Below are positions 1 to 64,000 of a stretch of 64,000 bases of DNA, one piece after another. Made by a program: the position numbers and the translations under genes. The first letter of the stretch is position 1. Each line of letters opens with the position of its first letter. The notes under the pieces were generated by a model. It had not been told where the DNA came from. It searched no databases and was given only the letters and a program-made list of their open reading frames with translations. The stretch comes from a bacterium (GTDB taxonomy: Bacteria; UBA8248): NCBI GenBank assembly GCA_965207065.1, contig OZ242260.1, positions 1,184,001-1,248,000 of the forward strand, given 5' to 3'.

Positions 1-1215
1 CTGCTGGATGAACAGTTCGGAAAACACGCTGCCCTCGTGCTAGCATCGCAATGGTCAGCCGCGAACGAACCGAACAACGATCAGCCTTTTTCGAGTGGGC
101 CGAACTTTTCGAATTTTGAGGAAAAACGAGCTCTGTGCGCCACCGATCCGACTGCCTCTTCAGCGGAGGCTGAGGCCATATTTGATACGATCGAACTACT
201 GATTGACGATAACGCAACAGAGGAGCAAAAAAAGCTCGCCGTAGCTCTTGGCATCATTGCTGTGCGGCTTCCGCACGGGCAACGAGATACCACTATTCAA
301 AAATTGCTTTCACTGGCTGATCGCCCAGCTCGCGCCGACCTCTTGCAAAATCTCGTACTTTCTGGCGAAACCATCGAGCTTGAGATAGTCAGGGATGGCA
401 TCGTTGACTTGCTTGAGGCCGCGAAGACTGCGCAATGGCTTCTGTCGCAGGATGGCTATGAGTTGAAGCAATGGCTACGCCTTCTGCCCTTCACGAATTG
501 TCCCAATGAAGCACTCACCATCGTAGGCGATTTACCTGACAAACAACGCAGACCAGACTTTTTGGAGGGGATGGTTGCCGCCTTCGGGGCAATATCCTCC
601 CACGACGCCGAGAACGTACTGTTCCAGCTAGCAGAAACGGATCATCGTTTCTACAGCAATCGTACGTGGCTTCGTGTGGCTATGTGCAGGGAAAAGGTAT
701 CATTTGCTCGGCGTACAATAGATTTAGCAGCGAAGGGTGTCTTCAACGGAAAAAGAGTACACAACTGGCAGTTGGCACGCGAAATTGGTGGTTTGATCGG
801 CGAACACGGTGAGTTACGCGCATATGTATATGAATTGTTGGAGCAAGGCCCGAGGTTGCCGGGATTCGAACTATTAGCTCAAGTCGTGGCTGAACAGCCC
901 GATACGGAAGGATTGCTGCTGCTAGTCAAGATCGAGAGTGAACACAAGCTCTCATTCATCTCGTGGCGAACGATTGAGAACGTCGTAACCAAGCATGTCC
1001 CCTCCACGACTTGGAGTGGCGCGTACAATATAGTACCCACATCGAGCGCAGATATAAGGCGTGAACTACTGAATATGACGACGGATGGGGGTGCCACGGA
1101 TATCGCTGCACGCTGCCTTGAACAAATCGACACGATCAGAGATGAATACGGTGCAACTGTATCTGATAAGCGCCATCCTAATCTTGAGTCGGGTCGTACT
1201 TGGCCAATTTTATAG
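1..1215 (+). CDS. C-terminal part of a large helical protein, 5'-truncated by the window edge; possibly a NACHT/STAND-type ATPase
   Basis: Frame 1 is open from base 1 to TAG at 1213-1215; GC is lower than the core. The ending IDTIRDEYG...RHP..SG..WP resembles C-termini I associate with NACHT-domain proteins, but no NTPase motif is inside the window. Confidence 0.45.
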   Translation: MLDEQFGKHAALVLASQWSAANEPNNDQPFSSGPNFSNFEEKRALCATDPTASSAEAEAIFDTIELLIDDNATEEQKKLAVALGIIAVRLPHGQRDTTIQKLLSLADRPARADLLQNLVLSGETIELEIVRDGIVDLLEAAKTAQWLLSQDGYELKQWLRLLPFTNCPNEALTIVGDLPDKQRRPDFLEGMVAAFGAISSHDAENVLFQLAETDHRFYSNRTWLRVAMCREKVSFARRTIDLAAKGVFNGKRVHNWQLAREIGGLIGEHGELRAYVYELLEQGPRLPGFELLAQVVAEQPDTEGLLLLVKIESEHKLSFISWRTIENVVTKHVPSTTWSGAYNIVPTSSADIRRELLNMTTDGGATDIAARCLEQIDTIRDEYGATVSDKRHPNLESGRTWPIL

Positions 1216-1623
1216 CCGAAGCCAGAGACGACGAAAATAGAAATGTACTGCTGTCAGATGGGTAATTTGGGGTGGTTCAGTCTGCCCCGTTTTCACAACC
1301 GTACTAAGGGGAGCCTGTTGTAGAGGTGATGAACGGGCGGCAGAGCTTCAAATTACTCCACATGTTTCTTATGTTGCTCTGATCCAGTCGAAGACTTTCG
1401 GTTACAAGATGTACCGCAACCAATTCGCAACCGGTTTAACTCCAATTTCTAATGTGAGAAGTTCGTTCTTTTCAACGCACTCAGAAATTGCGCGATTCAT
1501 CTTTCGTTAAGGTGCGCCCGTTAACGCCACCGTCGAAGTGGATCGGGGAATACTTGCATGCTCGAATCGTCATATGGTGTCTCGACAACTACGCTGGGTT
1601 TCTCTGGTAACAAAAATTGGTAG

Positions 1624-2076
1624 CTCAATTTTCATTCAAACAGCGACCGTTTAGCTTCCGGGGAGGAACTCGCTGACCGTCTCGATGCACCGAAATTTGA
1701 ATCGGCGCCGACATTTCGAGGGATGCGTGCTCTCGTTAATTCGAAAGATAAAAGTGTCGACATACACCTTTCTAACACCGTTACACAGCAAGGCAAGACT
1801 GCGTGGTTGTTCGGCTTCGGACGAGCTCTCGGTGAAATCGTTGCTAATCCACCTGCGCCAAGAGCTGTCGTCAACGACCTCCGGGACGCGTCGCGGCAGG
1901 CAGTCAACCGAGCCTTTGCTGCGGAGTTTCTTGCTCCAGTCAACGAAATTCTTGCCATGCACGAAGATTCGATGGACATCAGCGCAATTGCGGTAGAGTT
2001 CGGAGTTTCGGATCAGGTCATAATGCGCCAAATTGAGAACTCGCATAACATTAAGTGGGCGTGCAGTACTGGATGA
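1624..2076 (+). pseudogene. ImmA/IrrE-like metallopeptidase C-terminal fragment
   Basis: NRAFAAEFLAP...IAVEFGVSDQVIMRQIEN matches the ImmA/IrrE C-terminal pattern; no HExxH; frame is closed upstream by TAG at 1621. Confidence 0.5.
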
Positions 2077-2329
2077 GATGGAGTGGGAGAATACCCACAC
2101 CTGCATATAGTGCATTGATGTGGCCTTGAACTGGAGCAGGATTAAAAACCGTATTGACATGCCGCAAGGCTTGATCGCTTGAATACCTCTGCAATTTCTT
2201 CCCTGATTCAGGCCATTTTAACTCTGCAGATCATCGTATGTTAATCCCTTTGCTACAGAAACGCCGCAGGTTTGACGATTATTCTCCTTGAAAGGGACGT
2301 TCGGGAAGGAGATGTAAAAGGGTATTGTC

Positions 2330-2716
2330 TCATTTTGAAGTATCGTCCAGGAACGCAGCCTGCGACTCGCGGGCGTCTTTCATGACCCGGTCGAGTTCAT
2401 TCTTGCGTCCTTCCAGCACCAATTCATCCCGCTTTAGCGTGGAAAGGAGGTAAACCCCGCGATAGATACGCTCGATCATGGCCGAGGTTCCGGATGGTAT
2501 CGGGCCGGGATCCACGCCGGTTTCTTCTCCGGCGAGCGCCAGAGCGGCGTTGCGAATGAACTCGGCAGCAGTGGCTCCACTCCGCCTGGCGGCGATTTCG
2601 ACCCGTTCCCACTCGGGATCAGAGAAGCGGATGGTCCTTGAGGTGCGCGCGTGGCTTTGTTTTTCTTCGGGGCCGGTACCGTCTCCGGTGGGTTTTGGGT
2701 CGATTCCGCTCGTCAT
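2330..2716 (-). CDS. Ribbon-helix-helix protein, MobC-like (128 aa)
   Basis: RTIRFSDPEWERVEIAARRSGATAAEFIRNAAL is an RHH pattern; ATG at 2716 is preceded by a GGAGGAG RBS. Confidence 0.65.
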   Translation of the reverse strand: MTSGIDPKPTGDGTGPEEKQSHARTSRTIRFSDPEWERVEIAARRSGATAAEFIRNAALALAGEETGVDPGPIPSGTSAMIERIYRGVYLLSTLKRDELVLEGRKNELDRVMKDARESQAAFLDDTSK

Positions 2717-2807
2717 TTCTTCTCCTCCATGCACATGGTCCGGACCGTAAATCGATAGAGCCCGGGCTGTGAAACGGCCAGACACGGCGTTCCTTGCGGC
2801 CCGGGCG

Positions 2808-2930
2808 GCGAATGCCGATCAGCATACATGGAGGAGGGGCGCTGTTTCCAGCGAATGTCGATTGACATGCGCGAGGTTCGAAGTGAAGGGATTTCAAGGA
2901 GATACAGGTGTATGCCGATCGACATTCGCT
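2808..2930. promoter_or_regulatory. Three copies of a 20-bp motif GCGAATGYCGATYRRCATRC (2808-2827 +, 2851-2870 +, 2910-2929 -)
   Basis: Read directly; 2850-2862 and 2918-2930 form a perfect 13-bp inverted repeat; lies upstream of the RHH gene. Confidence 0.6.
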
Positions 2931-3273
2931 CTCCCAACAAAAACGGGGCGGTATTTGACGGCGTTTGAGCAAGGAACGGCACGTCTGGCGCACGATTGAC
3001 CTGTACCTTGCAGCCCGCTGCGTGGGGTGTGAAACCCGAAGCGCCGAAGGGCGTCAGATGGTCGAATTCGTGAGAACAAACGATGGGAGAATTTTGCCGG
3101 TGAGAATGGCGAGCGGGAGCCGCCGCGGCGATTGAGCGGGAGGAGGCGCAGGGAAAGAGAGTGTGAGGGTGCTGTAGCTTGCGCTTCTTATCACAAGCAG
3201 ACGGACGACACGGGAGGTGAAGGGCCGCGCCGCCACCGGGTGGGATGGCGACGCGACCCGAAGAGTGTTCGCA

Positions 3274-4233
3274 TCAAGCGGCCACGCGTTGCACGGGTAT
3301 GCCGAGGGTTTTAGCTTTGTCGACGAGGTTGTCCGTGATGCCCGACCCGGGGAACGCGACCACGCCCTTGGGCAGGAGTGCGAGCAGTTCGTCGTTCCTG
3401 CGGAAGGGAGCGGCCCTGCCGTGGGCGTCCCAGTCGGGCTTGCAGACGACCTGGTGGACGCCGTTGCGCTCGGCCCATCCCGCCGCGATCTTCTCAGCAC
3501 CGGGGCCGCCGCCGTGGACGAGGACGACGTCGGCGTACTTGGCCTTGACCTTGTCGAGATGCGCGATGATTTTGCCGGCGTCACTCGCCTCCTTGCCGCC
3601 CGCGACGGCGACGAGGGTTCCCTGGGGGAGGTGGGCGGTGCTCTCGCGGTCCTTTCTGGCGCGCTGGAAGTCGCGGGCCTCGATGACGGCGGAAGTCAGC
3701 TTGCCGGTCTGGGAGACGTGGGAGCCTCGCCTCGGCCGCCATACCTCGCCGGTCTCCGCGCGGTAGGCCTCTGCGGCGGCGTCACGGAGCCCCTCGAACG
3801 CATCGCGCCGGGCGGTGAGATTCTCGGCCCTGTCGGTCATGAGTTCGAGTTCGCGCGAGCGGATCTCGGAGCCGTCCTGCTCGCGCTGCAGTTCACGGAC
3901 CCCGGGGATGAGTTTGTCGGCGGCGCGGTCGAGCCGCTGTGTTTGGGCGTCGAGGGTGTTGACGAATCCCCAGAGGAGGTTCGCCCGCTCATCCGCGAGC
4001 TGCGTGCCGTCGGGTGCGGCTTCCGCGAGTGCGCAGAAGGCCTTGATGACGGCGGCGGTGGCTTCGCCCTCGCCCCACACGGGGCGGTTGTCGAACTCGT
4101 CCGGCCCGGGCGTGGCGCCGAACAGGGCGGCCTGCTCGCATACCATGGCGGTGAAGGATTCGTTCTGCGCTTCGTGTTCGCTGTGCTCGTTCATGTTCAT
4201 CTCCTTGTGGTCGTGAGTCGCGGTGGCAGTCAT
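3274..4233 (-). CDS. DUF2493 / YspA-like SLOG family protein typical of conjugative elements
   Basis: C-terminal SLOG motifs VAVAGG, VLVHGGGPGAEKIAAGWA, AAPFRRNDELL, VVAFPGSGIT; AAGGAG RBS. Confidence 0.8.
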   Translation of the reverse strand: MTATATHDHKEMNMNEHSEHEAQNESFTAMVCEQAALFGATPGPDEFDNRPVWGEGEATAAVIKAFCALAEAAPDGTQLADERANLLWGFVNTLDAQTQRLDRAADKLIPGVRELQREQDGSEIRSRELELMTDRAENLTARRDAFEGLRDAAAEAYRAETGEVWRPRRGSHVSQTGKLTSAVIEARDFQRARKDRESTAHLPQGTLVAVAGGKEASDAGKIIAHLDKVKAKYADVVLVHGGGPGAEKIAAGWAERNGVHQVVCKPDWDAHGRAAPFRRNDELLALLPKGVVAFPGSGITDNLVDKAKTLGIPVQRVAA

Positions 4234-4283
4234 CGTTCACTCCTTTCAGTGATTGGGTTTTTCAGTCGTTGGTTCGGTTGTCC

Positions 4284-4658
4284 TCAAGCGAGGGGATGGT
4301 TGTATTGGGGCAGCGCGTAGCCGAGATCGTCCCGCTTCACTTCTTTGGGCATCTCGTCGAGATACCTGGCTGCCCACTCGGCGGCGCGCGCGAGGACGTC
4401 GCCGTGGCACGGGAGGGGCCGGCAGTGGCAGCCGAGCTCGCAGCCGAGGAGGTCGGCGAGTTCGTAGAGGTTCACCTCCTCCTGCCGGATTTTTCTCCAC
4501 AGCCATCGCCGGTATTTCTCGATGACGGCGTCGCGGTCGCCGTCGGTGCCGACCCGGAAGGGATTTCCCCACTTCGTCGTGCGGTCGATCCTCACCAGCA
4601 AGCCGCCTCCGAACTGGGGCGCAACGTAGTCGTTCAGGTTCACCACGGTGGTTTCCAT
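4284..4658 (-). CDS. DUF4326 family protein
   Basis: IDRTTKWGNPF...LGCHCRPLPCHGDVL motifs; AAGGAG RBS. Confidence 0.8.
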   Translation of the reverse strand: METTVVNLNDYVAPQFGGGLLVRIDRTTKWGNPFRVGTDGDRDAVIEKYRRWLWRKIRQEEVNLYELADLLGCELGCHCRPLPCHGDVLARAAEWAARYLDEMPKEVKRDDLGYALPQYNHPLA

Positions 4659-5220
4659 GCCTTTCTCCTTTCAGAGAGTTAACGGATGCGCTTCTTAGCG
4701 TCCCATTTTCAGCACGTAAGGGCGCCGGTCGGTGTATCCGGCGCCCGTAGGCGGGCGAATCAAGGGCTCGTCATTTTCCGGGGGGTTCCCGAAAAACACG
4801 GTTCATCGTTTTTTGGGGGGTACCGGCAAATGATGGCCGCTTGCGGCCACCCTTTATTGCCCGGCGTTCGTGCTAAAATGAGGACTCTAAGAGAGAGACA
4901 CTAGTACCGCCACCGGGACACAAGAGTTTTTGGTGTTTCACGATGAAGGCGAAGCTCATCGTGAAACAATCTCTCATGCTGCGGAAAGGGTCATTTCGGG
5001 CCGTTCTTCCGGCCCGGAATTCCCGCAGCGGGGGGTGGACCGAGCCACTGTCCAGGGTATGGAGTGATTGCAGGCGCAAGCCGATCTTCCGTGGACATGG
5101 TTTACCGTTCACGGAACCGGAGAGTCCCCGGGTGTTCCCGGTAGACGAGAGGAGCCGCAGGGAGGGAAAGACGCGGGAGAGGGTGTTCGGGGCATGATGG
5201 ACCTCCTCTGGATAACAAGC

Positions 5221-5253
5221 AAAAAAAGGGGCCGGCGCCGTAACGCCGACCCC
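5221..5253 (-). terminator. Rho-independent terminator after ssb
   Basis: Minus strand GGGGTCGGCG-loop-CGCCGGCCCC followed by T7. Confidence 0.75.
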
Positions 5254-5261
5254 CCGGGTGA

Positions 5262-5699
5262 TCAGAATGGAATGTCTTCGCCCACTACGCCTGCGGGCAC
5301 AGCCTCTTCGGAGTGCGCGCCGTTACCGTTGCCATTGCCGTTCCCGTTCATCTTCTCCAGGAACTGCACCCGCCCGCCGGGCGCGATGAGGATCTCGGTC
5401 GAGAACCGATCCGAGTCCTCCTCGTCCTTCTTCCAGCGACGGGTCTGGAGCTTGCCCGCGACGTAGACCAGGCGGCCCTTCTTCGCGTGCTTCTCGAACA
5501 TGTCCACCAGCCCGGGCTGGAAGGTGACGACCCGGTGCCACTCGGTCTTGTCCACCCGATCGCCCGACTGCTTGTCGACGTAGCCCTCGTCGGTGGCGAT
5601 CGAGAGGTTGGCGACGCGTCCGCCGCTCGCGAGATGGTTGATGGTGACGTCGGCGCCGAGACGCCCGATCAGTTCCGCTCTGTTGAGTCCGAATGCCAT
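5262..5699 (-). CDS. ssb: Single-stranded DNA-binding protein (mobile-element type)
   Basis: LNRAELIGRLGAD, TEWHRVV, KGRLVYVAGKLQTRRW, acidic EDIPF tail. Confidence 0.95.
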   Translation of the reverse strand: MAFGLNRAELIGRLGADVTINHLASGGRVANLSIATDEGYVDKQSGDRVDKTEWHRVVTFQPGLVDMFEKHAKKGRLVYVAGKLQTRRWKKDEEDSDRFSTEILIAPGGRVQFLEKMNGNGNGNGNGAHSEEAVPAGVVGEDIPF

Positions 5700-5778
5700 G
5701 GTGATTCTCCTTGAAGTGTAGTGTGGATGATAAAGTCGAGGAGCCGGAAATCCTCTCTCCCCGGCCCCCCGGTTCGCC

Positions 5779-5910
5779 CTAAACGCTACAAAACTCCACT
5801 TCGCCTTCCGCCTCGTCGCGAAGCTTGCGGATCGTGTACGCGTCGAGTCCGAGTTCTGCGAGCAGTTCGTCCGCGGTGGGAACGTCGACGTCGTAGTCGT
5901 TCTCGTACAT
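5779..5910 (-). CDS. Small acidic hypothetical protein (43 aa)
   Basis: MYENDYDVDVPTADELLAELGLD...; GAGGAGG RBS; co-oriented upstream of ssb. Confidence 0.5.
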   Translation of the reverse strand: MYENDYDVDVPTADELLAELGLDAYTIRKLRDEAEGEVEFCSV

Positions 5911-6020
5911 GGCCAGGCCTCCTCTGGGGTTGTCGCCGGCGGCGGGAGTTGGAGACCGTCTCCCTCTCCCTACCGGGCATTTGCCCGGCTCCCCGCTTCT
6001 CTCCACCTCTCCCGGGAGGA

Positions 6021-6144
6021 CCTCATCCGGTGACGAACCCCCCACGGAGCGTGAACGGCCTCCGTCCCGACCGGGTCGAACCGGAGATGGATGGGACCGG
6101 GTGCCAGGCGGTTGCGCCCTGGTTCGGGGTTCGGATGGATGAGG
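6021..6144. other. Multi-branched stem-loop region (possible ssDNA promoter or priming signal)
   Basis: CCTCATCC(6021-28)/GGATGAGG(6137-44) and CGAACCCC(6034-41)/GGGGTTCG(6126-33) enclose internal hairpins such as ACGGAG/CTCCGT. Confidence 0.45.
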
Positions 6145-6557
6145 CGTGGGGGTACGGATGCGAATCGGGCGGTGGGAGTTCCGGTGTCGGCGTTCTTGTT
6201 ACTGCCGGTGGGGATGGTCGTCGTCGCTCTCACGCTGCCGGTGCCGGGATGCCGGAGACGATGGAGGCCGGGTTGACTCCGCGCCACTTGGCGGGCCGGG
6301 ATTGAGCCCGGCGCCTTTGTCGCCGGTGGCGAGCTCGGCTGGCCGACCGTACGGACGTGCGCGGCCCCCCGGTCCGGAGACCCGGGTGCTTCACGCGGAG
6401 GAGGCGAGTCCGGTCGGCGCCCCCCCGGCGGACGAAAGGCCGGCAGTAAGTACCCTCGACAGGCCGGCTGCGCAGCAGGGCGGCGCCACCCCCCTGGTCG
6501 TCAGACCCCCACCGGCGGGGAGCCGGCGGCGCGTGCCCGGCGAGCCGGCGAGAGTGC

Positions 6558-7367
6558 CTACCAGGCAGCATACCTGGTCATCAGCGACGCGTCTTCGATG
6601 ATTTCCACTTCATGGCGGGATAGTCTTTCGAAGGCGAGGCACATGGCCACCTCCTCCCAGGAGTCCCAGGGCCCGTGCTCCTCTCCCGTGGCGAGCTCGA
6701 CCACGGTGTAGCGCGGCGGATGGATGGGCATTCCCTTGTGCTCGCCCGAGGAGTGCCAGGAGCGCCTCGCGCATGCCTCACACCGCGCCGCAAGGCCCGC
6801 AGGCTGGGCGCAGTCCACGCAGAGCCTCTTTGCGCGCCTGTCGGCGTAGCGCCTCCTGCTCGCTACGTTCTTCTTCGGAGCGCGTCCCTCCTCGAGCGCG
6901 GCGCACGGACCGCACCTGGAAGCCCCCGCGAAGACGGGACCTCCACAACGGCCGCAAAGCCCTTTCGCTCTCCTGGCGGCGTAGAGCTTTCGCTCTTCAG
7001 CGCGCCTCTCCTCCCGGCAGACCTCGCAGACGACACTGCCCTCGACCGGAGGAACTTCCCCGCAATGGGTACAGAGCCCCGCCTCGCGACGTTCGATCCT
7101 TCGCTTCCTGTTCCTCTCCCTGGCCATCCGGCGTCGGCTCTCGGGGTTCCTCCCCCCGTAGGGCGCACCCTCGGCCTTTCGACTGGCGTAGCGGGCGCGC
7201 TCGGCGGCACGTCCTCTCTCGCCGCAGACTTCGCACAGGCTGCGGTCGGGCGCGGGAGAATGTTTCCCGCACTTGGGGCACAACCCCTGCGCGCGTCGAT
7301 CGGCGGCGCGTCTGCGGTGGCGTTCGCGCTCTTTCTTGCGTCCCTGCTCGAGGTTCTTGTACGGCAT
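6558..7367 (-). CDS. Arg-rich protein with eight CxxC motifs (four putative zinc ribbons)
   Basis: CPKC/CEVC, CTHC/CEVC, CGRC/CGPC, CVDC/CEAC pairs; GGAGAGAGG RBS. Confidence 0.75.
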   Translation of the reverse strand: MPYKNLEQGRKKERERHRRRAADRRAQGLCPKCGKHSPAPDRSLCEVCGERGRAAERARYASRKAEGAPYGGRNPESRRRMARERNRKRRIERREAGLCTHCGEVPPVEGSVVCEVCREERRAEERKLYAARRAKGLCGRCGGPVFAGASRCGPCAALEEGRAPKKNVASRRRYADRRAKRLCVDCAQPAGLAARCEACARRSWHSSGEHKGMPIHPPRYTVVELATGEEHGPWDSWEEVAMCLAFERLSRHEVEIIEDASLMTRYAAW

Positions 7368-7382
7368 CCTCTCTCCTCCCCC

Positions 7383-7697
7383 TCAGCGCCGCCGGCTTTG
7401 GCCGAAGAGGCCGATCGAGTAGACACCCCAATATTGCACCCCGCTGTCCCTGGTGCGCAGGCCCGTGCAGACGATGATCTCATCCCGCGCGGGACGCATC
7501 TCCCGGACGGCTTTCCGGGTGGCCGTCGCGCGCTTCGTCCTGCGCCCGCCCCCGGTCTTCGCCTCCCCGGCGGGCACGGGGCGGATCTCGCCGTCCATCG
7601 TGGACTTGAACCGTTCGACGGCGTATCGCGTATCCTCCAGCCCCCGGCCGAAGGTGTGGGTGAGGAAAGTGTTTGCCTCTCTCATGGTCGTCCGCAT
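7383..7697 (-). CDS. Hypothetical protein (104 aa)
   Basis: ATG at 7697 with AAGGAGG RBS; stop is 15 bp upstream of the next gene. Confidence 0.5.
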   Translation of the reverse strand: MRTTMREANTFLTHTFGRGLEDTRYAVERFKSTMDGEIRPVPAGEAKTGGGRRTKRATATRKAVREMRPARDEIIVCTGLRTRDSGVQYWGVYSIGLFGQSRRR

Positions 7698-8309
7698 CGC
7701 GCGCCTCCTTGCTTTGGGTGGTCGGGAAGGCGGAGAACGTCCTCTCCCGGACGCCCTTCCGCCGCCCCCTCCCGGCCAGGCTCTGCCTCTCGCCGGCGCG
7801 AGGCCGGGAGTAGGTGCGCGATGAGCGCCCGCCCGCGCCCGACTGCCTTCGGGGCCAGGTGAGGCGCGATGCGAAAAAAAAATCGCATCCCGGCGCAACC
7901 GTTCTTATGCGAGGGCGCGAACTCGCAGGCGCGGCGCGTGTTCTCGTCAATGGAGGCGCGCACCAGATCAGCCGCCGCCCGTATGCCGGACATATATGCC
8001 TCCACCTGCGGCGCCATAACGCTCCGGGAAAACGCCGTTTCGCGGCCCGCCACATTTCGTGGTTGAATTCCGTTGTTTGTTTAATATAATATATATAGGT
8101 AATATATTGCGTATATTTGGCTTTATATACCCTCATATATCGTACTCGAAGTCATGGAAAGCGGAACGTGGAATTGAAACCGAACCTGGAAACCCATGAT
8201 TCCGGCGCCCTGCTCGTCCGGGGAAGCCGTACCGGGAGCGTCGCCGCCAAAGACGCGCGTCCCTTCGCCGCTTTGGCGGGCCGCCCGCGTCCTGCTAGAC
8301 TGAGGCTTC

Positions 8310-8413
8310 ACCCACAGACCCACAGACCCACAGACCCACAGACCCACAGACCCACAGACCCACAGACCCACAGACCCACAGACCCACAGACCCACAGACC
8401 CACAGACCCACAG
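8310..8413. repeat. Perfect tandem repeat (ACCCACAG)x13
   Basis: Read directly; 104 bp, flanked by AT-rich tracts at ~8065-8150 and ~8455-8535. Confidence 0.97.
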
Positions 8414-8641
8414 GCGGAACCGGCTCTCTGAACCACGTTTAGACCCGCACAACCCCGCAAATAGACTCTCATATCCGCAGATAGATCCGAAAAAACCCGT
8501 AAATAGATCTAATAATCTGAATTTAGATCCCAAAAACCGCGCATCAGGCGCGCTTAAGGGCCGGTGTCCCGGTCCGTATCTCATCCGCAAGCCGGCGAAG
8601 TCCGCCGTGGAACTCGTGCAAGCGCAAGGGGGGAAGCGCAC

Positions 8642-10411
8642 ATGAAAAACAGAAGAAACAGGAACCATGCCTTTTTGTCTCCGCCGGGCGTCTTCGCGGC
8701 GGCATTTCTGGTCCTCGCCCTCGCGGTAGCGGCCCTGCCGGGGGTGGCCTCCGCGCTGACGGCGTCGTTCCACGGGGCGCCGGAGGCGCACAACGGCAAG
8801 AAGCTGTTCGTCTTCGAGATACGCTTCAGCGAGGATTTCGACGGCCTGCGGCTGGGGGCGCTCAAGCGGGCGCTCCAGGTGACGGGCGGGCGGTTGGTGG
8901 ACGTGAAGCGCACGGTGCGGGGGGAGAACGGCGGTGTGACGGTCAGGGTGCGGCCCTCCTCGTCCGGGGACCTGACGATCACGCTGGCCGACGGCATCGC
9001 CGGGGGCGGCTCGCTGACGGTTGCGGGGCCTGCCACGGCCTCCCTGCCGGATCCCCCCGCGCCGCCGGTTTCAGAGCCGGACCCGCAGCCGGTATCGGCG
9101 CCAACGCCGCTGACGGCATCGTTCCACGGGTTGCCGGAGAAGCACGACGGCAAGCTGCTGAGCTTCGAGATACGGTTCAGCGAGGATTTCGACGGCCTGA
9201 AGCTGGGGGCGCTCAAGCAGGCGCTCCAGGTGACGGGCGGCCGGGTGGTCGACGTGAAGCGCACGGTGCGGGGGGAGAACGGCAGCGTGACGGTGCGGGT
9301 GCGCCCGGCCTCGCTCGATCCCCTCGGGATAAGCCTGCCGGCGACGGCGGACTGCGCGGCGGCCGGCGCGATCTGCACGAAGGCGGGCGGGAAGCTCACC
9401 GGCTCCGCCAGTGCGAACATCATCTCGACGAACTGGGGGCAGGCGGCCTGGTGGGCGAGGGCCTTAGCCGAGCAACGGCGCGCGATCCGTGACGGCGACT
9501 TCGTGCCCCCTCCGGCGCCGGACCAGGCATCCACCCGATCGATTTCGACCACCCTACCACCAAGCTTGATAGGCCTTGTAGGATACACTTGGGGCAGCGT
9601 GGTCAACATGAACAGCTTCGGCGTCTGGGGAACCGACCAAATCGGTGACGACCCTGGCCAGACTCCCAACACGGCGCCGAATTTCCAGATTCGAGCGCTC
9701 GAGAAATACGGACACTCTCAGCTAACGACTACGTTACATCGGTTCGTCGATGGGATTTTTCCGTCCTACCATTTTTACGCCTATGCCTACCCTTCGGGGA
9801 CTGACACCAGCAAGACAAGAGTAATTCTGGACATTACCAAGCTGGGCGACGGCTCGCATAATTCCCAATCTGGTGCCAATTCCAGTGGAGGAAAAAGCGA
9901 CCTGCAGGCGTTTAAGGATGGCGGCGGCCTCTGGAAGGAGTTCTTCGAGGCCAACGCATACCTGCAGGAAAAGGGAACCCTGGCCCAGCCGACCGTGACG
10001 GCCACGTTCACGGGCAAGGTTATCGCAGTCAACTCCTGTGTGAGTTGCCTCCTGACGCGGGGAGACCTGATCGGCGGCGATGCGAGCGTGACCGCCACGC
10101 TAAGTGGGGGCGCGGTGACGGCGGCCGTGTCGCTCACCAATCTCAAATCCACCACGTGGATGGACGGGTCAACTACGGGGCAGACGGCGCCCACCCCCGC
10201 CACGTACCCGAGCCAGTCATGGACCAACTTGGGGGTCACGGGCGGCAGCTTCTCATTTGACACCTGGAACGGCACTTACCAGCGCAAGATCGAGGGCAGT
10301 TTCCGCAAGCAGGACAACGACAACGACAACACCACGGACATCGTGGACACGGTCGGCGCGGTGTTCGATATAAAGGGGGCATTCACGGGCGGGTTCGTCG
10401 CCACCAAGTAA
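8642..10411 (+). CDS. Secreted protein: signal peptide, two Ig-like repeats, C-terminal TbpB-like beta-barrel (putative Slam/T11SS cargo)
   Basis: Signal ends VASA; repeats LTASFHG...FEIRFSEDFDG...VTVRVRP x2; C-terminus ATFTGKVIAV...KIEGSF...FTGGFVATK; directly upstream of the Slam-like gene. Confidence 0.7.
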   Translation: MKNRRNRNHAFLSPPGVFAAAFLVLALAVAALPGVASALTASFHGAPEAHNGKKLFVFEIRFSEDFDGLRLGALKRALQVTGGRLVDVKRTVRGENGGVTVRVRPSSSGDLTITLADGIAGGGSLTVAGPATASLPDPPAPPVSEPDPQPVSAPTPLTASFHGLPEKHDGKLLSFEIRFSEDFDGLKLGALKQALQVTGGRVVDVKRTVRGENGSVTVRVRPASLDPLGISLPATADCAAAGAICTKAGGKLTGSASANIISTNWGQAAWWARALAEQRRAIRDGDFVPPPAPDQASTRSISTTLPPSLIGLVGYTWGSVVNMNSFGVWGTDQIGDDPGQTPNTAPNFQIRALEKYGHSQLTTTLHRFVDGIFPSYHFYAYAYPSGTDTSKTRVILDITKLGDGSHNSQSGANSSGGKSDLQAFKDGGGLWKEFFEANAYLQEKGTLAQPTVTATFTGKVIAVNSCVSCLLTRGDLIGGDASVTATLSGGAVTAAVSLTNLKSTTWMDGSTTGQTAPTPATYPSQSWTNLGVTGGSFSFDTWNGTYQRKIEGSFRKQDNDNDNTTDIVDTVGAVFDIKGAFTGGFVATK

Positions 10412-10492
10412 GGGAAGCGTTTCACTTGTCAAACCCGACCGGAGAGAGCGATTGCGCCGCCGGAACAGGCGAACGAAACCGCCCCGCCAATT

Positions 10493-10535
10493 GTAGGGAC
10501 AGGTCGCGACCTCGGACAGGCGCGGGGGCCTGTCC
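10493..10535. repeat. GTAG-type REP-like palindrome
   Basis: GTAGGGACAGGTCGCGACCTCGGACAGG...CCTGTCC; near-identical reverse-complement copy at 23892-23938. Confidence 0.8.
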
Positions 10536-10617
10536 GCTGCGGTGAACGATTCGATGATCGGAATACCCTCCTCCCTTGAGGGTTTTTCAACAACCCCCTC
10601 GGGGAGGGAGTGGTCTG

Positions 10618-12090
10618 ATGGCGCGTATGACGTCGGGAAACCCGTTCCGGTGCTCTGGTGACTTATTGAGCGCCCCCGCCCTGCCGCGCCGCCAGGCGTG
10701 GTCCGCCGCGTTCGCGGCGGCGCTCGCCGTCGCGCTGTTGTGCGCCGGGCCGGGGAGCGGCGCGCAGGCGGCGGAGTCTCCCCCGGAAAAATCCCCGAAA
10801 GAAACGCAAGCCTACCCCGCCGTCCAGGCGGCCCTGGCGCAGGCCGAGCGCCTGATAGCGGCGGGAGAGCCCGTCGCGGCCTTCGCGGTGCTCATGGGGG
10901 CCATGGAGGCGCTGCCCGAGGGCGCGGACGACGCGGACCTGCGCTTCGCGATCGCCCAGGCCCTGCTGACGGGCGGACGCCACGCCCAGGCCGAGCGGGT
11001 GCTGGCGCGGCTCGCCGAGGAGCGGCCGGACAACCTGCGGGTCCGGCTCGACCGCGCGCTGGCGCTGTTCGCGCTGAGGCGGGACGACGAGGCGGGGGCG
11101 CTGTTCCGCGAAGCGCGCCGCGCGCCGGAACTCCCCGACGACGCGCGGCGCAAGGTGGAAGTGTTCCTCTCCCGCATCCTCGCCCGCCAGCGCCTGCGGG
11201 TCGACCTCGACCTGGGACTCTGGCGCGACGGCAACGTGAACAACGCCCCCGAGGTCGATACGGTCCGGTTCCCCGCCTTCGGCAACCTGGAGTTCCGGCT
11301 GAACGAGCGGCCGGTCGCCGCCTGGGTGGCGCGCACGGGCGCGCGCGTGGGCTGGCGGGAGGCGCTGACGGCGGACGGGCGCGTGCAGTTCGAGGCGCGC
11401 GCGGCTGCGGCGCGCAACACGGCGGTCGGCGCGAGCGAGTACGACCGGACCTGGCTCAGCCTCTCGGCCGGGCCGCGGGTCGGCTACGCGGCGCCGCTCG
11501 GCGGCCGTCCCCGGCCCGGGCGGGTCGGCGCGGACGTCGGGGTGGAGCGGCGCATGCAGGGGGGAAGCGGCGAGTCGACGACCTGGTGGGGCGGCGTCCG
11601 GGTGGACCAGGTGCTGGACGCGGACTGGCGCGTGGGCGTCTCGCCCCGCCTCTGGGTCACGCGCTACGACGACCGGGCCGATGAGGCCGACCCCACGGGG
11701 TGGTCCCTGGAGCTCTCCGTCTCGCGCCGAATGGGACCCGGTTGGCTGACGGCGCGCGGGACGATCTCGCGCGCGAGCGCGGACCTGCGCAGCCAGAGCT
11801 GGCGGTCTCAGGGGCTGGGCCTCGAATACGCGGCGGATATCGGGGAGGACTGGAGCGGGTCGGTCCGTCTCGGGATGAGCGGCCTCCGGTTCGACGAGGA
11901 GGATGCGACGTTCCTCGTCCGGCGCGAGGACGAGACGCTGAGCGCCGGCCTGACGCTCTCCCACCGCAAGCTCTCCTGGGAGGGTTACCAGCCGGTGCTG
12001 ATGCTCGACTGGTCGCGGACCGATTCGACCATCCCGCTCAACGACCGGAAGCTGCTCCAGTTCCGGGTCGGGCTGCGCCGGCTGTTCTGA
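10618..12090 (+). CDS. Slam-like (DUF560) TPR + outer-membrane beta-barrel, type XI secretion translocator
   Basis: Signal peptide, TPR helices (ERPDNLRVRLDRALALF), DGNVNNAP barrel start, C-terminal SHRKLSWEGYQPVL...TDSTIPL...RRLF. Confidence 0.8.
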   Translation: MARMTSGNPFRCSGDLLSAPALPRRQAWSAAFAAALAVALLCAGPGSGAQAAESPPEKSPKETQAYPAVQAALAQAERLIAAGEPVAAFAVLMGAMEALPEGADDADLRFAIAQALLTGGRHAQAERVLARLAEERPDNLRVRLDRALALFALRRDDEAGALFREARRAPELPDDARRKVEVFLSRILARQRLRVDLDLGLWRDGNVNNAPEVDTVRFPAFGNLEFRLNERPVAAWVARTGARVGWREALTADGRVQFEARAAAARNTAVGASEYDRTWLSLSAGPRVGYAAPLGGRPRPGRVGADVGVERRMQGGSGESTTWWGGVRVDQVLDADWRVGVSPRLWVTRYDDRADEADPTGWSLELSVSRRMGPGWLTARGTISRASADLRSQSWRSQGLGLEYAADIGEDWSGSVRLGMSGLRFDEEDATFLVRREDETLSAGLTLSHRKLSWEGYQPVLMLDWSRTDSTIPLNDRKLLQFRVGLRRLF

Positions 12091-12809
12091 TGGGCCTGAC
12101 CGCGTTCGGCGACGATACCGCCTTGCCCCTGGACGAGCGGATGCGCCGGAGCATCGCGCTCTGGCGCGAGCGCCGCGGGATGAGCGCGCGGCGCTTCGGG
12201 GTGGGCGCGCTGGGCATTCCCGGCTTCGTGGGCCTGCAGGCGCGGGGGCGGCCCCTGCGGGTCGACACGGCGGACCGGGTGCTCGCGTTCATGGAGTACC
12301 CGCCCCTGGGACCGCTCCTCCGGGCCGAGATCGAGGTGTTCATCGAAGTGAGCGGGACGAAGGTCACGATACTGGGCGAGGAGGCGGTGAGGAACCCCGC
12401 CTTCGTGGGGAACCTGCGCCGGGGCGTCTCGCCCTACCTTCGGACCTTCGACCGGGTGCGCGCCTGGATGGCGGCCAACGCGATGGAAGGGGAGATCCCC
12501 GCGGTTCGCGAGAGGCTCGCGGACCTCGACGACCCCTTCGACGGGACGTGGGACGCCGGGGGAGACCCACCCGCAGCCCTGGAAGAACCGCCCGCCGCGC
12601 GGGGTCTCGACACGCGGGAGGCGGCCGCCTGGCTGGGACTCTCGCCCAAGACGATCGCTCGCTACCGCCTGAGCGGCGAGGGGCCGGAGTTCCGCCGCGT
12701 CGGCGCCCGGGTGCGCTACCTGCTCGAAGACCTCGAAGCGTGGGCCTCGGAAAGGCGGTGGACTTCCATCTCCGTGGAGAGAGCCGCCAAGAGGAGGAAG
12801 GGGCGGTAG
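12090..12809 (+). CDS. DNA-binding protein: two Cro-like HTH repeats plus C-terminal excisionase/AlpA-type HTH (239 aa)
   Basis: ATG overlaps the Slam stop (TGATG); GMSARRFG...PGFV..RGR and GTK...PAFVGNLRRG repeats; LDTREAAAWLGLSPKTIARYR..GEGPEF..VG.RVRY. Confidence 0.75.
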   Translation: MGLTAFGDDTALPLDERMRRSIALWRERRGMSARRFGVGALGIPGFVGLQARGRPLRVDTADRVLAFMEYPPLGPLLRAEIEVFIEVSGTKVTILGEEAVRNPAFVGNLRRGVSPYLRTFDRVRAWMAANAMEGEIPAVRERLADLDDPFDGTWDAGGDPPAALEEPPAARGLDTREAAAWLGLSPKTIARYRLSGEGPEFRRVGARVRYLLEDLEAWASERRWTSISVERAAKRRKGR

Positions 12810-12820
12810 GGGGGTCGCTA

Positions 12821-12944
12821 CCGTATCGACCTCGGCGGCGTTGTTCACGTTGACGTCGCGCCGGAGTCCCAGGTCCAGATCGACCCGGAGGCGCTGCCGG
12901 GCGAGGATGCGGCCGAGGAAGCCCTCCACCTTGCGGCGCGCGTC
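12821..12944 (-). pseudogene. 124-bp remnant of a Slam paralogue, inverted relative to 11140-11263
   Basis: Manual alignment gives 13 mismatches in 124 bp, six of them synonymous third-position changes. Confidence 0.85.
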
Positions 12945-12994
12945 GGCGTGGAACTCCCTGGCCGCCGGGAAAGAGGCGTCCCCCGGCAGGAGAA

Positions 12995-13378
12995 TTACCC
13001 GCCCGGCTCCAGGTCGCCGCTCACCGCGGCGTCAATCACGTGGCGGAGCGTCCGGCACACGAAGTACTTGCCGCCGGCTCTGATCACACGCTCCCGGAAC
13101 CGCTGCTGACGCGTGGAAAGGTCGTTCTTCCCCGCCTTGAGGTCGATGGCGACATACTCCCCCCCGGCCCGGCAGAGGACGATGTCCGGCGCGCCGTACT
13201 GCCGCGTCACCGAAAGCGTGGACGTGTCCAGGACGACGATGCTGATCTTCTTCTCGAGCCGTTTCAAAACCATCATCGCCGCCGCCTGGAAGAAGGCTTC
13301 GTTCGTGTGTTTCGAATCCAGGGTCGGAATGATGCCGGACACCACCCGGCGGACCTTTTCATCCGGATACCGCTCCAT
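12995..13378 (-). CDS. VRR-NUC-like PD-(D/E)xK nuclease
   Basis: GAPDIV...VAIDLKAGKNDLSTRQQRF...AGGKYFVCR. Confidence 0.75.
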   Translation of the reverse strand: MERYPDEKVRRVVSGIIPTLDSKHTNEAFFQAAAMMVLKRLEKKISIVVLDTSTLSVTRQYGAPDIVLCRAGGEYVAIDLKAGKNDLSTRQQRFRERVIRAGGKYFVCRTLRHVIDAAVSGDLEPGG

Positions 13379-13790
13379 CACCCCTCTCTCGACGGAACGC
13401 CGCCGCCCGCCCGGTGAAGTCCGCACCCCGTGGAAGATTTTGACAGTGTGACGATACTACCAGCGATTGCGCCGGAGGGGGATAAAGATTCCGTAAAACT
13501 TCCCGGGGGCAGCGGAGCCGTGCCCGTCACGGCCCAGGTGAGTGATTAAGCGGTTGGTAACCGTTCCGGCAGGACGTGGGGTGGTAGGGCTGCACTCCGA
13601 TCAGGGGTATCCGACGACGCCGTTGGGCGTGAGCACGGCAGCGGTTGCCGTGCGAATCCACGAGGTTTAGTTGTGTTCGGTGTGGAAACGAACTAGGTCT
13701 CACATGGCAGGCTTGGTCCGACAGTTCGTTTCCCAAGTCTGACCCTTGGTACTATATTCCAATGGTCTGTCTTAAGCGGAGGGTCGTGAA

Positions 13791-14510
13791 CTGGATACGG
13801 AAGTCATCAATATTGTCCTCACCTTCCTCATTGTAGTCGGTGTCGGTGCGCAGGCGTGGTTCGTATATGTCCAAGCGCAGTCATTGAAGCGGGCCGAGAA
13901 GGTCGCGGAAGATGCCCGTGCGTCGGCCAGAGAGCAGGAAAAACTCGCTAGAGAGAGGGAGAAGCCCACACTGAGGTTCGATATTTTCTCTCACAACACT
14001 GGTACCTTAACGGCCGACGAGCCGCCCCGCCATATTCAGGGGCCGATAGATGTTGGTTTTACCGTAACCAATGTTGGGTACGTCGATGTCATGGTCACTA
14101 AGATTGTCCTGGACCGCGGAGTACCGAGCGACGGCATGGACGACGGAGACCCAACTGAGATTGTCCCAACTCCTGTGGCGGAGACATCTGGTAGTGACAA
14201 GAAACCCCTGACCACGATGAACCTGCCTCACCGACTGCGGCGGGGCGAGTCGTTCAAAGTCCTGTATCCAGACCGCACCTTGCGCGAATGGAATGAGCTA
14301 GGCAACCAAAAGATCCCGTCTCGTTTGCGTCCGTACTGCATGGATTCTTTAGGCAATAAGCTCTCAGGTGAGTATTGGGTGTCTTGGTCTACTTCGACTC
14401 CATCCACCACGATTCATTCGGAACCTGATTCGGGCCGCGTAAGCTTGGAAGAGTGGGTTCGTGAACACGGGGAAGAACGGCGTCCTCATTGGCGTATGGT
14501 GTACTGGTAG
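13791..14510 (+). CDS. Membrane-anchored hypothetical protein, lower GC; probable CTG start
   Basis: Frame is open upstream of the tracked TTG and encodes a TM helix (INIVLTFLIVVGVGAQAWFVYV); GGAGG lies 8 nt before the CTG at 13791. Confidence 0.55.
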   Translation: MDTEVINIVLTFLIVVGVGAQAWFVYVQAQSLKRAEKVAEDARASAREQEKLAREREKPTLRFDIFSHNTGTLTADEPPRHIQGPIDVGFTVTNVGYVDVMVTKIVLDRGVPSDGMDDGDPTEIVPTPVAETSGSDKKPLTTMNLPHRLRRGESFKVLYPDRTLREWNELGNQKIPSRLRPYCMDSLGNKLSGEYWVSWSTSTPSTTIHSEPDSGRVSLEEWVREHGEERRPHWRMVYW

Positions 14511-15371
14511 CCGAAATTTCATGAGCGCGCCAAAAGGTAGTCGGTCTTGACCTTCTCCACGGCCTGACGGAACGCTTACAGCGGTTGCCCCGACACAAAC
14601 CCCAGGGGATGCGCCGGAATTGTAACGAACCCGCTTTCGGTTTGATTACGGATGGCGGAAGGCGAATTCCATTGGGAATAAATATTGCCTTTAATATCAA
14701 TAGGATAAATGGATTTTACCGTTGCTGGAAACGGCTTGAAAAATCTAATTTATCGAAAAACCTCGTGAATTTATCTTATTTTTCGGGAATTCCGAGGTTG
14801 GGGAGAACGAATTCGGGAGGCGCGATCGCCCCCCGGTGAGCCGAAGATTTTCCTGGACACCGCCAGCGCCGTATCGCACATTCCATTTTCTCCCCTCCTC
14901 CGGCCGATGGGAACGGCAGTCCCTCATTCATCAATCGGGAACGATTTCCCGCGCGGGATTCTCGCCCATCCCGACGCAAACCCGATACCGCAAATGCGGG
15001 AAAATGCGCGGCCCGTCCCTGCCGTGCAGGAAGGCCGGAGGATCCCGCCGGACATATTGCGTATATTATTATATACACATACTAAATCACCTGTTATTTA
15101 CTAATTATATATTAAAGTATATTGATTCCTTCGCGCCGCCTGTCGTAATCTAATCGTATATTCAATTTTGTTTGCGTCCATGTCACGCCCGATTTTGATC
15201 GGGAAACAAAACAAAGCATCTCGTCCACGCCTCGATGAGGCCGGGTGTCGGCGCGAGCGAACCTCCCCATCGCGCGCCCCCCCGGCGCAGACGGACCAAG
15301 ACACGAGGTCAATCCCGACCGAAGAGGGAGGGATTGCATGAGAGAAAAATCTACACACCGGAGGACCTGCG

Positions 15372-17972
15372 ATGAATTTTCCAAGACGAATCCTGTTGGC
15401 GGTATGTATTCTGGCCCTGGCCGGCGTATTGGCCGCCGCGCCCGCCGCCTTCGCGCAGGAGTGCCCGCGCGGACCCGGCGTCCCGGAATTGCCGACCCCG
15501 AGCGTGACGGCCGCCGAAGTGGTTGCGGACCCCTCCAAACTGAAGGACTTCGCCCTGGCGGCGTTAAGCGCCACGACGGCTCCCTCAAGGAGCATCGATG
15601 AGGCGTCGTACATCGCATGCCTGTTCAGGCTCAGAGGGGGGCCTTTCTTTTCCGGCTCCACCTATACCGTCACCCTGACGCTCGACGGCAGGGTGTGGAT
15701 CAACACGAACGACATGTCGACGGGAGGCCGACCGCTCAACCCCGCGATTTATGTAGCGATCCTCCACGGGCTGGGAATCGATGTCACCAGCCAGGACGCC
15801 ATAAAAGCCGGTCTGGGGAGCGTGGCCGCAACGGGAACCTTCCCGAACCCGGAAGGCGGCGCATTCAATGCAGTTCCATTCGGCTTTCCGGGCGCATCCG
15901 GCTACGCCGTCGGATACATCGCCCCCCTTACCCGAGCCCCATCCATCCTGCTGGTCGGCTTCGATATCCAGGAATCTCACCTCGCGCAGGAAGCCATCGA
16001 CTCCGGTACGCCATCGATTACGGCCGCTGATGTCACCAACCGCGCAACCTTGAAGCAATTCGTCGATGAAGCGGCGGATTTCGTGAAGACCCTCTCCGCC
16101 AGTGGAGACATCTCCGCCGCTTCGAAAATAAGGGTCGCCTTCCGGGACCCGAACGGCCCCTGGAGGCATGGACCCACCTATCTCTTCATCATGCAGCGCA
16201 CCGGCTACACGCTCTTTCACGGCGCGTTCCCGGACAGGTTCGAACTTCAGATCCCCACGAATACCTTGAGGGACGAGCGCACCGGAGAGCTCATTCTGCC
16301 GCAAATCATCCAGACGGCGACGGCGGCGGGAGAGGGCGGCGATTACGTGGAGTATTATTTCGACAATCCCGACGACCCCACCGACGACTTCAACACTCTC
16401 AAGGTGAGCTATGTGCGCGAGTACGCAGCGCGAGTCCCATTGCCGGATGGAACCTTTTACGAGGATAGGCTCATCATCGGCGCGGGCATTTACGGGGACG
16501 AGGGCGCGGTGTCGGAGGAGAGTTTGGCGGCGACAAGTGGCTGGCTGGCGCGCTTCGGCCGCGCGGTGGGAAGCCAGGCGGTGGACATGATATCGAGCCG
16601 CCTGAACGCGCCCGCTCCGGGCGGAGCGAAGATGACCCTCGGCGGCCAGACCGTGAAGCTCGATGCGGATCCGGACAGCTACCTGACGGAACAAGGCGCG
16701 GATTTCGGGTTCGCCTCCCTCGCGCATCAAGGAATCGACCCCCGCAGCATCGCGCGGGCAAGAACTGCGAATCGGCTTACAAATGGGGAGGAGGATTCCA
16801 CAGACTCCTACCGCGAGATGACGATGAGCCAGCTTCTCTCGGGCGCTACGTTCCATCTCTCCTCGACCAAAGAAGCCGCGGAGGCGGCGGGCAGCCAGTG
16901 GTCGATATGGGGCCGCGGCGCGAGTAGTTCGTTCGAGGGCGGCGGCGACGCCGCTATCGAGGGCGACGTGACGACGGCCATGCTGGGCGTGGACTACGAG
17001 AAGGGCAAGCTGCTTGCGGGCGTGGCGCTATCGCGTTCGAGCGGCGACGGCGGCTTCGAGAACGGGGACCGCAGCGAGCTGGAAGCGACCCTCACGAGCG
17101 TGCATCCCTACTTCCGCTACGCGGCGAGCGAGCGGCTCTCGTTGTGGGGAATCCTGGGCATGGGCCAGGGCGATATGACGCTCGACGAGCGTGATCAGAA
17201 GCACGAGACCGACATCGATATGCGCATGGGCGCGTTCGGGATTCGCGGCGCGCTCACGAAAATGGGCGGATTCGACCTGGCGGTCAAATCCGACGTCCTC
17301 CTCACGCAGATGGACTCGGACGCGAAGGACGGGCTCGAGGCCATCTCGGCGGAGTCGAGCCGTCTCAGGGTGATGCTCGAGGCCTCGCGCGAAGTCGCCA
17401 TGGAGGGCGGCGGTACGTTCCGGCCCTCAGTCGAAGCGGGCCTGCGCCACGACGGAGGCGACGTGGACGAGGGGCTGGGCGTCGAAGTCGGCGGCAGCAT
17501 TCGCTTCACGAATCCGGGTATGGGACTGACGTTCGAGGTGAATGCGCGGGGTCTCATCACCCACGAGGAAGAAGACGTTAGCGACTGGGGCGTGGGCGGC
17601 ATGATCCGCATCGCCCGGGGCAAGTCGGGCCGGGGCCTCGCGTTCACCGTCCAGCCCGCCGTGGGCGAGACCGCAGGCGGCGCGGCGCGCCTGTGGGGCA
17701 TCAAGGACGCCTCGCGTCTGGCGCGAGAGGAAATCGAGGACCTCGACCCCCGCGTCCGCGCGGAGGTGGGCTACGGCCTGGACGCCTGGGGCGGCCTGCT
17801 GACGCCTTACACAAGCCTCTCGGTGTCCGAGGGTGGAAACGGCGCCTACCGCGTGGGCGGACGCTTCCGGATGGGCGAGCGCCTGAGCATGAGTCTCGAG
17901 GGCGACGTGCGCGAGCGCGTGAACGCCGACCCGGTTCACGGCGTGGCCCTTCGCGGTTCGCTGCGCTGGTAG
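15372..17972 (+). CDS. Autotransporter-like outer-membrane protein with Cache-like passenger domains
   Basis: Signal peptide; sCache_2-like motifs (FRDPNGPWRHGPTYLFI, GGDYVEYYFDNP, KVSYV, IIGAGIY); WLARFGRAVGSQ linker helix; barrel ending LRGSLRW. Confidence 0.8.
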   Translation: MNFPRRILLAVCILALAGVLAAAPAAFAQECPRGPGVPELPTPSVTAAEVVADPSKLKDFALAALSATTAPSRSIDEASYIACLFRLRGGPFFSGSTYTVTLTLDGRVWINTNDMSTGGRPLNPAIYVAILHGLGIDVTSQDAIKAGLGSVAATGTFPNPEGGAFNAVPFGFPGASGYAVGYIAPLTRAPSILLVGFDIQESHLAQEAIDSGTPSITAADVTNRATLKQFVDEAADFVKTLSASGDISAASKIRVAFRDPNGPWRHGPTYLFIMQRTGYTLFHGAFPDRFELQIPTNTLRDERTGELILPQIIQTATAAGEGGDYVEYYFDNPDDPTDDFNTLKVSYVREYAARVPLPDGTFYEDRLIIGAGIYGDEGAVSEESLAATSGWLARFGRAVGSQAVDMISSRLNAPAPGGAKMTLGGQTVKLDADPDSYLTEQGADFGFASLAHQGIDPRSIARARTANRLTNGEEDSTDSYREMTMSQLLSGATFHLSSTKEAAEAAGSQWSIWGRGASSSFEGGGDAAIEGDVTTAMLGVDYEKGKLLAGVALSRSSGDGGFENGDRSELEATLTSVHPYFRYAASERLSLWGILGMGQGDMTLDERDQKHETDIDMRMGAFGIRGALTKMGGFDLAVKSDVLLTQMDSDAKDGLEAISAESSRLRVMLEASREVAMEGGGTFRPSVEAGLRHDGGDVDEGLGVEVGGSIRFTNPGMGLTFEVNARGLITHEEEDVSDWGVGGMIRIARGKSGRGLAFTVQPAVGETAGGAARLWGIKDASRLAREEIEDLDPRVRAEVGYGLDAWGGLLTPYTSLSVSEGGNGAYRVGGRFRMGERLSMSLEGDVRERVNADPVHGVALRGSLRW

Positions 17973-18049
17973 AACAGAAGGGAAATTCCGCAGGGGCCGT
18001 TCTTGTGAGCGCCCCCTGTTCGAAACACGGACAGGAAACAAACAACACA

Positions 18050-18133
18050 TAGGGGGCGGTCCCGAGAAGGGGCCGCCCCTACGAACACCTCACGTATCGA
18101 AACGATCTTGTAGGGACAGGTCGCGACCTGTCC
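18050..18133. repeat. REP-like palindrome cluster between convergent genes
   Basis: AGGGGGCGGTCCC...GGGCCGCCCCTAC and GTAGGGACAGGTCGCGACCTGTCC. Confidence 0.75.
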
Positions 18134-18152
18134 TTGCCATTACGAACGCTCC

Positions 18153-18989
18153 TCATCCCCCGCTGCCGGAATTTTCCACCACCCCCACCACCGCCGGTCT
18201 TGCGCAGCGGAAGCCCACCCCGTGGTTCGACTCATAGGGCGCGAAGCCGGTGCGAAAGGCCGAGCGCATCAGAAAGCGGCTGTTGAACCACGCGCCGCCG
18301 CGCAGCACCTTCAGGCTGCCCGAGCCAGGGCCTTTCGGGTTTTTCTCCGGCATGTGCGCGTAGAAATCCCCGCGGTACCAGTCCGCCACCCATTCCATGG
18401 CGTTTCCCGCCATGTCCATCGCGCCGTAGGGGCTCGCGCCCATCGGCCTGCTGCCCACGCTCCAGGTGGCGAACCCCTTGCGGCATGAGGGGATCACGCC
18501 GCCCATGACGGCCCGCGCGCACGTCGCGCGCTCATCCCCCCACGGGTAGATGCGCCCGTCCGCCCCGCGCGCCGCCTTCTCCCATTCCGCCTCGGTGGGC
18601 AGGCGCCGGTTCACCCGCGTGCAGTACTCCTGCGCCTGAAACCAGTTGACGCCCACCACGGGTTGTTCGGGTTCCTCGAACGAGCCCGCATAGCGTTCCG
18701 CAGGCTCAAAGAACTTCCAAAACCGCTGGTTGGTCACCTCGTATTTATCGATGTAGAAGGCTTTGAGGAAAATCCGGCGGCGCGGCGTCTCGTTATCGCC
18801 GAAAATAAAGCCGCCAGGGGCTGAGCCCATCACGAATTCGCCCGCCGGCACGAGCAGAAGGGGCGCGCCGTCCAGGCCGGTGATCTGCCTGGGAAGCCCC
18901 GCGCCTTTCGCTGCGCCCACCCACGCCGTCGTCAGGGCGAGCGCGAGGAGAGAGGCGAGGAGTAATCGATTCCTACGATCTCGAATCAT
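18153..18989 (-). CDS. Formylglycine-generating enzyme (SUMF1/FGE-sulfatase) family protein, secreted
   Basis: FYIDKYEVTN, RLPTEAEWEKAARG, DMAGNAMEW, RGGAW, GFRCA. Confidence 0.92.
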   Translation of the reverse strand: MIRDRRNRLLLASLLALALTTAWVGAAKGAGLPRQITGLDGAPLLLVPAGEFVMGSAPGGFIFGDNETPRRRIFLKAFYIDKYEVTNQRFWKFFEPAERYAGSFEEPEQPVVGVNWFQAQEYCTRVNRRLPTEAEWEKAARGADGRIYPWGDERATCARAVMGGVIPSCRKGFATWSVGSRPMGASPYGAMDMAGNAMEWVADWYRGDFYAHMPEKNPKGPGSGSLKVLRGGAWFNSRFLMRSAFRTGFAPYESNHGVGFRCARPAVVGVVENSGSGG

Positions 18990-19038
18990 CGTGAACGCTC
19001 ATAAGGCGAGAAGTGTTTTCATTATTCTATAGCCCGTC

Positions 19039-19235
19039 GGGACAGGTCGCGACCTGTCCGTACAACAAAACTTTCCTTGGCCATCCTTGAGGGGGGGCGG
19101 TTGAATTACCCCTTCGTAGTGGGAACGTCGCTATTACCCCCCTGTTAAGGGGGGGTAGGGGGGTTGGTTTTCAAGCCGAGGGAGGGCGAGTGAAGCATGA
19201 TTCCCCTCGAGATGCCCGACCCTTCAAGGGGAGGA
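19039..19235. repeat. REP-like palindrome plus CCCCCTG..AAGGGGGG repeat element
   Basis: GGACAGGTCGCGACCTGTCC at 19040-19059; 19137-19190 resembles 23974-24016. Confidence 0.65.
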
Positions 19236-19439
19236 GTAATTTTCAGCAATCCTTCAGCAGGGACAGACCACAACCTGTGAAGGGGCCACGAAGAAGGATC
19301 GCCCCTGCAAAACTCTTTCCCTGCAGGCCGAACGCCACTTTCTTGTTGCAATTCCCCGCCCCGCCTTCTAGGATATTCAGCGTTTGCGCGCACCCGAGCC
19401 ACGAACCCGCCACCCTTCCGACAACGCGAGGACAAAAGC

Positions 19440-21137
19440 GTGAAAACCGCATTCACACTCATCATTGCCATCATCACTTTATACGTCGCACCTGCAGCGC
19501 ATGCCGCGCGCGGGGCCGACGGGCACCTGCGCATCATCTACTGGCAGGCGCCCTCCACCATGAACCCCTACCTCTCGGGCGGCACCAAGGAGATAGAGGC
19601 CGCATCGCTGGTCCTGGAGCCCCTCGCGCGCTACGACCAGAACGGGAACATGAAGCCCTGGCTCGCCGAACGGGTCCCGACGCTGGAAAACGGCGGCGTG
19701 TCGAAGGATTTGCGCACCATCACCTGGAAGCTCAAGGGCGGCCTCAAGTGGGCGGACGGCACGCCGGTAACTTCAAAAGACGTGGTCTTCACCTGGAAAT
19801 ACTGCACGCATCCCCAGGGGGGGTGCTCCCAGAGCGAGAAATACAACGACGTTAAAAACGTGGAAGCCCTGGACGCGCTCACCGTGCGCGTGACCTTCGG
19901 CATCGCGAAACCCTTTCCCTACGGGCCGTTCGTCGGGGCGCAGGCCCCCCTCATCCAGGCGGCGCAGTTCGCCGACTGCCTGGGCGCAAAGGCGCCGCGC
20001 TGCACCGACGCCAACTTCAAGCCCGTGGGCACGGGGCCCTTCTCCGTCGCCGAGTTCCGCCCGAACGACGTCATCTCCTTCGTCGCCAACAGCAACTACC
20101 GCGACCCGGCCAGGCCGGCCTTCGCGCGCGTGACCTTCAAGGGAGGCGGCGACGCGACGGCGGCGGCCCGCTCGGTGCTCGAGACCGGGGAGTTCGACTA
20201 CGCCTGGAACCTGCAACTCGCCCCCGACGTACTCGCGAACATGAAAAAGGCGGGCAAGGGGGTGGTCATCTCCTCGTTCGGCACGCTGGTCGAGCGCATC
20301 GTCGTGAACTTGACGAATCCCGCTTCCAGACTCGGCAAGGAGCGCTCCACCGCGAAGCATCCGCATCCGTTTCTCTCGGACCCGATCGTTCGCAAGGCGC
20401 TCTCGATGGCTATCGACAGAAAGCTGCTCGTCGAGATTGGCTACGGCCCCGCCGGCCGGCCGACGTGCAACATCCTCCCCGCCCCCGCCATCTACAAATC
20501 CACGGCCAACGACGGCTGCCTGAAACAGGATATCCCCGGCGCGAACAAGCTGCTCGATGAGGCGGGCTGGAAGCGAGGATCTGGCGGCGTGCGAATGAAG
20601 AACGGCGTCAAGCTCTCGATTCTCTACCAGACCTCCACCAACGCGGTGCGCCAGGATTTCCAGGCGCTGATAAAACAATGGTGGTCCAAAATCGGGGTCG
20701 AGACCGAGCTTCGCAACATCAGCGCCTCGGTGTTCTTCGGCGGCGACCCGGCGAGCGGCGACACCTTCCAGAAATTCCAGGCCGACGTGCAGATGTACGC
20801 CAACAACTTCGACGGCACGGATCCCGAGTCCTACATGGCGAACTGGGCGTGCAAGGAGGCGCCGCGTCCCGCCACGCAATGGCAGGGCAACAACATGCCG
20901 CGTTACTGCGACAAGGCTTATGACGCCCTCATCGCCAAGATGGCGCGCGCGGGCGCGCTCAAGGAACGGGCCCGCCTCGCCAGGGCCATGAACGACAAGC
21001 TGATGCAGGCCTACGCCCTCATTCCGCTGGTCGACCGCGGCCGCGTATCGGCCCACGCGAAATCGCTGGGCGGCGTGGTTCTGAACACCTGGGATTCGGA
21101 ACTTTGGAACATCGCCGACTGGCGCCGCGTCAAATAG
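19440..21137 (+). CDS. Peptide/nickel ABC transporter substrate-binding protein (family 5)
   Basis: PWLAE..P, ITWKLK.GLKWADGTPVT..DV.FTW, PVGTGPF. Confidence 0.93.
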   Translation: MKTAFTLIIAIITLYVAPAAHAARGADGHLRIIYWQAPSTMNPYLSGGTKEIEAASLVLEPLARYDQNGNMKPWLAERVPTLENGGVSKDLRTITWKLKGGLKWADGTPVTSKDVVFTWKYCTHPQGGCSQSEKYNDVKNVEALDALTVRVTFGIAKPFPYGPFVGAQAPLIQAAQFADCLGAKAPRCTDANFKPVGTGPFSVAEFRPNDVISFVANSNYRDPARPAFARVTFKGGGDATAAARSVLETGEFDYAWNLQLAPDVLANMKKAGKGVVISSFGTLVERIVVNLTNPASRLGKERSTAKHPHPFLSDPIVRKALSMAIDRKLLVEIGYGPAGRPTCNILPAPAIYKSTANDGCLKQDIPGANKLLDEAGWKRGSGGVRMKNGVKLSILYQTSTNAVRQDFQALIKQWWSKIGVETELRNISASVFFGGDPASGDTFQKFQADVQMYANNFDGTDPESYMANWACKEAPRPATQWQGNNMPRYCDKAYDALIAKMARAGALKERARLARAMNDKLMQAYALIPLVDRGRVSAHAKSLGGVVLNTWDSELWNIADWRRVK

Positions 21138-21174
21138 GCCCCCGCGCCGCTTAGGGCCACCGGGGCTTCTGGCG

Positions 21175-22185
21175 ATGGGGACCTACACGCTCAGACGGCT
21201 GCTCTTCGCCGTTCCCACGCTCCTCTTCATCAGCCTCGTCATATTCCTGCTCTTGGATCTGGCCCCCAGCGACCCGACGGCGAACCTCCCCCTCACGATT
21301 CCGCCCGAGGTGCGCCAGAAAATCCGCGAATCCCTGGGGCTGGGCGAGCCCATCCACATCCGCTATCTGCTGTGGTGCAAGCAGTTTTTCATCAACGAGC
21401 CGCTGAACGTGGTCGAAGCCCTGCTCGGCGCGGGCGATTCGGAACGCCTCCGCGTGCTGAGCTGGCAGACGCGCTCCCCGGTCGTGGACTTGATCGTCGA
21501 GCGCCTGCCGCAGACCCTGTGGGTCGTGGGTCTCTCCTACGTCATCGGCGTACTCATCGCGATACCCATCGGCATCATCTCCGCCTACCGGCAATACAGC
21601 TGGTTCGATCAGATCGGCACCTTCGTCTCCACCGTGGGGTTCTCGGTGCCGACTTTTTTCACAGGCGTGCTGCTGATCGTCGTCTTCTCGGTGGGACTCG
21701 GCTGGTTCCCCTCCATCTACGACACCACGCACCGCGTGACGGACTGGAGCAGCTTTCTCGTACAGGCGCGGCAGATGGCCATGCCGGTCTTCGTGCTCGG
21801 CCTCTACAACGCGGCGCAGATAAGCCGGTTCATGCGCTCCTCCATGCTCGAGAACCTGGGCCAGGACTACGTGCGCACCGCCCGGGGCAAGGGCTTTCAC
21901 GAGCGGCGGATCCTGTTCGTCCACGTCCTGCGCAACTCGATGATCCCCGTCGTCACCATCATCGCGCTCGGCGTGCCGCAGGTGTTCGGGGGCGCGATCA
22001 TCACCGAGCAGATATTCAAGGTGAACGGGCTGGGGCAGTTGCTCATCGTCGCCATTCAGGGAGGAGACCTGCCGACCGTACAGACGCTCACCTTCATCTT
22101 CGCGGGGCTGATCGTGGCGTTCAACCTCGTCGCCGACATCCTCTACGGGGTACTGGACCCCACCATCCGCTATGACCAGCGCTAG
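21175..22185 (+). CDS. Peptide ABC transporter permease (DppB/OppB-like)
   Basis: QDYVRTARGKG EAA-type loop; NLVADILYGVLDP. Confidence 0.93.
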   Translation: MGTYTLRRLLFAVPTLLFISLVIFLLLDLAPSDPTANLPLTIPPEVRQKIRESLGLGEPIHIRYLLWCKQFFINEPLNVVEALLGAGDSERLRVLSWQTRSPVVDLIVERLPQTLWVVGLSYVIGVLIAIPIGIISAYRQYSWFDQIGTFVSTVGFSVPTFFTGVLLIVVFSVGLGWFPSIYDTTHRVTDWSSFLVQARQMAMPVFVLGLYNAAQISRFMRSSMLENLGQDYVRTARGKGFHERRILFVHVLRNSMIPVVTIIALGVPQVFGGAIITEQIFKVNGLGQLLIVAIQGGDLPTVQTLTFIFAGLIVAFNLVADILYGVLDPTIRYDQR

Positions 22186-23044
22186 GCGCGGTACATGGGC
22201 GCAGTTCCGCACCCACCGGGGGGCGATGATAGGGGCGGGGATTCTGCTCATCGCCGCGTTCGCCGTGTTGTTCGGCCCCCACCTGTGGAGCATCGACCCG
22301 CACCTCATCGACATCCGCGCGCGCAACCAGGGAATCAGCTTCGCTCACCCGCTCGGGGCCGACCGGCTGGGCCGGGACACACTGGCGCGCATGCTGGCGG
22401 GGGGACGCGTCTCGCTCGCGGTGGCGGGCGCCGCCATGGGCCTGGCCCTCTCCCTGGGGGCGGTCATCGGCGTGGCTTCGGGCTACTTCAGGCGCCTGGA
22501 TGGCCCGCTCATGCGGCTGACGGATCTTTTTCTCGCGCTTCCGCTCCTGCCCCTTCTGCTCGTGATCATCGCGCTGTTCCGCGACGTGCTGCGCGCCGCC
22601 TTCGGTCCCGAGACCGGCATCTTCATACTCATCGCCTCGGTCATCGGCGCTACCTCGTGGATGAAGACCGCCCGCATCGTGCGCGGAGAGGTGCTCGCCT
22701 TGAAAGAGCGCGAATTCGTCCTCGCCTCGGGCGCGCTCGGAGCGCCGGCGGGGCGCCTCATCTTCCGCCACATCCTGCCGGGCGTCATATCGCCCATCAT
22801 GATCTCCGCAGCCCTCGGTGTGGGCGACGCCATCATCACCGAATCCGCGCTCTCCTTCCTGGGCCTTGGCTTTCCGCCGGATTTCCCCACCTGGGGGAGG
22901 CTCCTCTACGATTCGACCGATTACCTCCAGCAATACCCCGGGCGCGTCCTTTGGCCCGGCCTCGCGATTTCGCTCACCGTGCTGAGCATCAACTACGTGG
23001 GCGACGGGCTGCGCGACGCACTCGACCCCCGGACGCGGGGATGA
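22172..23044 (+). CDS. Peptide ABC transporter permease (DppC/OppC-like)
   Basis: HPLGADRLGRD, EFVLASGALGA, GDGLRDALDP. Confidence 0.93.
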   Translation: MTSARRGTWAQFRTHRGAMIGAGILLIAAFAVLFGPHLWSIDPHLIDIRARNQGISFAHPLGADRLGRDTLARMLAGGRVSLAVAGAAMGLALSLGAVIGVASGYFRRLDGPLMRLTDLFLALPLLPLLLVIIALFRDVLRAAFGPETGIFILIASVIGATSWMKTARIVRGEVLALKEREFVLASGALGAPAGRLIFRHILPGVISPIMISAALGVGDAIITESALSFLGLGFPPDFPTWGRLLYDSTDYLQQYPGRVLWPGLAISLTVLSINYVGDGLRDALDPRTRG

Positions 23045-23212
23045 GATCCATCGACTTTCCGCATTCTCTCTCCAGCGGGCCGGGATGCGCTTTCAACCTT
23101 GCGCGAGAGTGTGACCTCTGGCACGATTCGTTTTCGGCGGAACACTCTAAAAACATGACAGCGCGCCGGTCCGGAGACGCTCTCCGGCGGCCCTCGGAAC
23201 AGGAACACCGAT

Positions 23213-23665
23213 ATGGCTGAAAACGAAAACGTCACCTACATCTGCCCCGCGTGCGGGAAAACCGAACTGCCTTTGGACGGAGTGGATGAGCCGAACGAAA
23301 TCCTCTACATCCAGCTCGCGGAGATGGACACCTGCGATGAGGCGCAGATAGCGCACTTCGTGTTCGGAGATTCGTTCACCAGCGGGTTCGGCGGCTTCGT
23401 GCGCGACCTGGACCCGGAAGGCGAGGAGCGCGTGCGGTGGGTTCCCCCGAGGGCGGTGGTGGCCTATCACTTCGCGAGAAACGAGGAGCGCATCGGCCAC
23501 GCGGAGCCCATGAACGACTACTACCCCCAGCCGCTGTACCGCAACCTCTCCAAGGGAGACGGGGTCGAGAACATTTTCGTCGCCATGGCGTTCCTGCCCC
23601 ACAACGAGTCCATGACGCCCGAGATGCGCGCGCAGGGGGAAGCCCTCGCCAAGTCCCTGGGTTAG
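23213..23665 (+). CDS. Hypothetical protein (150 aa) with N-terminal CPAC
   Basis: Clean ORF with host-like codon use; no family recognised. Confidence 0.7.
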   Translation: MAENENVTYICPACGKTELPLDGVDEPNEILYIQLAEMDTCDEAQIAHFVFGDSFTSGFGGFVRDLDPEGEERVRWVPPRAVVAYHFARNEERIGHAEPMNDYYPQPLYRNLSKGDGVENIFVAMAFLPHNESMTPEMRAQGEALAKSLG

Positions 23666-23703
23666 GGATTTTTAGAAAACCACTCCTCGCTCGGAATTCC
23701 ACC

Positions 23704-24058
23704 GTAGGGGTCGCATATATGCGACCCGGCTTTTTTCGCCACCGTTATGTGCCGCATATATGTAGCGCTCCCAAGAAGGGAGCGCTACATACAAAAACAC
23801 GGGGACCACAGACAGGCCAATGGCCTGTCTGTCTGCAATCGGTACGGCTTTCGCCGGAATGACGAACCAGAAATCGCATATACCGTCTTTGGTAGGGACA
23901 GGCCCCTGCGCCTGTCCGAGGTCGCGACCTGCCCCTACGGATTATCCTCCCGCGTCGGGGACATCGCCTTTACCCCCCTGACAAGGGGGGGTTGGTTTTC
24001 CAGTCGAGAGGGGCGACCCCTCTACCCCCTATAAAGAGGAATCTTCCAACAGCCCCGC
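23704..24058. repeat. Cluster of REP-like palindromes
   Basis: GGGTCGCATATATGCGACCC, ATGTAGCGCTCCC...GGGAGCGCTACAT, GTAGGGACAGG...GCCCCTAC (23892-23938), CCCCCTGACAAGGGGGG. Confidence 0.75.
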
Positions 24059-24068
24059 AAGAAAACAG

Positions 24069-24320
24069 CTACCCCTCTCCCAGCAGACGGTTGTATATCC
24101 ACGCCAGAATCGTGAAGAAGAAAAAGCCTATCGCGAACCCCCAGGCCGCGCCGATGATTGCGCCCGGATAGGTGGGGGAAACGCCCGGGTAGAAATCGCC
24201 TATCATCCTCAGCATCTCCCCGCCCACGCCGAACAGCGCGCCCAGCAGCGCGTAGAGGAAAAACATGGCCCCGTAGATGATGCCGGCGGCCAGGCCGAAT
24301 TTCACGGCGTCCAGTTTCAC
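24069..24320 (-). CDS. Small two-TM membrane protein (holin-like/DUF5676-like)
   Basis: KLDAVKFGLAAG...YPG...GAIIGAAWGF...WIYNRL; GGGAG RBS. Confidence 0.7.
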   Translation of the reverse strand: MKLDAVKFGLAAGIIYGAMFFLYALLGALFGVGGEMLRMIGDFYPGVSPTYPGAIIGAAWGFAIGFFFFTILAWIYNRLLGEG

Positions 24321-24480
24321 GTCGAATCTCCCTGATGGCGTGGAAATACGCTCCTACATACGCTATTCAATATAAGCCCCATGAAGTTTCCCGGCAAAAC
24401 CAACAGCGAGCCCCGGAGGGGCCGCACGTATTCATCCCGGATGGGCCTTTTCGCCCGTCCCGAGACAGGAGGTCGATTCG

Positions 24481-24858
24481 ATGAGCGAAGAAACACGCCT
24501 CGAGAGAGGACTGAAAACCCGCGCGAGAATCTTTGGTGACGAAGGTGAAGAGAGGCGTCAGGCATTCGCGGAGGCGAGTCCTGCGTTCGCGCAGTTCGTC
24601 ACCGAAACCGTTTATGGCGATCTGTACGCGCGAGACGGCATCGACGACAAGATGCGCGAAACCGTCATCCTCTCCGTCCTGTGCGCCCTGGGCCGGGACA
24701 GGGAGTTCGGCTACCACGCCAAGGCGGCGCTTCGCATCGGCATGACGAAAGAGGAGATTCAGGAGATCATCATGGTGTGCGCGATCTATGCGGGCGCGCC
24801 CAACGCCGTGGGCGCGACGGACGTGTCGCTGGAAGTGTTCAAGGAGTTCGGCGTCTAG
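24481..24858 (+). CDS. Carboxymuconolactone decarboxylase (CMD) family protein
   Basis: YGDLYAR.GID.K.RE, H.KAALR.G.TKEEI.E, YAGAP. Confidence 0.9.
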   Translation: MSEETRLERGLKTRARIFGDEGEERRQAFAEASPAFAQFVTETVYGDLYARDGIDDKMRETVILSVLCALGRDREFGYHAKAALRIGMTKEEIQEIIMVCAIYAGAPNAVGATDVSLEVFKEFGV

Positions 24859-24864
24859 GCGCCG

Positions 24865-25896
24865 CTAGTCGGGCCCCAGGACGGTTCTGATTTTTTTTGT
24901 GAGTTCGGTGGTGATCAGCCTCGCCGCCTCCTCGAGTGGGGGCCGCATGCGCGCGCCTGCGGCGAAGGCGTGGCCGCCGCCGCCGAACATTTGAGCTACG
25001 TCGTGAATCTCCACGCGGCCCTTCGAACGCAGGCTCACGCGGATGCGCCCGTTTTCGAGTTCGGACATAAAGGCGATGACCTCGACGGACTCTATCGAGC
25101 GGGGAACCGAAATGTATTCTTCCGTCTCGGAGCGCGAGACACCGAAGCGGTCGATTTCCTGTGCGCTCAGGGTGAACCATGCGAGGCGTCCCCCGCAGTC
25201 GAGCGCCATGCGGCTCATCAGCGTGCCCAGCAGCTTCACCGAGCCCGCGCCGTTCGATTCCCAGAAGATCGAGTAGGCCTCACCGGGGCTCGCGCCGAGC
25301 TCCACCAGGCGCGCCGCCCAGTTCAGGGTGCGCTTGGACGTGTTCGTGAAGCGGAACTGGCCCGTGTCGTAGACCAGGGCCGCCATGAGTGCGCGGGTGA
25401 TGAGCAGGTCGTCGAACGCGTAGCCCTCCTCGTCCAGGTAATCCGCGATCATCTCGCCCACCGCGGCGGCTTGCGCGTCGATGACGGAGGGGCAATCGAT
25501 GTTGTCCTCTTCCCGGATGTGGTGATCCACCACGGCCATGGGTAGCCCGCTGGCCATAAGAGGCTCCTCCAGCCTGCCCAGGCGGCTGGCTTTTCCCGTG
25601 TCGAGGATGAGGCACGCATCGAAGCGCTCCGCCCAGTCTTCCTGCGCGAGGATATCCCTTCTCGAGCGCACGAAGCCCTCGGGGTCGAAAGACGCGACGA
25701 AGACGGGAACCTTGTCTTCGGTGACGACGGTGGCGTGTTTGCCGATCGCCTTCAAGTAGCGGCTGAGCGCAAGACTGGCGAGGAGGCCGTCGCCGTCGGG
25801 TCCGATGTGGGTAAGCAGCAGGAAGCGATTGTGTAGTGCGAGGAAATCTCTTAAGGGCTGGAAGCGGCCCGGGCCTGGCGTTTGCTCCGTACTCAT
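24865..25896 (-). CDS. nrnA: DHH/DHHA1 family nanoRNase/pAp phosphatase
   Basis: THIGPDGD, VVDHH, YDTGQF, SLRS, GGGGHAFAAGA. Confidence 0.88.
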   Translation of the reverse strand: MSTEQTPGPGRFQPLRDFLALHNRFLLLTHIGPDGDGLLASLALSRYLKAIGKHATVVTEDKVPVFVASFDPEGFVRSRRDILAQEDWAERFDACLILDTGKASRLGRLEEPLMASGLPMAVVDHHIREEDNIDCPSVIDAQAAAVGEMIADYLDEEGYAFDDLLITRALMAALVYDTGQFRFTNTSKRTLNWAARLVELGASPGEAYSIFWESNGAGSVKLLGTLMSRMALDCGGRLAWFTLSAQEIDRFGVSRSETEEYISVPRSIESVEVIAFMSELENGRIRVSLRSKGRVEIHDVAQMFGGGGHAFAAGARMRPPLEEAARLITTELTKKIRTVLGPD

Positions 25897-25909
25897 GCTC
25901 TCTTGGTTC

Positions 25910-27082
25910 TCATGAGGATGATTCCAGGCTCACGCGGTGGATCTGGCGCAGAACGTAGTCTCTGATCTCCTTTGCAGAAGGCGCATCGTCCGTCCGCTCG
26001 CCGCCGGTCATCACGCCTGCGAGCAGTTGCTCCACCACGCCGCCGCACGACGCGCAATCCCCATAGGGCTTGTCCATCGGTATGACGCGCTCCGCCCCGC
26101 AATCGCGGCAGCGCAGCAGATGCTTCGCGCCCGGATGCTTGCCGCGCTTGGCCACCGCCTCGCCTTCCACCTCGACGATGTCCATCGAAAAATCGATCGT
26201 GGCCGCCGCGCTGACGGACGTGCCTACCCCGTAGCCGCCGTCCACCACGGGGTTCAGTTCGAGGATCTTCTCCTCGCTCAACCCCCCGCTCACGAAGAGC
26301 TTCACATGCGGGAACCCCGCCCGGTCGAGCTCCCAGCGGATCTCCTCGAGAATCTGGTACAGATTTCCCCGTCTCGAGGCCGGCGTATCCACCCGCACGG
26401 CCGAGAGCCTGTCGGTCAGCGCGCGCGCCGCCTCCAGGGTTTCGAACCTCTCATCGGCGAAGGTATCCACCAGCGCGACCCGGCCCACCTCCGGCTCGAT
26501 AACCTCATCGAACGCCTTGGCCGCAGGCACGAGGCCGCCCATGAGAATCACCAGCGCGTGGGGCATCGTTCCCGCCGCCGGTATCTCCAGTAGCTCGGCT
26601 CCCTTCACCAGCGCCACGCCGTCGCAACCGCCCACGTAGGCCGCGCGCTCGACCATCGGCGCGATGGCCGGGTGCATCCGCCGCGCGCCGAAGCTCACGA
26701 GCTGCCTGCCCTCCGCGGCGATGCGGCACCGCGCCGCCTTGGTGGCGACCCCGCTCGCCTGGCACATCAGCCCCAGGATGGGCGTCTCCAGCCTGCAGAA
26801 ATCGTTGTAGGTTCCCGTAATTTCCAGAACGGGCTGGGAAGGCCCGAAAACCGTCCCCTCCGGCACGGCGCGAACGTCCACCGGGAACCCCTCGAGCAGG
26901 CGCAGGATTTCCTCCAGACCCGTGAACACGCCCCAGCCGCTCGAGAGGGACTTGGCCGCGAATTCCGCGCGCACGTTTTTTCTGATGCCTTTGGCTTCGA
27001 GAATCTTGAGGGTCCGCTCGAAATAGACGTCCGTCACCTTGCCCGAACGGATATCGTCGAAATCGGCGGTGAACAGACGCAA
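25910..27082 (-). CDS. pncB: Nicotinate phosphoribosyltransferase with C-terminal Zn-ribbon
   Basis: TDVYF, SFGARRMHP, GTMPH, LVDTF, VRVDT, VSGGL, KRGK.PG; CRDC..CASC. Confidence 0.85.
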   Translation of the reverse strand: MRLFTADFDDIRSGKVTDVYFERTLKILEAKGIRKNVRAEFAAKSLSSGWGVFTGLEEILRLLEGFPVDVRAVPEGTVFGPSQPVLEITGTYNDFCRLETPILGLMCQASGVATKAARCRIAAEGRQLVSFGARRMHPAIAPMVERAAYVGGCDGVALVKGAELLEIPAAGTMPHALVILMGGLVPAAKAFDEVIEPEVGRVALVDTFADERFETLEAARALTDRLSAVRVDTPASRRGNLYQILEEIRWELDRAGFPHVKLFVSGGLSEEKILELNPVVDGGYGVGTSVSAAATIDFSMDIVEVEGEAVAKRGKHPGAKHLLRCRDCGAERVIPMDKPYGDCASCGGVVEQLLAGVMTGGERTDDAPSAKEIRDYVLRQIHRVSLESSS

Positions 27083-27107
27083 AAGAGGATTCCGCCAGGG
27101 AAGCCCG

Positions 27108-27656
27108 CTATTCGGCGGGCGCCGTCTCGGCAGGGGTTTCAGGCCGCGTGTCCGCCTCCTGGTTCCTCAAGCCGAACAGCTTGCCCCAGGGTCTGGGGCC
27201 GGTGTAGTTCACCTCTTTCTCCCAGACGTCGTAGAGGCGTTCTTTCTCATAGACGAGGTCTTCCCGGAAATATCCGGGCGTCTCGTACTGGTGGGTATGG
27301 ACGATGGATTTGGGCGTCGTGGGGCACGCCTCCGAGCAAAGCCCGCAGTACATGCAGCGCATGTAGTCGATATAAAACTCCTTGGCGTACATCTCGCGGC
27401 CCTTGCCCGCCGTGACGATGGTGATGCAGTCGACCGGACAGGCCTTCTCGCAGTTCAGGCAGCCGATGCAGAGTTCTTCGCCCGTCTTGAAATCGCGCGT
27501 GAGTCCCAGGAATCCGCGAAAACGCTCGGGCGGCTCCCAGCGCTCCGTCGGGTATTGAAGCGTGACGGGCTTTTTGAACATGTGCCGCAGGGTGGCGGAC
27601 ATGCCCTTCACGATGTCCCAGAGAAAGAACTTCTGAATCCCCCTGGTGAACTCCAT
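27108..27656 (-). CDS. nuoI: NADH-quinone oxidoreductase subunit I (2x[4Fe-4S])
   Basis: VTLQYP, RFRG, CIGCLNCEKACP, CMYCGLCSEACP. Confidence 0.9.
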   Translation of the reverse strand: MEFTRGIQKFFLWDIVKGMSATLRHMFKKPVTLQYPTERWEPPERFRGFLGLTRDFKTGEELCIGCLNCEKACPVDCITIVTAGKGREMYAKEFYIDYMRCMYCGLCSEACPTTPKSIVHTHQYETPGYFREDLVYEKERLYDVWEKEVNYTGPRPWGKLFGLRNQEADTRPETPAETAPAE

Positions 27657-27678
27657 TTCCCTCTCCTCGCCTTGTGCT

Positions 27679-28635
27679 CTAGGAAGCCGCCGCCGCGGCC
27701 TTCTTGGCCTCTTCCTGGGCTTCGAGATATTTCTCGGCCGCCACCGCCGCCGTCGTCGCGTCGCCCGACGCGTTGGTGATCTGGCGGATCAGCTGGCTCC
27801 TGCAGTCACCGGCCACGAACAGGCCCGGAACGTTCGTCTCCATGTTCTGGTCCGTCAAGATGAAGCCTGCGTCGTCTTTATCCACATGATCTTTTATCAA
27901 ATCCGTGTTCGGAATAAAACCGATGAAGACGAACAGGCCCGTGGCGTCGATCTCCTGCGTCTCGTCCGTCTTGACGTTCCTGATGCGCAGCTTCTTCATC
28001 TCCCGGTCGTCGCCCACCACTTCTTCGGGTACGAAATCGGTGATGATCTCCACTTTCGGGTTCTCGCGTATCTTGTCCACCAGGACCGCATGGGCGCGGA
28101 ACTGGTCGCGGCGATGGATGATGTAGACCTTCGTGCCGAACTTCGTGAGGAACTGCCCCTCTTCCACGGCGCTGTTCCCGCCGCCGATTACGGTGATGAC
28201 CTCATCCTGGAAGAACGCGCCGTCGCACAGCGCGCAGTAGCTCACGCCCTTGCCGGCGTATTTCTCCTCGCCCGGAATGCCGAGTTTTTTCGGATAGCCG
28301 CCGGGGGTGTAGATCACCGCTCCGCAGCGGCGCACACCCATGTCGGTCGTAACGAGGAAATCATCCCCGTCCTTTTTCACCTCGGTGACTTCTTCCATCT
28401 CGATCTTGAGGCCGAATTTCATGGCGTGATCGGCGAACTTGGCCGCCAGCTCCTGGCCGCCGACCAGTTCGAAGCCCGGATAGTCTTCTACGTGCTCGGT
28501 GTTGAGAATCTCGCCGCCCGGGGCGAGCTTTTCATAGCAGACCACGTTCAGCTTCGAACGCGCCGTATACAGCCCCGCCGTCAGACCGGCCGGTCCCGCC
28601 CCGATGATGATGATTTCGAAATCACGCTCAGCCAC
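27679..28635 (-). CDS. trxB: Thioredoxin-disulfide reductase
   Basis: IGAGPAGL, GVSYCALCDG, VIGGGNSAVEE, HRRDQFRA, GLFVAGD. Confidence 0.95.
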   Translation of the reverse strand: MAERDFEIIIIGAGPAGLTAGLYTARSKLNVVCYEKLAPGGEILNTEHVEDYPGFELVGGQELAAKFADHAMKFGLKIEMEEVTEVKKDGDDFLVTTDMGVRRCGAVIYTPGGYPKKLGIPGEEKYAGKGVSYCALCDGAFFQDEVITVIGGGNSAVEEGQFLTKFGTKVYIIHRRDQFRAHAVLVDKIRENPKVEIITDFVPEEVVGDDREMKKLRIRNVKTDETQEIDATGLFVFIGFIPNTDLIKDHVDKDDAGFILTDQNMETNVPGLFVAGDCRSQLIRQITNASGDATTAAVAAEKYLEAQEEAKKAAAAAS

Positions 28636-28710
28636 TACGTATCTCCAGAACTAAGGAAAGGCGACGAAAAGAAGTGATACCGATTGATCATGCCCCAAAA
28701 AACCGCGCCG

Positions 28711-28739
28711 ATTCTAGCACCCGCCCCATACCATGCCAA
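28711..28739 (-). promoter_or_regulatory. Sigma70-type promoter for trxB
   Basis: TTGGCA-N17-TAGAAT with extended -10 TGn on the minus strand. Confidence 0.6.
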
Positions 28740-28765
28740 GCCCCCGAGGGGTTTGTCGATAGCCC

Positions 28766-29065
28766 CTATTCCACTGGGGCGAGAACGAAAGCACCGAATT
28801 CCTTCTCCAGGCGAAGCCTTTTTCCGTCGTGCACCACGACGGCGCCGGCGGGGGTATCCTCATCCACCGGGATGCGCACGCCGCAAACAGGGCATGAGAC
28901 CATCTGCACGATACTGAGCGCCTCCGCCCCCTCCGCCCGGCCCAGGCGGAACCTGACCCCCGCTCAGTTCCCGCAATCGATCAGGTCTCGAACCTTCGCG
29001 TCCCACGGGACGGGTATGCGTTGCCCTCAGCCGGGGCAGGGAAGCGTCTTTCGCCTACCGCTCAT
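28766..29065 (-). CDS. Putative double-selenocysteine zinc-ribbon protein (CxxU...CxxU, then CxxC), 99 aa, LysW-like spacing
   Basis: MSGRRKTLPCPGUGQRIPVPWDAKVRDLIDCGNUAGVRFRL...MVSCPVCGVRIPV...LAPVE*; TGA at 29027-29 and 28964-66, each followed by a hairpin; ATG overlaps the upstream stop. Confidence 0.8.
28932..28950 (-). promoter_or_regulatory. SECIS-like hairpin for Sec34
   Basis: TCCGCCTG-GGC-CGGGCGGA; loop starts 21 nt after TGA and begins with G. Confidence 0.65.
28999..29012 (-). promoter_or_regulatory. SECIS-like hairpin for Sec13
   Basis: CGTCC-CGTG-GGACG; loop starts 19 nt after TGA. Confidence 0.6.
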
Positions 29066-29307
29066 GCGGCGAGCCCCAAAAGCGCCTGGAGTTTCGCCCT
29101 GTCGAAGCCGACCACCTTCTCCTCGCCGATGAATATGACGGGCGTGGCCCGCATCTCCGCCCGCTGGAAGAGTTCCTCCAGGGCTTCTTCGTCCTGATCG
29201 ACGAGTTTTTCCGTGTACGCCACGCCATGATGGGAAAGAAACTCTTTCACCGCCTTGCACGGCGCTCAGAACGTGGATGAATAGACCGTCACTTCCTTAT
29301 CGGACAT
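29062..29307 (-). CDS. Selenocysteine-containing glutaredoxin/NrdH-like protein (UxxC), 81 aa
   Basis: MSDKEVTVYSSTFUAPCKAVKEFLSHHGV...RATPVIFIG..VVGFD; TGA at 29266-68 is codon 14; AGGGAG RBS. Confidence 0.9.
29223..29264 (-). promoter_or_regulatory. SECIS-like hairpin for glutaredoxin Sec14
   Basis: Lower stem CGCCGTG/CATGGCG, upper stem GAAAGA-GTT-TCTTTC; loop 23 nt after TGA. Confidence 0.75.
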
Positions 29308-29392
29308 CTCAAGTCTCCCTTGAAGCCGGTGTGCGCCGCCCGGGCTTCTGGGCGCGCTTCATTATCAATATCGTTCCCGGGAGTGTTTTGCG

Positions 29393-30763
29393 CTACTTCG
29401 GCGTGTTCACTCTTTCGAGCAGGGCGGCCAGCTCCTTGATGCGTATCGAATCGAGTCTCGATACAGCGTCCACGATCTCCGCGCGCAAAGAGGCGTCCGT
29501 GCGGGCCTCGCTCAATGCCTCGAACTTCTCGTTCACCGTCGCCCAGCTCATCGGGGTGGAGAAATGCCCCTCCCAGGTGGGCTTGTCCAGCTTGTGGACG
29601 GTCCCGTCCTTGAGCGTGATGGTAATGAGCACGGGAGATTGCGCGGGATACCTGGCCGTCATCTCATCGGAATTGGTCGTGCGTACCTTCTTGAGAAGCG
29701 TCTGCACGTCGTCCGCGCGGATTCTCGCTTCCTCGTACTGGGCGGGAAGCACCTGCTCGTCGATGATGGCCGCCGAGAGCACGTAAGGAAGGCTGTGGTC
29801 CGCCGTCTCCTTGTTCAGCACGTGCTCGCGCGCGCCCGCCTTGCCCTCGCCCATGATGAAATAGGCGCGCTCGTAGATACCGATTTCGACGTCCTCGATG
29901 TCCTCGGGACTGAATCCGTGTTCTCGCTTCATGTCGATGACGCCCTCGATGGCCGTCTGGGAGTGCAGGCCCGCGTTGTAGCGCTTCACGCTGATCTCGA
30001 GCATCTTGCTCAAGGAAGTGTCCGACCAGTCGACATCGAACTCGCCCGTCACGGACTCGAAAACGCCCAGGGGACCCTCTATCAACTTGAGTTGCCCCGT
30101 CACCCCGCGCATGGCGAGAAACGTCGAGTGCACCCCGGTGTGGCAGCCCGCCGCATAGGCGAAGCCCTTCCAGTGGGAGAGTTCGCCCGTGCGCGTGATG
30201 AGCAGGGGGTTCTGCCTCACACCGCTGATCGCAATGGCGTTGGCCGTCTTCTCCGCATCCAGCCCCAGGGCGCGCGAGGCGCCCGCCGCCACGGCGTAGG
30301 CGCCCGCCATGGGCTGGTCGAAGCCTCTTTTCTCATAAGGCGCGCTGTCGCAAAGGCGGCACTGCACCTCATACGAAAGCGCAAGCGCCGTCATGAACTC
30401 CGCGCCGCTCGCGTCGGCGTATTCGGCCGCCGCCATCACGGCGCCCGTGTTGTCGCTCGGGTGCGAGGTGGCGAGCTTCCCCATGAAGCCGTCGTTGAAA
30501 TCAAGATAGCGGATGAGCGAGGTATTATAGAACGCCGCGGCGTCGGGTGCGCTCTTGCCGCCGCCGATGAGCGTGCAATGCGGCGCGCCGCCGAAATCAT
30601 CCGCCTGCTCGCGCAGGTAGCGGACGGGGCCTTCGCCCAGCGAGCCGATGGCGCAGCCGATGGTGTCGACCATGAGGGTCTTCATCTGCGTGCGCATCTC
30701 TTCGGAGAGGTCATCGAAACTGCTGTTCGCGGCGAACGCCGCAATCTGTTCCACAATCGTCAT
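29393..30763 (-). CDS. MmgE/PrpD family protein
   Basis: RYLDFND, SHPSDN, GELSHWKG, KETADHSLPY. Confidence 0.92.
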   Translation of the reverse strand: MTIVEQIAAFAANSSFDDLSEEMRTQMKTLMVDTIGCAIGSLGEGPVRYLREQADDFGGAPHCTLIGGGKSAPDAAAFYNTSLIRYLDFNDGFMGKLATSHPSDNTGAVMAAAEYADASGAEFMTALALSYEVQCRLCDSAPYEKRGFDQPMAGAYAVAAGASRALGLDAEKTANAIAISGVRQNPLLITRTGELSHWKGFAYAAGCHTGVHSTFLAMRGVTGQLKLIEGPLGVFESVTGEFDVDWSDTSLSKMLEISVKRYNAGLHSQTAIEGVIDMKREHGFSPEDIEDVEIGIYERAYFIMGEGKAGAREHVLNKETADHSLPYVLSAAIIDEQVLPAQYEEARIRADDVQTLLKKVRTTNSDEMTARYPAQSPVLITITLKDGTVHKLDKPTWEGHFSTPMSWATVNEKFEALSEARTDASLRAEIVDAVSRLDSIRIKELAALLERVNTPK

Positions 30764-30849
30764 GTTGTCTTCCTTCTTCAAACCGGTTTTTAGAGGGGAA
30801 TTCTCATCGACCGTCCCGCCCGGTATCCCCGATCAGAGATGCGCGCGGG

Positions 30850-31857
30850 CTAGCCGCCGTTCAGCTTTCTGTATGCTTTCTGCATGATGAGCGCGTCGTA
30901 TTCGAGCGCCGGAGACTCGCACACCACCCGGCCTTCGGCGCCGAAATCGATGAGCGCGCGGAACAAGTCCTTGTAATTCATGTCCGACTCGTCGAGTTCT
31001 AAGTGATGCGCCTCGCCCTTGTCCGAATACGCGATGCCCGAGAGGTGGATGTGTAAGGTTTTGAGAACGTCGTCGCCCATCCTGTTCTTCAAAAGCTCCA
31101 GTTGCGCGCCGAACTCGTCATACGTGTTGTGCGCGCCCGCCGAGCGCGCGTGAATGTGCGCGAAGTCTATCGTGAAGCCGACGTTCTTGCCTTTTAGATC
31201 GCCGCCCATATCGGCGATTTCCTCGATCGAGCCGAACTGCGTGCCCTTGCCCGTCGTTTCCGGATCCAGGCGTACCGGACAGCCCTCCTCCTCCAGGATG
31301 TCGGCGAGCTCTCCTATCTGGTTGCAGATGAAGTCGTAGACCTCTTTCGGGTCACGCTTCTGGTAGAACCCGGGGTGAAAGCACGCGCCGTCGCCCCCGC
31401 ACTTCGCCAGGGCGCGCGCGGTGTCGAGCACGCGCTTTCTACTCGCCGCCACCTTTTCATCTTCCAGCGAATAGAGGTTCACGTAATAGGGCCCGTGCGC
31501 GGTGATGTGAACGCCCGTCTCGGCCTGGGCGGCCATCACCTCATCGCAGGTCTCCTCCCTGATGCGCACGCCGTGGACGAATTCCATCTCGTATACGCCC
31601 AGGCCCAGCTCGTGAAGCCTGCGCACCGCCGCCGGATGGGTCTGCGGCTTGGCCGAATGCGGGACCCCGCCCGTGCCGAAGAATATCCTGTCCGCCTTCT
31701 TGGGCTTCGCGTTCACGCTCAAGGGGCCGTCATAGGTTCTGCCCTTCGGCTTTTCCTTTGGAACCCCCGGCGCCCAGCCGCGCACGTCAGCTTTTGGTTT
31801 TGGCTTCGCCGCTTTTTTCCTGGCTGCTTTCGGAGCCGCTTTTTTCTTTTCCGGCAC
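30850..31857 (-). CDS. Endonuclease IV-like (AP endonuclease family 2) TIM barrel with Lys/Ala-rich N-terminal tail
   Basis: EMEFVHGV, TAHGPYYVNL, FHPGFY, PETTGK..QFG, DFAHIHAR, HIHLSGI, CESP.LE.DA. Confidence 0.85.
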   Translation of the reverse strand: MPEKKKAAPKAARKKAAKPKPKADVRGWAPGVPKEKPKGRTYDGPLSVNAKPKKADRIFFGTGGVPHSAKPQTHPAAVRRLHELGLGVYEMEFVHGVRIREETCDEVMAAQAETGVHITAHGPYYVNLYSLEDEKVAASRKRVLDTARALAKCGGDGACFHPGFYQKRDPKEVYDFICNQIGELADILEEEGCPVRLDPETTGKGTQFGSIEEIADMGGDLKGKNVGFTIDFAHIHARSAGAHNTYDEFGAQLELLKNRMGDDVLKTLHIHLSGIAYSDKGEAHHLELDESDMNYKDLFRALIDFGAEGRVVCESPALEYDALIMQKAYRKLNGG

Positions 31858-31980
31858 GCTCGTCCTCAGAAGATGTATCGCGCAAAGGCGCTGTTTTTTT
31901 GTCGGAACGCTCTTTCAGGCGGTCGATGGCCCACTCTAGCAGATATGCGCGCATGCTGCGAGAATCCTCCCCTTCAGAAT

Positions 31981-32607
31981 TTATGCGGCGGGCGCGTCGC
32001 GGGGCGGCTCGCTCAGCCACTCGGCCATCTGGGCGAGAATCTCCCGCTTGCCGAGCCCCGTGTTCGCGCTGCAGAGAATCGGGCCGGACCAGTGACCGTA
32101 CAATCCGCCGCCGTCCACCATGGTTTTCACGAGCGCGTCCAGAACGCCTTTGCGCTCGTTTTGCTTCAGCTTGTCCGCCTTCGTGAGCGCCAGACAGGCC
32201 GGCAGGTTCACCGCCGCGAGCCATTCGAGCAGGTGCAGGTCCATCTCCCGCGCGCCCCGGCGCGAATCGATGAGCACCACCACGCCCTGGAGCGTCTCGC
32301 GGTGTTCGAGATAAGTCTCGATCATGGGCCGCCAGCGGGCCCTCTCGGCAAGCGGCACCTTCGCGTAGCCGTAGCCCGGCAAATCCACGAGGTTGAAGCG
32401 ATCATCCACAGCAAAAAAATTGACGAGCTGCGTCTTGCCCGGCGTAGCGCTCGTCTTGGCCAGGTTCTTGCGGTTGGTCAGGGAATTGATGAGCGAGGAT
32501 TTGCCCACGTTGCTCCTGCCTGCGAAGGCGACCTCGGGCAACGCCGCCCTCGGCCAGCCACCACGATCGGCGGCGCTTGTGATGAATCGCGCGTTTTGTA
32601 TTTTCAT
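31981..32607 (-). CDS. engB: Ribosome biogenesis GTPase YihA/EngB
   Basis: GRSNVGKSS, PGKT, DLPGYG, TKADK. Confidence 0.95.
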   Translation of the reverse strand: MKIQNARFITSAADRGGWPRAALPEVAFAGRSNVGKSSLINSLTNRKNLAKTSATPGKTQLVNFFAVDDRFNLVDLPGYGYAKVPLAERARWRPMIETYLEHRETLQGVVVLIDSRRGAREMDLHLLEWLAAVNLPACLALTKADKLKQNERKGVLDALVKTMVDGGGLYGHWSGPILCSANTGLGKREILAQMAEWLSEPPRDAPAA

Positions 32608-32617
32608 GCCGCAAGCG

Positions 32618-33931
32618 TCAGGAGGAATCCCCTGCCGGGGGAGCGTATGCGTGAACGACGAGACCCGTGCGTATCTTGGGATAAAAATAGGTGGACTTGT
32701 GCGGCATCTTCCCGCCCGCCTTGGCGATCTCGCATACCGACTCGAGGGGCGTGGGATTCAGCAAGACGGCCACCGCGCACTCCCCGCTCCTTGCGCAGGA
32801 GAGCGCCAGTTCCGGGTCGGGCGTGAAGGCGATGTCCCCTTCCTCGTGAGAGGCCTGGAATGCGCCGTCCACGATGTCCGCATGGAGACGGCTCACATCG
32901 AGCGCGGCGACGGCTTCTTCCACCGATGCGGTTGCCGCGTCATGCCTGCCAATCAGATAGCGGACGTTCGCGCCGCCGTCATAGACACAAAACACGCTCG
33001 CCCCGCCGTTCGCTCCGGATAACGCCGACAGCCGCTCCGCTACCCGGCCGCAGGCGCCGGCCTCGGGCGCCGCCTCTTCCAGGACATCGTATTTCCCGGC
33101 CAGCGCGGCGAGCGCTTCTCCGGTCGTAGCGGTTACCTTCTTGAGAAGCCGGTAGGTGGGGAGAATCACCATGCCCGGGTCCGCGATGTTGGCCAGGCAC
33201 ATGAGCGTGTAGTCCGCCTCACCCCCTAATGGGGCGCCATTCGCACGGGCAGCGTCTCTCAAGTCCAGGGACGTCTCATAGCGGTGGTGGCCGTCAGCGA
33301 TGAACGCCTCCCTGTCCCTTAGCGATTCCTGCGCGATTGCGATGACTTCCGGGTCGTCGCACCGCCACAGGGTATGTCGCACGCCGTCGTCCTCGAAGTC
33401 GGCGATGGGAGCGCCCTTCTCCGCATTCTTTAAGGCGTTGTTCGCCGTTTCCCGGGGCTCGTCGTAAAAGCTGAAAATCGGTCCGAGATGCGCGCCGCTT
33501 CTCCCCCACAGATCAAACAGATAACCCTTGGGCTTGGGGAAGGTCTGCTCGTGGGGATGGATTTCGCCCGCGCCGTAGGGTTCGAGCTTCACCGCCGCGA
33601 AAAACGCGTTTCTCTCCAGGCGCGTTCCGTCGGGCAGCGCGAAGCGCTGGCGGTAGGGGTAGAGCGCGGGCGTTTCGTCCAGGGTCATCTCCCCGCTCGC
33701 GCGCCAGTTCTTGAGATAATCGACCGCGCGCCCCACGCGGCCCGCGTCCCCGTCTTCACCCTCCAGTATCTCGCCCTGAATCAGCCGCACGATGTTCAGG
33801 GGGTGGCGTTCATAAAACGAACGCCTGATCTCGGACGTAAAAACGTCATAAGGCGGGGAGGAGACCTCTCCCATTTCTTCCGGTGCGATATTCGAATACC
33901 TCAGCGCGCGAAACGCCCGAACCTGAACCAC
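32618..33931 (-). CDS. DUF1015 family protein
   Basis: SPPYDV, IHPHEQT, IADGHHRYET, MPHKSTYFYPK. Confidence 0.92.
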   Translation of the reverse strand: MVQVRAFRALRYSNIAPEEMGEVSSPPYDVFTSEIRRSFYERHPLNIVRLIQGEILEGEDGDAGRVGRAVDYLKNWRASGEMTLDETPALYPYRQRFALPDGTRLERNAFFAAVKLEPYGAGEIHPHEQTFPKPKGYLFDLWGRSGAHLGPIFSFYDEPRETANNALKNAEKGAPIADFEDDGVRHTLWRCDDPEVIAIAQESLRDREAFIADGHHRYETSLDLRDAARANGAPLGGEADYTLMCLANIADPGMVILPTYRLLKKVTATTGEALAALAGKYDVLEEAAPEAGACGRVAERLSALSGANGGASVFCVYDGGANVRYLIGRHDAATASVEEAVAALDVSRLHADIVDGAFQASHEEGDIAFTPDPELALSCARSGECAVAVLLNPTPLESVCEIAKAGGKMPHKSTYFYPKIRTGLVVHAYAPPAGDSS

Positions 33932-34163
33932 GAAAAACCCCTTTCCAGAATACGATACATAATGATGAGAACAGCGGCGAGGGGATATTAAGGTCGCGCA
34001 TCGAGCCTGTCAAAACATATCGGGAACATGAAGCGTTCTGTGATGCGCCGCACGCGTTCGGGCGTTTCAGGCAAGCGGGTTGACCCCGGTGGATGGGTGC
34101 ACTAGTTTCCTCATCATTACCCACAGGGGCGGAAACTGAAATCGTGAACGAGGAACATCAGGG

Positions 34164-35114
34164 ATGAAAACGAAATTCGGCATCAGCTTCGGCATGCACC
34201 CCGAACGCATCTTTACGCCCGAGGAATCGTATGCGTTCGTAGAGTCCGCCGAATCCCTGGGCTACGATTCCCTGTGGATAGGCGATCACATCTCCTTTTA
34301 CGGCCACTACACCGAGAGCCTCACCACGCTGGCCGCCTTCGCGGCGCGCACCAGCCGCATCACGCTGGGGGTGGGGGTCTACCTCCTGCCGCTGAGACGT
34401 CCCGCCATCGCCGCCAAGACGGCCGCCACGGTGGATTACCTCACGGGCGGGGGACGCTTCGTCTTCGGCGTCGGCGTGGGAGGCGAAGGAAAAACCGAGT
34501 TCGAGCTTTGCGGCGTGCCCGTCAAAGAACGCGGCGCGCGGACGGATGAGTCCATCGAAATCGTGCGAAAACTCTGGAGCGGCGATAAGGTGAGTCACGA
34601 GGGACGCTTCTGGAACTTTACGGACGCACGCCAGACGCCGGCCCCGGCCACGCCGGGGGGGCCGCCCATCTGGGTGGGCGGACGCAGCGACGCCGCCCGG
34701 AAAAGAGCGGCGCTCAGATGCGAGGGCTACGTCTCCTATATGTTTTCTGCTCCGCGCTTCGCCAGGGGACTGGAGGACATGAGGCAATGGGCGGAGGAAG
34801 CGGGTAGGACGCTGGACATCGAAGGGGGCGCGTGGACGCCGGCGCACCACGCGTTCATCTACGTCCACGAGGATGAGGAACGCGCCCTGCGCGAGGGCAT
34901 CAGGAATCTCTCCAGGCGCTACAACATGGATTTTGACGGCATCGCCCAAAAGTATTTATTCTATGGGCCGCGCGAGCGGTGCCTGGAGCAGATAGCGGCG
35001 TTCCAGGAGGCGGGCGCAACGCACTTCATCTTCAAGCACGCGGGTCCGGCGGATGAGGAGATGGACCAGATGGCGCTTCTGGCGGAAGAGGTGATACCCG
35101 AGGTGAGAAATTGA
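34164..35114 (+). CDS. LLM-class flavin-dependent oxidoreductase
   Basis: GYDSLWIGDH, AARTSRITLG, GGRFVFGVGVG, PPIWVGG. Confidence 0.92.
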   Translation: MKTKFGISFGMHPERIFTPEESYAFVESAESLGYDSLWIGDHISFYGHYTESLTTLAAFAARTSRITLGVGVYLLPLRRPAIAAKTAATVDYLTGGGRFVFGVGVGGEGKTEFELCGVPVKERGARTDESIEIVRKLWSGDKVSHEGRFWNFTDARQTPAPATPGGPPIWVGGRSDAARKRAALRCEGYVSYMFSAPRFARGLEDMRQWAEEAGRTLDIEGGAWTPAHHAFIYVHEDEERALREGIRNLSRRYNMDFDGIAQKYLFYGPRERCLEQIAAFQEAGATHFIFKHAGPADEEMDQMALLAEEVIPEVRN

Positions 35115-35479
35115 GCGAGACGAAAAAAGCAGGCCTCAAATGGCCCGTCTGCACCGTCCTCATCCTCGCGCTACTGGGCGGGATGATCTACTGGGGCTAC
35201 ACGGCGTTCCAGGCCGAACAAGCCATTATCCAGGCGAAAACGGCCCCGCCCGCGCAAACGACGGGGGGCGCGGCGACCGTTGCGGGGACCCAGCCCGTCG
35301 CCTACCGCTCCGCGCTGCCACTGTATTTTCTGGTGGGTTTCGCCCTCGTCATGACGGCCATCATGGGCAGCATCATCTACTTCTGGTGGTCGCTCAAGGA
35401 CTGGGAAGGCGGCAAGCGCTACGGTGACGAGGAAGCGGAAGCCCCGGCCCCCGATTCGGATAAGGTATCCGCTCCTTAG
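35111..35479 (+). CDS. Hypothetical two-TM membrane protein
   Basis: Two hydrophobic helices; start overlaps the LLM stop. Confidence 0.65.
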   Translation: MSETKKAGLKWPVCTVLILALLGGMIYWGYTAFQAEQAIIQAKTAPPAQTTGGAATVAGTQPVAYRSALPLYFLVGFALVMTAIMGSIIYFWWSLKDWEGGKRYGDEEAEAPAPDSDKVSAP

Positions 35480-35492
35480 GATATTCCAGGGT

Positions 35493-36626
35493 TTACGCCT
35501 GTTCGATGGCGGAGAGGAACCACGTGTTCGGCCCCTCGGGCCGCACCCATGTCCAGTGCTCCGAGAAATTCACCCGCTCCGTGCGGCTGCCTTCGACGAT
35601 ATTCCCGCTTCGCTCTTCCACCACGTAATCGCAAAGACTCGCCTCGTAGCGCACGGCGATAAAATCATAACCCTCTTCGTTCCAGGCCTCGACAATCTCG
35701 GCGCTTTTGATGTCCACGTCGTCGAGCTTGTTGATCTTGCCCTCGCTCTTCAAGCCCTCGATGTCGCGCTGGACCTCGCCGTAAATCTCCTTGTCCATGA
35801 GATCGCGGACAGGAGAAAGATCGCGCGCCGTCCAGGCGTTCTGGAAGCGGATGAAGTTCTCCTTCGCCAGGCCGACGAAGGCCTGCTCGGAAAAGGATGC
35901 GTCACTCTCGGCCATTTTCCGCAAAGCCGCATCGCTCGCGGAATCACGGTGGGTGGCCCGTTCCCCGGGGGCCGGGCCACCGCTCGAACCTCTTGCCGAA
36001 CGGGTCGACCCGCCGGCCGAACCGATATCCGGGCCGCGGTATACGCCGCCTGACCTCTCCTGCCTGCGGGGTTCTTCGTACCTGTCGTGCGGCTCCTCCT
36101 CATATCCCCCCACGCCGTAGGGGTCGGCCTCGGCGTAGCGCTCTCCCGAATAGCGCGGCTCCTGGGAAGCGGCGGCGGTGCGGTTTCTCATCATCCGGAA
36201 GATGAAGAAGATGATGCCGCCGATGAGGAGAATTTCCAGAATTCCGAATCCGCCCCCCATTCCCATACCGCCCATCCCGCCGAAGAGCATGCGTCCAATC
36301 ATGCCGCCCAGCAGAAACCCGCCGATGCCGGCGAACAGGCCCGAGCCTAAGCCCCCGCCCAGGAACGAGGACCTCCGGAGCGGTCTGCGCGAGAAGCTGC
36401 GCGCCCGGGGGCGCGAGCCGAACGAGCGCCTCGAGAAGCCCCTGCGCCCGAAGCTGCCGAACCCGCGCGAGCCGCGGAACCCGAAGGATCGGAAACCGCC
36501 GAAGCGCCTCGCCTCGGCATCCTGGGTCATGAAAACCAGACCATCCGTGGTGCGCGTGGGCGCGCCCAGGTGCGCGGGGGCCAAGAACAACAACGCGAAC
36601 AACAAGGCGATGAGAAAAGACTTCAT
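35493..36626 (-). CDS. Tim44 domain-containing membrane protein
   Basis: AEARRFGG Gly/Arg-rich N-terminus, GG.LLGGM, F..FQNAW, FSEHWTW, WFLSAIEQ. Confidence 0.88.
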   Translation of the reverse strand: MKSFLIALLFALLFLAPAHLGAPTRTTDGLVFMTQDAEARRFGGFRSFGFRGSRGFGSFGRRGFSRRSFGSRPRARSFSRRPLRRSSFLGGGLGSGLFAGIGGFLLGGMIGRMLFGGMGGMGMGGGFGILEILLIGGIIFFIFRMMRNRTAAASQEPRYSGERYAEADPYGVGGYEEEPHDRYEEPRRQERSGGVYRGPDIGSAGGSTRSARGSSGGPAPGERATHRDSASDAALRKMAESDASFSEQAFVGLAKENFIRFQNAWTARDLSPVRDLMDKEIYGEVQRDIEGLKSEGKINKLDDVDIKSAEIVEAWNEEGYDFIAVRYEASLCDYVVEERSGNIVEGSRTERVNFSEHWTWVRPEGPNTWFLSAIEQA

Positions 36627-37067
36627 GCGAAACCTCCGAATGCGGCAAAGCCCGAAAAGAAAAAGGGCCGTTCCAGGAATCTGGATTATCCCAACATGGG
36701 AGAGATAAGTCCACGCAAAAAGGAAGTTTCGCCTCAGCGAGCCACTTATCCCTTGGCTCGAAAACACCCCCCCTCGCCCTCTCCTCCCCGTCATGCGAAG
36801 CCCACCGCCGCACCAGCGGGGTCAAACCCTCCCTCGTCGGGCTTTTTCAACAACCCCGTATGCGGACCCTGCAAGAAAGAAGACAACCCTGCCCGGTCGG
36901 GATCGATATCCCGCAGAACGGCCAGTCGGCATGGGGCGTGAATCCCCTGAAATCGTTGCTGGCGCATCCGCGCTTTGCTACCATCGGGGCGTCCCGCGAA
37001 ACGCATTTCGTGAAACTGTCCGGGGCCTTGAAGCGCCGGCCCCTAATCTTAAGGAAGCGCCGATTCC

Positions 37068-38267
37068 ATGAACGAAACAAAAAAAATGCCGCTCGAAGGC
37101 GTGCGGGTCATCGACATCGGCACCCTGTTCGCCGGCCCCTGGATAGCCACCTACATGGCGGATTTCGGCGCCGATGTGATCAAGATCGAGCACCCGCGCG
37201 GCGATTCCCTGAGAAACTTCGCCTCCCAGAAAGACGGCGTTTCGCTTTGGTGGAAGCTCGCGAGCCGGAACAAGAAATCCATCACCTGCAACATCTCCTC
37301 GCCCGAGGGGCAGGAGGTCCTCCGCAAGTTGTGCGAGAACGCCGACGTTTTGGTGGAGAACTTCCGCCCCGGCACGATGGAGCGGTGGGGCTTTTCCTGG
37401 GAGAGCCTCCACGCCCTGAACCCCAAGCTCATCCTCGCCAGAACGAGCGGCTTCGGGCAGAAGGGCCCCTACGCGCAAAGGCCCGGCTTCGGCACCCTGG
37501 CGGAGGCGATGAGCGGCTTCGCGCACATCACGGGATTTCCCGACGGGCCGCCCACGCTGCCGCCTTTCGCGCTTGCAGACGGCATCAGCGCGCTGTGCGG
37601 CACCTACGCCGTGATGATGGCGCTCTACCACCGCGACGTACACGGCGCGCCGGGACAGGAAATAGACATCGCCATCTACGAACCCATCACCATGGTGCTG
37701 GGCCCCCAGCCGCTCGAATACGATCAGCTCGGCTACGTTCAGATGCGCACCGGAAACGCCATCCCATTCGCCGCGCCGAGAAACGCCTACCGCTGCAAGG
37801 ACGAGCGCTACGTCGTGATATCCGCGAGTGCCGAGAACATCTTCAAGCGCGTCATGCGCGCTGTGGGGCGAGAGGACCTGGGCGACGACCCCAGGATGGT
37901 GACCCAGGCGGGCCGGGTCGAGAACATGGCCGAACTCGACGGCGCAATCCAGGCCTGGATAGGCGAGCACACGCTCGAGGAGACGATAGCCCACTTCGAA
38001 AAACACGAATGCGCCCTGGGGCCCATCTACGACGTGGCCCAGTTCATGGCGGACCCCCAGGTGCAGGCGCGCGAGACCATCACCACCGTGGAGGATGAGG
38101 AGCTCGGCCCCATCAAGATGCAAAACGTGATTCCGCGTCTGAACGGCTCACCGGGCACAATCCGCTGGGCGGGGCCTCCCATGGGCAAGCACACCGACGA
38201 GGTGCTGGAGGGAATCGGCTACGACGACTCGGCTATCTCCGCGCTCAGGGACAAGGGCATCATCTAG
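37068..38267 (+). CDS. CaiB/BaiF family CoA transferase
   Basis: PLEGVRVID, DFGADVIKIE, RNKKS, ENFRPG. Confidence 0.93.
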   Translation: MNETKKMPLEGVRVIDIGTLFAGPWIATYMADFGADVIKIEHPRGDSLRNFASQKDGVSLWWKLASRNKKSITCNISSPEGQEVLRKLCENADVLVENFRPGTMERWGFSWESLHALNPKLILARTSGFGQKGPYAQRPGFGTLAEAMSGFAHITGFPDGPPTLPPFALADGISALCGTYAVMMALYHRDVHGAPGQEIDIAIYEPITMVLGPQPLEYDQLGYVQMRTGNAIPFAAPRNAYRCKDERYVVISASAENIFKRVMRAVGREDLGDDPRMVTQAGRVENMAELDGAIQAWIGEHTLEETIAHFEKHECALGPIYDVAQFMADPQVQARETITTVEDEELGPIKMQNVIPRLNGSPGTIRWAGPPMGKHTDEVLEGIGYDDSAISALRDKGII

Positions 38268-38275
38268 CTTTCGCG

Positions 38276-39178
38276 ATGAGAGCGCCTCCCGAGCACTGCG
38301 TTTTCATCTTTCACGAAGGCTATTACGCCTACATCGGCCAGCACGTCCTGCAAGCCGAGAAATACCAGAAAACCCACACCAGACTGAGAGAAGCCGGGCT
38401 GCCAGAGAGCGCTTTTCTCGCGCCGCGCGCCGCTGAGCCGGAGGAACTCGCCCTCGTCCATACGCAGGAATATCTGGCGGACCTTTACTCGGGCGTTCAC
38501 ACAGCGCGCACGGCGCCGAGCGAGCTCCCCATCAGCAAGCAGATCATGGACGCGAGCTTTTTGGCGACGGGCGGCACGGTTCTCGCCGCGCGCGAGGCGC
38601 TCGATAGGGGCCGCGCCATCAACCTCACAGGAGGCTTCCACCACGCCTTCGCCGATCAGGCCGAGGGGTTTTGCTACGTGAACGACTTGGCGGTCGCCGT
38701 ACGCGTCCTCATAAGAGAGGGCGCGGTCGAAAGAGCCGCCGTGATCGATTGCGACCTGCACCAGGGAAACGGCACCGCCGCCATCTTCAGGCGCGAGGAG
38801 GCGGTGTTCACCTTCTCCATCCATCAGGAGAACATCTACCCGCAAAAGAAGAGAAGCGACGTCGACGTCGGTCTCTACGACCTCGCCACCGAGGATGAAT
38901 ACCTCCCCCATCTCGAAAAACACGTCCCGAGGATTCTCGATGAACACGAGCCCGAACTGGTGATGTACCAGGCGGGGGCGGACCCCTATGCGGGGGATCA
39001 GCTCGGAACGCTCAAGCTCTCGAAGGAGGGTTTGAAGCGGCGCGATGCCTACATCCTCGAAGAGTGCCGGGCGCGCGGGATTCCCGTGGCGGGCACCCTG
39101 GGCGGGGGATACGCCCTGAACCCTGCGGACACCGTGGACATCCACGTTCAGACGGCGATGTGCTTTTGGGAAATATGA
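38276..39178 (+). CDS. Histone deacetylase family protein
   Basis: GGFHHA, GFC, DCDLHQGNGT, AGAD, GGGY. Confidence 0.93.
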   Translation: MRAPPEHCVFIFHEGYYAYIGQHVLQAEKYQKTHTRLREAGLPESAFLAPRAAEPEELALVHTQEYLADLYSGVHTARTAPSELPISKQIMDASFLATGGTVLAAREALDRGRAINLTGGFHHAFADQAEGFCYVNDLAVAVRVLIREGAVERAAVIDCDLHQGNGTAAIFRREEAVFTFSIHQENIYPQKKRSDVDVGLYDLATEDEYLPHLEKHVPRILDEHEPELVMYQAGADPYAGDQLGTLKLSKEGLKRRDAYILEECRARGIPVAGTLGGGYALNPADTVDIHVQTAMCFWEI

Positions 39179-39257
39179 TACGGCGCTTCTCCCGGAGCGC
39201 GGGCGGCGTGTATACTCCCCTCAAATTTCGTGATTCATCGCAACAATAAGGAAGCGA

Positions 39258-40565
39258 ATGTCCAGTTCCCCAGGAAACAGCCCCGCTAAAAAGCCCAGAT
39301 TCTACTACGGCTGGCTCATCGTCTGGCTCTCTTTCGCCACGCTGGGCTTCCACGTCGTCACGCGGTTTTCCTTCGGCATCTTCCAGGTTCCCCTGCTCGA
39401 GGAGTTCGGCTGGAGCCGGGGTCTTCTGAGCGGAGCGTTCTCGCTCTCGATGGCCACCTACGCCATCGGCGCGCCGTTTGCGGGCTCGCTTTTGGAGAAA
39501 AAAGGCCCGCGCGCCATCATGCCCTGGGGTTCGGTGATACTGGGCCTCACCTTCATCTCGTGTTTCTTCGTGTCCTCGCTCTGGCACCTCTACATCCTGT
39601 TCGGGCTTTTCGCAGGCTACGGCCTCTCGCTGAGCGGTTTCTCCACGCACAGCGCCATCATCCCGCGCTGGTTCGTCAGAAAACGAGGCCGCGCCACGGG
39701 CATCGCGCTCTCGGGTATCGGAATCGGCATCCTCGTCCTGGCGCCGCTGATCGAGCGGCTCATCGCGTCCGTCGGCTGGCGCTACACGTACATGATCTTC
39801 GGCCTGGTCTTGTTGTGCGTCGTAGCGCCTGCCGCATTTGTGCTCCTGCGCGACGTGCCCGAAGACGTCGGCCAGGGGCCGGACGGCGGCCCGCCGCGCA
39901 CGCCCGAGGAGATGGCGAGAGCGGGCGTCGGCCACGGCGGCGAGGGAAAGGGCGTGTGGGAGGTCTTCACGGTCGTGAGGCATGACATCCGTTTTTGGTG
40001 CCTCATCCTGATGGTCTTCGCCATCGGGCTCAACAACAACACCATCATGAGCCAGTTGCAGCTTTATCTCGTCGACGTGGGATACGGCACCGCACTGGCG
40101 GCGGTCATATTCGGCTCCGTCGGCTTCATCCGGACGTTCGGAAGCATCGGCGGCGGATGGGTGGGCGACATCATCGGGCGCGGTCGCGGGGTGGCGCTTG
40201 CAGCCGTGGTGGTGGCGGCTGGCCTGACTTTGCTGATCCTCATTCCCCATTTCGGCGGGGGCATCCTGCCGGGCTACGCCTTCGCACTCGTGTACGGGAT
40301 CGGCATCGGCGCCATGAGCGCATGCTATTCGGCCCTGGCGGGAGATTGCTTCGGGGGCCGCACCTACGGCGTCATCATCGGCTTCATGGAGATCTGCTAC
40401 GGCCTCGGAGGCGTTGTCGGCGCCCCGTTCGCGGGCTTCATGTTCGATTACACGAAAAGCTACCTCATTCCCTTCCTGACGATCATCGCCTTCATGTTCG
40501 TCTCGTTAGCCCTCGCGCTCTGGCTGCAGGCCTACATGAAAAGACACGGCCTGGAGCCGAAGTAG
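39258..40565 (+). CDS. MFS transporter
   Basis: Multi-TM pattern; YYGW, EFGWSR, WF..KRGRATG. Confidence 0.92.
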   Translation: MSSSPGNSPAKKPRFYYGWLIVWLSFATLGFHVVTRFSFGIFQVPLLEEFGWSRGLLSGAFSLSMATYAIGAPFAGSLLEKKGPRAIMPWGSVILGLTFISCFFVSSLWHLYILFGLFAGYGLSLSGFSTHSAIIPRWFVRKRGRATGIALSGIGIGILVLAPLIERLIASVGWRYTYMIFGLVLLCVVAPAAFVLLRDVPEDVGQGPDGGPPRTPEEMARAGVGHGGEGKGVWEVFTVVRHDIRFWCLILMVFAIGLNNNTIMSQLQLYLVDVGYGTALAAVIFGSVGFIRTFGSIGGGWVGDIIGRGRGVALAAVVVAAGLTLLILIPHFGGGILPGYAFALVYGIGIGAMSACYSALAGDCFGGRTYGVIIGFMEICYGLGGVVGAPFAGFMFDYTKSYLIPFLTIIAFMFVSLALALWLQAYMKRHGLEPK

Positions 40566-41074
40566 GGGGACGCCTTTTCAACCCTTGCTTGAAAGTTCCG
40601 GGAGCATTGGAAAAACGGCGACCCTCCCCGCCACTTGACCTGGTCTATGAATCATGAGACTTACGCTGCGCGACCAACACGAGAAATGAACTGGCTGGAA
40701 AACACCGCATCGTTAAGAGACACAGATTCGCTGGGTTTTCGCCAGAACCGGCCGGCTTTTCATATTTGAATTCTCATGCACATATATTCGTCCTGGTTTT
40801 TAGTTCCAAGGGTTAGTAGAGAAAGGTCGGTGCACCACGGAATAGAACGTTATGGTAAGAGCGGAAGGTAAGTCCCTGCCTGTTCGTCTTTTTCCAACAT
40901 AAAGAAGTCAACCAAGAGCGCCGCGCCGCCATTGCGTCTTTCGGCCTGTCCGGAAACGTGCGCGAGGACGGCAAGCTGCGCGGCTACGCTCAAGGTGCGG
41001 GTTCTCGACTGTGGAAAGCGCGGAAAATGGGTCCGGGAAAGCTATTCATCGTATTCAGACAGAGGACCCGAGAA

Positions 41075-42451
41075 ATGAACTACACGAGAAGGCAGTTTCT
41101 TAGGAACGCGGCGACCGTCTCCGCGCTCCTGGCGACCGGGTGCGTCAGCCCCCACGGACACAAGGCATCCTATACGAGCCAGATACTCAAGCCCAAAAAC
41201 CAGAACCCCGTCTTTCATTGGGTCGACGCGGCCTTACAGCAGGTGCGTGACCAAAGAGCCACCCCGCCCCTGGCGGCATACTGTTGCGCTCTGCCCATGG
41301 CCGCCGGCTTTCTCGCCGCAAACGGAATTCTCCAGGCTTACGAGGAACCCTTCGGGGTCGGCGTTGGCCCGCGCGGCGCGGACCCCGAAGTCGCCTACGG
41401 CGTGGCTTTCGCAAGCGCGGCCGCGGAAGCGTTCCAGCAGCCTTTTCTTTTTGAGCGCATGGCGTTCCTGGAGCGTTATCCCGCGGGCGAGGCGAAGTCC
41501 CTGGGCGTCAGGTGGGGCCGCGCGGCCGCCCGCAAGGTGCTGAGGATGCGGACAAACGACGGCGCCGAGCCCAGCGAGTCCCGTTATTATCTCGGACGCT
41601 ACAAACGGCGCACGGATTCGCTGCGATGGGCGCCCACCGGCCCGTTCTACGGGACGAATCCCGGCCCTGCGTTTCCCACTTTTGATCGCGGCCTCTATCC
41701 GGGACAGGGGCGAATCAAACCCTGGACCATGAAGAGCGGTTCGCAGTTTCGCGCATCGGGCTTCTACGATCCGGCGAGCCCGGAATTTGCAGACGAGTTC
41801 GACAGAATACGCCGCCTGGGAGGAATGGAAAGCACCATCCGAACCGCCGATCAGTCCCAGATCGCGCTTTTCTGGGAAGACGGTCCCTGGGGCGTCACGG
41901 CGCCGGGGCACATGATCTGCATCGCCATACAGATTCTGCAGGATAGAGGCTTGAGCTTCATCGAACTCGCACGCGCCTTCGCCTTGATCGGCATGACGCA
42001 GTGCGACGCCTCCATCAGCGCGTGGGACAACAAGTACCATCACGACGTCCTCCGTCCGGAAACCGCCATTCGCGCCCGCGCGCCCAAGCTCGGCAACCCG
42101 GATTCGCGGGTGGTGCGGCAACCCGGCTGGCGCAGCTTCGTTCCGGCTCCGGAATTTCCCTCCTTCACTTCGGGGCATTCCACCTTCGGCGCCGCCGCCG
42201 CCGAGATGATCGCGCTTATCCATGGACGCGACGACATTTCGTTCTCGGGCCGTTCGCCCGATGAGGTGCTGTGGCCGCAATTAAAAGGCGTCACCAGACA
42301 CTGGAGGAGTCTCTCCCACATGGCGGAAGAAAACGGACTCAGCCGTATCTACGGCGGCGTTCACTGGGAAATCGACAATACGGAAGCATTGAAAGCCGGC
42401 CGCGCCATCGCACGCCAGGCCTTTCTCTCCACTTTTCCGAAAAAGGCCTGA
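41075..42451 (+). CDS. Vanadium-dependent haloperoxidase, Tat-exported lipoprotein
   Basis: TRRQFL and LATGC; KYHHDVLRP, PSFTSGHS, SRIYGGVHW vanadate-site motifs. Confidence 0.85.
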   Translation: MNYTRRQFLRNAATVSALLATGCVSPHGHKASYTSQILKPKNQNPVFHWVDAALQQVRDQRATPPLAAYCCALPMAAGFLAANGILQAYEEPFGVGVGPRGADPEVAYGVAFASAAAEAFQQPFLFERMAFLERYPAGEAKSLGVRWGRAAARKVLRMRTNDGAEPSESRYYLGRYKRRTDSLRWAPTGPFYGTNPGPAFPTFDRGLYPGQGRIKPWTMKSGSQFRASGFYDPASPEFADEFDRIRRLGGMESTIRTADQSQIALFWEDGPWGVTAPGHMICIAIQILQDRGLSFIELARAFALIGMTQCDASISAWDNKYHHDVLRPETAIRARAPKLGNPDSRVVRQPGWRSFVPAPEFPSFTSGHSTFGAAAAEMIALIHGRDDISFSGRSPDEVLWPQLKGVTRHWRSLSHMAEENGLSRIYGGVHWEIDNTEALKAGRAIARQAFLSTFPKKA

Positions 42452-42455
42452 GATC

Positions 42456-43523
42456 ATGACAACGTGTAAAACAATTCCGGGAATTCGCCTTTTTTTGGCG
42501 GCAGTAATTTTCATTTGCGCTATCGGGGCGAAGGGGTCCGCCTCGGCTGAGGAAATGTTTTTCAATTACGATGACTTCTCAATGCTCGAAGCCCCGCTCG
42601 CCACCGAGGTAGGCGACGTAACGCTCCTCCTGAGAGGCATGATCGAGGGAGCATCGACCTTCGGCCTGGGAAACGATGACGATGACGATACGGACGAGAG
42701 CCTGGACGGCAGCTTTCAGCTAGGCGCGCAGACGCAATTGCCCAACCGCTGGCGGGTTCGCCTGACCTATCTCGGGAAATACGCCACCGACCCGGAAGCC
42801 TCCCCCGATTCGGGCTTCGCCTCCAGGGTGGATGACGAATACGAGGACGATCTCGCACTATCGGTCGGCGGCGCCTGGGGAGCGGTGGTGGGCGGAAACG
42901 TTACAGAAGTCGTACGCGAACAGACGCAGCGCACGCCCGGAGCAGGGAGAGCCTCCCTGTCCTTCGACGACGTATTCGGCTCGCTAGAGGGTTGGGGCGG
43001 CGGCTATGTGGGCCGCTTCGGCCCCTGGGTGCTCAGCACCGTGGTGGATGAGGAGGGGAACTTCGATCTCGGGGCGACGTATCAGCGTCCAATCGGCGAC
43101 AAGGACTACCGGCTGACAACGCGGTATACCGAGGGCGTTTTCACTTCCGCCGACGGGCTGAGGCAATTCGACACCAGGGCGGCCAGCGGCGTCGGTGAAT
43201 TCATCTACGGCAGCGCCTTGTTCGACTTGGGTGCGGGCTATGAACGCCTTCAATCAGCCGTTCTGGAAGTCGAGCAGTGGTATGTCTCCTCAGGCGTCCG
43301 CATCAAAATCGGGGCCGTGAGCCTCTCCCTCGAAGGCCACTACGGTGAAGTTGAAGGAGAGGAGAAAACCTCCGCCGCCCTGGGCGTTCAATACGACGTG
43401 GCGCGGGGATTGTCCGCGAACGTCGGCTTGAACTACGAAGACGCTGACGTGAGCCTCGGGGGCGTGAACCTCATCGCATCCAAAGGGACCAAGGCCGTCA
43501 TTTCGGTGAGATACGCCTTCTAG
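42456..43523 (+). CDS. Porin-like outer-membrane beta-barrel
   Basis: Signal peptide, amphipathic strands, C-terminal SVRYAF. Confidence 0.8.
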   Translation: MTTCKTIPGIRLFLAAVIFICAIGAKGSASAEEMFFNYDDFSMLEAPLATEVGDVTLLLRGMIEGASTFGLGNDDDDDTDESLDGSFQLGAQTQLPNRWRVRLTYLGKYATDPEASPDSGFASRVDDEYEDDLALSVGGAWGAVVGGNVTEVVREQTQRTPGAGRASLSFDDVFGSLEGWGGGYVGRFGPWVLSTVVDEEGNFDLGATYQRPIGDKDYRLTTRYTEGVFTSADGLRQFDTRAASGVGEFIYGSALFDLGAGYERLQSAVLEVEQWYVSSGVRIKIGAVSLSLEGHYGEVEGEEKTSAALGVQYDVARGLSANVGLNYEDADVSLGGVNLIASKGTKAVISVRYAF

Positions 43524-43649
43524 CCGAGGAGGGGGCGAGACGGCGCTCGTTCCCTCCCTGATCATCTTTCCCAAGTTCGCTGGGACAGAACCCACACTCC
43601 AACAACGCGGGCATATGAGAGAGATAGCCAGGGACTGAGGCTGGAGCAG

Positions 43650-44519
43650 CTATTTCAGGTTCTTGAGATATCTTTTCACCTTGTAGCGTTCGGTGAGTTC
43701 GAGAAACTTCTGGCGCATCGCTTCCTGCCTGTTGCGCTCGCCCATTTCCTTGACGATTTTCTCCTGCACGTCCAGGAAGCTGAGCTGCCTGGCCCCCTGC
43801 TTTTGGGAGGTTTTCACTACGTGCCAGCCGTAGACACTGCGAACCACGCCGCTGTGTGCGCCCGGATCGAGCGAGAACGCCGTCTGCTCGATAATCTCGG
43901 GCAGACCCGTCTTTTTGCTGTAACCCCGTTCCATCTCCCCCAGGCTCCCGCCGAGCGCGCGCTCGGGCGCCAGGGAGTACTTCTTCGCCAGTTCAGCGAA
44001 ATCCTCCCCCTTGACGATCTTCGCCAGCAGATCCTTCGCCTCTTTCTCGGATGAGACCATGATGTGGGACGCGGTGACCTTGCCCCCCTCGGTGTATTTC
44101 AACTTGTTCTGCTCATACTCCGCGAGAATTTCGGCCGCCTTGGGCCGCGCGCCCTCCTCGATTCTGCGCAGCGCCTCGCCGATGAGAATCTCGCGCCGCG
44201 CGCGCGCTATCTGCATCTTCACCCGCTCGGTGCCCAGAAAATTACTCTCATCCGCATGCCGGAGCATGAGCATGCGCTGGATCAGGGCTTCCAGGAACGC
44301 CGCCTTGTTCGCTTGCGCCTGCGCCTGGATGTTGGCCGGCAACTGTTGGATGAAGGCGTTAAATGCCTCAAGCGTTATCGGCTTGTCTCCGACGTGCGCG
44401 ACGATGGCCTCCCCCGCCGCCTTCGGGCCCATCTTGGGCGCGGCGGATGCGGTGGAGATGATAATGAGAAAAGCCGCAAGGGTGAGCGTTGCAAATTTTA
44501 CGATAGGTGGGCGCGTCAT
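43650..44519 (-). CDS. PpiC-type peptidyl-prolyl isomerase (SurA/PrsA-like)
   Basis: ASHIMV, FAELAKKYS, GGSLG, YGWHVVK. Confidence 0.9.
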   Translation of the reverse strand: MTRPPIVKFATLTLAAFLIIISTASAAPKMGPKAAGEAIVAHVGDKPITLEAFNAFIQQLPANIQAQAQANKAAFLEALIQRMLMLRHADESNFLGTERVKMQIARARREILIGEALRRIEEGARPKAAEILAEYEQNKLKYTEGGKVTASHIMVSSEKEAKDLLAKIVKGEDFAELAKKYSLAPERALGGSLGEMERGYSKKTGLPEIIEQTAFSLDPGAHSGVVRSVYGWHVVKTSQKQGARQLSFLDVQEKIVKEMGERNRQEAMRQKFLELTERYKVKRYLKNLK

Positions 44520-44598
44520 GACGTGACCTCCTGAAGGTATGGCGAGTAATTGGGAAACGGTGATCATACAACAATTCACTCAGGCTTGCCTTCCACCC

Positions 44599-45312
44599 TC
44601 AATCATCCGTCTTTTCCATTCGCTTCGGCCCGATGAGCAGGACGCACTCACCTTTTATCTTTCTGTCTTTTAGTTTCTCGGCCAGCCCCTGCGCCGTCTC
44701 CCTCAGAATCTCCTCGTGCAGTTTCGTGATCTCGCGCGCAAGGGCCAGGGGCCGCGCGGGCGCGATGGCGGCGATTTCGCTTGCGAGCCTTGGCGTTCTG
44801 TGGGGCGATTCGAACACGACGACCGTGCGCTCCTCATCCAGCAGCGCCTCGATTTTTTGAAGCCTCTTGCGGCCTTTGGAAGGAAGAAACCCCTCGAATA
44901 CGAAGCTGTCCGTGGGAAGCCCCGAGGCGGTGAGGGCGGCCAGAACGGAGGATGCGCCGGGCACGGGGACGACGGCGACGCCCGCTTCTATCGCGGCGCG
45001 CACCACCCGGTAGGCGGGGTCGGAAACCCCCGGCGTTCCCGCGTCGGACACCACGGCGACCCGCTCGCCACTCATTGCGCGCCCGGCCAACTCACCTGCT
45101 CGCCTCGCTTCGTTGTGTTCGTGGTAGCTCACGAGCGGTTTCTTGATGCCGAGGCGCGAGAGCAGCCTCCCCGTGTGGCGGGTATCTTCACACGCAATGA
45201 GGTCGCACTCGCGCAATACTCTTAAAGCCCGCGCTGTAATGTCTTCTAAATTTCCAATCGGTGTGGCGACGAGATAGACGCCGGGGGAGAGGGGCGGCGG
45301 CGGTTTGGCCAT
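44599..45312 (-). CDS. rsmI: 16S rRNA C1402 2'-O-methyltransferase
   Basis: VATPIGNLEDIT, CEDTR, SDAGTP..SDP, FESPHR, REITKLHEE. Confidence 0.95.
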   Translation of the reverse strand: MAKPPPPLSPGVYLVATPIGNLEDITARALRVLRECDLIACEDTRHTGRLLSRLGIKKPLVSYHEHNEARRAGELAGRAMSGERVAVVSDAGTPGVSDPAYRVVRAAIEAGVAVVPVPGASSVLAALTASGLPTDSFVFEGFLPSKGRKRLQKIEALLDEERTVVVFESPHRTPRLASEIAAIAPARPLALAREITKLHEEILRETAQGLAEKLKDRKIKGECVLLIGPKRMEKTDD

Positions 45313-45316
45313 GCGC

Positions 45317-46519
45317 TCAGGCCACGACGCCCGCTTCTCGCAGGTTCTTTATTTCTTCCTCGCTCGTGCCGAACTCACGCAGCACTTGGTCGGTGTGCTC
45401 GCCCAACAGGGGCGCGGGCGTCCTCACGCCGACGCGCGTCGCAGACAACTTGGGCGGGAAGCCCAGAACCCGTATGCGGCCCGCCGCGGGGTGCTCCATA
45501 TCGACGCTCATCTCTCTCGCCTGAATCTGGGGATGGTCAAATGTTTCCGACATGTTCAGAATCGGCCCGCAGGGGATTCCGCCCGAATCCAGAAGCGCCA
45601 CCCAATCGTCCCGCGTCTTTTCGATGAACACCTCTTCGAGTTCGCCTGCGAGCGCGAGATAGTTCTCGCGCCTCAAGCCGTCGGTGGCGTATTCCTCGCG
45701 CTCCAGGAGGTCTTCCCGCCCGATAGTATCGCAGAACAATTCCCAGTTCCTCTGGTTGGCGGCGCCCAAAGCCAGATAGCCGTCCTTGCACTGAAAGGCC
45801 TGGTACGGGGCCGTCATCTCGTGCGCGGAGCCGAGCGGTTCCGGCGGCTCGCCCGATGGGAAGAACTGCGACGCCTGCCAGAACGTGTAGCCGAGCCCTG
45901 CGTCGGTCAGCGCCATGTCGATGCGCTGGCCCTCGCCCGTGCGCTGTTTGTGGATATAGGCGGAGAGGATCGAGAGCGCCGTGTACATGCCTGCGTTCAA
46001 ATCGCATATCGGTACGGGTATCTTCGCGGGCGCGCCGCCGGGTTCGCCCGTGAAGCTCATGAGGCTCGAGAGGCCCTGCGAAACCAGGTCGAACCCGCCC
46101 TTGCCCGCGAAAGGACCCGTATCGCCATAGCCTGAGATGGAGGCATAGACGAGGCCCGGGTTCAGTTCTTTCAAGTCCTCATAGCCCAGCCCCAGGCGGG
46201 TCATGATGCCGGGCCGTATGTTCTCGACGAACACGTCGACCCCTTTCGCGAGTTCTTTCATGAGCGCGACGCCTTCGGGCGTTTTCATGTTCACCGAAAC
46301 GCTGCGCTTGTTGCGATTCAGGTTCATGAAGCCGTGCGCCTCGCCGCCGTCGAAGTAGCGGCCCAGCCGGCGCGCGCTGTCGCCGCCGTCGGGATTTTCG
46401 ATCTTGATGACGTCCGCGCCCATGTCCGCCAGCAGGCACCCGCAGAACGGGCCGGCCATCACCTGGCAGACCTCCAGCACGCGAACGCCCTCTAGCGGCC
46501 CGCCCGTCTTTCGGCTCAT
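45317..46519 (-). CDS. CaiB/BaiF family CoA transferase
   Basis: PLEGVRVLE, DMGADVIKIE, NRNKRS, APLLGEHT. Confidence 0.93.
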   Translation of the reverse strand: MSRKTGGPLEGVRVLEVCQVMAGPFCGCLLADMGADVIKIENPDGGDSARRLGRYFDGGEAHGFMNLNRNKRSVSVNMKTPEGVALMKELAKGVDVFVENIRPGIMTRLGLGYEDLKELNPGLVYASISGYGDTGPFAGKGGFDLVSQGLSSLMSFTGEPGGAPAKIPVPICDLNAGMYTALSILSAYIHKQRTGEGQRIDMALTDAGLGYTFWQASQFFPSGEPPEPLGSAHEMTAPYQAFQCKDGYLALGAANQRNWELFCDTIGREDLLEREEYATDGLRRENYLALAGELEEVFIEKTRDDWVALLDSGGIPCGPILNMSETFDHPQIQAREMSVDMEHPAAGRIRVLGFPPKLSATRVGVRTPAPLLGEHTDQVLREFGTSEEEIKNLREAGVVA

Positions 46520-46524
46520 CTGTT

Positions 46525-47334
46525 TTATTTTCCCCGGAATTCAGGCGTGCGCTTGTTCAGAAACGCCTCCACGCCTTCCCTGAAGTCTTCTGTGTCGAAA
46601 CAGGCGACCTCGCGCGCCCTCTCTTCTTCGGTAAGAGTGGAGAGGTTCGGATCGAGCAACACCTTCTTCACGAAACCCTTGTGCCACTTGTGAACCAGGG
46701 GCGCCAGGGAAACGATGCGCTCCGCCATCTCATACGCCGCGGCCTCCACCTCCTCGTCCGGCACGACGCGCGCCAGAAAGCCCGCGTCGAGCATCTCCTT
46801 CGACGTGAAGAGCTTGGCGGTCAGCAGCATATCCAGCGTGCGCGCGGGGCCGATGGAATACACGAAGCGCCTGAGTTCGGAATAGCCCGCCACGAGGCCG
46901 AGTTTGGCCACCGGTATCCCGAAGCGAGAACTCTCGCCCGCGACCCGCAGGTCCGTAGCGGCGGCAAGTTCCACGCCCCCGCCCACGCAGGCGCCGCGAA
47001 TGAGGCAGATGACGGGTTTCGAGAAGGCATCCACCGCGTCGAGGCCGCGAAGGAATCCTGTTTCCGAGAAATGCTTCGCTTGCTCCGAGCTGTAGCGCTC
47101 CTGCTTGAAGCGAGAGATGTCCGCCCCGGCCGAGAAGGCGCGTTCGCCGGCGCCCCGGAAGACGACGGCGCGCACCGAGTCGTCCGCGTCGAGTTCGGGC
47201 ATGAGGCTGCCGATTTCCACCCACATCTCATACTCGATGGCGTTCAGCCGCTCGGGCGCGTTGAAGGTGATCGTCGCCACCGCATCCTTGCGGGAGAGGA
47301 GTATTTTTCCGTCCGCGCGTTGTTCTTCGCTCAC
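46525..47334 (-). CDS. Enoyl-CoA hydratase/isomerase family protein
   Basis: AFSAGADI, CVGGG.ELA, DFREGV.AFLNKR.P.F.G. Confidence 0.92.
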   Translation of the reverse strand: MSEEQRADGKILLSRKDAVATITFNAPERLNAIEYEMWVEIGSLMPELDADDSVRAVVFRGAGERAFSAGADISRFKQERYSSEQAKHFSETGFLRGLDAVDAFSKPVICLIRGACVGGGVELAAATDLRVAGESSRFGIPVAKLGLVAGYSELRRFVYSIGPARTLDMLLTAKLFTSKEMLDAGFLARVVPDEEVEAAAYEMAERIVSLAPLVHKWHKGFVKKVLLDPNLSTLTEEERAREVACFDTEDFREGVEAFLNKRTPEFRGK

Positions 47335-47426
47335 GTCACTCGCCTCGATTCAATCTCTATCGGTTCGAACCGCTTCATGGCGCCAGCCGGAATTTCGCGC
47401 CGTCGTTCGATATACGGGAGATATGC

Positions 47427-47645
47427 TTATGCCTCCTGCGCATCCTTGTATTCTTCGAGCCACGCCATCTGGATGGCCTCGAGCTTGCCCTCCGTCGAGG
47501 TCTTTGGATCGTCGTCGAACTCCTCGAGTTCGCACACCCACTCGTGCAGATCCGTGAAACGGACGGAGAGCGGCTCGATCTTCGGATATTTCTCATATAG
47601 CGCGATGCCGATATCTTCGGCGTCTTCCCAGCCAAACGTGTCCAC
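47427..47645 (-). CDS. iscX: Fe-S assembly protein IscX
   Basis: W.D...I...LYE, VRFTDLH.WV..L..FDDDP, LEAIQMAW; GTG start with AGGAG RBS. Confidence 0.92.
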   Translation of the reverse strand: MDTFGWEDAEDIGIALYEKYPKIEPLSVRFTDLHEWVCELEEFDDDPKTSTEGKLEAIQMAWLEEYKDAQEA

Positions 47646-47670
47646 CAGTTCTTCTCCTGAACCGAATTTC

Positions 47671-48027
47671 CTAATGGGCGTGCTGTTCACGGGCGGCGTC
47701 CGGGCCTTCCTGAACGAGGTTCACGTTCCAGAACGGAACCTCTATCTCGATGACTTCGTCCGTATCGGTCTCCAGCGTCGCCTGGCAAGCCAGCCGGCTG
47801 TCGAGGTCCACGTCACGCGCGTCGTCGAGCTGATCTTCCTCATCCTCGGTGGATTCGTTGAACGAATCCGCGCCCGTCCGGATTTTGACGTGGCATGTCG
47901 AGCAGGCGCACACGCCGCCGCAGGCATGATCCAGGTCGAAGCCGTTTTCAAGCGCCACTTCGAGAATGTTCTCGCCCTCATGGATCTCTATCGTCTGTTT
48001 CTCTTCTGTGAAATAAAGTTTCGCCAT
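47671..48027 (-). CDS. fdx: ISC 2Fe-2S ferredoxin
   Basis: HACGGVCACSTCH...SRLACQ. Confidence 0.93.
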   Translation of the reverse strand: MAKLYFTEEKQTIEIHEGENILEVALENGFDLDHACGGVCACSTCHVKIRTGADSFNESTEDEEDQLDDARDVDLDSRLACQATLETDTDEVIEIEVPFWNVNLVQEGPDAAREQHAH

Positions 48028-48065
48028 TTTCTTCCCCTGCGCCCCGCGCGAGTCGCCTGCGGTAT

Positions 48066-49901
48066 CTAGTCGTTGAGGGCTTCGCTCACCCTCTTGTTCT
48101 CCAAGGTAGATTTCAAAACGTTATCCATCATCCGCTCTGCGAGCGGCATCGTGACTTCGTTGAGCGCGTCGACCATATCGCGAATCTGGCCTGCGTCCTC
48201 GCCCCGGCAGGATTCTTCCAGCGCGCTCACGGCTTCCTGGATTTTCGCGCGCTCCTCGGGAGAGACGGCATCGTCACCATAATCGTTCATCGCTCGTGCC
48301 GTGGCCATGAGAATGGTTTCCGCCTCGGTCCTGGCGTCCATAACCTGTCGTGAGCGGATGTCCTGCTCTGCATGTTCGAAAGATTCGATGAGCATGCGCT
48401 CGACCTGCTCGTCCGTCAGCCCGTAGGAGGGCTGCACATCCACCGAGGCCGCCTTGCCGCTCCTCAGGTCCCGGGCCGTGACGTTCAGGATGCCGTTGGC
48501 GTCGAGCAGAAACGTCACCTCCACGCGGGCGAGACCCGCAGGAGCGGGGTCGACCGCCAGGCGGAAGCGCGCGAGCGAGCGGTTGTCCTTCACCAGTTCG
48601 CGTTCTCCCTGGAGGACGTGGATATCCACGCCCGTCTGGTTGTCCTTGAAGGTGGTGTAGGTTTCCCTGGCGCTCGTGGGGATGGTGGTGTTGCGCGGAA
48701 TAATCCACCCCATGACGCCGCCCATCGTCTCGATACCCAAAGAAAGCGGCGTCACGTCGAGAAGGAGCATGTCCTTTCTGCCGCCTGAGAGGATGTCCGC
48801 CTGCACGGCCGCGCCCAGGGCCACCACCTCGTCGGGGTCCAGGTCCGCATGCGGGCGTTTTTCGAACAACTCCTCCACCATGCGTCGGATGAGGGGCATG
48901 CGGGTGGACCCGCCCACCAGAACGACCTCATCCACTTCCCCGGGCGTGAGGCCTGCGTCCGCAAGCGCGCGCTTGCAAGGCGCCAGCGTGCGCTGGGCGA
49001 TGGGCCAGAGGAGCGCTTCCATCTCCTCGCGGGCGAGACTTCCCTTGTGGGCGAGCGGGACGCCGCCGGGGTTTTCGAGGATGTATTCCGTAGAATCACT
49101 GTCTGAGAGCGTCTTCTTTACGTGTTCGGACAAAAGCGCGAGTTCGGCCAGCGCCTCGGGGATTTCGCTCAAATCCACACCATGTTCTTCGAGGATTTCC
49201 TTCTGGACGTGTCGGGATATCGCCTGATCGAAATCATCTCCGCCCAGGCGGGTATCCCCGCCGGTGGAGAGCACTTCGAACACGCCGTCCTTGATCCTTA
49301 ATAGTGAGATGTCGAACGTGCCGCCGCCCAGGTCGTACACCGCAACGACGCCGCGGTTTCGTTCGTGAAGGCCATAGGCGAGAGAAGCCGCCGTGGGTTC
49401 GTTGATGATGCGGAGCACTTCCAGGCCGGCGAGCTTGCCTGCGTCTTTCGTCGCCTGGCGCTGCGCGTCGTTGAAATACGCCGGCACCGTCACCACCGCC
49501 CGAAGGACAGGCCTGCCGAGCATTTTTTCCGCTCGGGATTTCAGGCGTCTCAGCACCAGGGCGCTAATCTCGGGCGCGCTGTAGGATCGTCCCTGCGCCA
49601 GCACGTGAACGACTTCCCGCTCATCGGGGTCCGCACAGAAGGGCAGGTGGCGCATATCATCTTTTACGTCCTCATAGCCCCTGCCCATGAATCGCTTGAT
49701 GGAAAAAATGGTGTTCCGGCTGTTGGATACGCGCTCATCCTGCGCCTCATCGCCTGTGAGAACGCTGTCGGAGCGAAAGCTCACCACGGAAGGCAGGATG
49801 CCGCGCTCCCCCTCAGGCGCGAGTATCGCCGGTTCCCCTCCCGATACGGAAGCGACCAGGCTGTTCGTCGTGCCCAGGTCGATTCCGACGATCTCGCTCA
49901 T
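48066..49901 (-). CDS. hscA: Fe-S chaperone HscA (Hsp70)
   Basis: [27 protein letters not shown]; isc operon context. Confidence 0.93.
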
Positions 49902-50539
49902 TCACTCTCCTCCAGGGCGCGCTTGAGGCTCGTGAGGGTGTTCTCGATGTAGTTTCTCTGTCCGAGGATGGAGCGCATCTTCCTGACGACTTCAGGCGGC
50001 GCGGATTCGTTTTTTTCCATCGCTTCGTCCCATGCGGCGCCCAGCTTATCGAGCGCCGTGTGCTGTCCATCCCTGAGCGCTGAAAAACAACCCATGGCCG
50101 CGTTCAAGCGCTCGCGCAAATTCTCGGCTTCTTCCTCGTCCACGCAGCACTGAAACTCCTCTGCCGCTTCCTGGGCCTCGAATATCTCCTCGAATAACTC
50201 GGGCGGTGGCGTCCGCTCGTTCTCCTCGAGCTTTCCGCTTTCGAGTTGCACGAGGTAGATAATCCGGGCAATCGGATCCTTGAGGGTCTGGTACGCCTCA
50301 TTGATGCGGGCTGTTGCATCAAGGCTCCTGATCCGCACCGCGACGGGCGCATCCATGAAAAAATCGGGGTGAAGCTTCCGGTTCAGTTCGTAGAATTTGG
50401 TTTCGAGCGCTTCCGTGTCGAGATCGCACTTTCTCCCAACGCCCAGTAAGACGAAATGATCGACCTCGGCGGGAATGGCTTCTATTTCGCCATCTTCATT
50501 GAAAACGGAAAAAGGCTTTTCTTTCGTCGCTTCGCTCAT
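49898..50539 (-). CDS. hscB: Co-chaperone HscB
   Basis: J-domain LHPD, INEAYQTLKDP..R..Y; isc operon context. Confidence 0.9.
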   Translation of the reverse strand: MSEATKEKPFSVFNEDGEIEAIPAEVDHFVLLGVGRKCDLDTEALETKFYELNRKLHPDFFMDAPVAVRIRSLDATARINEAYQTLKDPIARIIYLVQLESGKLEENERTPPPELFEEIFEAQEAAEEFQCCVDEEEAENLRERLNAAMGCFSALRDGQHTALDKLGAAWDEAMEKNESAPPEVVRKMRSILGQRNYIENTLTSLKRALEESE

Positions 50540-50644
50540 CTCGCGATTCCAGGCCCGCATGAACCGCCGGGCGCATTGAACTCAAAAGAAAAACGCGTCG
50601 CTATCCCATATGGCATGGGCGCGGCGCGTTTCATCCCGGTTGCG

Positions 50645-51001
50645 TTACGCGGAAAAACTTTCCCCGCAACCACAGGACTGGCGTGCGTTGGGATTTTTGA
50701 ACACAAACCCCTTGCCCATCAGCCCGTCTTCAAATTCCAGCGTGGTGCCCGCCAGGAAAAAGAGACTCTTCTTGTCCACAACCACACGGACACCGTCTTT
50801 TTCGAACACCTCATCCATCAGCGGGTTGATCCGTTCTTCGCCCTCGAACTGCAGGACGTAGGAAAGCCCGGAACAGCCTCCTCCCTTCACGCCGACGCGG
50901 AGGACGTGGCTCTGCGCCCCTTCTTTCTCCCTGAAGCGGTTCACGTGCTCCACCGCCTTGTCGGTGATTTCGATGCTCAGTCTTTTCGCAGCGGTCTCCA
51001 T
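50645..51001 (-). CDS. iscA: A-type Fe-S carrier IscA
   Basis: GGGCSG, NPNA..SCGCGESF. Confidence 0.95.
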   Translation of the reverse strand: METAAKRLSIEITDKAVEHVNRFREKEGAQSHVLRVGVKGGGCSGLSYVLQFEGEERINPLMDEVFEKDGVRVVVDKKSLFFLAGTTLEFEDGLMGKGFVFKNPNARQSCGCGESFSA

Positions 51002-51032
51002 ACCCTACCCCTTGCAGGTGAATCGCCCGCTT

Positions 51033-51443
51033 CTAGTGATGACCCTTGCGCTCGACGACCGGCATGCCGTTTTTCTCGCGAAAATCGTTCAGGGCGGTCT
51101 TGATGGCGTCTTCCGCCAGCACCGAACAGTGAATCTTCACCGGCGGGAGGTTCAACTCCTCGACGATCTGCGTGTTCTTGATCTCCTCGGCCTCGTCCAC
51201 CGTCTTGCCCTTGAGCCACTCGGTGGCCAGGGAACTCGAGGCGATGGCGCTTCCGCAGCCGAAGGTCTTGAACTTCGCATCCTCGATGAGGCCGCCATCG
51301 TCCACCTTGATTTGGAGCTTCATCACGTCGCCGCATTCGGGCGCGCCGACGATGCCCGTGCCCACCGTCTGGTCGGCCTTGTCGAGCGAGCCGACGTTGC
51401 GCGGGTTGTTGTAGTGATCGACCACCTTGTCGCTGTAAGCCAT
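51033..51443 (-). CDS. iscU: Fe-S scaffold IscU
   Basis: GAPECGD, FGCGSAIASSS, LPPVKIHCS. Confidence 0.97.
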   Translation of the reverse strand: MAYSDKVVDHYNNPRNVGSLDKADQTVGTGIVGAPECGDVMKLQIKVDDGGLIEDAKFKTFGCGSAIASSSLATEWLKGKTVDEAEEIKNTQIVEELNLPPVKIHCSVLAEDAIKTALNDFREKNGMPVVERKGHH

Positions 51444-51527
51444 TTTCCCGTTCTCCTCTTTCCAATTGCTGCGATTCCAGGTTTCCGTGAGCCGCAGGCT
51501 CTATATCAAAATAAGCTTAACGCTCCT

Positions 51528-52748
51528 TTAATGCGACTGCCATTCCACCTTGGAGAGGTCCACCCCCTCTTTCACCATCTCATAAAGCGGGCTCATCTCG
51601 CGAAGTCTGTTCACGATGTCCGTCGTCTTCTCGGCCACGTAGTCTATCTCCTCCTCGGTGGAGAAGCGCCCGAAGCCGTAGCGAATCGACGAATGCGCCA
51701 GCTCATCGCCCCGGCCCATGGCCTTGAGCACGTAGCTCGGTTCGAGACTCGCCGAGGTGCAGGCCGAGCCTGAGGACACGGCCACGTCGCTCAGTCCCAT
51801 GATGAGCGATTCGCCTTCCACGTAGGGGAAGCTCAGGTTCAGGTTGCCCGAGAGGCGATTGGTCTCATGGCCGTTCACGTACACTTCATCCAAGCTCTCG
51901 AACATGGTGGCCTTGAACTTGTCGCGCAGGTTCGTCAGGCGGATGTTCTCCTCCTCCATCTCCTCCATGCACAACTCGGCCGCCTTGCCGAAGCCGACGA
52001 TGCCCGAGACGTTCAGCGTGCCAGAGCGCATTCCACGCTCGTGGCCGCCGCCGTCGATGATGGCGGAAAGGCGAACGCGCGGTCTGCGCCTGCGCACGTA
52101 AATCAATCCCACGCCCTTGGGTCCGTAGACCTTGTGGGCGGAAGCCGAGAGGAGGTCGATGTTCATCTCGTCCACGTCGATGGGAATCTTGCCGTAGCCC
52201 TGCGTGGCGTCGGTGTGAAAGAGGATGCCGCGGCCCCGGCACAGCGCGCCGATCTCGGCGATGGGGTTCAGCACGCCGACCTCGTTGTTCGCCGCCATGA
52301 TGGAGACGAGGATGGTGTCGTCGCGCATGGCGTCCTCGACCATCTCGGCCGTCGTGATGGCGTCCTCGGGAGGCTCGATGTAGGTGACGTCGAAACCCCA
52401 GGTCTCCAGGCGCTTGGCGGAGTCGATGATGGCTTTGTGCTCGATCGCCGAGGTGATGATGTGGTTGCCCTTTTTCTTGTACATCTCGGCGACGCCCTTG
52501 AGCGCCATGTTGTCGGACTCCGTGGCCCCGCTGGTGAAGATGATCTCGCGCGGGTCTGCGCCTATGACGGCGGCGAGCTTCTCCCGGGCGTCGTCCACAG
52601 CTTTTTCCGCCTCCCAGCCGAAGCTGTGGTTGCGGCTCGCGGCGTTGCCGAATTTCTCGTCGAAGTAGGGATTCATCTCTTCATGAACCCGCGGGTCCAT
52701 GGGAGTCGTCGCCTGGTAATCCATGTAAATGGGGAACTTCAAGCTCAT
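51528..52748 (-). CDS. iscS: Cysteine desulfurase IscS
   Basis: [27 protein letters not shown]. Confidence 0.97.
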
Positions 52749-53170
52749 CTGATCTCTCCTGCCGGCGTACCGACCATGTCCTGAAGGGTCATTCCCTCAA
52801 GCACGTCGGTCACCTTTTTCTGGATCTTTTCCATGGGATAAAAAATCGTGCATTTCTCGTATTGTTCACAGCCCGTGGCGTCGCCAATCTGGCACGTCGC
52901 CATGGCGATGGGACCCTCGATGGCTCGAATGACCTCCGCCACCGAAATCGTCTCCGGTCTACGCGAGAGAACGTAGCCGCCCTTGGGCCCGTTTCTCGAC
53001 TCCACGAGTCCGTTCCTGGCCAGAAGCTGCATCGTCTTCGCCAGCAGTTCAGCAGGTATGTGGAACCTGCAAGCGATGGCTCGCGAGGTGATGGCCGCAT
53101 CCTCTTCCTGCTCCGCAAGGTAGGAGAGAGCCATCAAACCGTAATCCGTACGCTTGGCAATCGTGAACAT
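52745..53170 (-). CDS. iscR: Rrf2 family regulator, IscR-like
   Basis: GLVES.NG..GGY.L, three Cys (C-x7-C-x5-C); first gene of the isc operon. Confidence 0.8.
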
Positions 53171-53253
53171 CCCACTTACCGCCTTGAATTATACCGGGTT
53201 ATCGGTCAAATCCGACCATTTGGAAGCTGACGGCTTTTGTCGTCCTCTAAATA

Positions 53254-53315
53254 CGACCAAATTAGTCGCCGACCCATCCAGTCGCATATATACGCTTCAA
53301 TCGAACTAATGTCAA
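53254..53315 (-). promoter_or_regulatory. isc promoter with two tandem CGAC-N7-GTCG palindromes (IscR-type operators)
   Basis: CGACCAAATTAGTCG 53254-68 and CGACCCATCCAGTCG 53270-84; TTGACA at 53315-53310, 17 nt, then TATATA. Confidence 0.6.
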
Positions 53316-53386
53316 GGGTTTGTGGCTATAGAATCAACACTTAAGAAGGAATGGGGACGGTAAATCAACGCCGAATACGTTCCCCT

Positions 53387-54556
53387 CTACCTCTTCTTCA
53401 CCAACTCCCACTTCCCCTTTCGCACCTGCACCAGGACGAGGGAATCGGCGCCCAGGCCGTTGTGGTCGTTTTTGGAGAAGCCATAAGTTCCGTTCAGTCC
53501 CGTGAAATACCGCGCTCCCTCCACGCCTGCGGGGATTCTCGCCCGGTTCGCGCCCACGCCCCGGGCGGACCACGCCAATATGCGCAGCGCGTCGACGGCG
53601 GCGGCGGCCGTCTCACCCGGCTCGCTTTTGTAGGTCTTCAGATACTCGTTCCGAAACGCCGTGAGGTCCCTCTTGACGGGGTGCGATTCGGGCAGAAGAT
53701 GGGCCGCCGTTAACCACGAGGCGGGGAACACCACGCCCTCGGCCGCTTTGTCCCCGCTTTTGGAGCCGAACATCCCTGGAGACGCATGCGAGAGATAGAG
53801 CGGCATATCGAGGTCGAGCGCCGCGCGGGCGCGCACCAAATCCACGCGCGACCCCCCGCGCGCCCAGTGCACGAAGCCCCCGACGCCGCGCCGGGAGGCG
53901 CGCTTCAGAAAGGGCAGGAAATTATGCTCGCCCGGCTTGAAGGATTCGTTCAGGAGGATGGACACCCCGAAATCAGGCGCGAGCGCGGTGATCTGCTCTC
54001 GCCCCTCCGTGCCGTAGCCCAGGGAGGAACCCAGCATCGCCGCGCGCTTGATTCCCCTGTCCTTCATGTGCCCAAGCATCAGGCGAACAGGCAGCGACGA
54101 GGGCCTTGCGGTGGAGAAAACCCACTGGCGAGCCGGAACGAGAATTTCCTCGGGCGCGGACAGGGTGAAAAGCGGCACCCGTTCTTCGTGCGCCGCTTTT
54201 GCGGCGGCGATGGAGGCGTAATGATCGACGGGCCCTATCACGGCGACGGATTTGTGCTTTCGAGCGAGTTCGCGAACTGCGGCGGCAGTCCCCTCGGAAC
54301 TTCCCTTGGTGTCGAGAGTGAGGAGAAAAATGCGCCCGCCGGCGACGCCCCTGCGGTTGATTCGCGCCATTTCGAGCAACATCGCGCTCCTGGCTTCGCG
54401 CCCCTCTATCGCGCCCGGGCCTGAGAGATCAAGCGCCAAGCCGACGACGATTCTCTCGGCCGCGACCGTATCCACGGCCCATGCGCAGACGCAAAAAAAA
54501 GCCGCCAGGGCCGTCATGCACCTGATGCGCCATCCGTTTTTGTTCGCCACGCTCAT
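53387..54556 (-). CDS. Branched-chain amino acid ABC-type substrate-binding protein (LivJ-like)
   Basis: LSGPGA..G, IN..GV.G, FTGLNGTYGFSKNDHNGL. Confidence 0.85.
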   Translation of the reverse strand: MSVANKNGWRIRCMTALAAFFCVCAWAVDTVAAERIVVGLALDLSGPGAIEGREARSAMLLEMARINRRGVAGGRIFLLTLDTKGSSEGTAAAVRELARKHKSVAVIGPVDHYASIAAAKAAHEERVPLFTLSAPEEILVPARQWVFSTARPSSLPVRLMLGHMKDRGIKRAAMLGSSLGYGTEGREQITALAPDFGVSILLNESFKPGEHNFLPFLKRASRRGVGGFVHWARGGSRVDLVRARAALDLDMPLYLSHASPGMFGSKSGDKAAEGVVFPASWLTAAHLLPESHPVKRDLTAFRNEYLKTYKSEPGETAAAAVDALRILAWSARGVGANRARIPAGVEGARYFTGLNGTYGFSKNDHNGLGADSLVLVQVRKGKWELVKKR

Positions 54557-54631
54557 GTTCTATCATTACCCCGAAACTTCGAGCGCCGTCATTGGAAACC
54601 CTAACACGCTTGATAACGGCTGGCCCGACGC

Positions 54632-55783
54632 ATGTCAAACAAAACGAAAAACAACCCGGATAGCCTGCGGCTCACTCCCCCCGAGCGCAGAAGGTTCCGA
54701 AGGCGCATCCTGAGCTGGTACGAGCGGGAGAAAAGAGAACTCCCCTGGCGCGGGGAGAAAGACCCCTACCGGATATGGGTGTCGGAGGCCATGCTCCAGC
54801 AGACCCGAGCGGGGACCGTTCGGCTACGCTACCCCGCATTCATCGAGCGGTTTCCGACCCTGGCCGCCCTGGCCGACGCGCCCCTGGACGCCGTCCTGGC
54901 CGAATGGCAGGGCCTCGGCTATTACGGCCGCGCGAGAAACTTACACCGCGCCGCACAGGAGGTGATGAAATTTGGCGGGAGTGCGATACCTAAGACGCGC
55001 GATGCATTGCTGGCCTTGCCGGGGGTCGGCCCCTACATGGCGGGGGCGGTCGCCAGCATCGCCTTCGGAGTGCGCTGCGCGGCCATTGACGGGAACGTCC
55101 TAAGAGTAATGAGCCGGATTCTCAACCTCTCGCTCCCCGTCGACACTCCACCCGCCCAAAAAACCATCCACGAAGAAACACAAGCGCTGGTTCCTCGCGC
55201 AAGGCCCGGCGACTTCAACCAGGCGCTGATGGACTTAGGCGCTAGTATCTGCCTGCCCAGAAACCCCGATTGCGCGCAATGCCCCGTCCGGGTTCTGTGC
55301 GCGGGGCACCTGGCCGGGACCCAGAACGCCCTGCCGGTGAAAACCGCCAAAAAGCCGCCCGAGCCCTATACCCTCTTTCAGTTCCGGGCGGAACGAAATG
55401 GACTGGTTCTTCTCACCCAAAGGGAGAAAACCGGCCTCTTCGGCGGCATGTGGGAGCTGCCCGGTTTTATGGTAGAGGGCCACAAAGAGAAGGCCGCCCC
55501 CCGCTGGTTGAGAGAACAGTGCGCGCTGCTCCTCGGTCCAGGCTGGCGGCCGGGACGCGAACTCGCCAGAATCACCAGAACGCTTACCCACAGGAAAATT
55601 CTGTTCGTCGTGCATCTGGCGGAAAATTTCGAGAAGACCTCGCCGCAAGCAGACCGCAACGGATTGCTGTGGGCGTCTGAGGAAGATTTCCGCACACTGG
55701 CCGTCTCCACCGCCCAGCGGGCTGCGTGGAGTGCTGCCAAAAGCGCGCTTCATAACCTGGAAGGAAAAAAGAACGATCGCTGA
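54632..55783 (+). CDS. mutY: A/G-specific adenine glycosylase
   Basis: WVSEAMLQQT, WQGLGYY.RARNL, LPGVGPY, C.P..P.C..CP....C. Confidence 0.95.
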   Translation: MSNKTKNNPDSLRLTPPERRRFRRRILSWYEREKRELPWRGEKDPYRIWVSEAMLQQTRAGTVRLRYPAFIERFPTLAALADAPLDAVLAEWQGLGYYGRARNLHRAAQEVMKFGGSAIPKTRDALLALPGVGPYMAGAVASIAFGVRCAAIDGNVLRVMSRILNLSLPVDTPPAQKTIHEETQALVPRARPGDFNQALMDLGASICLPRNPDCAQCPVRVLCAGHLAGTQNALPVKTAKKPPEPYTLFQFRAERNGLVLLTQREKTGLFGGMWELPGFMVEGHKEKAAPRWLREQCALLLGPGWRPGRELARITRTLTHRKILFVVHLAENFEKTSPQADRNGLLWASEEDFRTLAVSTAQRAAWSAAKSALHNLEGKKNDR

Positions 55784-55826
55784 GGCACGGGGGCGCGCGC
55801 CGCCCCATGGATCTGTCCCTTGAAAC

Positions 55827-56729
55827 CTACCTGCCGAAGTGATCTGCCAGATAATTCTCGAGCGTTCTGGGCGTGAGGCCGAATGCTTCTTTCATGGGCG
55901 CCGGGTCGCACACGTTATCCTCGCCCAGCATCGTTATCTGATCTTCGGTGAAGGGGGGCTTCATCGGGAGCAGGTTGAACAGCTTGGCCTGTAAGCGCGC
56001 GACGGGCGTGGGCAGGGGCACGAGCAGCCTCTTTTTGCCCATCGCCTTGACCAGCATGGAGAGGATATCCCTTATCGGATACGCGGTGTCTCCACCCATA
56101 TCGTAGGTTTGTCCGATGGTCTCCGGCATGTTCAGGGACTGCGCGAAACAACGGCACACATCCTCCACCCAGATGGGCTGGAGCTTACCCCTTCCTCCGC
56201 CGATGAGGGGAAGGGCGGGCGCCATACGCGCGATGCCGGCGAAGGTGTTCAGGAATTCGTCGTTCTCACCGAATATGATGGAGGGCCTGAATATCGTCCA
56301 GTCCAGATCGCTTTCGCGCACGAACTGCTCGGCGGCGAATTTGGATTTATGGTAGCGGGCGACGGCGTTCTCCCGCGTGCCCAGAGCGCTCATGTGCACG
56401 AAACGCTTCACCCCCGCCTGTTCGGCGGCGGCCACCATTCGGCGCGTTCCCTCGGGATGAACCATCTCGAAACCGGGCGTTCCCTTCTCGATGATGATGC
56501 CCACGAGGTGCACCACGGCGTCTTGTTTCTTCATCAACTCGGCGAGTTGATCGACCGAATACTCCGTGATGTCGCCGCGCACGGGAAAGGCCCCGCTCAT
56601 CGTGGCGAGGCGCTGCCTCGCCGGTTCGGGGTCGCGCGAGAGCACCCTCGTCTCATGGCCCGCCAGCGACAGAAGCGAGAGAAGCGTGCCGCCGACATAT
56701 CCTGTTCCGCCCGTCAGAAAAACCTTCAT
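55827..56729 (-). CDS. NDUFA9-like NAD(P)-binding atypical SDR
   Basis: TGGTGYVG, VHLVGII.E, MSALG, YHKSK, QPIWVEDV. Confidence 0.88.
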   Translation of the reverse strand: MKVFLTGGTGYVGGTLLSLLSLAGHETRVLSRDPEPARQRLATMSGAFPVRGDITEYSVDQLAELMKKQDAVVHLVGIIIEKGTPGFEMVHPEGTRRMVAAAEQAGVKRFVHMSALGTRENAVARYHKSKFAAEQFVRESDLDWTIFRPSIIFGENDEFLNTFAGIARMAPALPLIGGGRGKLQPIWVEDVCRCFAQSLNMPETIGQTYDMGGDTAYPIRDILSMLVKAMGKKRLLVPLPTPVARLQAKLFNLLPMKPPFTEDQITMLGEDNVCDPAPMKEAFGLTPRTLENYLADHFGR

Positions 56730-58009
56730 GATTCACTTCCTCCCCGTTCATCTCCGATGCGCGTGACGGCGCCCACCGGAGGTTCGTTCTTCGTCAACTC
56801 ACGCAATACCTCGCTCGCATAGGACCCCGGCGGCAACATGAAGCCGAGGCGCAAACCCTCCTTGACCGGCCTCAGGCTCACCTCTTTCATTTGTATACGA
56901 TACGGACGCCTGGAGCCATGAAGCTTCAGCCTCTCCAGCCCGTCGAGAATCCCCGGATCCCCGACGCCGAAGGAGTCTAGCACGCTTCGTTCGAGTTTTC
57001 CCGCCTCCCCGCGGGCTTCGATGAGTTTACGGCCAATCAGGGGTCCCGCCGGGCTCACGTTAAATCGCTCAAGCGCGAGCGCCTCCGCCTCGGGCGCACC
57101 CACCCTCCTGGTCTTGCCCGTTTCGTGGTGAAAAATCACGTCGCCTGCCCATATGCGATCGTGCGCGCGCGCTTCGAGTCTTCTTGCGAGACACAGGTTG
57201 AACACGCAAGCCTGAAACGCGCCGCCATACAAGACCCGCTCCCTCAACGGAATCGAGGCCGCCGCCTGCCTGGGAGAAGCGCCTTGCTCCAAACGTGAGA
57301 GCGCTCGTCTTTCCGCCTCCCATGAGGGGGGATAGAGTTTCCTCGCCTCCTTGAAATCTTCCGCTTCATACTTGCGGGCGGCTTCCAAGAGGCGGGCGTC
57401 GACATCATCCGGCGCGAGGGAAAATCGCGCGTGACCCAGGAGCGCATCGAGAACGCCCCGCCAGTCTCCCCTCACGAGCGCAAACCCGACTTGCGCCGTA
57501 TGGCCGTGAACCCCGAATCTCTGATCACCGAACGCATTGGGCAATCCCCTCGCGGTGAGGCAATCCAGAATCTCTCGCGCTTTTTTCTCGGAATCGGGCG
57601 CGACGTCTCGAAGCAATATATCGAAGCGATTTCCCGCGAGCGCACCCCGCCTTATACGGGTTCGAGACCTGGCCAACTCCAGAATCCGGATTCCCTCTTG
57701 CTCCAGCCTCGAGACGGTGTCGGGAACCTTCTGTGTTTTCGTCCTGAAGGAAAACCACTGCCGCGTCACCGCATTGGCGTCTTTCATGCCCGCATAGCCC
57801 GCCTCCGCCTCGGGGGCGTCCAGTGTTCGGCACAAGGCGCGCATCGCCTCGATGGTGGAGACGCCCCGTTTCTCCACCCACAAGTGAAGATGTTCCCCAT
57901 CGCCGCTCGGAGGCGCGGACGGAATCTCTTCCACCCGGAAATCTTCCGGCCACGCGCGCGCGCGCCCGCCGATGCCGGGCACGGAATCGGTGAGATAAAC
58001 TCCCGCCAT
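56726..58009 (-). CDS. truD: tRNA pseudouridine(13) synthase
   Basis: PEDFRVEE, YAGMKDANAVTRQ, GNRF.I, PNAFG.QRFG, LPPGSYA. Confidence 0.93.
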   Translation of the reverse strand: MAGVYLTDSVPGIGGRARAWPEDFRVEEIPSAPPSGDGEHLHLWVEKRGVSTIEAMRALCRTLDAPEAEAGYAGMKDANAVTRQWFSFRTKTQKVPDTVSRLEQEGIRILELARSRTRIRRGALAGNRFDILLRDVAPDSEKKAREILDCLTARGLPNAFGDQRFGVHGHTAQVGFALVRGDWRGVLDALLGHARFSLAPDDVDARLLEAARKYEAEDFKEARKLYPPSWEAERRALSRLEQGASPRQAAASIPLRERVLYGGAFQACVFNLCLARRLEARAHDRIWAGDVIFHHETGKTRRVGAPEAEALALERFNVSPAGPLIGRKLIEARGEAGKLERSVLDSFGVGDPGILDGLERLKLHGSRRPYRIQMKEVSLRPVKEGLRLGFMLPPGSYASEVLRELTKNEPPVGAVTRIGDERGGSES

Positions 58010-58170
58010 TTTTCTCTCCCCCGATATCAGGTGAAACGCTATTCCATCGCCTTCTTGCTAAAATCCGCCGGTTCGGTTCACTCGGTACGCCCCTTGGGGC
58101 TATACTCACCATTCCTGCCGAGCGGATTCCACCGGCGTCATTTACGGTTCACTTTCCATGAGGAACGAAC

Positions 58171-58689
58171 ATGTCCGGCATTTTCGACAAGACCTCTCTT
58201 TTTCTCGCGAGCATCGCGCTGCTCCTTGCGTTTCTGGCGTATCAGAAATCCGGCGAACTTCCCTGGGCTCCTGCGGGCCGCGCGGGAAGCCTCATCGTGA
58301 CCATTCTTCCCAAGCTCGTGATCGGCATGTTCATCGGCGCGCTTGTGGCCGAGGTGCTCCCCAAGGAAATCCTGCAGAACTGGCTCTCCGATCGCTCCGG
58401 CTGGCGCGGCATCTTCATCGGCTGGCTGGCGGGGTTCATGTTCCCCATGGGCGCGCCTTTCGTCCTCTACCCGCTCGTGGCCGGGCTGATGCAGGGAGGC
58501 GCGGGCTTCGGGCCGATGATAACAATGCTCACCTCGGCCGCCCTGATCGGTCCGGTGCGCGCGTTCGCGTATGAAATTCCCATTCTCGGAACGGAGTTCT
58601 TCACCTTCCGCGTCATCTCTGTATTCTGGATCCCGCCATTGGCGGGCATCGTCGCGCAAACACTCTGGCGCGCCCTGAAAAGCGGCTGA
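58171..58689 (+). CDS. Predicted permease (DUF318-like)
   Basis: Multi-TM protein; E.L..WL...SGWRGI, GAPFV.YP, EIPILG. Confidence 0.75.
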   Translation: MSGIFDKTSLFLASIALLLAFLAYQKSGELPWAPAGRAGSLIVTILPKLVIGMFIGALVAEVLPKEILQNWLSDRSGWRGIFIGWLAGFMFPMGAPFVLYPLVAGLMQGGAGFGPMITMLTSAALIGPVRAFAYEIPILGTEFFTFRVISVFWIPPLAGIVAQTLWRALKSG

Positions 58690-58713
58690 GCTGCGCAGGA
58701 TCTGATTTGAAGG

Positions 58714-59619
58714 CTACGCGCTTCGTTTGGGAACCTCGATGGGTAAATCTTCCCTGTCGCCCCACTCCTTCCAGGAGCCGAGATAGTTCCTGATCCTCGG
58801 GTAGCCGAGCAATCGGTAGACGAGATAGGCGTGCGCCGAGCGGTAGCCGCCCTGGCAGAGCGGCACCATTTCCTTATCGGGCGTCAGGCTCCTTGGTTCG
58901 AGCAGCCCCCGTAGTTCGGAAGCGGGCTTGAGCGAGCCATCCTCCGCGATGGCCTCGCTCCATTCCAGGTGGATCGAACCAGGAACCGCCCCGCCGCGTG
59001 CGGCCCGGACGTTCTCGGCGAAATACTCGCCCACCGAGCGCGTATCGTGAACCGCAACGTCCGAGTCGCCCAGATGGTTCAGTATGTAGTCCGCCGTGGC
59101 GATGCGGCCTTCCTCGCAGGACTTTAAGCGGCTCGCGAACGAGGTTCTCAGGATGCGCCTGTGCCCCTCCACGCCGGCTTCGTAGGGACCTCCCGCCATC
59201 GGCCAGGCGTCGCGCGTTACGGGCAGCCCTTCGGCCTTCCAGGCGTCGATGCCGCCGTCGAGGATGTGGACATCTTCATGGCCGAGATATTCCAGGAACC
59301 AGAACCCTCTCGCGGAGCGGAAACCCGAGTTTTCCTGATAGAAGACCACCGTCTTGCCGTAATCGACCCCTCGTATCTCCATGAGATAGGCGAGCATCCA
59401 GGTGAAAGCGGCCAGTGCCTGCGGACGGGTGTCGTTGAGCGAAATTCCGTAGAGGTCCAGATGCGCGGCGCCCTCGATGTGTCCCGCGCAAAACTCGGGC
59501 GCTTGCCGCGTGTCGATGATGACGAGATCGTCGCCCTTGTGCTCACCGATACGCTCTTTGAGTTGCGCGGGCGTGAGGGCGAGACCCGGATTCGCGTAGC
59601 CCTTTTGGTTCAACGGCAC
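58714..59619 (-). CDS. Two-domain rhodanese/sulfurtransferase (SseA-like)
   Basis: GHIEGA, LDGG..AW, CQGGYRSA, YLGSW.EW. Confidence 0.92.
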   Translation of the reverse strand: MPLNQKGYANPGLALTPAQLKERIGEHKGDDLVIIDTRQAPEFCAGHIEGAAHLDLYGISLNDTRPQALAAFTWMLAYLMEIRGVDYGKTVVFYQENSGFRSARGFWFLEYLGHEDVHILDGGIDAWKAEGLPVTRDAWPMAGGPYEAGVEGHRRILRTSFASRLKSCEEGRIATADYILNHLGDSDVAVHDTRSVGEYFAENVRAARGGAVPGSIHLEWSEAIAEDGSLKPASELRGLLEPRSLTPDKEMVPLCQGGYRSAHAYLVYRLLGYPRIRNYLGSWKEWGDREDLPIEVPKRSA

Positions 59620-59624
59620 GACCC

Positions 59625-60164
59625 TTACCGGAACTCGCGGGGGCTGAGCGGCTCAAGCCTGTCCGTGAGCTCCCTCGTCGTCGGCGAGGGCTGTAGCGGT
59701 CGCACGTACAATTTCGCCTTTCCCTCAGGGGTGACGAAGCGGTAGCTCAGCTTGGCTACCTGGTCGTAATTGTACCAGACATGCGTGTTGCGCTCCCCGC
59801 CGTAGGCCAGAATCAGATGAATCATCTCGACCGCTCCGCCGGGACCGGTGATGATTTCGAGCCGGTCGATATCGTGGGAAAAGGTTTCGTCTTTTCCTGT
59901 CGCCAGAACGATGGTGACGATGAGGTCGACGGGACGCTGGGGCTGCGCCGGCGTAAGCGGCGCCTGCAGCGGCGTCGCGGGCGCGGGAGGCGCCAGAACA
60001 GGAGCCGCCTGGGGCTGGCCAGGAACGGCCCCCGGTGGAGCAGGCTGCGTTTCGGGAGGGGTCAGCGGCGGCGTCAAGCTCTGGGCCTGGGCGCTCAAAG
60101 CAAGAAGGAACACCCCAAACACTGCGAGCAGTGACAATAAGAGCAATTTCTTTTTCGGGCGCAT
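59625..60164 (-). CDS. Secreted Pro-rich hypothetical protein
   Basis: Signal peptide ending AQA, Pro-rich linker, small globular domain; AAGGAG RBS. Confidence 0.7.
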   Translation of the reverse strand: MRPKKKLLLLSLLAVFGVFLLALSAQAQSLTPPLTPPETQPAPPGAVPGQPQAAPVLAPPAPATPLQAPLTPAQPQRPVDLIVTIVLATGKDETFSHDIDRLEIITGPGGAVEMIHLILAYGGERNTHVWYNYDQVAKLSYRFVTPEGKAKLYVRPLQPSPTTRELTDRLEPLSPREFR

Positions 60165-60242
60165 GATACTCTCCTTTTCGGGGGAGTCGTGAATTGTAAA
60201 TTATTTTTATTTATGACGTATCTGAGATTATACCCACATATC

Positions 60243-61838
60243 TCATTCCGGCGCATCCGCTGCGCAGCGAAACCCGTATGCGGGCAAACGGCGGTCGGGG
60301 AGGTCGCCCGTTCTGTGCGATGAGGCCAGCGCCCACCACCCGTTCACCCAGGAGCCGCCTTTGAGCGTTCTCAGCGGCCGGCCGTTTCTGCTTATCGGCC
60401 GGGCGTCTCCGGGCTTCGTCCTGAACTCATCCTCGACCCACTCCCAGACGTTCCCGGCCAGGTCCTCGACCCCGTGAACACTGGCGCCCTCAGGACGCCT
60501 TCCCACGGCCTTGGGGCCTCCCGCGTCAGGGCTCAAGCCGAAAACCGCGTTCCTGTCTCGCTGCGCGTTGCCCCAGGGATACCGCCTTCTCTTCCCCGCG
60601 CCCCGGGCGGCGTATTCCCATTCGGCCTCCGTGGGAAGCCGCTTCCCGGCCCACGCGCAGTAAGAGCGGGCCTCATCCCACGTCACCCCCACCACGGGCA
60701 GATGCGGACCGGTGAAGTGGACTTTCCGCCAAAAGGGAGGCTCTGCCTCACCCGTCGCCCGCACGAAATCCTCGTAAAGAGCGTTCGTTATCTCGAACTT
60801 GTCCAGACGAAACGACGCGACCTCAACGGGGCGACCGCCCTTTGCCCTGAGAGTCACGCGTCTGCGGCGTCTGCGCCTGCTCTGGCCGGTGAACTCAACG
60901 CCCATCGTGAAGCGCCCTCCGGGAATGTTCACCATTCCCTCGAGAGAGGGCTTGCGGACGGGTGGGAGCGGCCCAGGAGGTTCTTCATGTGAAGTCGGCG
61001 GTTTCATCTCTTCAGGTGCAGGCTCGGGGGGTGAGCGTTTCACGATTTCGGACCTGGACTCTGTTTTCGGCGTTTGTTGCGGCCCGGTCGACGGTTCTTC
61101 CGGCTCATGCTCTAAAGGCGCAGATTTAGCCGGGGATTCCGCGGGTTCTTCCTGTTTGCTTTCTTCCATCGGCAACCGTGGAGCGGGCAGGCCCTTGATG
61201 GCGCGCGCCTTGAGTACATGTTCGATATTGGCGAGTTCGGGCCACCTCGTCTTATCGAGTGAACCGAGCAGCGCTTTCGCCTCTTTCATCCGTCCGTAGC
61301 GATAAAACAGATATGCGAGTCCACGTCGTGCGCTGCCGCTTTCGGGGTAGCGCTCATTCGCACGATGAAAAATGAAAAAGGCTTCATCGGGACGATTCGA
61401 GTCATACAGGGTCCAGCCAAGGCCGGTAAGGGCATGGAGCAGCTCCGGCTCGTAAGCCAGCGCCTCGCGAAAATTCTTCTCGGCGAATTTGTAATCCTCT
61501 TGCCGGTACGCCGATTCTCCTATCGCGCTCAATGCTTCGGCTCGGCTCGGCTGGGGCGGCTCAAGATCCAGCGATGGTTCCGATTCCGCCGCGGACGCAG
61601 ATTCCCGGGGAGATAACGGCTTGCTCTCTGATGGTGGCGTAATTCGTGGTGCTGGAGAAAGTGTTCGATTGAGGGCTTGGACGGAAAGAGAGGCGGCCTG
61701 TTCCGTTTTCTGCTCCGGCACCGCCGCTTCCCCGCTGAGCGGCCCGGAGCCGCCGCATCCGGCAACCGTAATGGCAAGCGCGAGGAAACTCACCGACAGC
61801 CGAGACGGAAGCCTCGCCCATTCATTCTTTTTTTGCAT
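60243..61838 (-). CDS. Lipoprotein with TPR region and C-terminal FGE-sulfatase domain
   Basis: VAGC lipobox; TPR helices; RLPTEAEWEYAARG, DLAGNVWEW, GFRCA. Confidence 0.88.
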   Translation of the reverse strand: MQKKNEWARLPSRLSVSFLALAITVAGCGGSGPLSGEAAVPEQKTEQAASLSVQALNRTLSPAPRITPPSESKPLSPRESASAAESEPSLDLEPPQPSRAEALSAIGESAYRQEDYKFAEKNFREALAYEPELLHALTGLGWTLYDSNRPDEAFFIFHRANERYPESGSARRGLAYLFYRYGRMKEAKALLGSLDKTRWPELANIEHVLKARAIKGLPAPRLPMEESKQEEPAESPAKSAPLEHEPEEPSTGPQQTPKTESRSEIVKRSPPEPAPEEMKPPTSHEEPPGPLPPVRKPSLEGMVNIPGGRFTMGVEFTGQSRRRRRRRVTLRAKGGRPVEVASFRLDKFEITNALYEDFVRATGEAEPPFWRKVHFTGPHLPVVGVTWDEARSYCAWAGKRLPTEAEWEYAARGAGKRRRYPWGNAQRDRNAVFGLSPDAGGPKAVGRRPEGASVHGVEDLAGNVWEWVEDEFRTKPGDARPISRNGRPLRTLKGGSWVNGWWALASSHRTGDLPDRRLPAYGFRCAADAPE

Positions 61839-61852
61839 TACACACCCAGCGT

Positions 61853-64000
<2,148 letters not shown>

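Follow-up and report, generated by a model that had tools for sequence, protein, structure and literature searches.

Between the genes for a selenocysteine (Sec)-containing glutaredoxin and a thioredoxin reductase (TrxB), the 64,000-nucleotide stretch of bacterial DNA analyzed here (the window) contains an interval that appears intergenic as long as TGA is read as a stop codon. The question raised by this locus is whether the interval encodes a protein once TGA is read as Sec and, if so, what that protein might do beside its two redox partners.

Reading frame and in-frame UGA codons

The first-pass annotation proposed that positions 28766 to 29065 form a single 99-residue open reading frame with two TGA codons read as Sec, and the minus-strand translation and the orthologs bear this out. 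The strand was left unstated in that annotation; the feature lies on the minus strand. The plus-strand reading of 28766-29065 was rejected as giving no meaningful sequence, and the gene was assigned to the minus strand for this reason. The coding sequence, for which we use the working name ZnR (the 99-residue double-Sec tandem zinc-ribbon protein), was delimited by translation with TGA as Sec, by the orthologs, and by dN/dS ratios; it starts with the ATG at 29065-29063 and ends with the TAG stop codon at 28768-28766, which is included in the above coordinates. The product reads ...LPC10PGU13...DC31GNU34AG...C58PVC61G...E99. UGA codon 13 (29027-29029, minus strand) and UGA codon 34 (28964-28966, minus strand) were placed by the alignment of 26 orthologs and by the gene tree; Sec13 takes the second position of the CxxC pair of knuckle 1, and Sec34 takes that of knuckle 2. 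This agrees with the initial observation that both TGAs stand at the second Cys of a CxxC pair, as is evident from the C10-x2-U13 and C31-x2-U34 spacings and from the alignment columns in which Cys and U occur. The ATG overlaps the stop codon of the Sec-glutaredoxin gene as ATGA, as was also noted at first; the glutaredoxin TGA stop is located at 29064-29062. Gene callers miss the frame, as had been expected: the library entries are shortened calls, eight of 63 residues and one of 75 residues, and ZnR relatives in protein libraries are named only "hypothetical protein."

A search for Cys homologs and TGA-aligned copies, which had been suggested, recovered both. The ZnR frame is kept in 30 of the 51 genomes of the phylum, 18 of which bear TGA (two codons in nine genomes and one codon in nine) and 12 of which have Cys only. 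Column 13 of the ortholog alignment is occupied by U in 15 and by Cys in 11 of the 26 sequences, and column 34 by U in 10 and by Cys in 16; U is confined to these two columns, and all other rows have Cys there. The gene tree requires at least five Sec/Cys switches at site 13 and at least three at site 34. By comparison with the orthologs, the placement of the TGA codons in ZnR is far beyond chance. In the 18 TGA-bearing genomes, the frame and the sequence are conserved across the TGAs with no further stops or frameshifts. The dN/dS ratio is 0.40 ahead of UGA1, 0.27 from UGA1 to UGA2, and 0.24 and 0.14 in the segments beyond UGA2. A scenario of private nonsense mutations fails on this record, in which Sec and Cys alternate at both sites and conservation runs past both TGAs. 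The genome to which the window belongs has a complete Sec machinery, a point that had been marked for checking, with selA (579 bits), selB (386 bits), selD (334 bits; it has one in-frame TGA and is itself Sec-containing), and tRNA-Sec (75.9 bits) all over the curated cut-offs. RNA-library contigs from three studies cover both TGAs unchanged, which is weak support as DNA carry-over is possible; one contig bridges the junction between the glutaredoxin gene and ZnR, with incomplete coverage of 27600-29400 and the same possibility of DNA carry-over. Nearly identical sequence is present in sponge-labelled communities. On these comparative grounds, the minus-strand feature 29065-28766 is judged to be a genuine selenoprotein gene.

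The first-pass annotation also described a hairpin after each UGA. Both are present at the distances given, 19 nt after UGA1 and 21 nt after UGA2; a SECIS role is backed by comparison only for the second. Candidate hairpin 1 (28999-29012, minus strand; folding and comparison) has a 5-bp stem and a CGUG loop. At -5.7 kcal/mol it is weak; its bases are the codons of a conserved V-P-W-D peptide, and it is equally present in the Cys forms. Candidate hairpin 2 (28931-28951, minus strand; folding and comparison) has a 9-bp stem and a GGC loop. It is found with 8 to 9 bp in 10 of 10 U34 forms (dG of -10.1 to -13.4); in the 12 Cys forms that come from outside the genus of the window, it is either weak or missing (dG of -8.4 to +1.5). 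Its loop-closing pair is G-C in this genus and C-G in L047. On folding energy alone, neither hairpin is beyond chance in this G+C-rich DNA, with z-scores against shuffled sequences of +1.02 at site 1 (equalled or bettered by 174 of 200 shuffles) and -0.20 at site 2 (by 78 of 200). An Rfam scan of 28600-29400 with E-values up to 10 returned three matches at chance level, none of them to a SECIS family.

The statement that ZnR lies outside the described selenoprotein families stood up against NCBIfam 20.0, which has no name for the family, and against the 119 selenoprotein families of the 2026 catalogue (Table 1 of PMC13188914), none of which matches; the family may be listed in BSepDB. No Sec-containing ribbon protein turned up among the papers listed in a search of the literature on bacterial selenoproteins, of which PMC11025550 was checked, and searches combining selenoprotein with LysW or zinc ribbon gave nothing relevant. 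ZnR is a new, so far uncatalogued selenoprotein family, for which we infer a function below, and it adds to the known families one that annotation now cuts into fragments of 63 or 75 residues.

Tandem LysW-like zinc ribbons

ZnR consists of two LysW-like ribbons. Module 1 (residues 1-52; 28910-29065, minus strand), defined by NCBIfam and by the alignment, carries C10, U13, C31, and U34, and the columns of these four ligands show little or no variation among 49 sequences. Module 2 (residues 53-99; 28769-28909, minus strand), defined by profile and Foldseek comparisons, carries C58, C61, and H79 and is without the second Cys pair. The LysW-like nature of the ribbon, which had been suggested from the Cys spacing, is confirmed by Pfam PF21344 (29.2 bits; cut-off, 27) and, by profile and by fold, by LysW of S. 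tokodaii (PDB accession number 3vpb, chain E), which matches module 2 with an E-value of 5.5e-6 in the profile search and with a target-normalized TM score of 0.75 (RMSD = 1.2 Å, number of aligned columns = 47) in Foldseek. The AF2 model of ZnR has a pLDDT of 89 and a pTM of 0.72. The two halves of the protein share 35% identity over 46 residues (E = 7e-6), in line with the earlier remark that the second module is related to the first, and ZnR arose when a LysW-type zinc ribbon was duplicated within the gene. A Cys2Sec2 site is predicted from the alignment for module 1, where the relatives have Cys3Sec or Cys4.

LysW/ArgW proteins (PF21344; 3vpb chain E) share with ZnR a small zinc-ribbon fold and ligands of the pattern CPxC...(C/H)xC, and each module of ZnR aligns with them. 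On the other hand, ZnR is a tandem with Sec at two ligand positions, it is without the conserved acidic carrier tail, and it is found in a context of glutaredoxin, TrxB, and mercury (mer)-type genes, not of lysine biosynthesis. The two Sec residues occupy positions that are metal ligands in the Cys relatives. Sec is known as a metal ligand in Ni, Mo, and W enzymes; to our knowledge, there is no demonstrated case of Sec as a ligand of a zinc-ribbon or rubredoxin-type site.

Table 1 of PMC13188914 lists, as a predicted selenoprotein, a putative regulatory protein of the FmdB family (TIGR02605), another small protein of zinc-ribbon type, for which two Sec residues are predicted in a CxxC-type knuckle. 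That family is distinct from ZnR: a single knuckle reads UxxU there, and in ZnR each of two knuckles reads CxxU. Neither TIGR02605 nor NF041197 ("Dual CXXC motif small protein") matched ZnR in an NCBIfam scan with E-values up to 1. PF09723, a Pfam model that we take to be related to TIGR02605, gave 11.8 bits, under its cut-off of 34.4.

Redoxin partners and mercury-type neighbors

The open reading frame upstream of ZnR had been described as a Sec-glutaredoxin, and Pfam identifies it as such (29062-29307, minus strand; PF00462, 56.8 bits) with the active-site motif FU14APC17, the Sec codon being at 29268-29266. The Sec-glutaredoxin gene is directly upstream of ZnR in 30 of 30 genomes, and the 4-nt overlap of its stop with the ZnR start is found in 19 of the 24 loci from which the glutaredoxin was extracted. 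In a distant, all-Cys subfamily from metagenomes, 78 of 80 loci have a glutaredoxin homolog upstream, with UxxC in 69 of these. Named members of the first ZnR lineage are labelled Nitrospinota; in the second lineage, a phylum is recorded for few of the look-alike cluster members, and it is Candidatus Methylomirabilota. The conserved partnership with the Sec-glutaredoxin and the mercury-type neighbors of the relatives, described below, are absent from the first-pass annotation.

The trxB gene (27679-28635, minus strand; TIGR01292, 358.7 bits; cut-off, 343.45) lies 130 nt downstream of ZnR. NrdH-type redoxins are reduced by TrxB, and the NrdH/YruB-type redoxin with its thioredoxin reductase (TIGR02196 and TIGR02194) is a two-protein reducing line like the flanking Sec-glutaredoxin and TrxB; the glutaredoxin of the window scores 79 bits with the YruB model, under the cut-off of 88.55. 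The present locus differs from that line in having a third small protein between the two genes and in that the redoxin is always a selenoprotein (43 of 43). A sigma-70-like promoter match (28711-28739, minus strand; consensus match only) lies between ZnR and trxB, with TTGGCA and TAGAAT separated by 17 nt, 10 of 12 positions matching, and TG before the -10 hexamer; such a promoter match of trxB's own speaks against the metal-acceptor reading considered below.

Outside the genus of the window, same-strand mer-type motifs follow ZnR in all 14 loci, and MerE shows up in 13 of them, together with MerT/MerF, MerR, and an HMA protein with the motif GMxUPFTU. Of the representative genes that were checked, MerE, MerT, MerF, and HMA are over the family cut-offs, and MerR is under its own (139.8 bits against 150.85). 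The sole MerE copy of each of three genomes (G029, G035, and G041) adjoins ZnR. In the distant subfamily, a MerT-like membrane protein with a CC motif, which scores under the family cut-offs, follows in 66 of the 70 loci with room, and an HMA motif GMTUGxU is found in 58 of 80 loci. The cassette neighbors themselves swap metal-ligand Cys for Sec, as seen in CU or UU of MerT and U..U of HMA. MerA over its cut-off (454 bits) was found in none of five cassette-bearing genomes. The conserved pair of Sec-glutaredoxin and ribbon protein is linked in both of these distant lineages to transporters of the mercury type that have no MerA with them.

The genus of the window departs from this pattern. The mer-type cassette is absent at ZnR from the window and from seven other loci of the genus, and no MerE, MerT, or MerA over the cut-off was found in the genome of the window (96% complete, one contig), using a MerE search that was validated by finding MerE in three relatives. 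As this genome is without mer transporters, ZnR cannot serve those transporters there. The Sec-richest forms of ZnR, those with double Sec, belong to this same genus. The mer-type genes of the relatives sit between ZnR and TrxB, and because the gene content of this stretch varies, their adjacency could reflect an insertion hot spot.

The HMA neighbors invite comparison with the MerA N-terminal domain (NmerA), to which the role of a cytosolic soft-metal acceptor is ascribed. Both the MerA N-terminal HMA and the HMA "UxxU metal-binding (seleno)protein" (NF041115) are small soluble Cys/Sec modules, and HMA proteins occur in the same cassettes as ZnR; however, HMA has a ferredoxin-like fold with two ligands, whereas ZnR is an unrelated zinc ribbon with four. 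MerT-family selenoproteins with a CU motif (NF045683) have been described in a preprint by Haft and Gwadz (10.1101/2022.07.06.499078), in which no mention of zinc or ribbon proteins was found. They resemble ZnR in having Sec in place of Cys at metal-ligand positions, and such MerT proteins adjoin ZnR in relatives, but unlike ZnR, which is a soluble ribbon, they are membrane transporters.

Possible functions of ZnR

We tentatively favor, at slightly less than an even chance, the reading that ZnR is a cytosolic (seleno)thiolate acceptor or buffer of soft metals, served by the Sec-glutaredoxin and TrxB pair. The ZnR gene is translationally coupled to that of the UxxC Sec-glutaredoxin, from which it is evolutionarily inseparable and which is itself next to trxB. 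The site in ZnR may be a (seleno)thiolate site that binds Hg(II)-class thiophilic metal ions with high affinity, and the protein would accept or buffer metal brought by importers of the MerT, MerE, and MerF types, a role analogous to that of the N-terminal metal-binding domain of MerA. Since no MerA over the cut-off was found in the five cassette-bearing genomes, another cytosolic acceptor would be needed there. The Sec-glutaredoxin, reduced by TrxB and NADPH, might keep the Cys and Sec ligands of ZnR reduced or unload them. In the genus of the window, the transporter genes are gone, with only the glutaredoxin, ZnR, and TrxB left. From the features described above, we infer which metal is bound, in which direction it is passed on, and what part the glutaredoxin and TrxB play. 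In this capacity, ZnR is a testable candidate for the handling of thiophilic metals in the cytoplasm of selenium-rich bacteria, and since natural Sec and all-Cys versions both exist, the latter for example in G029, a comparison of Sec with Cys is straightforward. A bolder claim, which we find doubtful, is that ZnR would be the first natural protein with Sec as tetrahedral ligands of a rubredoxin- or zinc-ribbon-type site (Cys2Sec2) and would act in the cytosol as the acceptor of Hg(II)-class metals in a selenium-based pathway that has no MerA; if true, the pathway would comprise the Sec-glutaredoxin, the ribbon protein, MerT (CU or UU), and HMA (U..U).

The main rival to the metal-acceptor reading is a pure redox relay, in which the CxxU pairs would cycle between selenolate/thiolate and selenenylsulfide. 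ZnR would then be devoted to the Sec-glutaredoxin and TrxB as their electron acceptor or donor, e.g., a small reductase or a scavenger of peroxides or disulfides; a metal would be merely structural or a redox-switch ligand, and the mer-type neighbors would be clients of the reducing line or a coincidence. Sec is normally the sign of a redox-active site. UxxC or CxxU motifs are present in most selenoprotein families of the 2026 catalogue (Table 1 of PMC13188914), which favors the relay, as does the core of the locus itself: in four ZnR-less relatives examined, TrxB directly follows the Sec-glutaredoxin. The order of glutaredoxin, ZnR, and TrxB is also kept in the genome of the window without any mer transporter, and the double-Sec forms are found in this transporter-less genus. 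However, the fold is a metal-binding ribbon with a conserved four-ligand set, not a thioredoxin fold, Pfam and NCBIfam scans gave no peroxidase or reductase signature in ZnR, and the relay does not explain why MerT-like, MerE, and HMA genes are conserved neighbors of ZnR in two lineages distant from each other. We regard the relay as possible but rather unlikely.

It is improbable that ZnR is a structural zinc ribbon acting as an adaptor or regulator that binds the glutaredoxin, a transporter loop, or nucleic acid, with Sec merely tolerated. Zinc ribbons are usually structural, which speaks against the metal acceptor. In favor of the adaptor, ZnR shows weak Pfam similarities to many zinc-ribbon families; moreover, the majority of the orthologs outside the genus of the window are all-Cys. 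Against this, Cys and Sec have switched repeatedly and independently at exactly two knuckle positions, which, given the cost of Sec insertion, implies a selected chemical role, and no purely structural Sec is described for any family in Table 1 of PMC13188914.

Far less probable still is the absence of read-through, under which translation would stop at the TGAs, the N-terminal part would be a decaying remnant, and at most a C-terminal frame of 47 to 63 residues would be made. Such a reading could appeal to the 63- and 75-residue pieces that are all that gene callers annotate, to the weak hairpin at site 1, and to the failure of both hairpins to fold better than shuffled sequence, but it conflicts with the conservation across the TGAs in 18 genomes, with dN/dS ratios of 0.27 to 0.40 in the very parts that would stay untranslated, with Cys codons in the same columns in 12 genomes, and with the overlap of the ZnR start with the glutaredoxin stop. 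The pseudogene reading was rejected on the conservation, the dN/dS ratios, the Cys orthologs, and the complete Sec machinery.

LysW carriers have an acidic C-terminal tail of the EDWGE type, the final Glu of which holds the substrate, and the enzymes of carrier-dependent lysine biosynthesis are LysX/Z/Y/J/K. A role of ZnR as a LysW/ArgW-type amino-group carrier for lysine or arginine biosynthesis, suggested by LysW being its best family and structure match, has a negligible probability and was rejected on the score with the NCBIfam LysW/ArgW model NF041070 (residues 9-52, 40.2 bits against a cut-off of 75), the tandem build, the C-terminus (...EFGAFVLAPVE, with no acidic tail; the tails vary or extend in relatives), and the neighbors within 5 kb, which are not carrier-dependent lysine or arginine enzymes but MmgE/PrpD, a xylose-isomerase-like TIM barrel, the glutaredoxin, TrxB, a 4Fe-4S ferredoxin-like protein, and a QRPTase-type enzyme.

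Reading frame and selenocysteine codons

ZnR, the 99-residue double-selenocysteine (Sec, U) tandem zinc-ribbon protein, is encoded on the minus strand from the ATG at 29065 to the TAG at 28768-28766; the plus-strand translation of 28766-29065 is meaningless. As proposed in the first-pass annotation, reading TGA as Sec turns the gap into one open reading frame, MSGRRKTLPC10PGU13...DC31GNU34AG...SC58PVC61G...VH79DG...APVE99, with minus-strand TGAs at codons 13 (29029-29027) and 34 (28966-28964). Within the tetranucleotide ATGA, the start codon shares bases with the TGA stop of the preceding minus-strand gene, which encodes an 81-residue Sec glutaredoxin (Sec-Grx; U14-A-P-C17; Pfam PF00462, 56.8 bits), and the overlap is present as described. 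Thioredoxin reductase (TrxB; TIGR01292, 358.7 bits, cut-off 343.45) starts 130 nt downstream of ZnR on the same strand. Nearby genes also encode an MmgE/PrpD protein, a TIM barrel resembling xylose isomerase, a ferredoxin-like protein with 2x[4Fe-4S], and a QRPTase-type enzyme. In the ZnR-trxB spacer, a strong match to a sigma-70-type promoter (28711-28739, minus strand; TTGGCA-17-TAGAAT, with TG ahead of the -10 hexamer) suggests that trxB may be separately transcribable. RNA-library contigs from three coded studies span 28900-29268 (X5 record 10, bridging the Grx-ZnR junction), 28842-29078 (X11 record 7), and 28890-29050 (X1 record 3), with both TGAs unaltered; because the libraries may contain DNA, these contigs lend weak support, and to transcription only.

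The genome of the window (one contig, 4.48 Mb, 96% complete) carries selA (579 bits), selB (386 bits), selD (334 bits, with one in-frame TGA), and tRNA-Sec (75.9 bits), all over their cut-offs. Its selD gene lies outside the window (G000:C1:543537-544499, minus strand) and, given its in-frame TGA, itself encodes a selenoprotein. The lineage is probably selenoprotein-rich, since Table 2 of the BSepDB paper (PMC13326102) includes Nitrospinota-labelled MAGs with 48-54 selenoprotein genes.

A six-frame search with stop read-through located ZnR in 26 of 61 related genomes (E <= 7e-14), and a profile search in 30 of the 51 genomes available for the phylum, where nine carry two TGAs, nine carry one, and 12 carry none. 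Among the 26 aligned orthologues, U is confined to columns 13 (15 rows) and 34 (10 rows), with Cys in the remaining rows; C10, C31, C58, and C61 are invariant. The gene tree, which is short and weakly supported, implies at least five Sec/Cys switches at site 13 and at least three at site 34. In 12 sequences of the window's genus (L036, which has lost one codon, was excluded), dN/dS falls from 0.40 over codons 2-12 to 0.27 between the TGAs, 0.24 over codons 35-54, and 0.14 in module 2 (residues 53-99); every segment is thus under purifying selection as protein. The first-pass annotation had named missing conservation past the TGAs as a mark of private nonsense mutations. A pseudogene is very unlikely because of this selection, the conserved U/C columns, and the Sec machinery. 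A variant genetic code is excluded, since TGA otherwise serves as an ordinary stop in the same loci, for example at the end of Grx and of seven ZnR orthologues. The TGAs of ZnR are Sec recoding sites.

The candidate SECIS hairpins described behind both codons exist, but they fold no better than dinucleotide-shuffled sequence (z = +1.02 at site 1 and -0.20 at site 2). Comparison helps the candidate at site 2: each of the 10 U34 sequences carries a hairpin with a stem of 8-9 bp and a GGC or GGGCG loop that begins 13-14 nt past the codon (dG -10.1 to -13.4), compared with -8.4 to +1.5 in the 12 Cys forms outside the window's genus, and the hairpin persists in the four Cys forms within it. Inspection of the sequences shows a G-C pair closing the loop in the genus and a C-G pair in locus L047, and a double synonymous change in L030 keeps one pair. 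The 5-bp CGUG hairpin of site 1, a weak candidate, is encoded by a conserved V-P-W-D peptide and occurs equally in Cys forms (mean dG -5.65 for Sec vs -4.95 for Cys). An Rfam scan around ZnR gave nothing relevant. The stretch past the Sec codon of Sec-Grx (29222-29268, minus strand) folds clearly beyond shuffles (z = -2.35, with 4 of 200 folding as well), whereas the ZnR hairpins have no such excess.

Fold and family assignment

The proposed LysW-like zinc ribbon is borne out by Pfam (Zn_ribbon_LysW, 29.2 bits, cut-off 27), by a 49-sequence profile that matches Sulfolobus tokodaii LysW (3vpb_E) via module 2 (E = 5.5e-6), and by an all-beta AlphaFold2 model from the same alignment (pLDDT 89, pTM 0.72), for which 3vpb_E is the sole meaningful Foldseek match (probability 1.00, target-normalised TM 0.75, RMSD 1.2 Å, 47 columns). 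Over residues 9-52 the NCBIfam LysW/ArgW domain model scores 40.2 bits, short of its cut-off of 75. With 35% identity between its two halves (E = 7e-6), in agreement with the suggested kinship of the modules, ZnR is an internal duplication. C58, C61, and H79 are retained in module 2, which lacks the fourth Cys; more distant homologues have CCG or HCG there. In L037 (G016), L040 (G027), L048 (G028), L049, and L050, a Cys stands beside or replaces H79 (ECDG, LCHGG, ELCG, EHCG), and the second site seems to be drifting between Cys2His and Cys3-type ligand sets. ZnR shares its fold with the amino-group carrier LysW, but such a role was rejected, as there is no conserved acidic tail, the LysW/ArgW score is under the cut-off, and lysine-pathway neighbors are absent.

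An NCBIfam 20.0 (June 2026) scan at E up to 1 returned no selenoprotein model for ZnR, and no LysW-like family is among the 119 prokaryotic selenoprotein families in Table 1 of a May 2026 review (PMC13188914). The nearest entries in that table are the FmdB family (UxxU), the "dual CXXC motif small protein" NF041197, and the UxxU metal-binding protein NF041115, whose models did not match ZnR in Pfam and NCBIfam scans. Ten full-length library homologues are named only "hypothetical protein." As suspected in the first pass, these negative searches argue for ZnR as a new selenoprotein family. Look-alike clusters in the ESM Atlas are labelled "LysW-like globular domain-containing." A word-indexed protein library contains 10 relatives: one full-length 96-residue Cys form, one 75-residue call, and eight 63-residue calls; the shorter ones are truncations at the TGAs, as expected if gene callers miss the protein. 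An exhaustive profile search (1.84 billion entries) gave 90 representatives at E <= 1e-3 and 39 at E <= 1e-10.

Gene partners

Sec-Grx occurs in 43 of the 51 genomes of the phylum, always with one in-frame TGA, and by coordinates immediately precedes ZnR in each of the 30 genomes that have ZnR. The two form a conserved, previously unremarked gene partnership. In the four examined ZnR-less genomes with both flanks found (L093, L096, L097, L098), the genes run MmgE/PrpD, Sec-Grx, TrxB, and ferredoxin-like protein, with a spacer of ~125-180 nt, so ZnR is an insert, present in some genomes only, between the redoxin and the enzyme presumed to reduce it. Four genomes of the window's genus (L081, L082, L083, L085) carry, ~0.3-1.3 kb downstream of ZnR and before trxB, a ~1 kb insert of low third-position G+C with two ORFs (~130 and 167 residues), which looks like a mobile two-gene insertion.

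Downstream of ZnR, all 14 loci outside the window's genus carry same-strand mercury-type motifs: MerE (CPCH) in 13, together with MerT or MerF (CC, CU, or UU), MerR, and HMA proteins (GMxUPFTU or GMTUGxU). TrxB follows these genes in the window's family. Representative MerE, MerT, MerF, and HMA genes exceed family cut-offs, and MerR is just below (139.8 vs 150.85 bits). The sole MerE gene of G029, G035, and G041 adjoins ZnR; none was found in G000, G003, or G015, and the eight loci of the window's genus have no mer-type motif within 5 kb. The first-helix CC pair of MerT reads UU in L066 (5584-5931, plus strand) and CU in L070 (5364-5738, plus strand), and the Pfam MerT scores of 43 and 46 bits exceed the cut-off; a preprint by Haft and Gwadz (10.1101/2022.07.06.499078) mentions CU forms, and no UU form was found mentioned in it. 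MerT-HMA fusions or HMA proteins in L069 (3644-4264, minus strand), L068, L072, L074, and L064 have the metal motif GM(T/S)-U-P-F-T-U, with two Sec three residues apart in place of the usual CxxC spacing; they score below the cut-off of NF041115 (69.7 bits, cut-off 95).

A distant all-Cys subfamily, ~35% identical to ZnR, yielded 514 relatives in a metagenome scan. In the 80 loci retained, the three knuckles are all CxxC, and 78 have a Grx homologue upstream, the other two beginning at a contig edge; the Grx is UxxC in 69 and did not match the pattern in six, and five loci had no room for it. A CC-motif membrane protein, MerT-like yet under cut-offs, comes next in 66 of the 70 loci whose sequence continues for at least 300 nt downstream, and the HMA motif GMTUGxU occurs in 58 of the 80. 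A module of Sec-Grx, ribbon, MerT-like protein, and HMA(U..U) is thus conserved over deep divergence.

Possible function

The observation of ZnR is confirmed, and its earlier interpretation, with a putative Cys2Sec2 metal or redox site, is supported. From sequence we infer, tentatively, that ZnR may be a small cytosolic Cys/Sec site that would hold thiophilic metals and act together with Sec-Grx. This reading, somewhat short of an even chance, draws on the invariant ligand positions, on Sec as the second ligand of each knuckle pair (the more exposed one in rubredoxin-type knuckles), on the obligatory Grx partnership, on flanking proteins that bind Hg-class metals via Cys or Sec, and on MerA, which was not found over cut-off in the six genomes searched. 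The main rival, a selenenylsulfide relay with redox chemistry alone that Grx and TrxB would feed, is less likely; the invariant ligands and the flanking Hg-class-metal binders speak against it, but it fits the window's genus better, in which mer genes are absent and the double-Sec form prevails, a combination that the metal-site reading leaves unexplained.

The cassette of L069 also contains a pyridine-nucleotide disulfide oxidoreductase (G030:C16:31576-32892, minus strand) that lacks a C-terminal Cys pair and scores 301.8 bits against the MerA model, whose cut-off is 454; it could serve this cassette as an alternative reductase.
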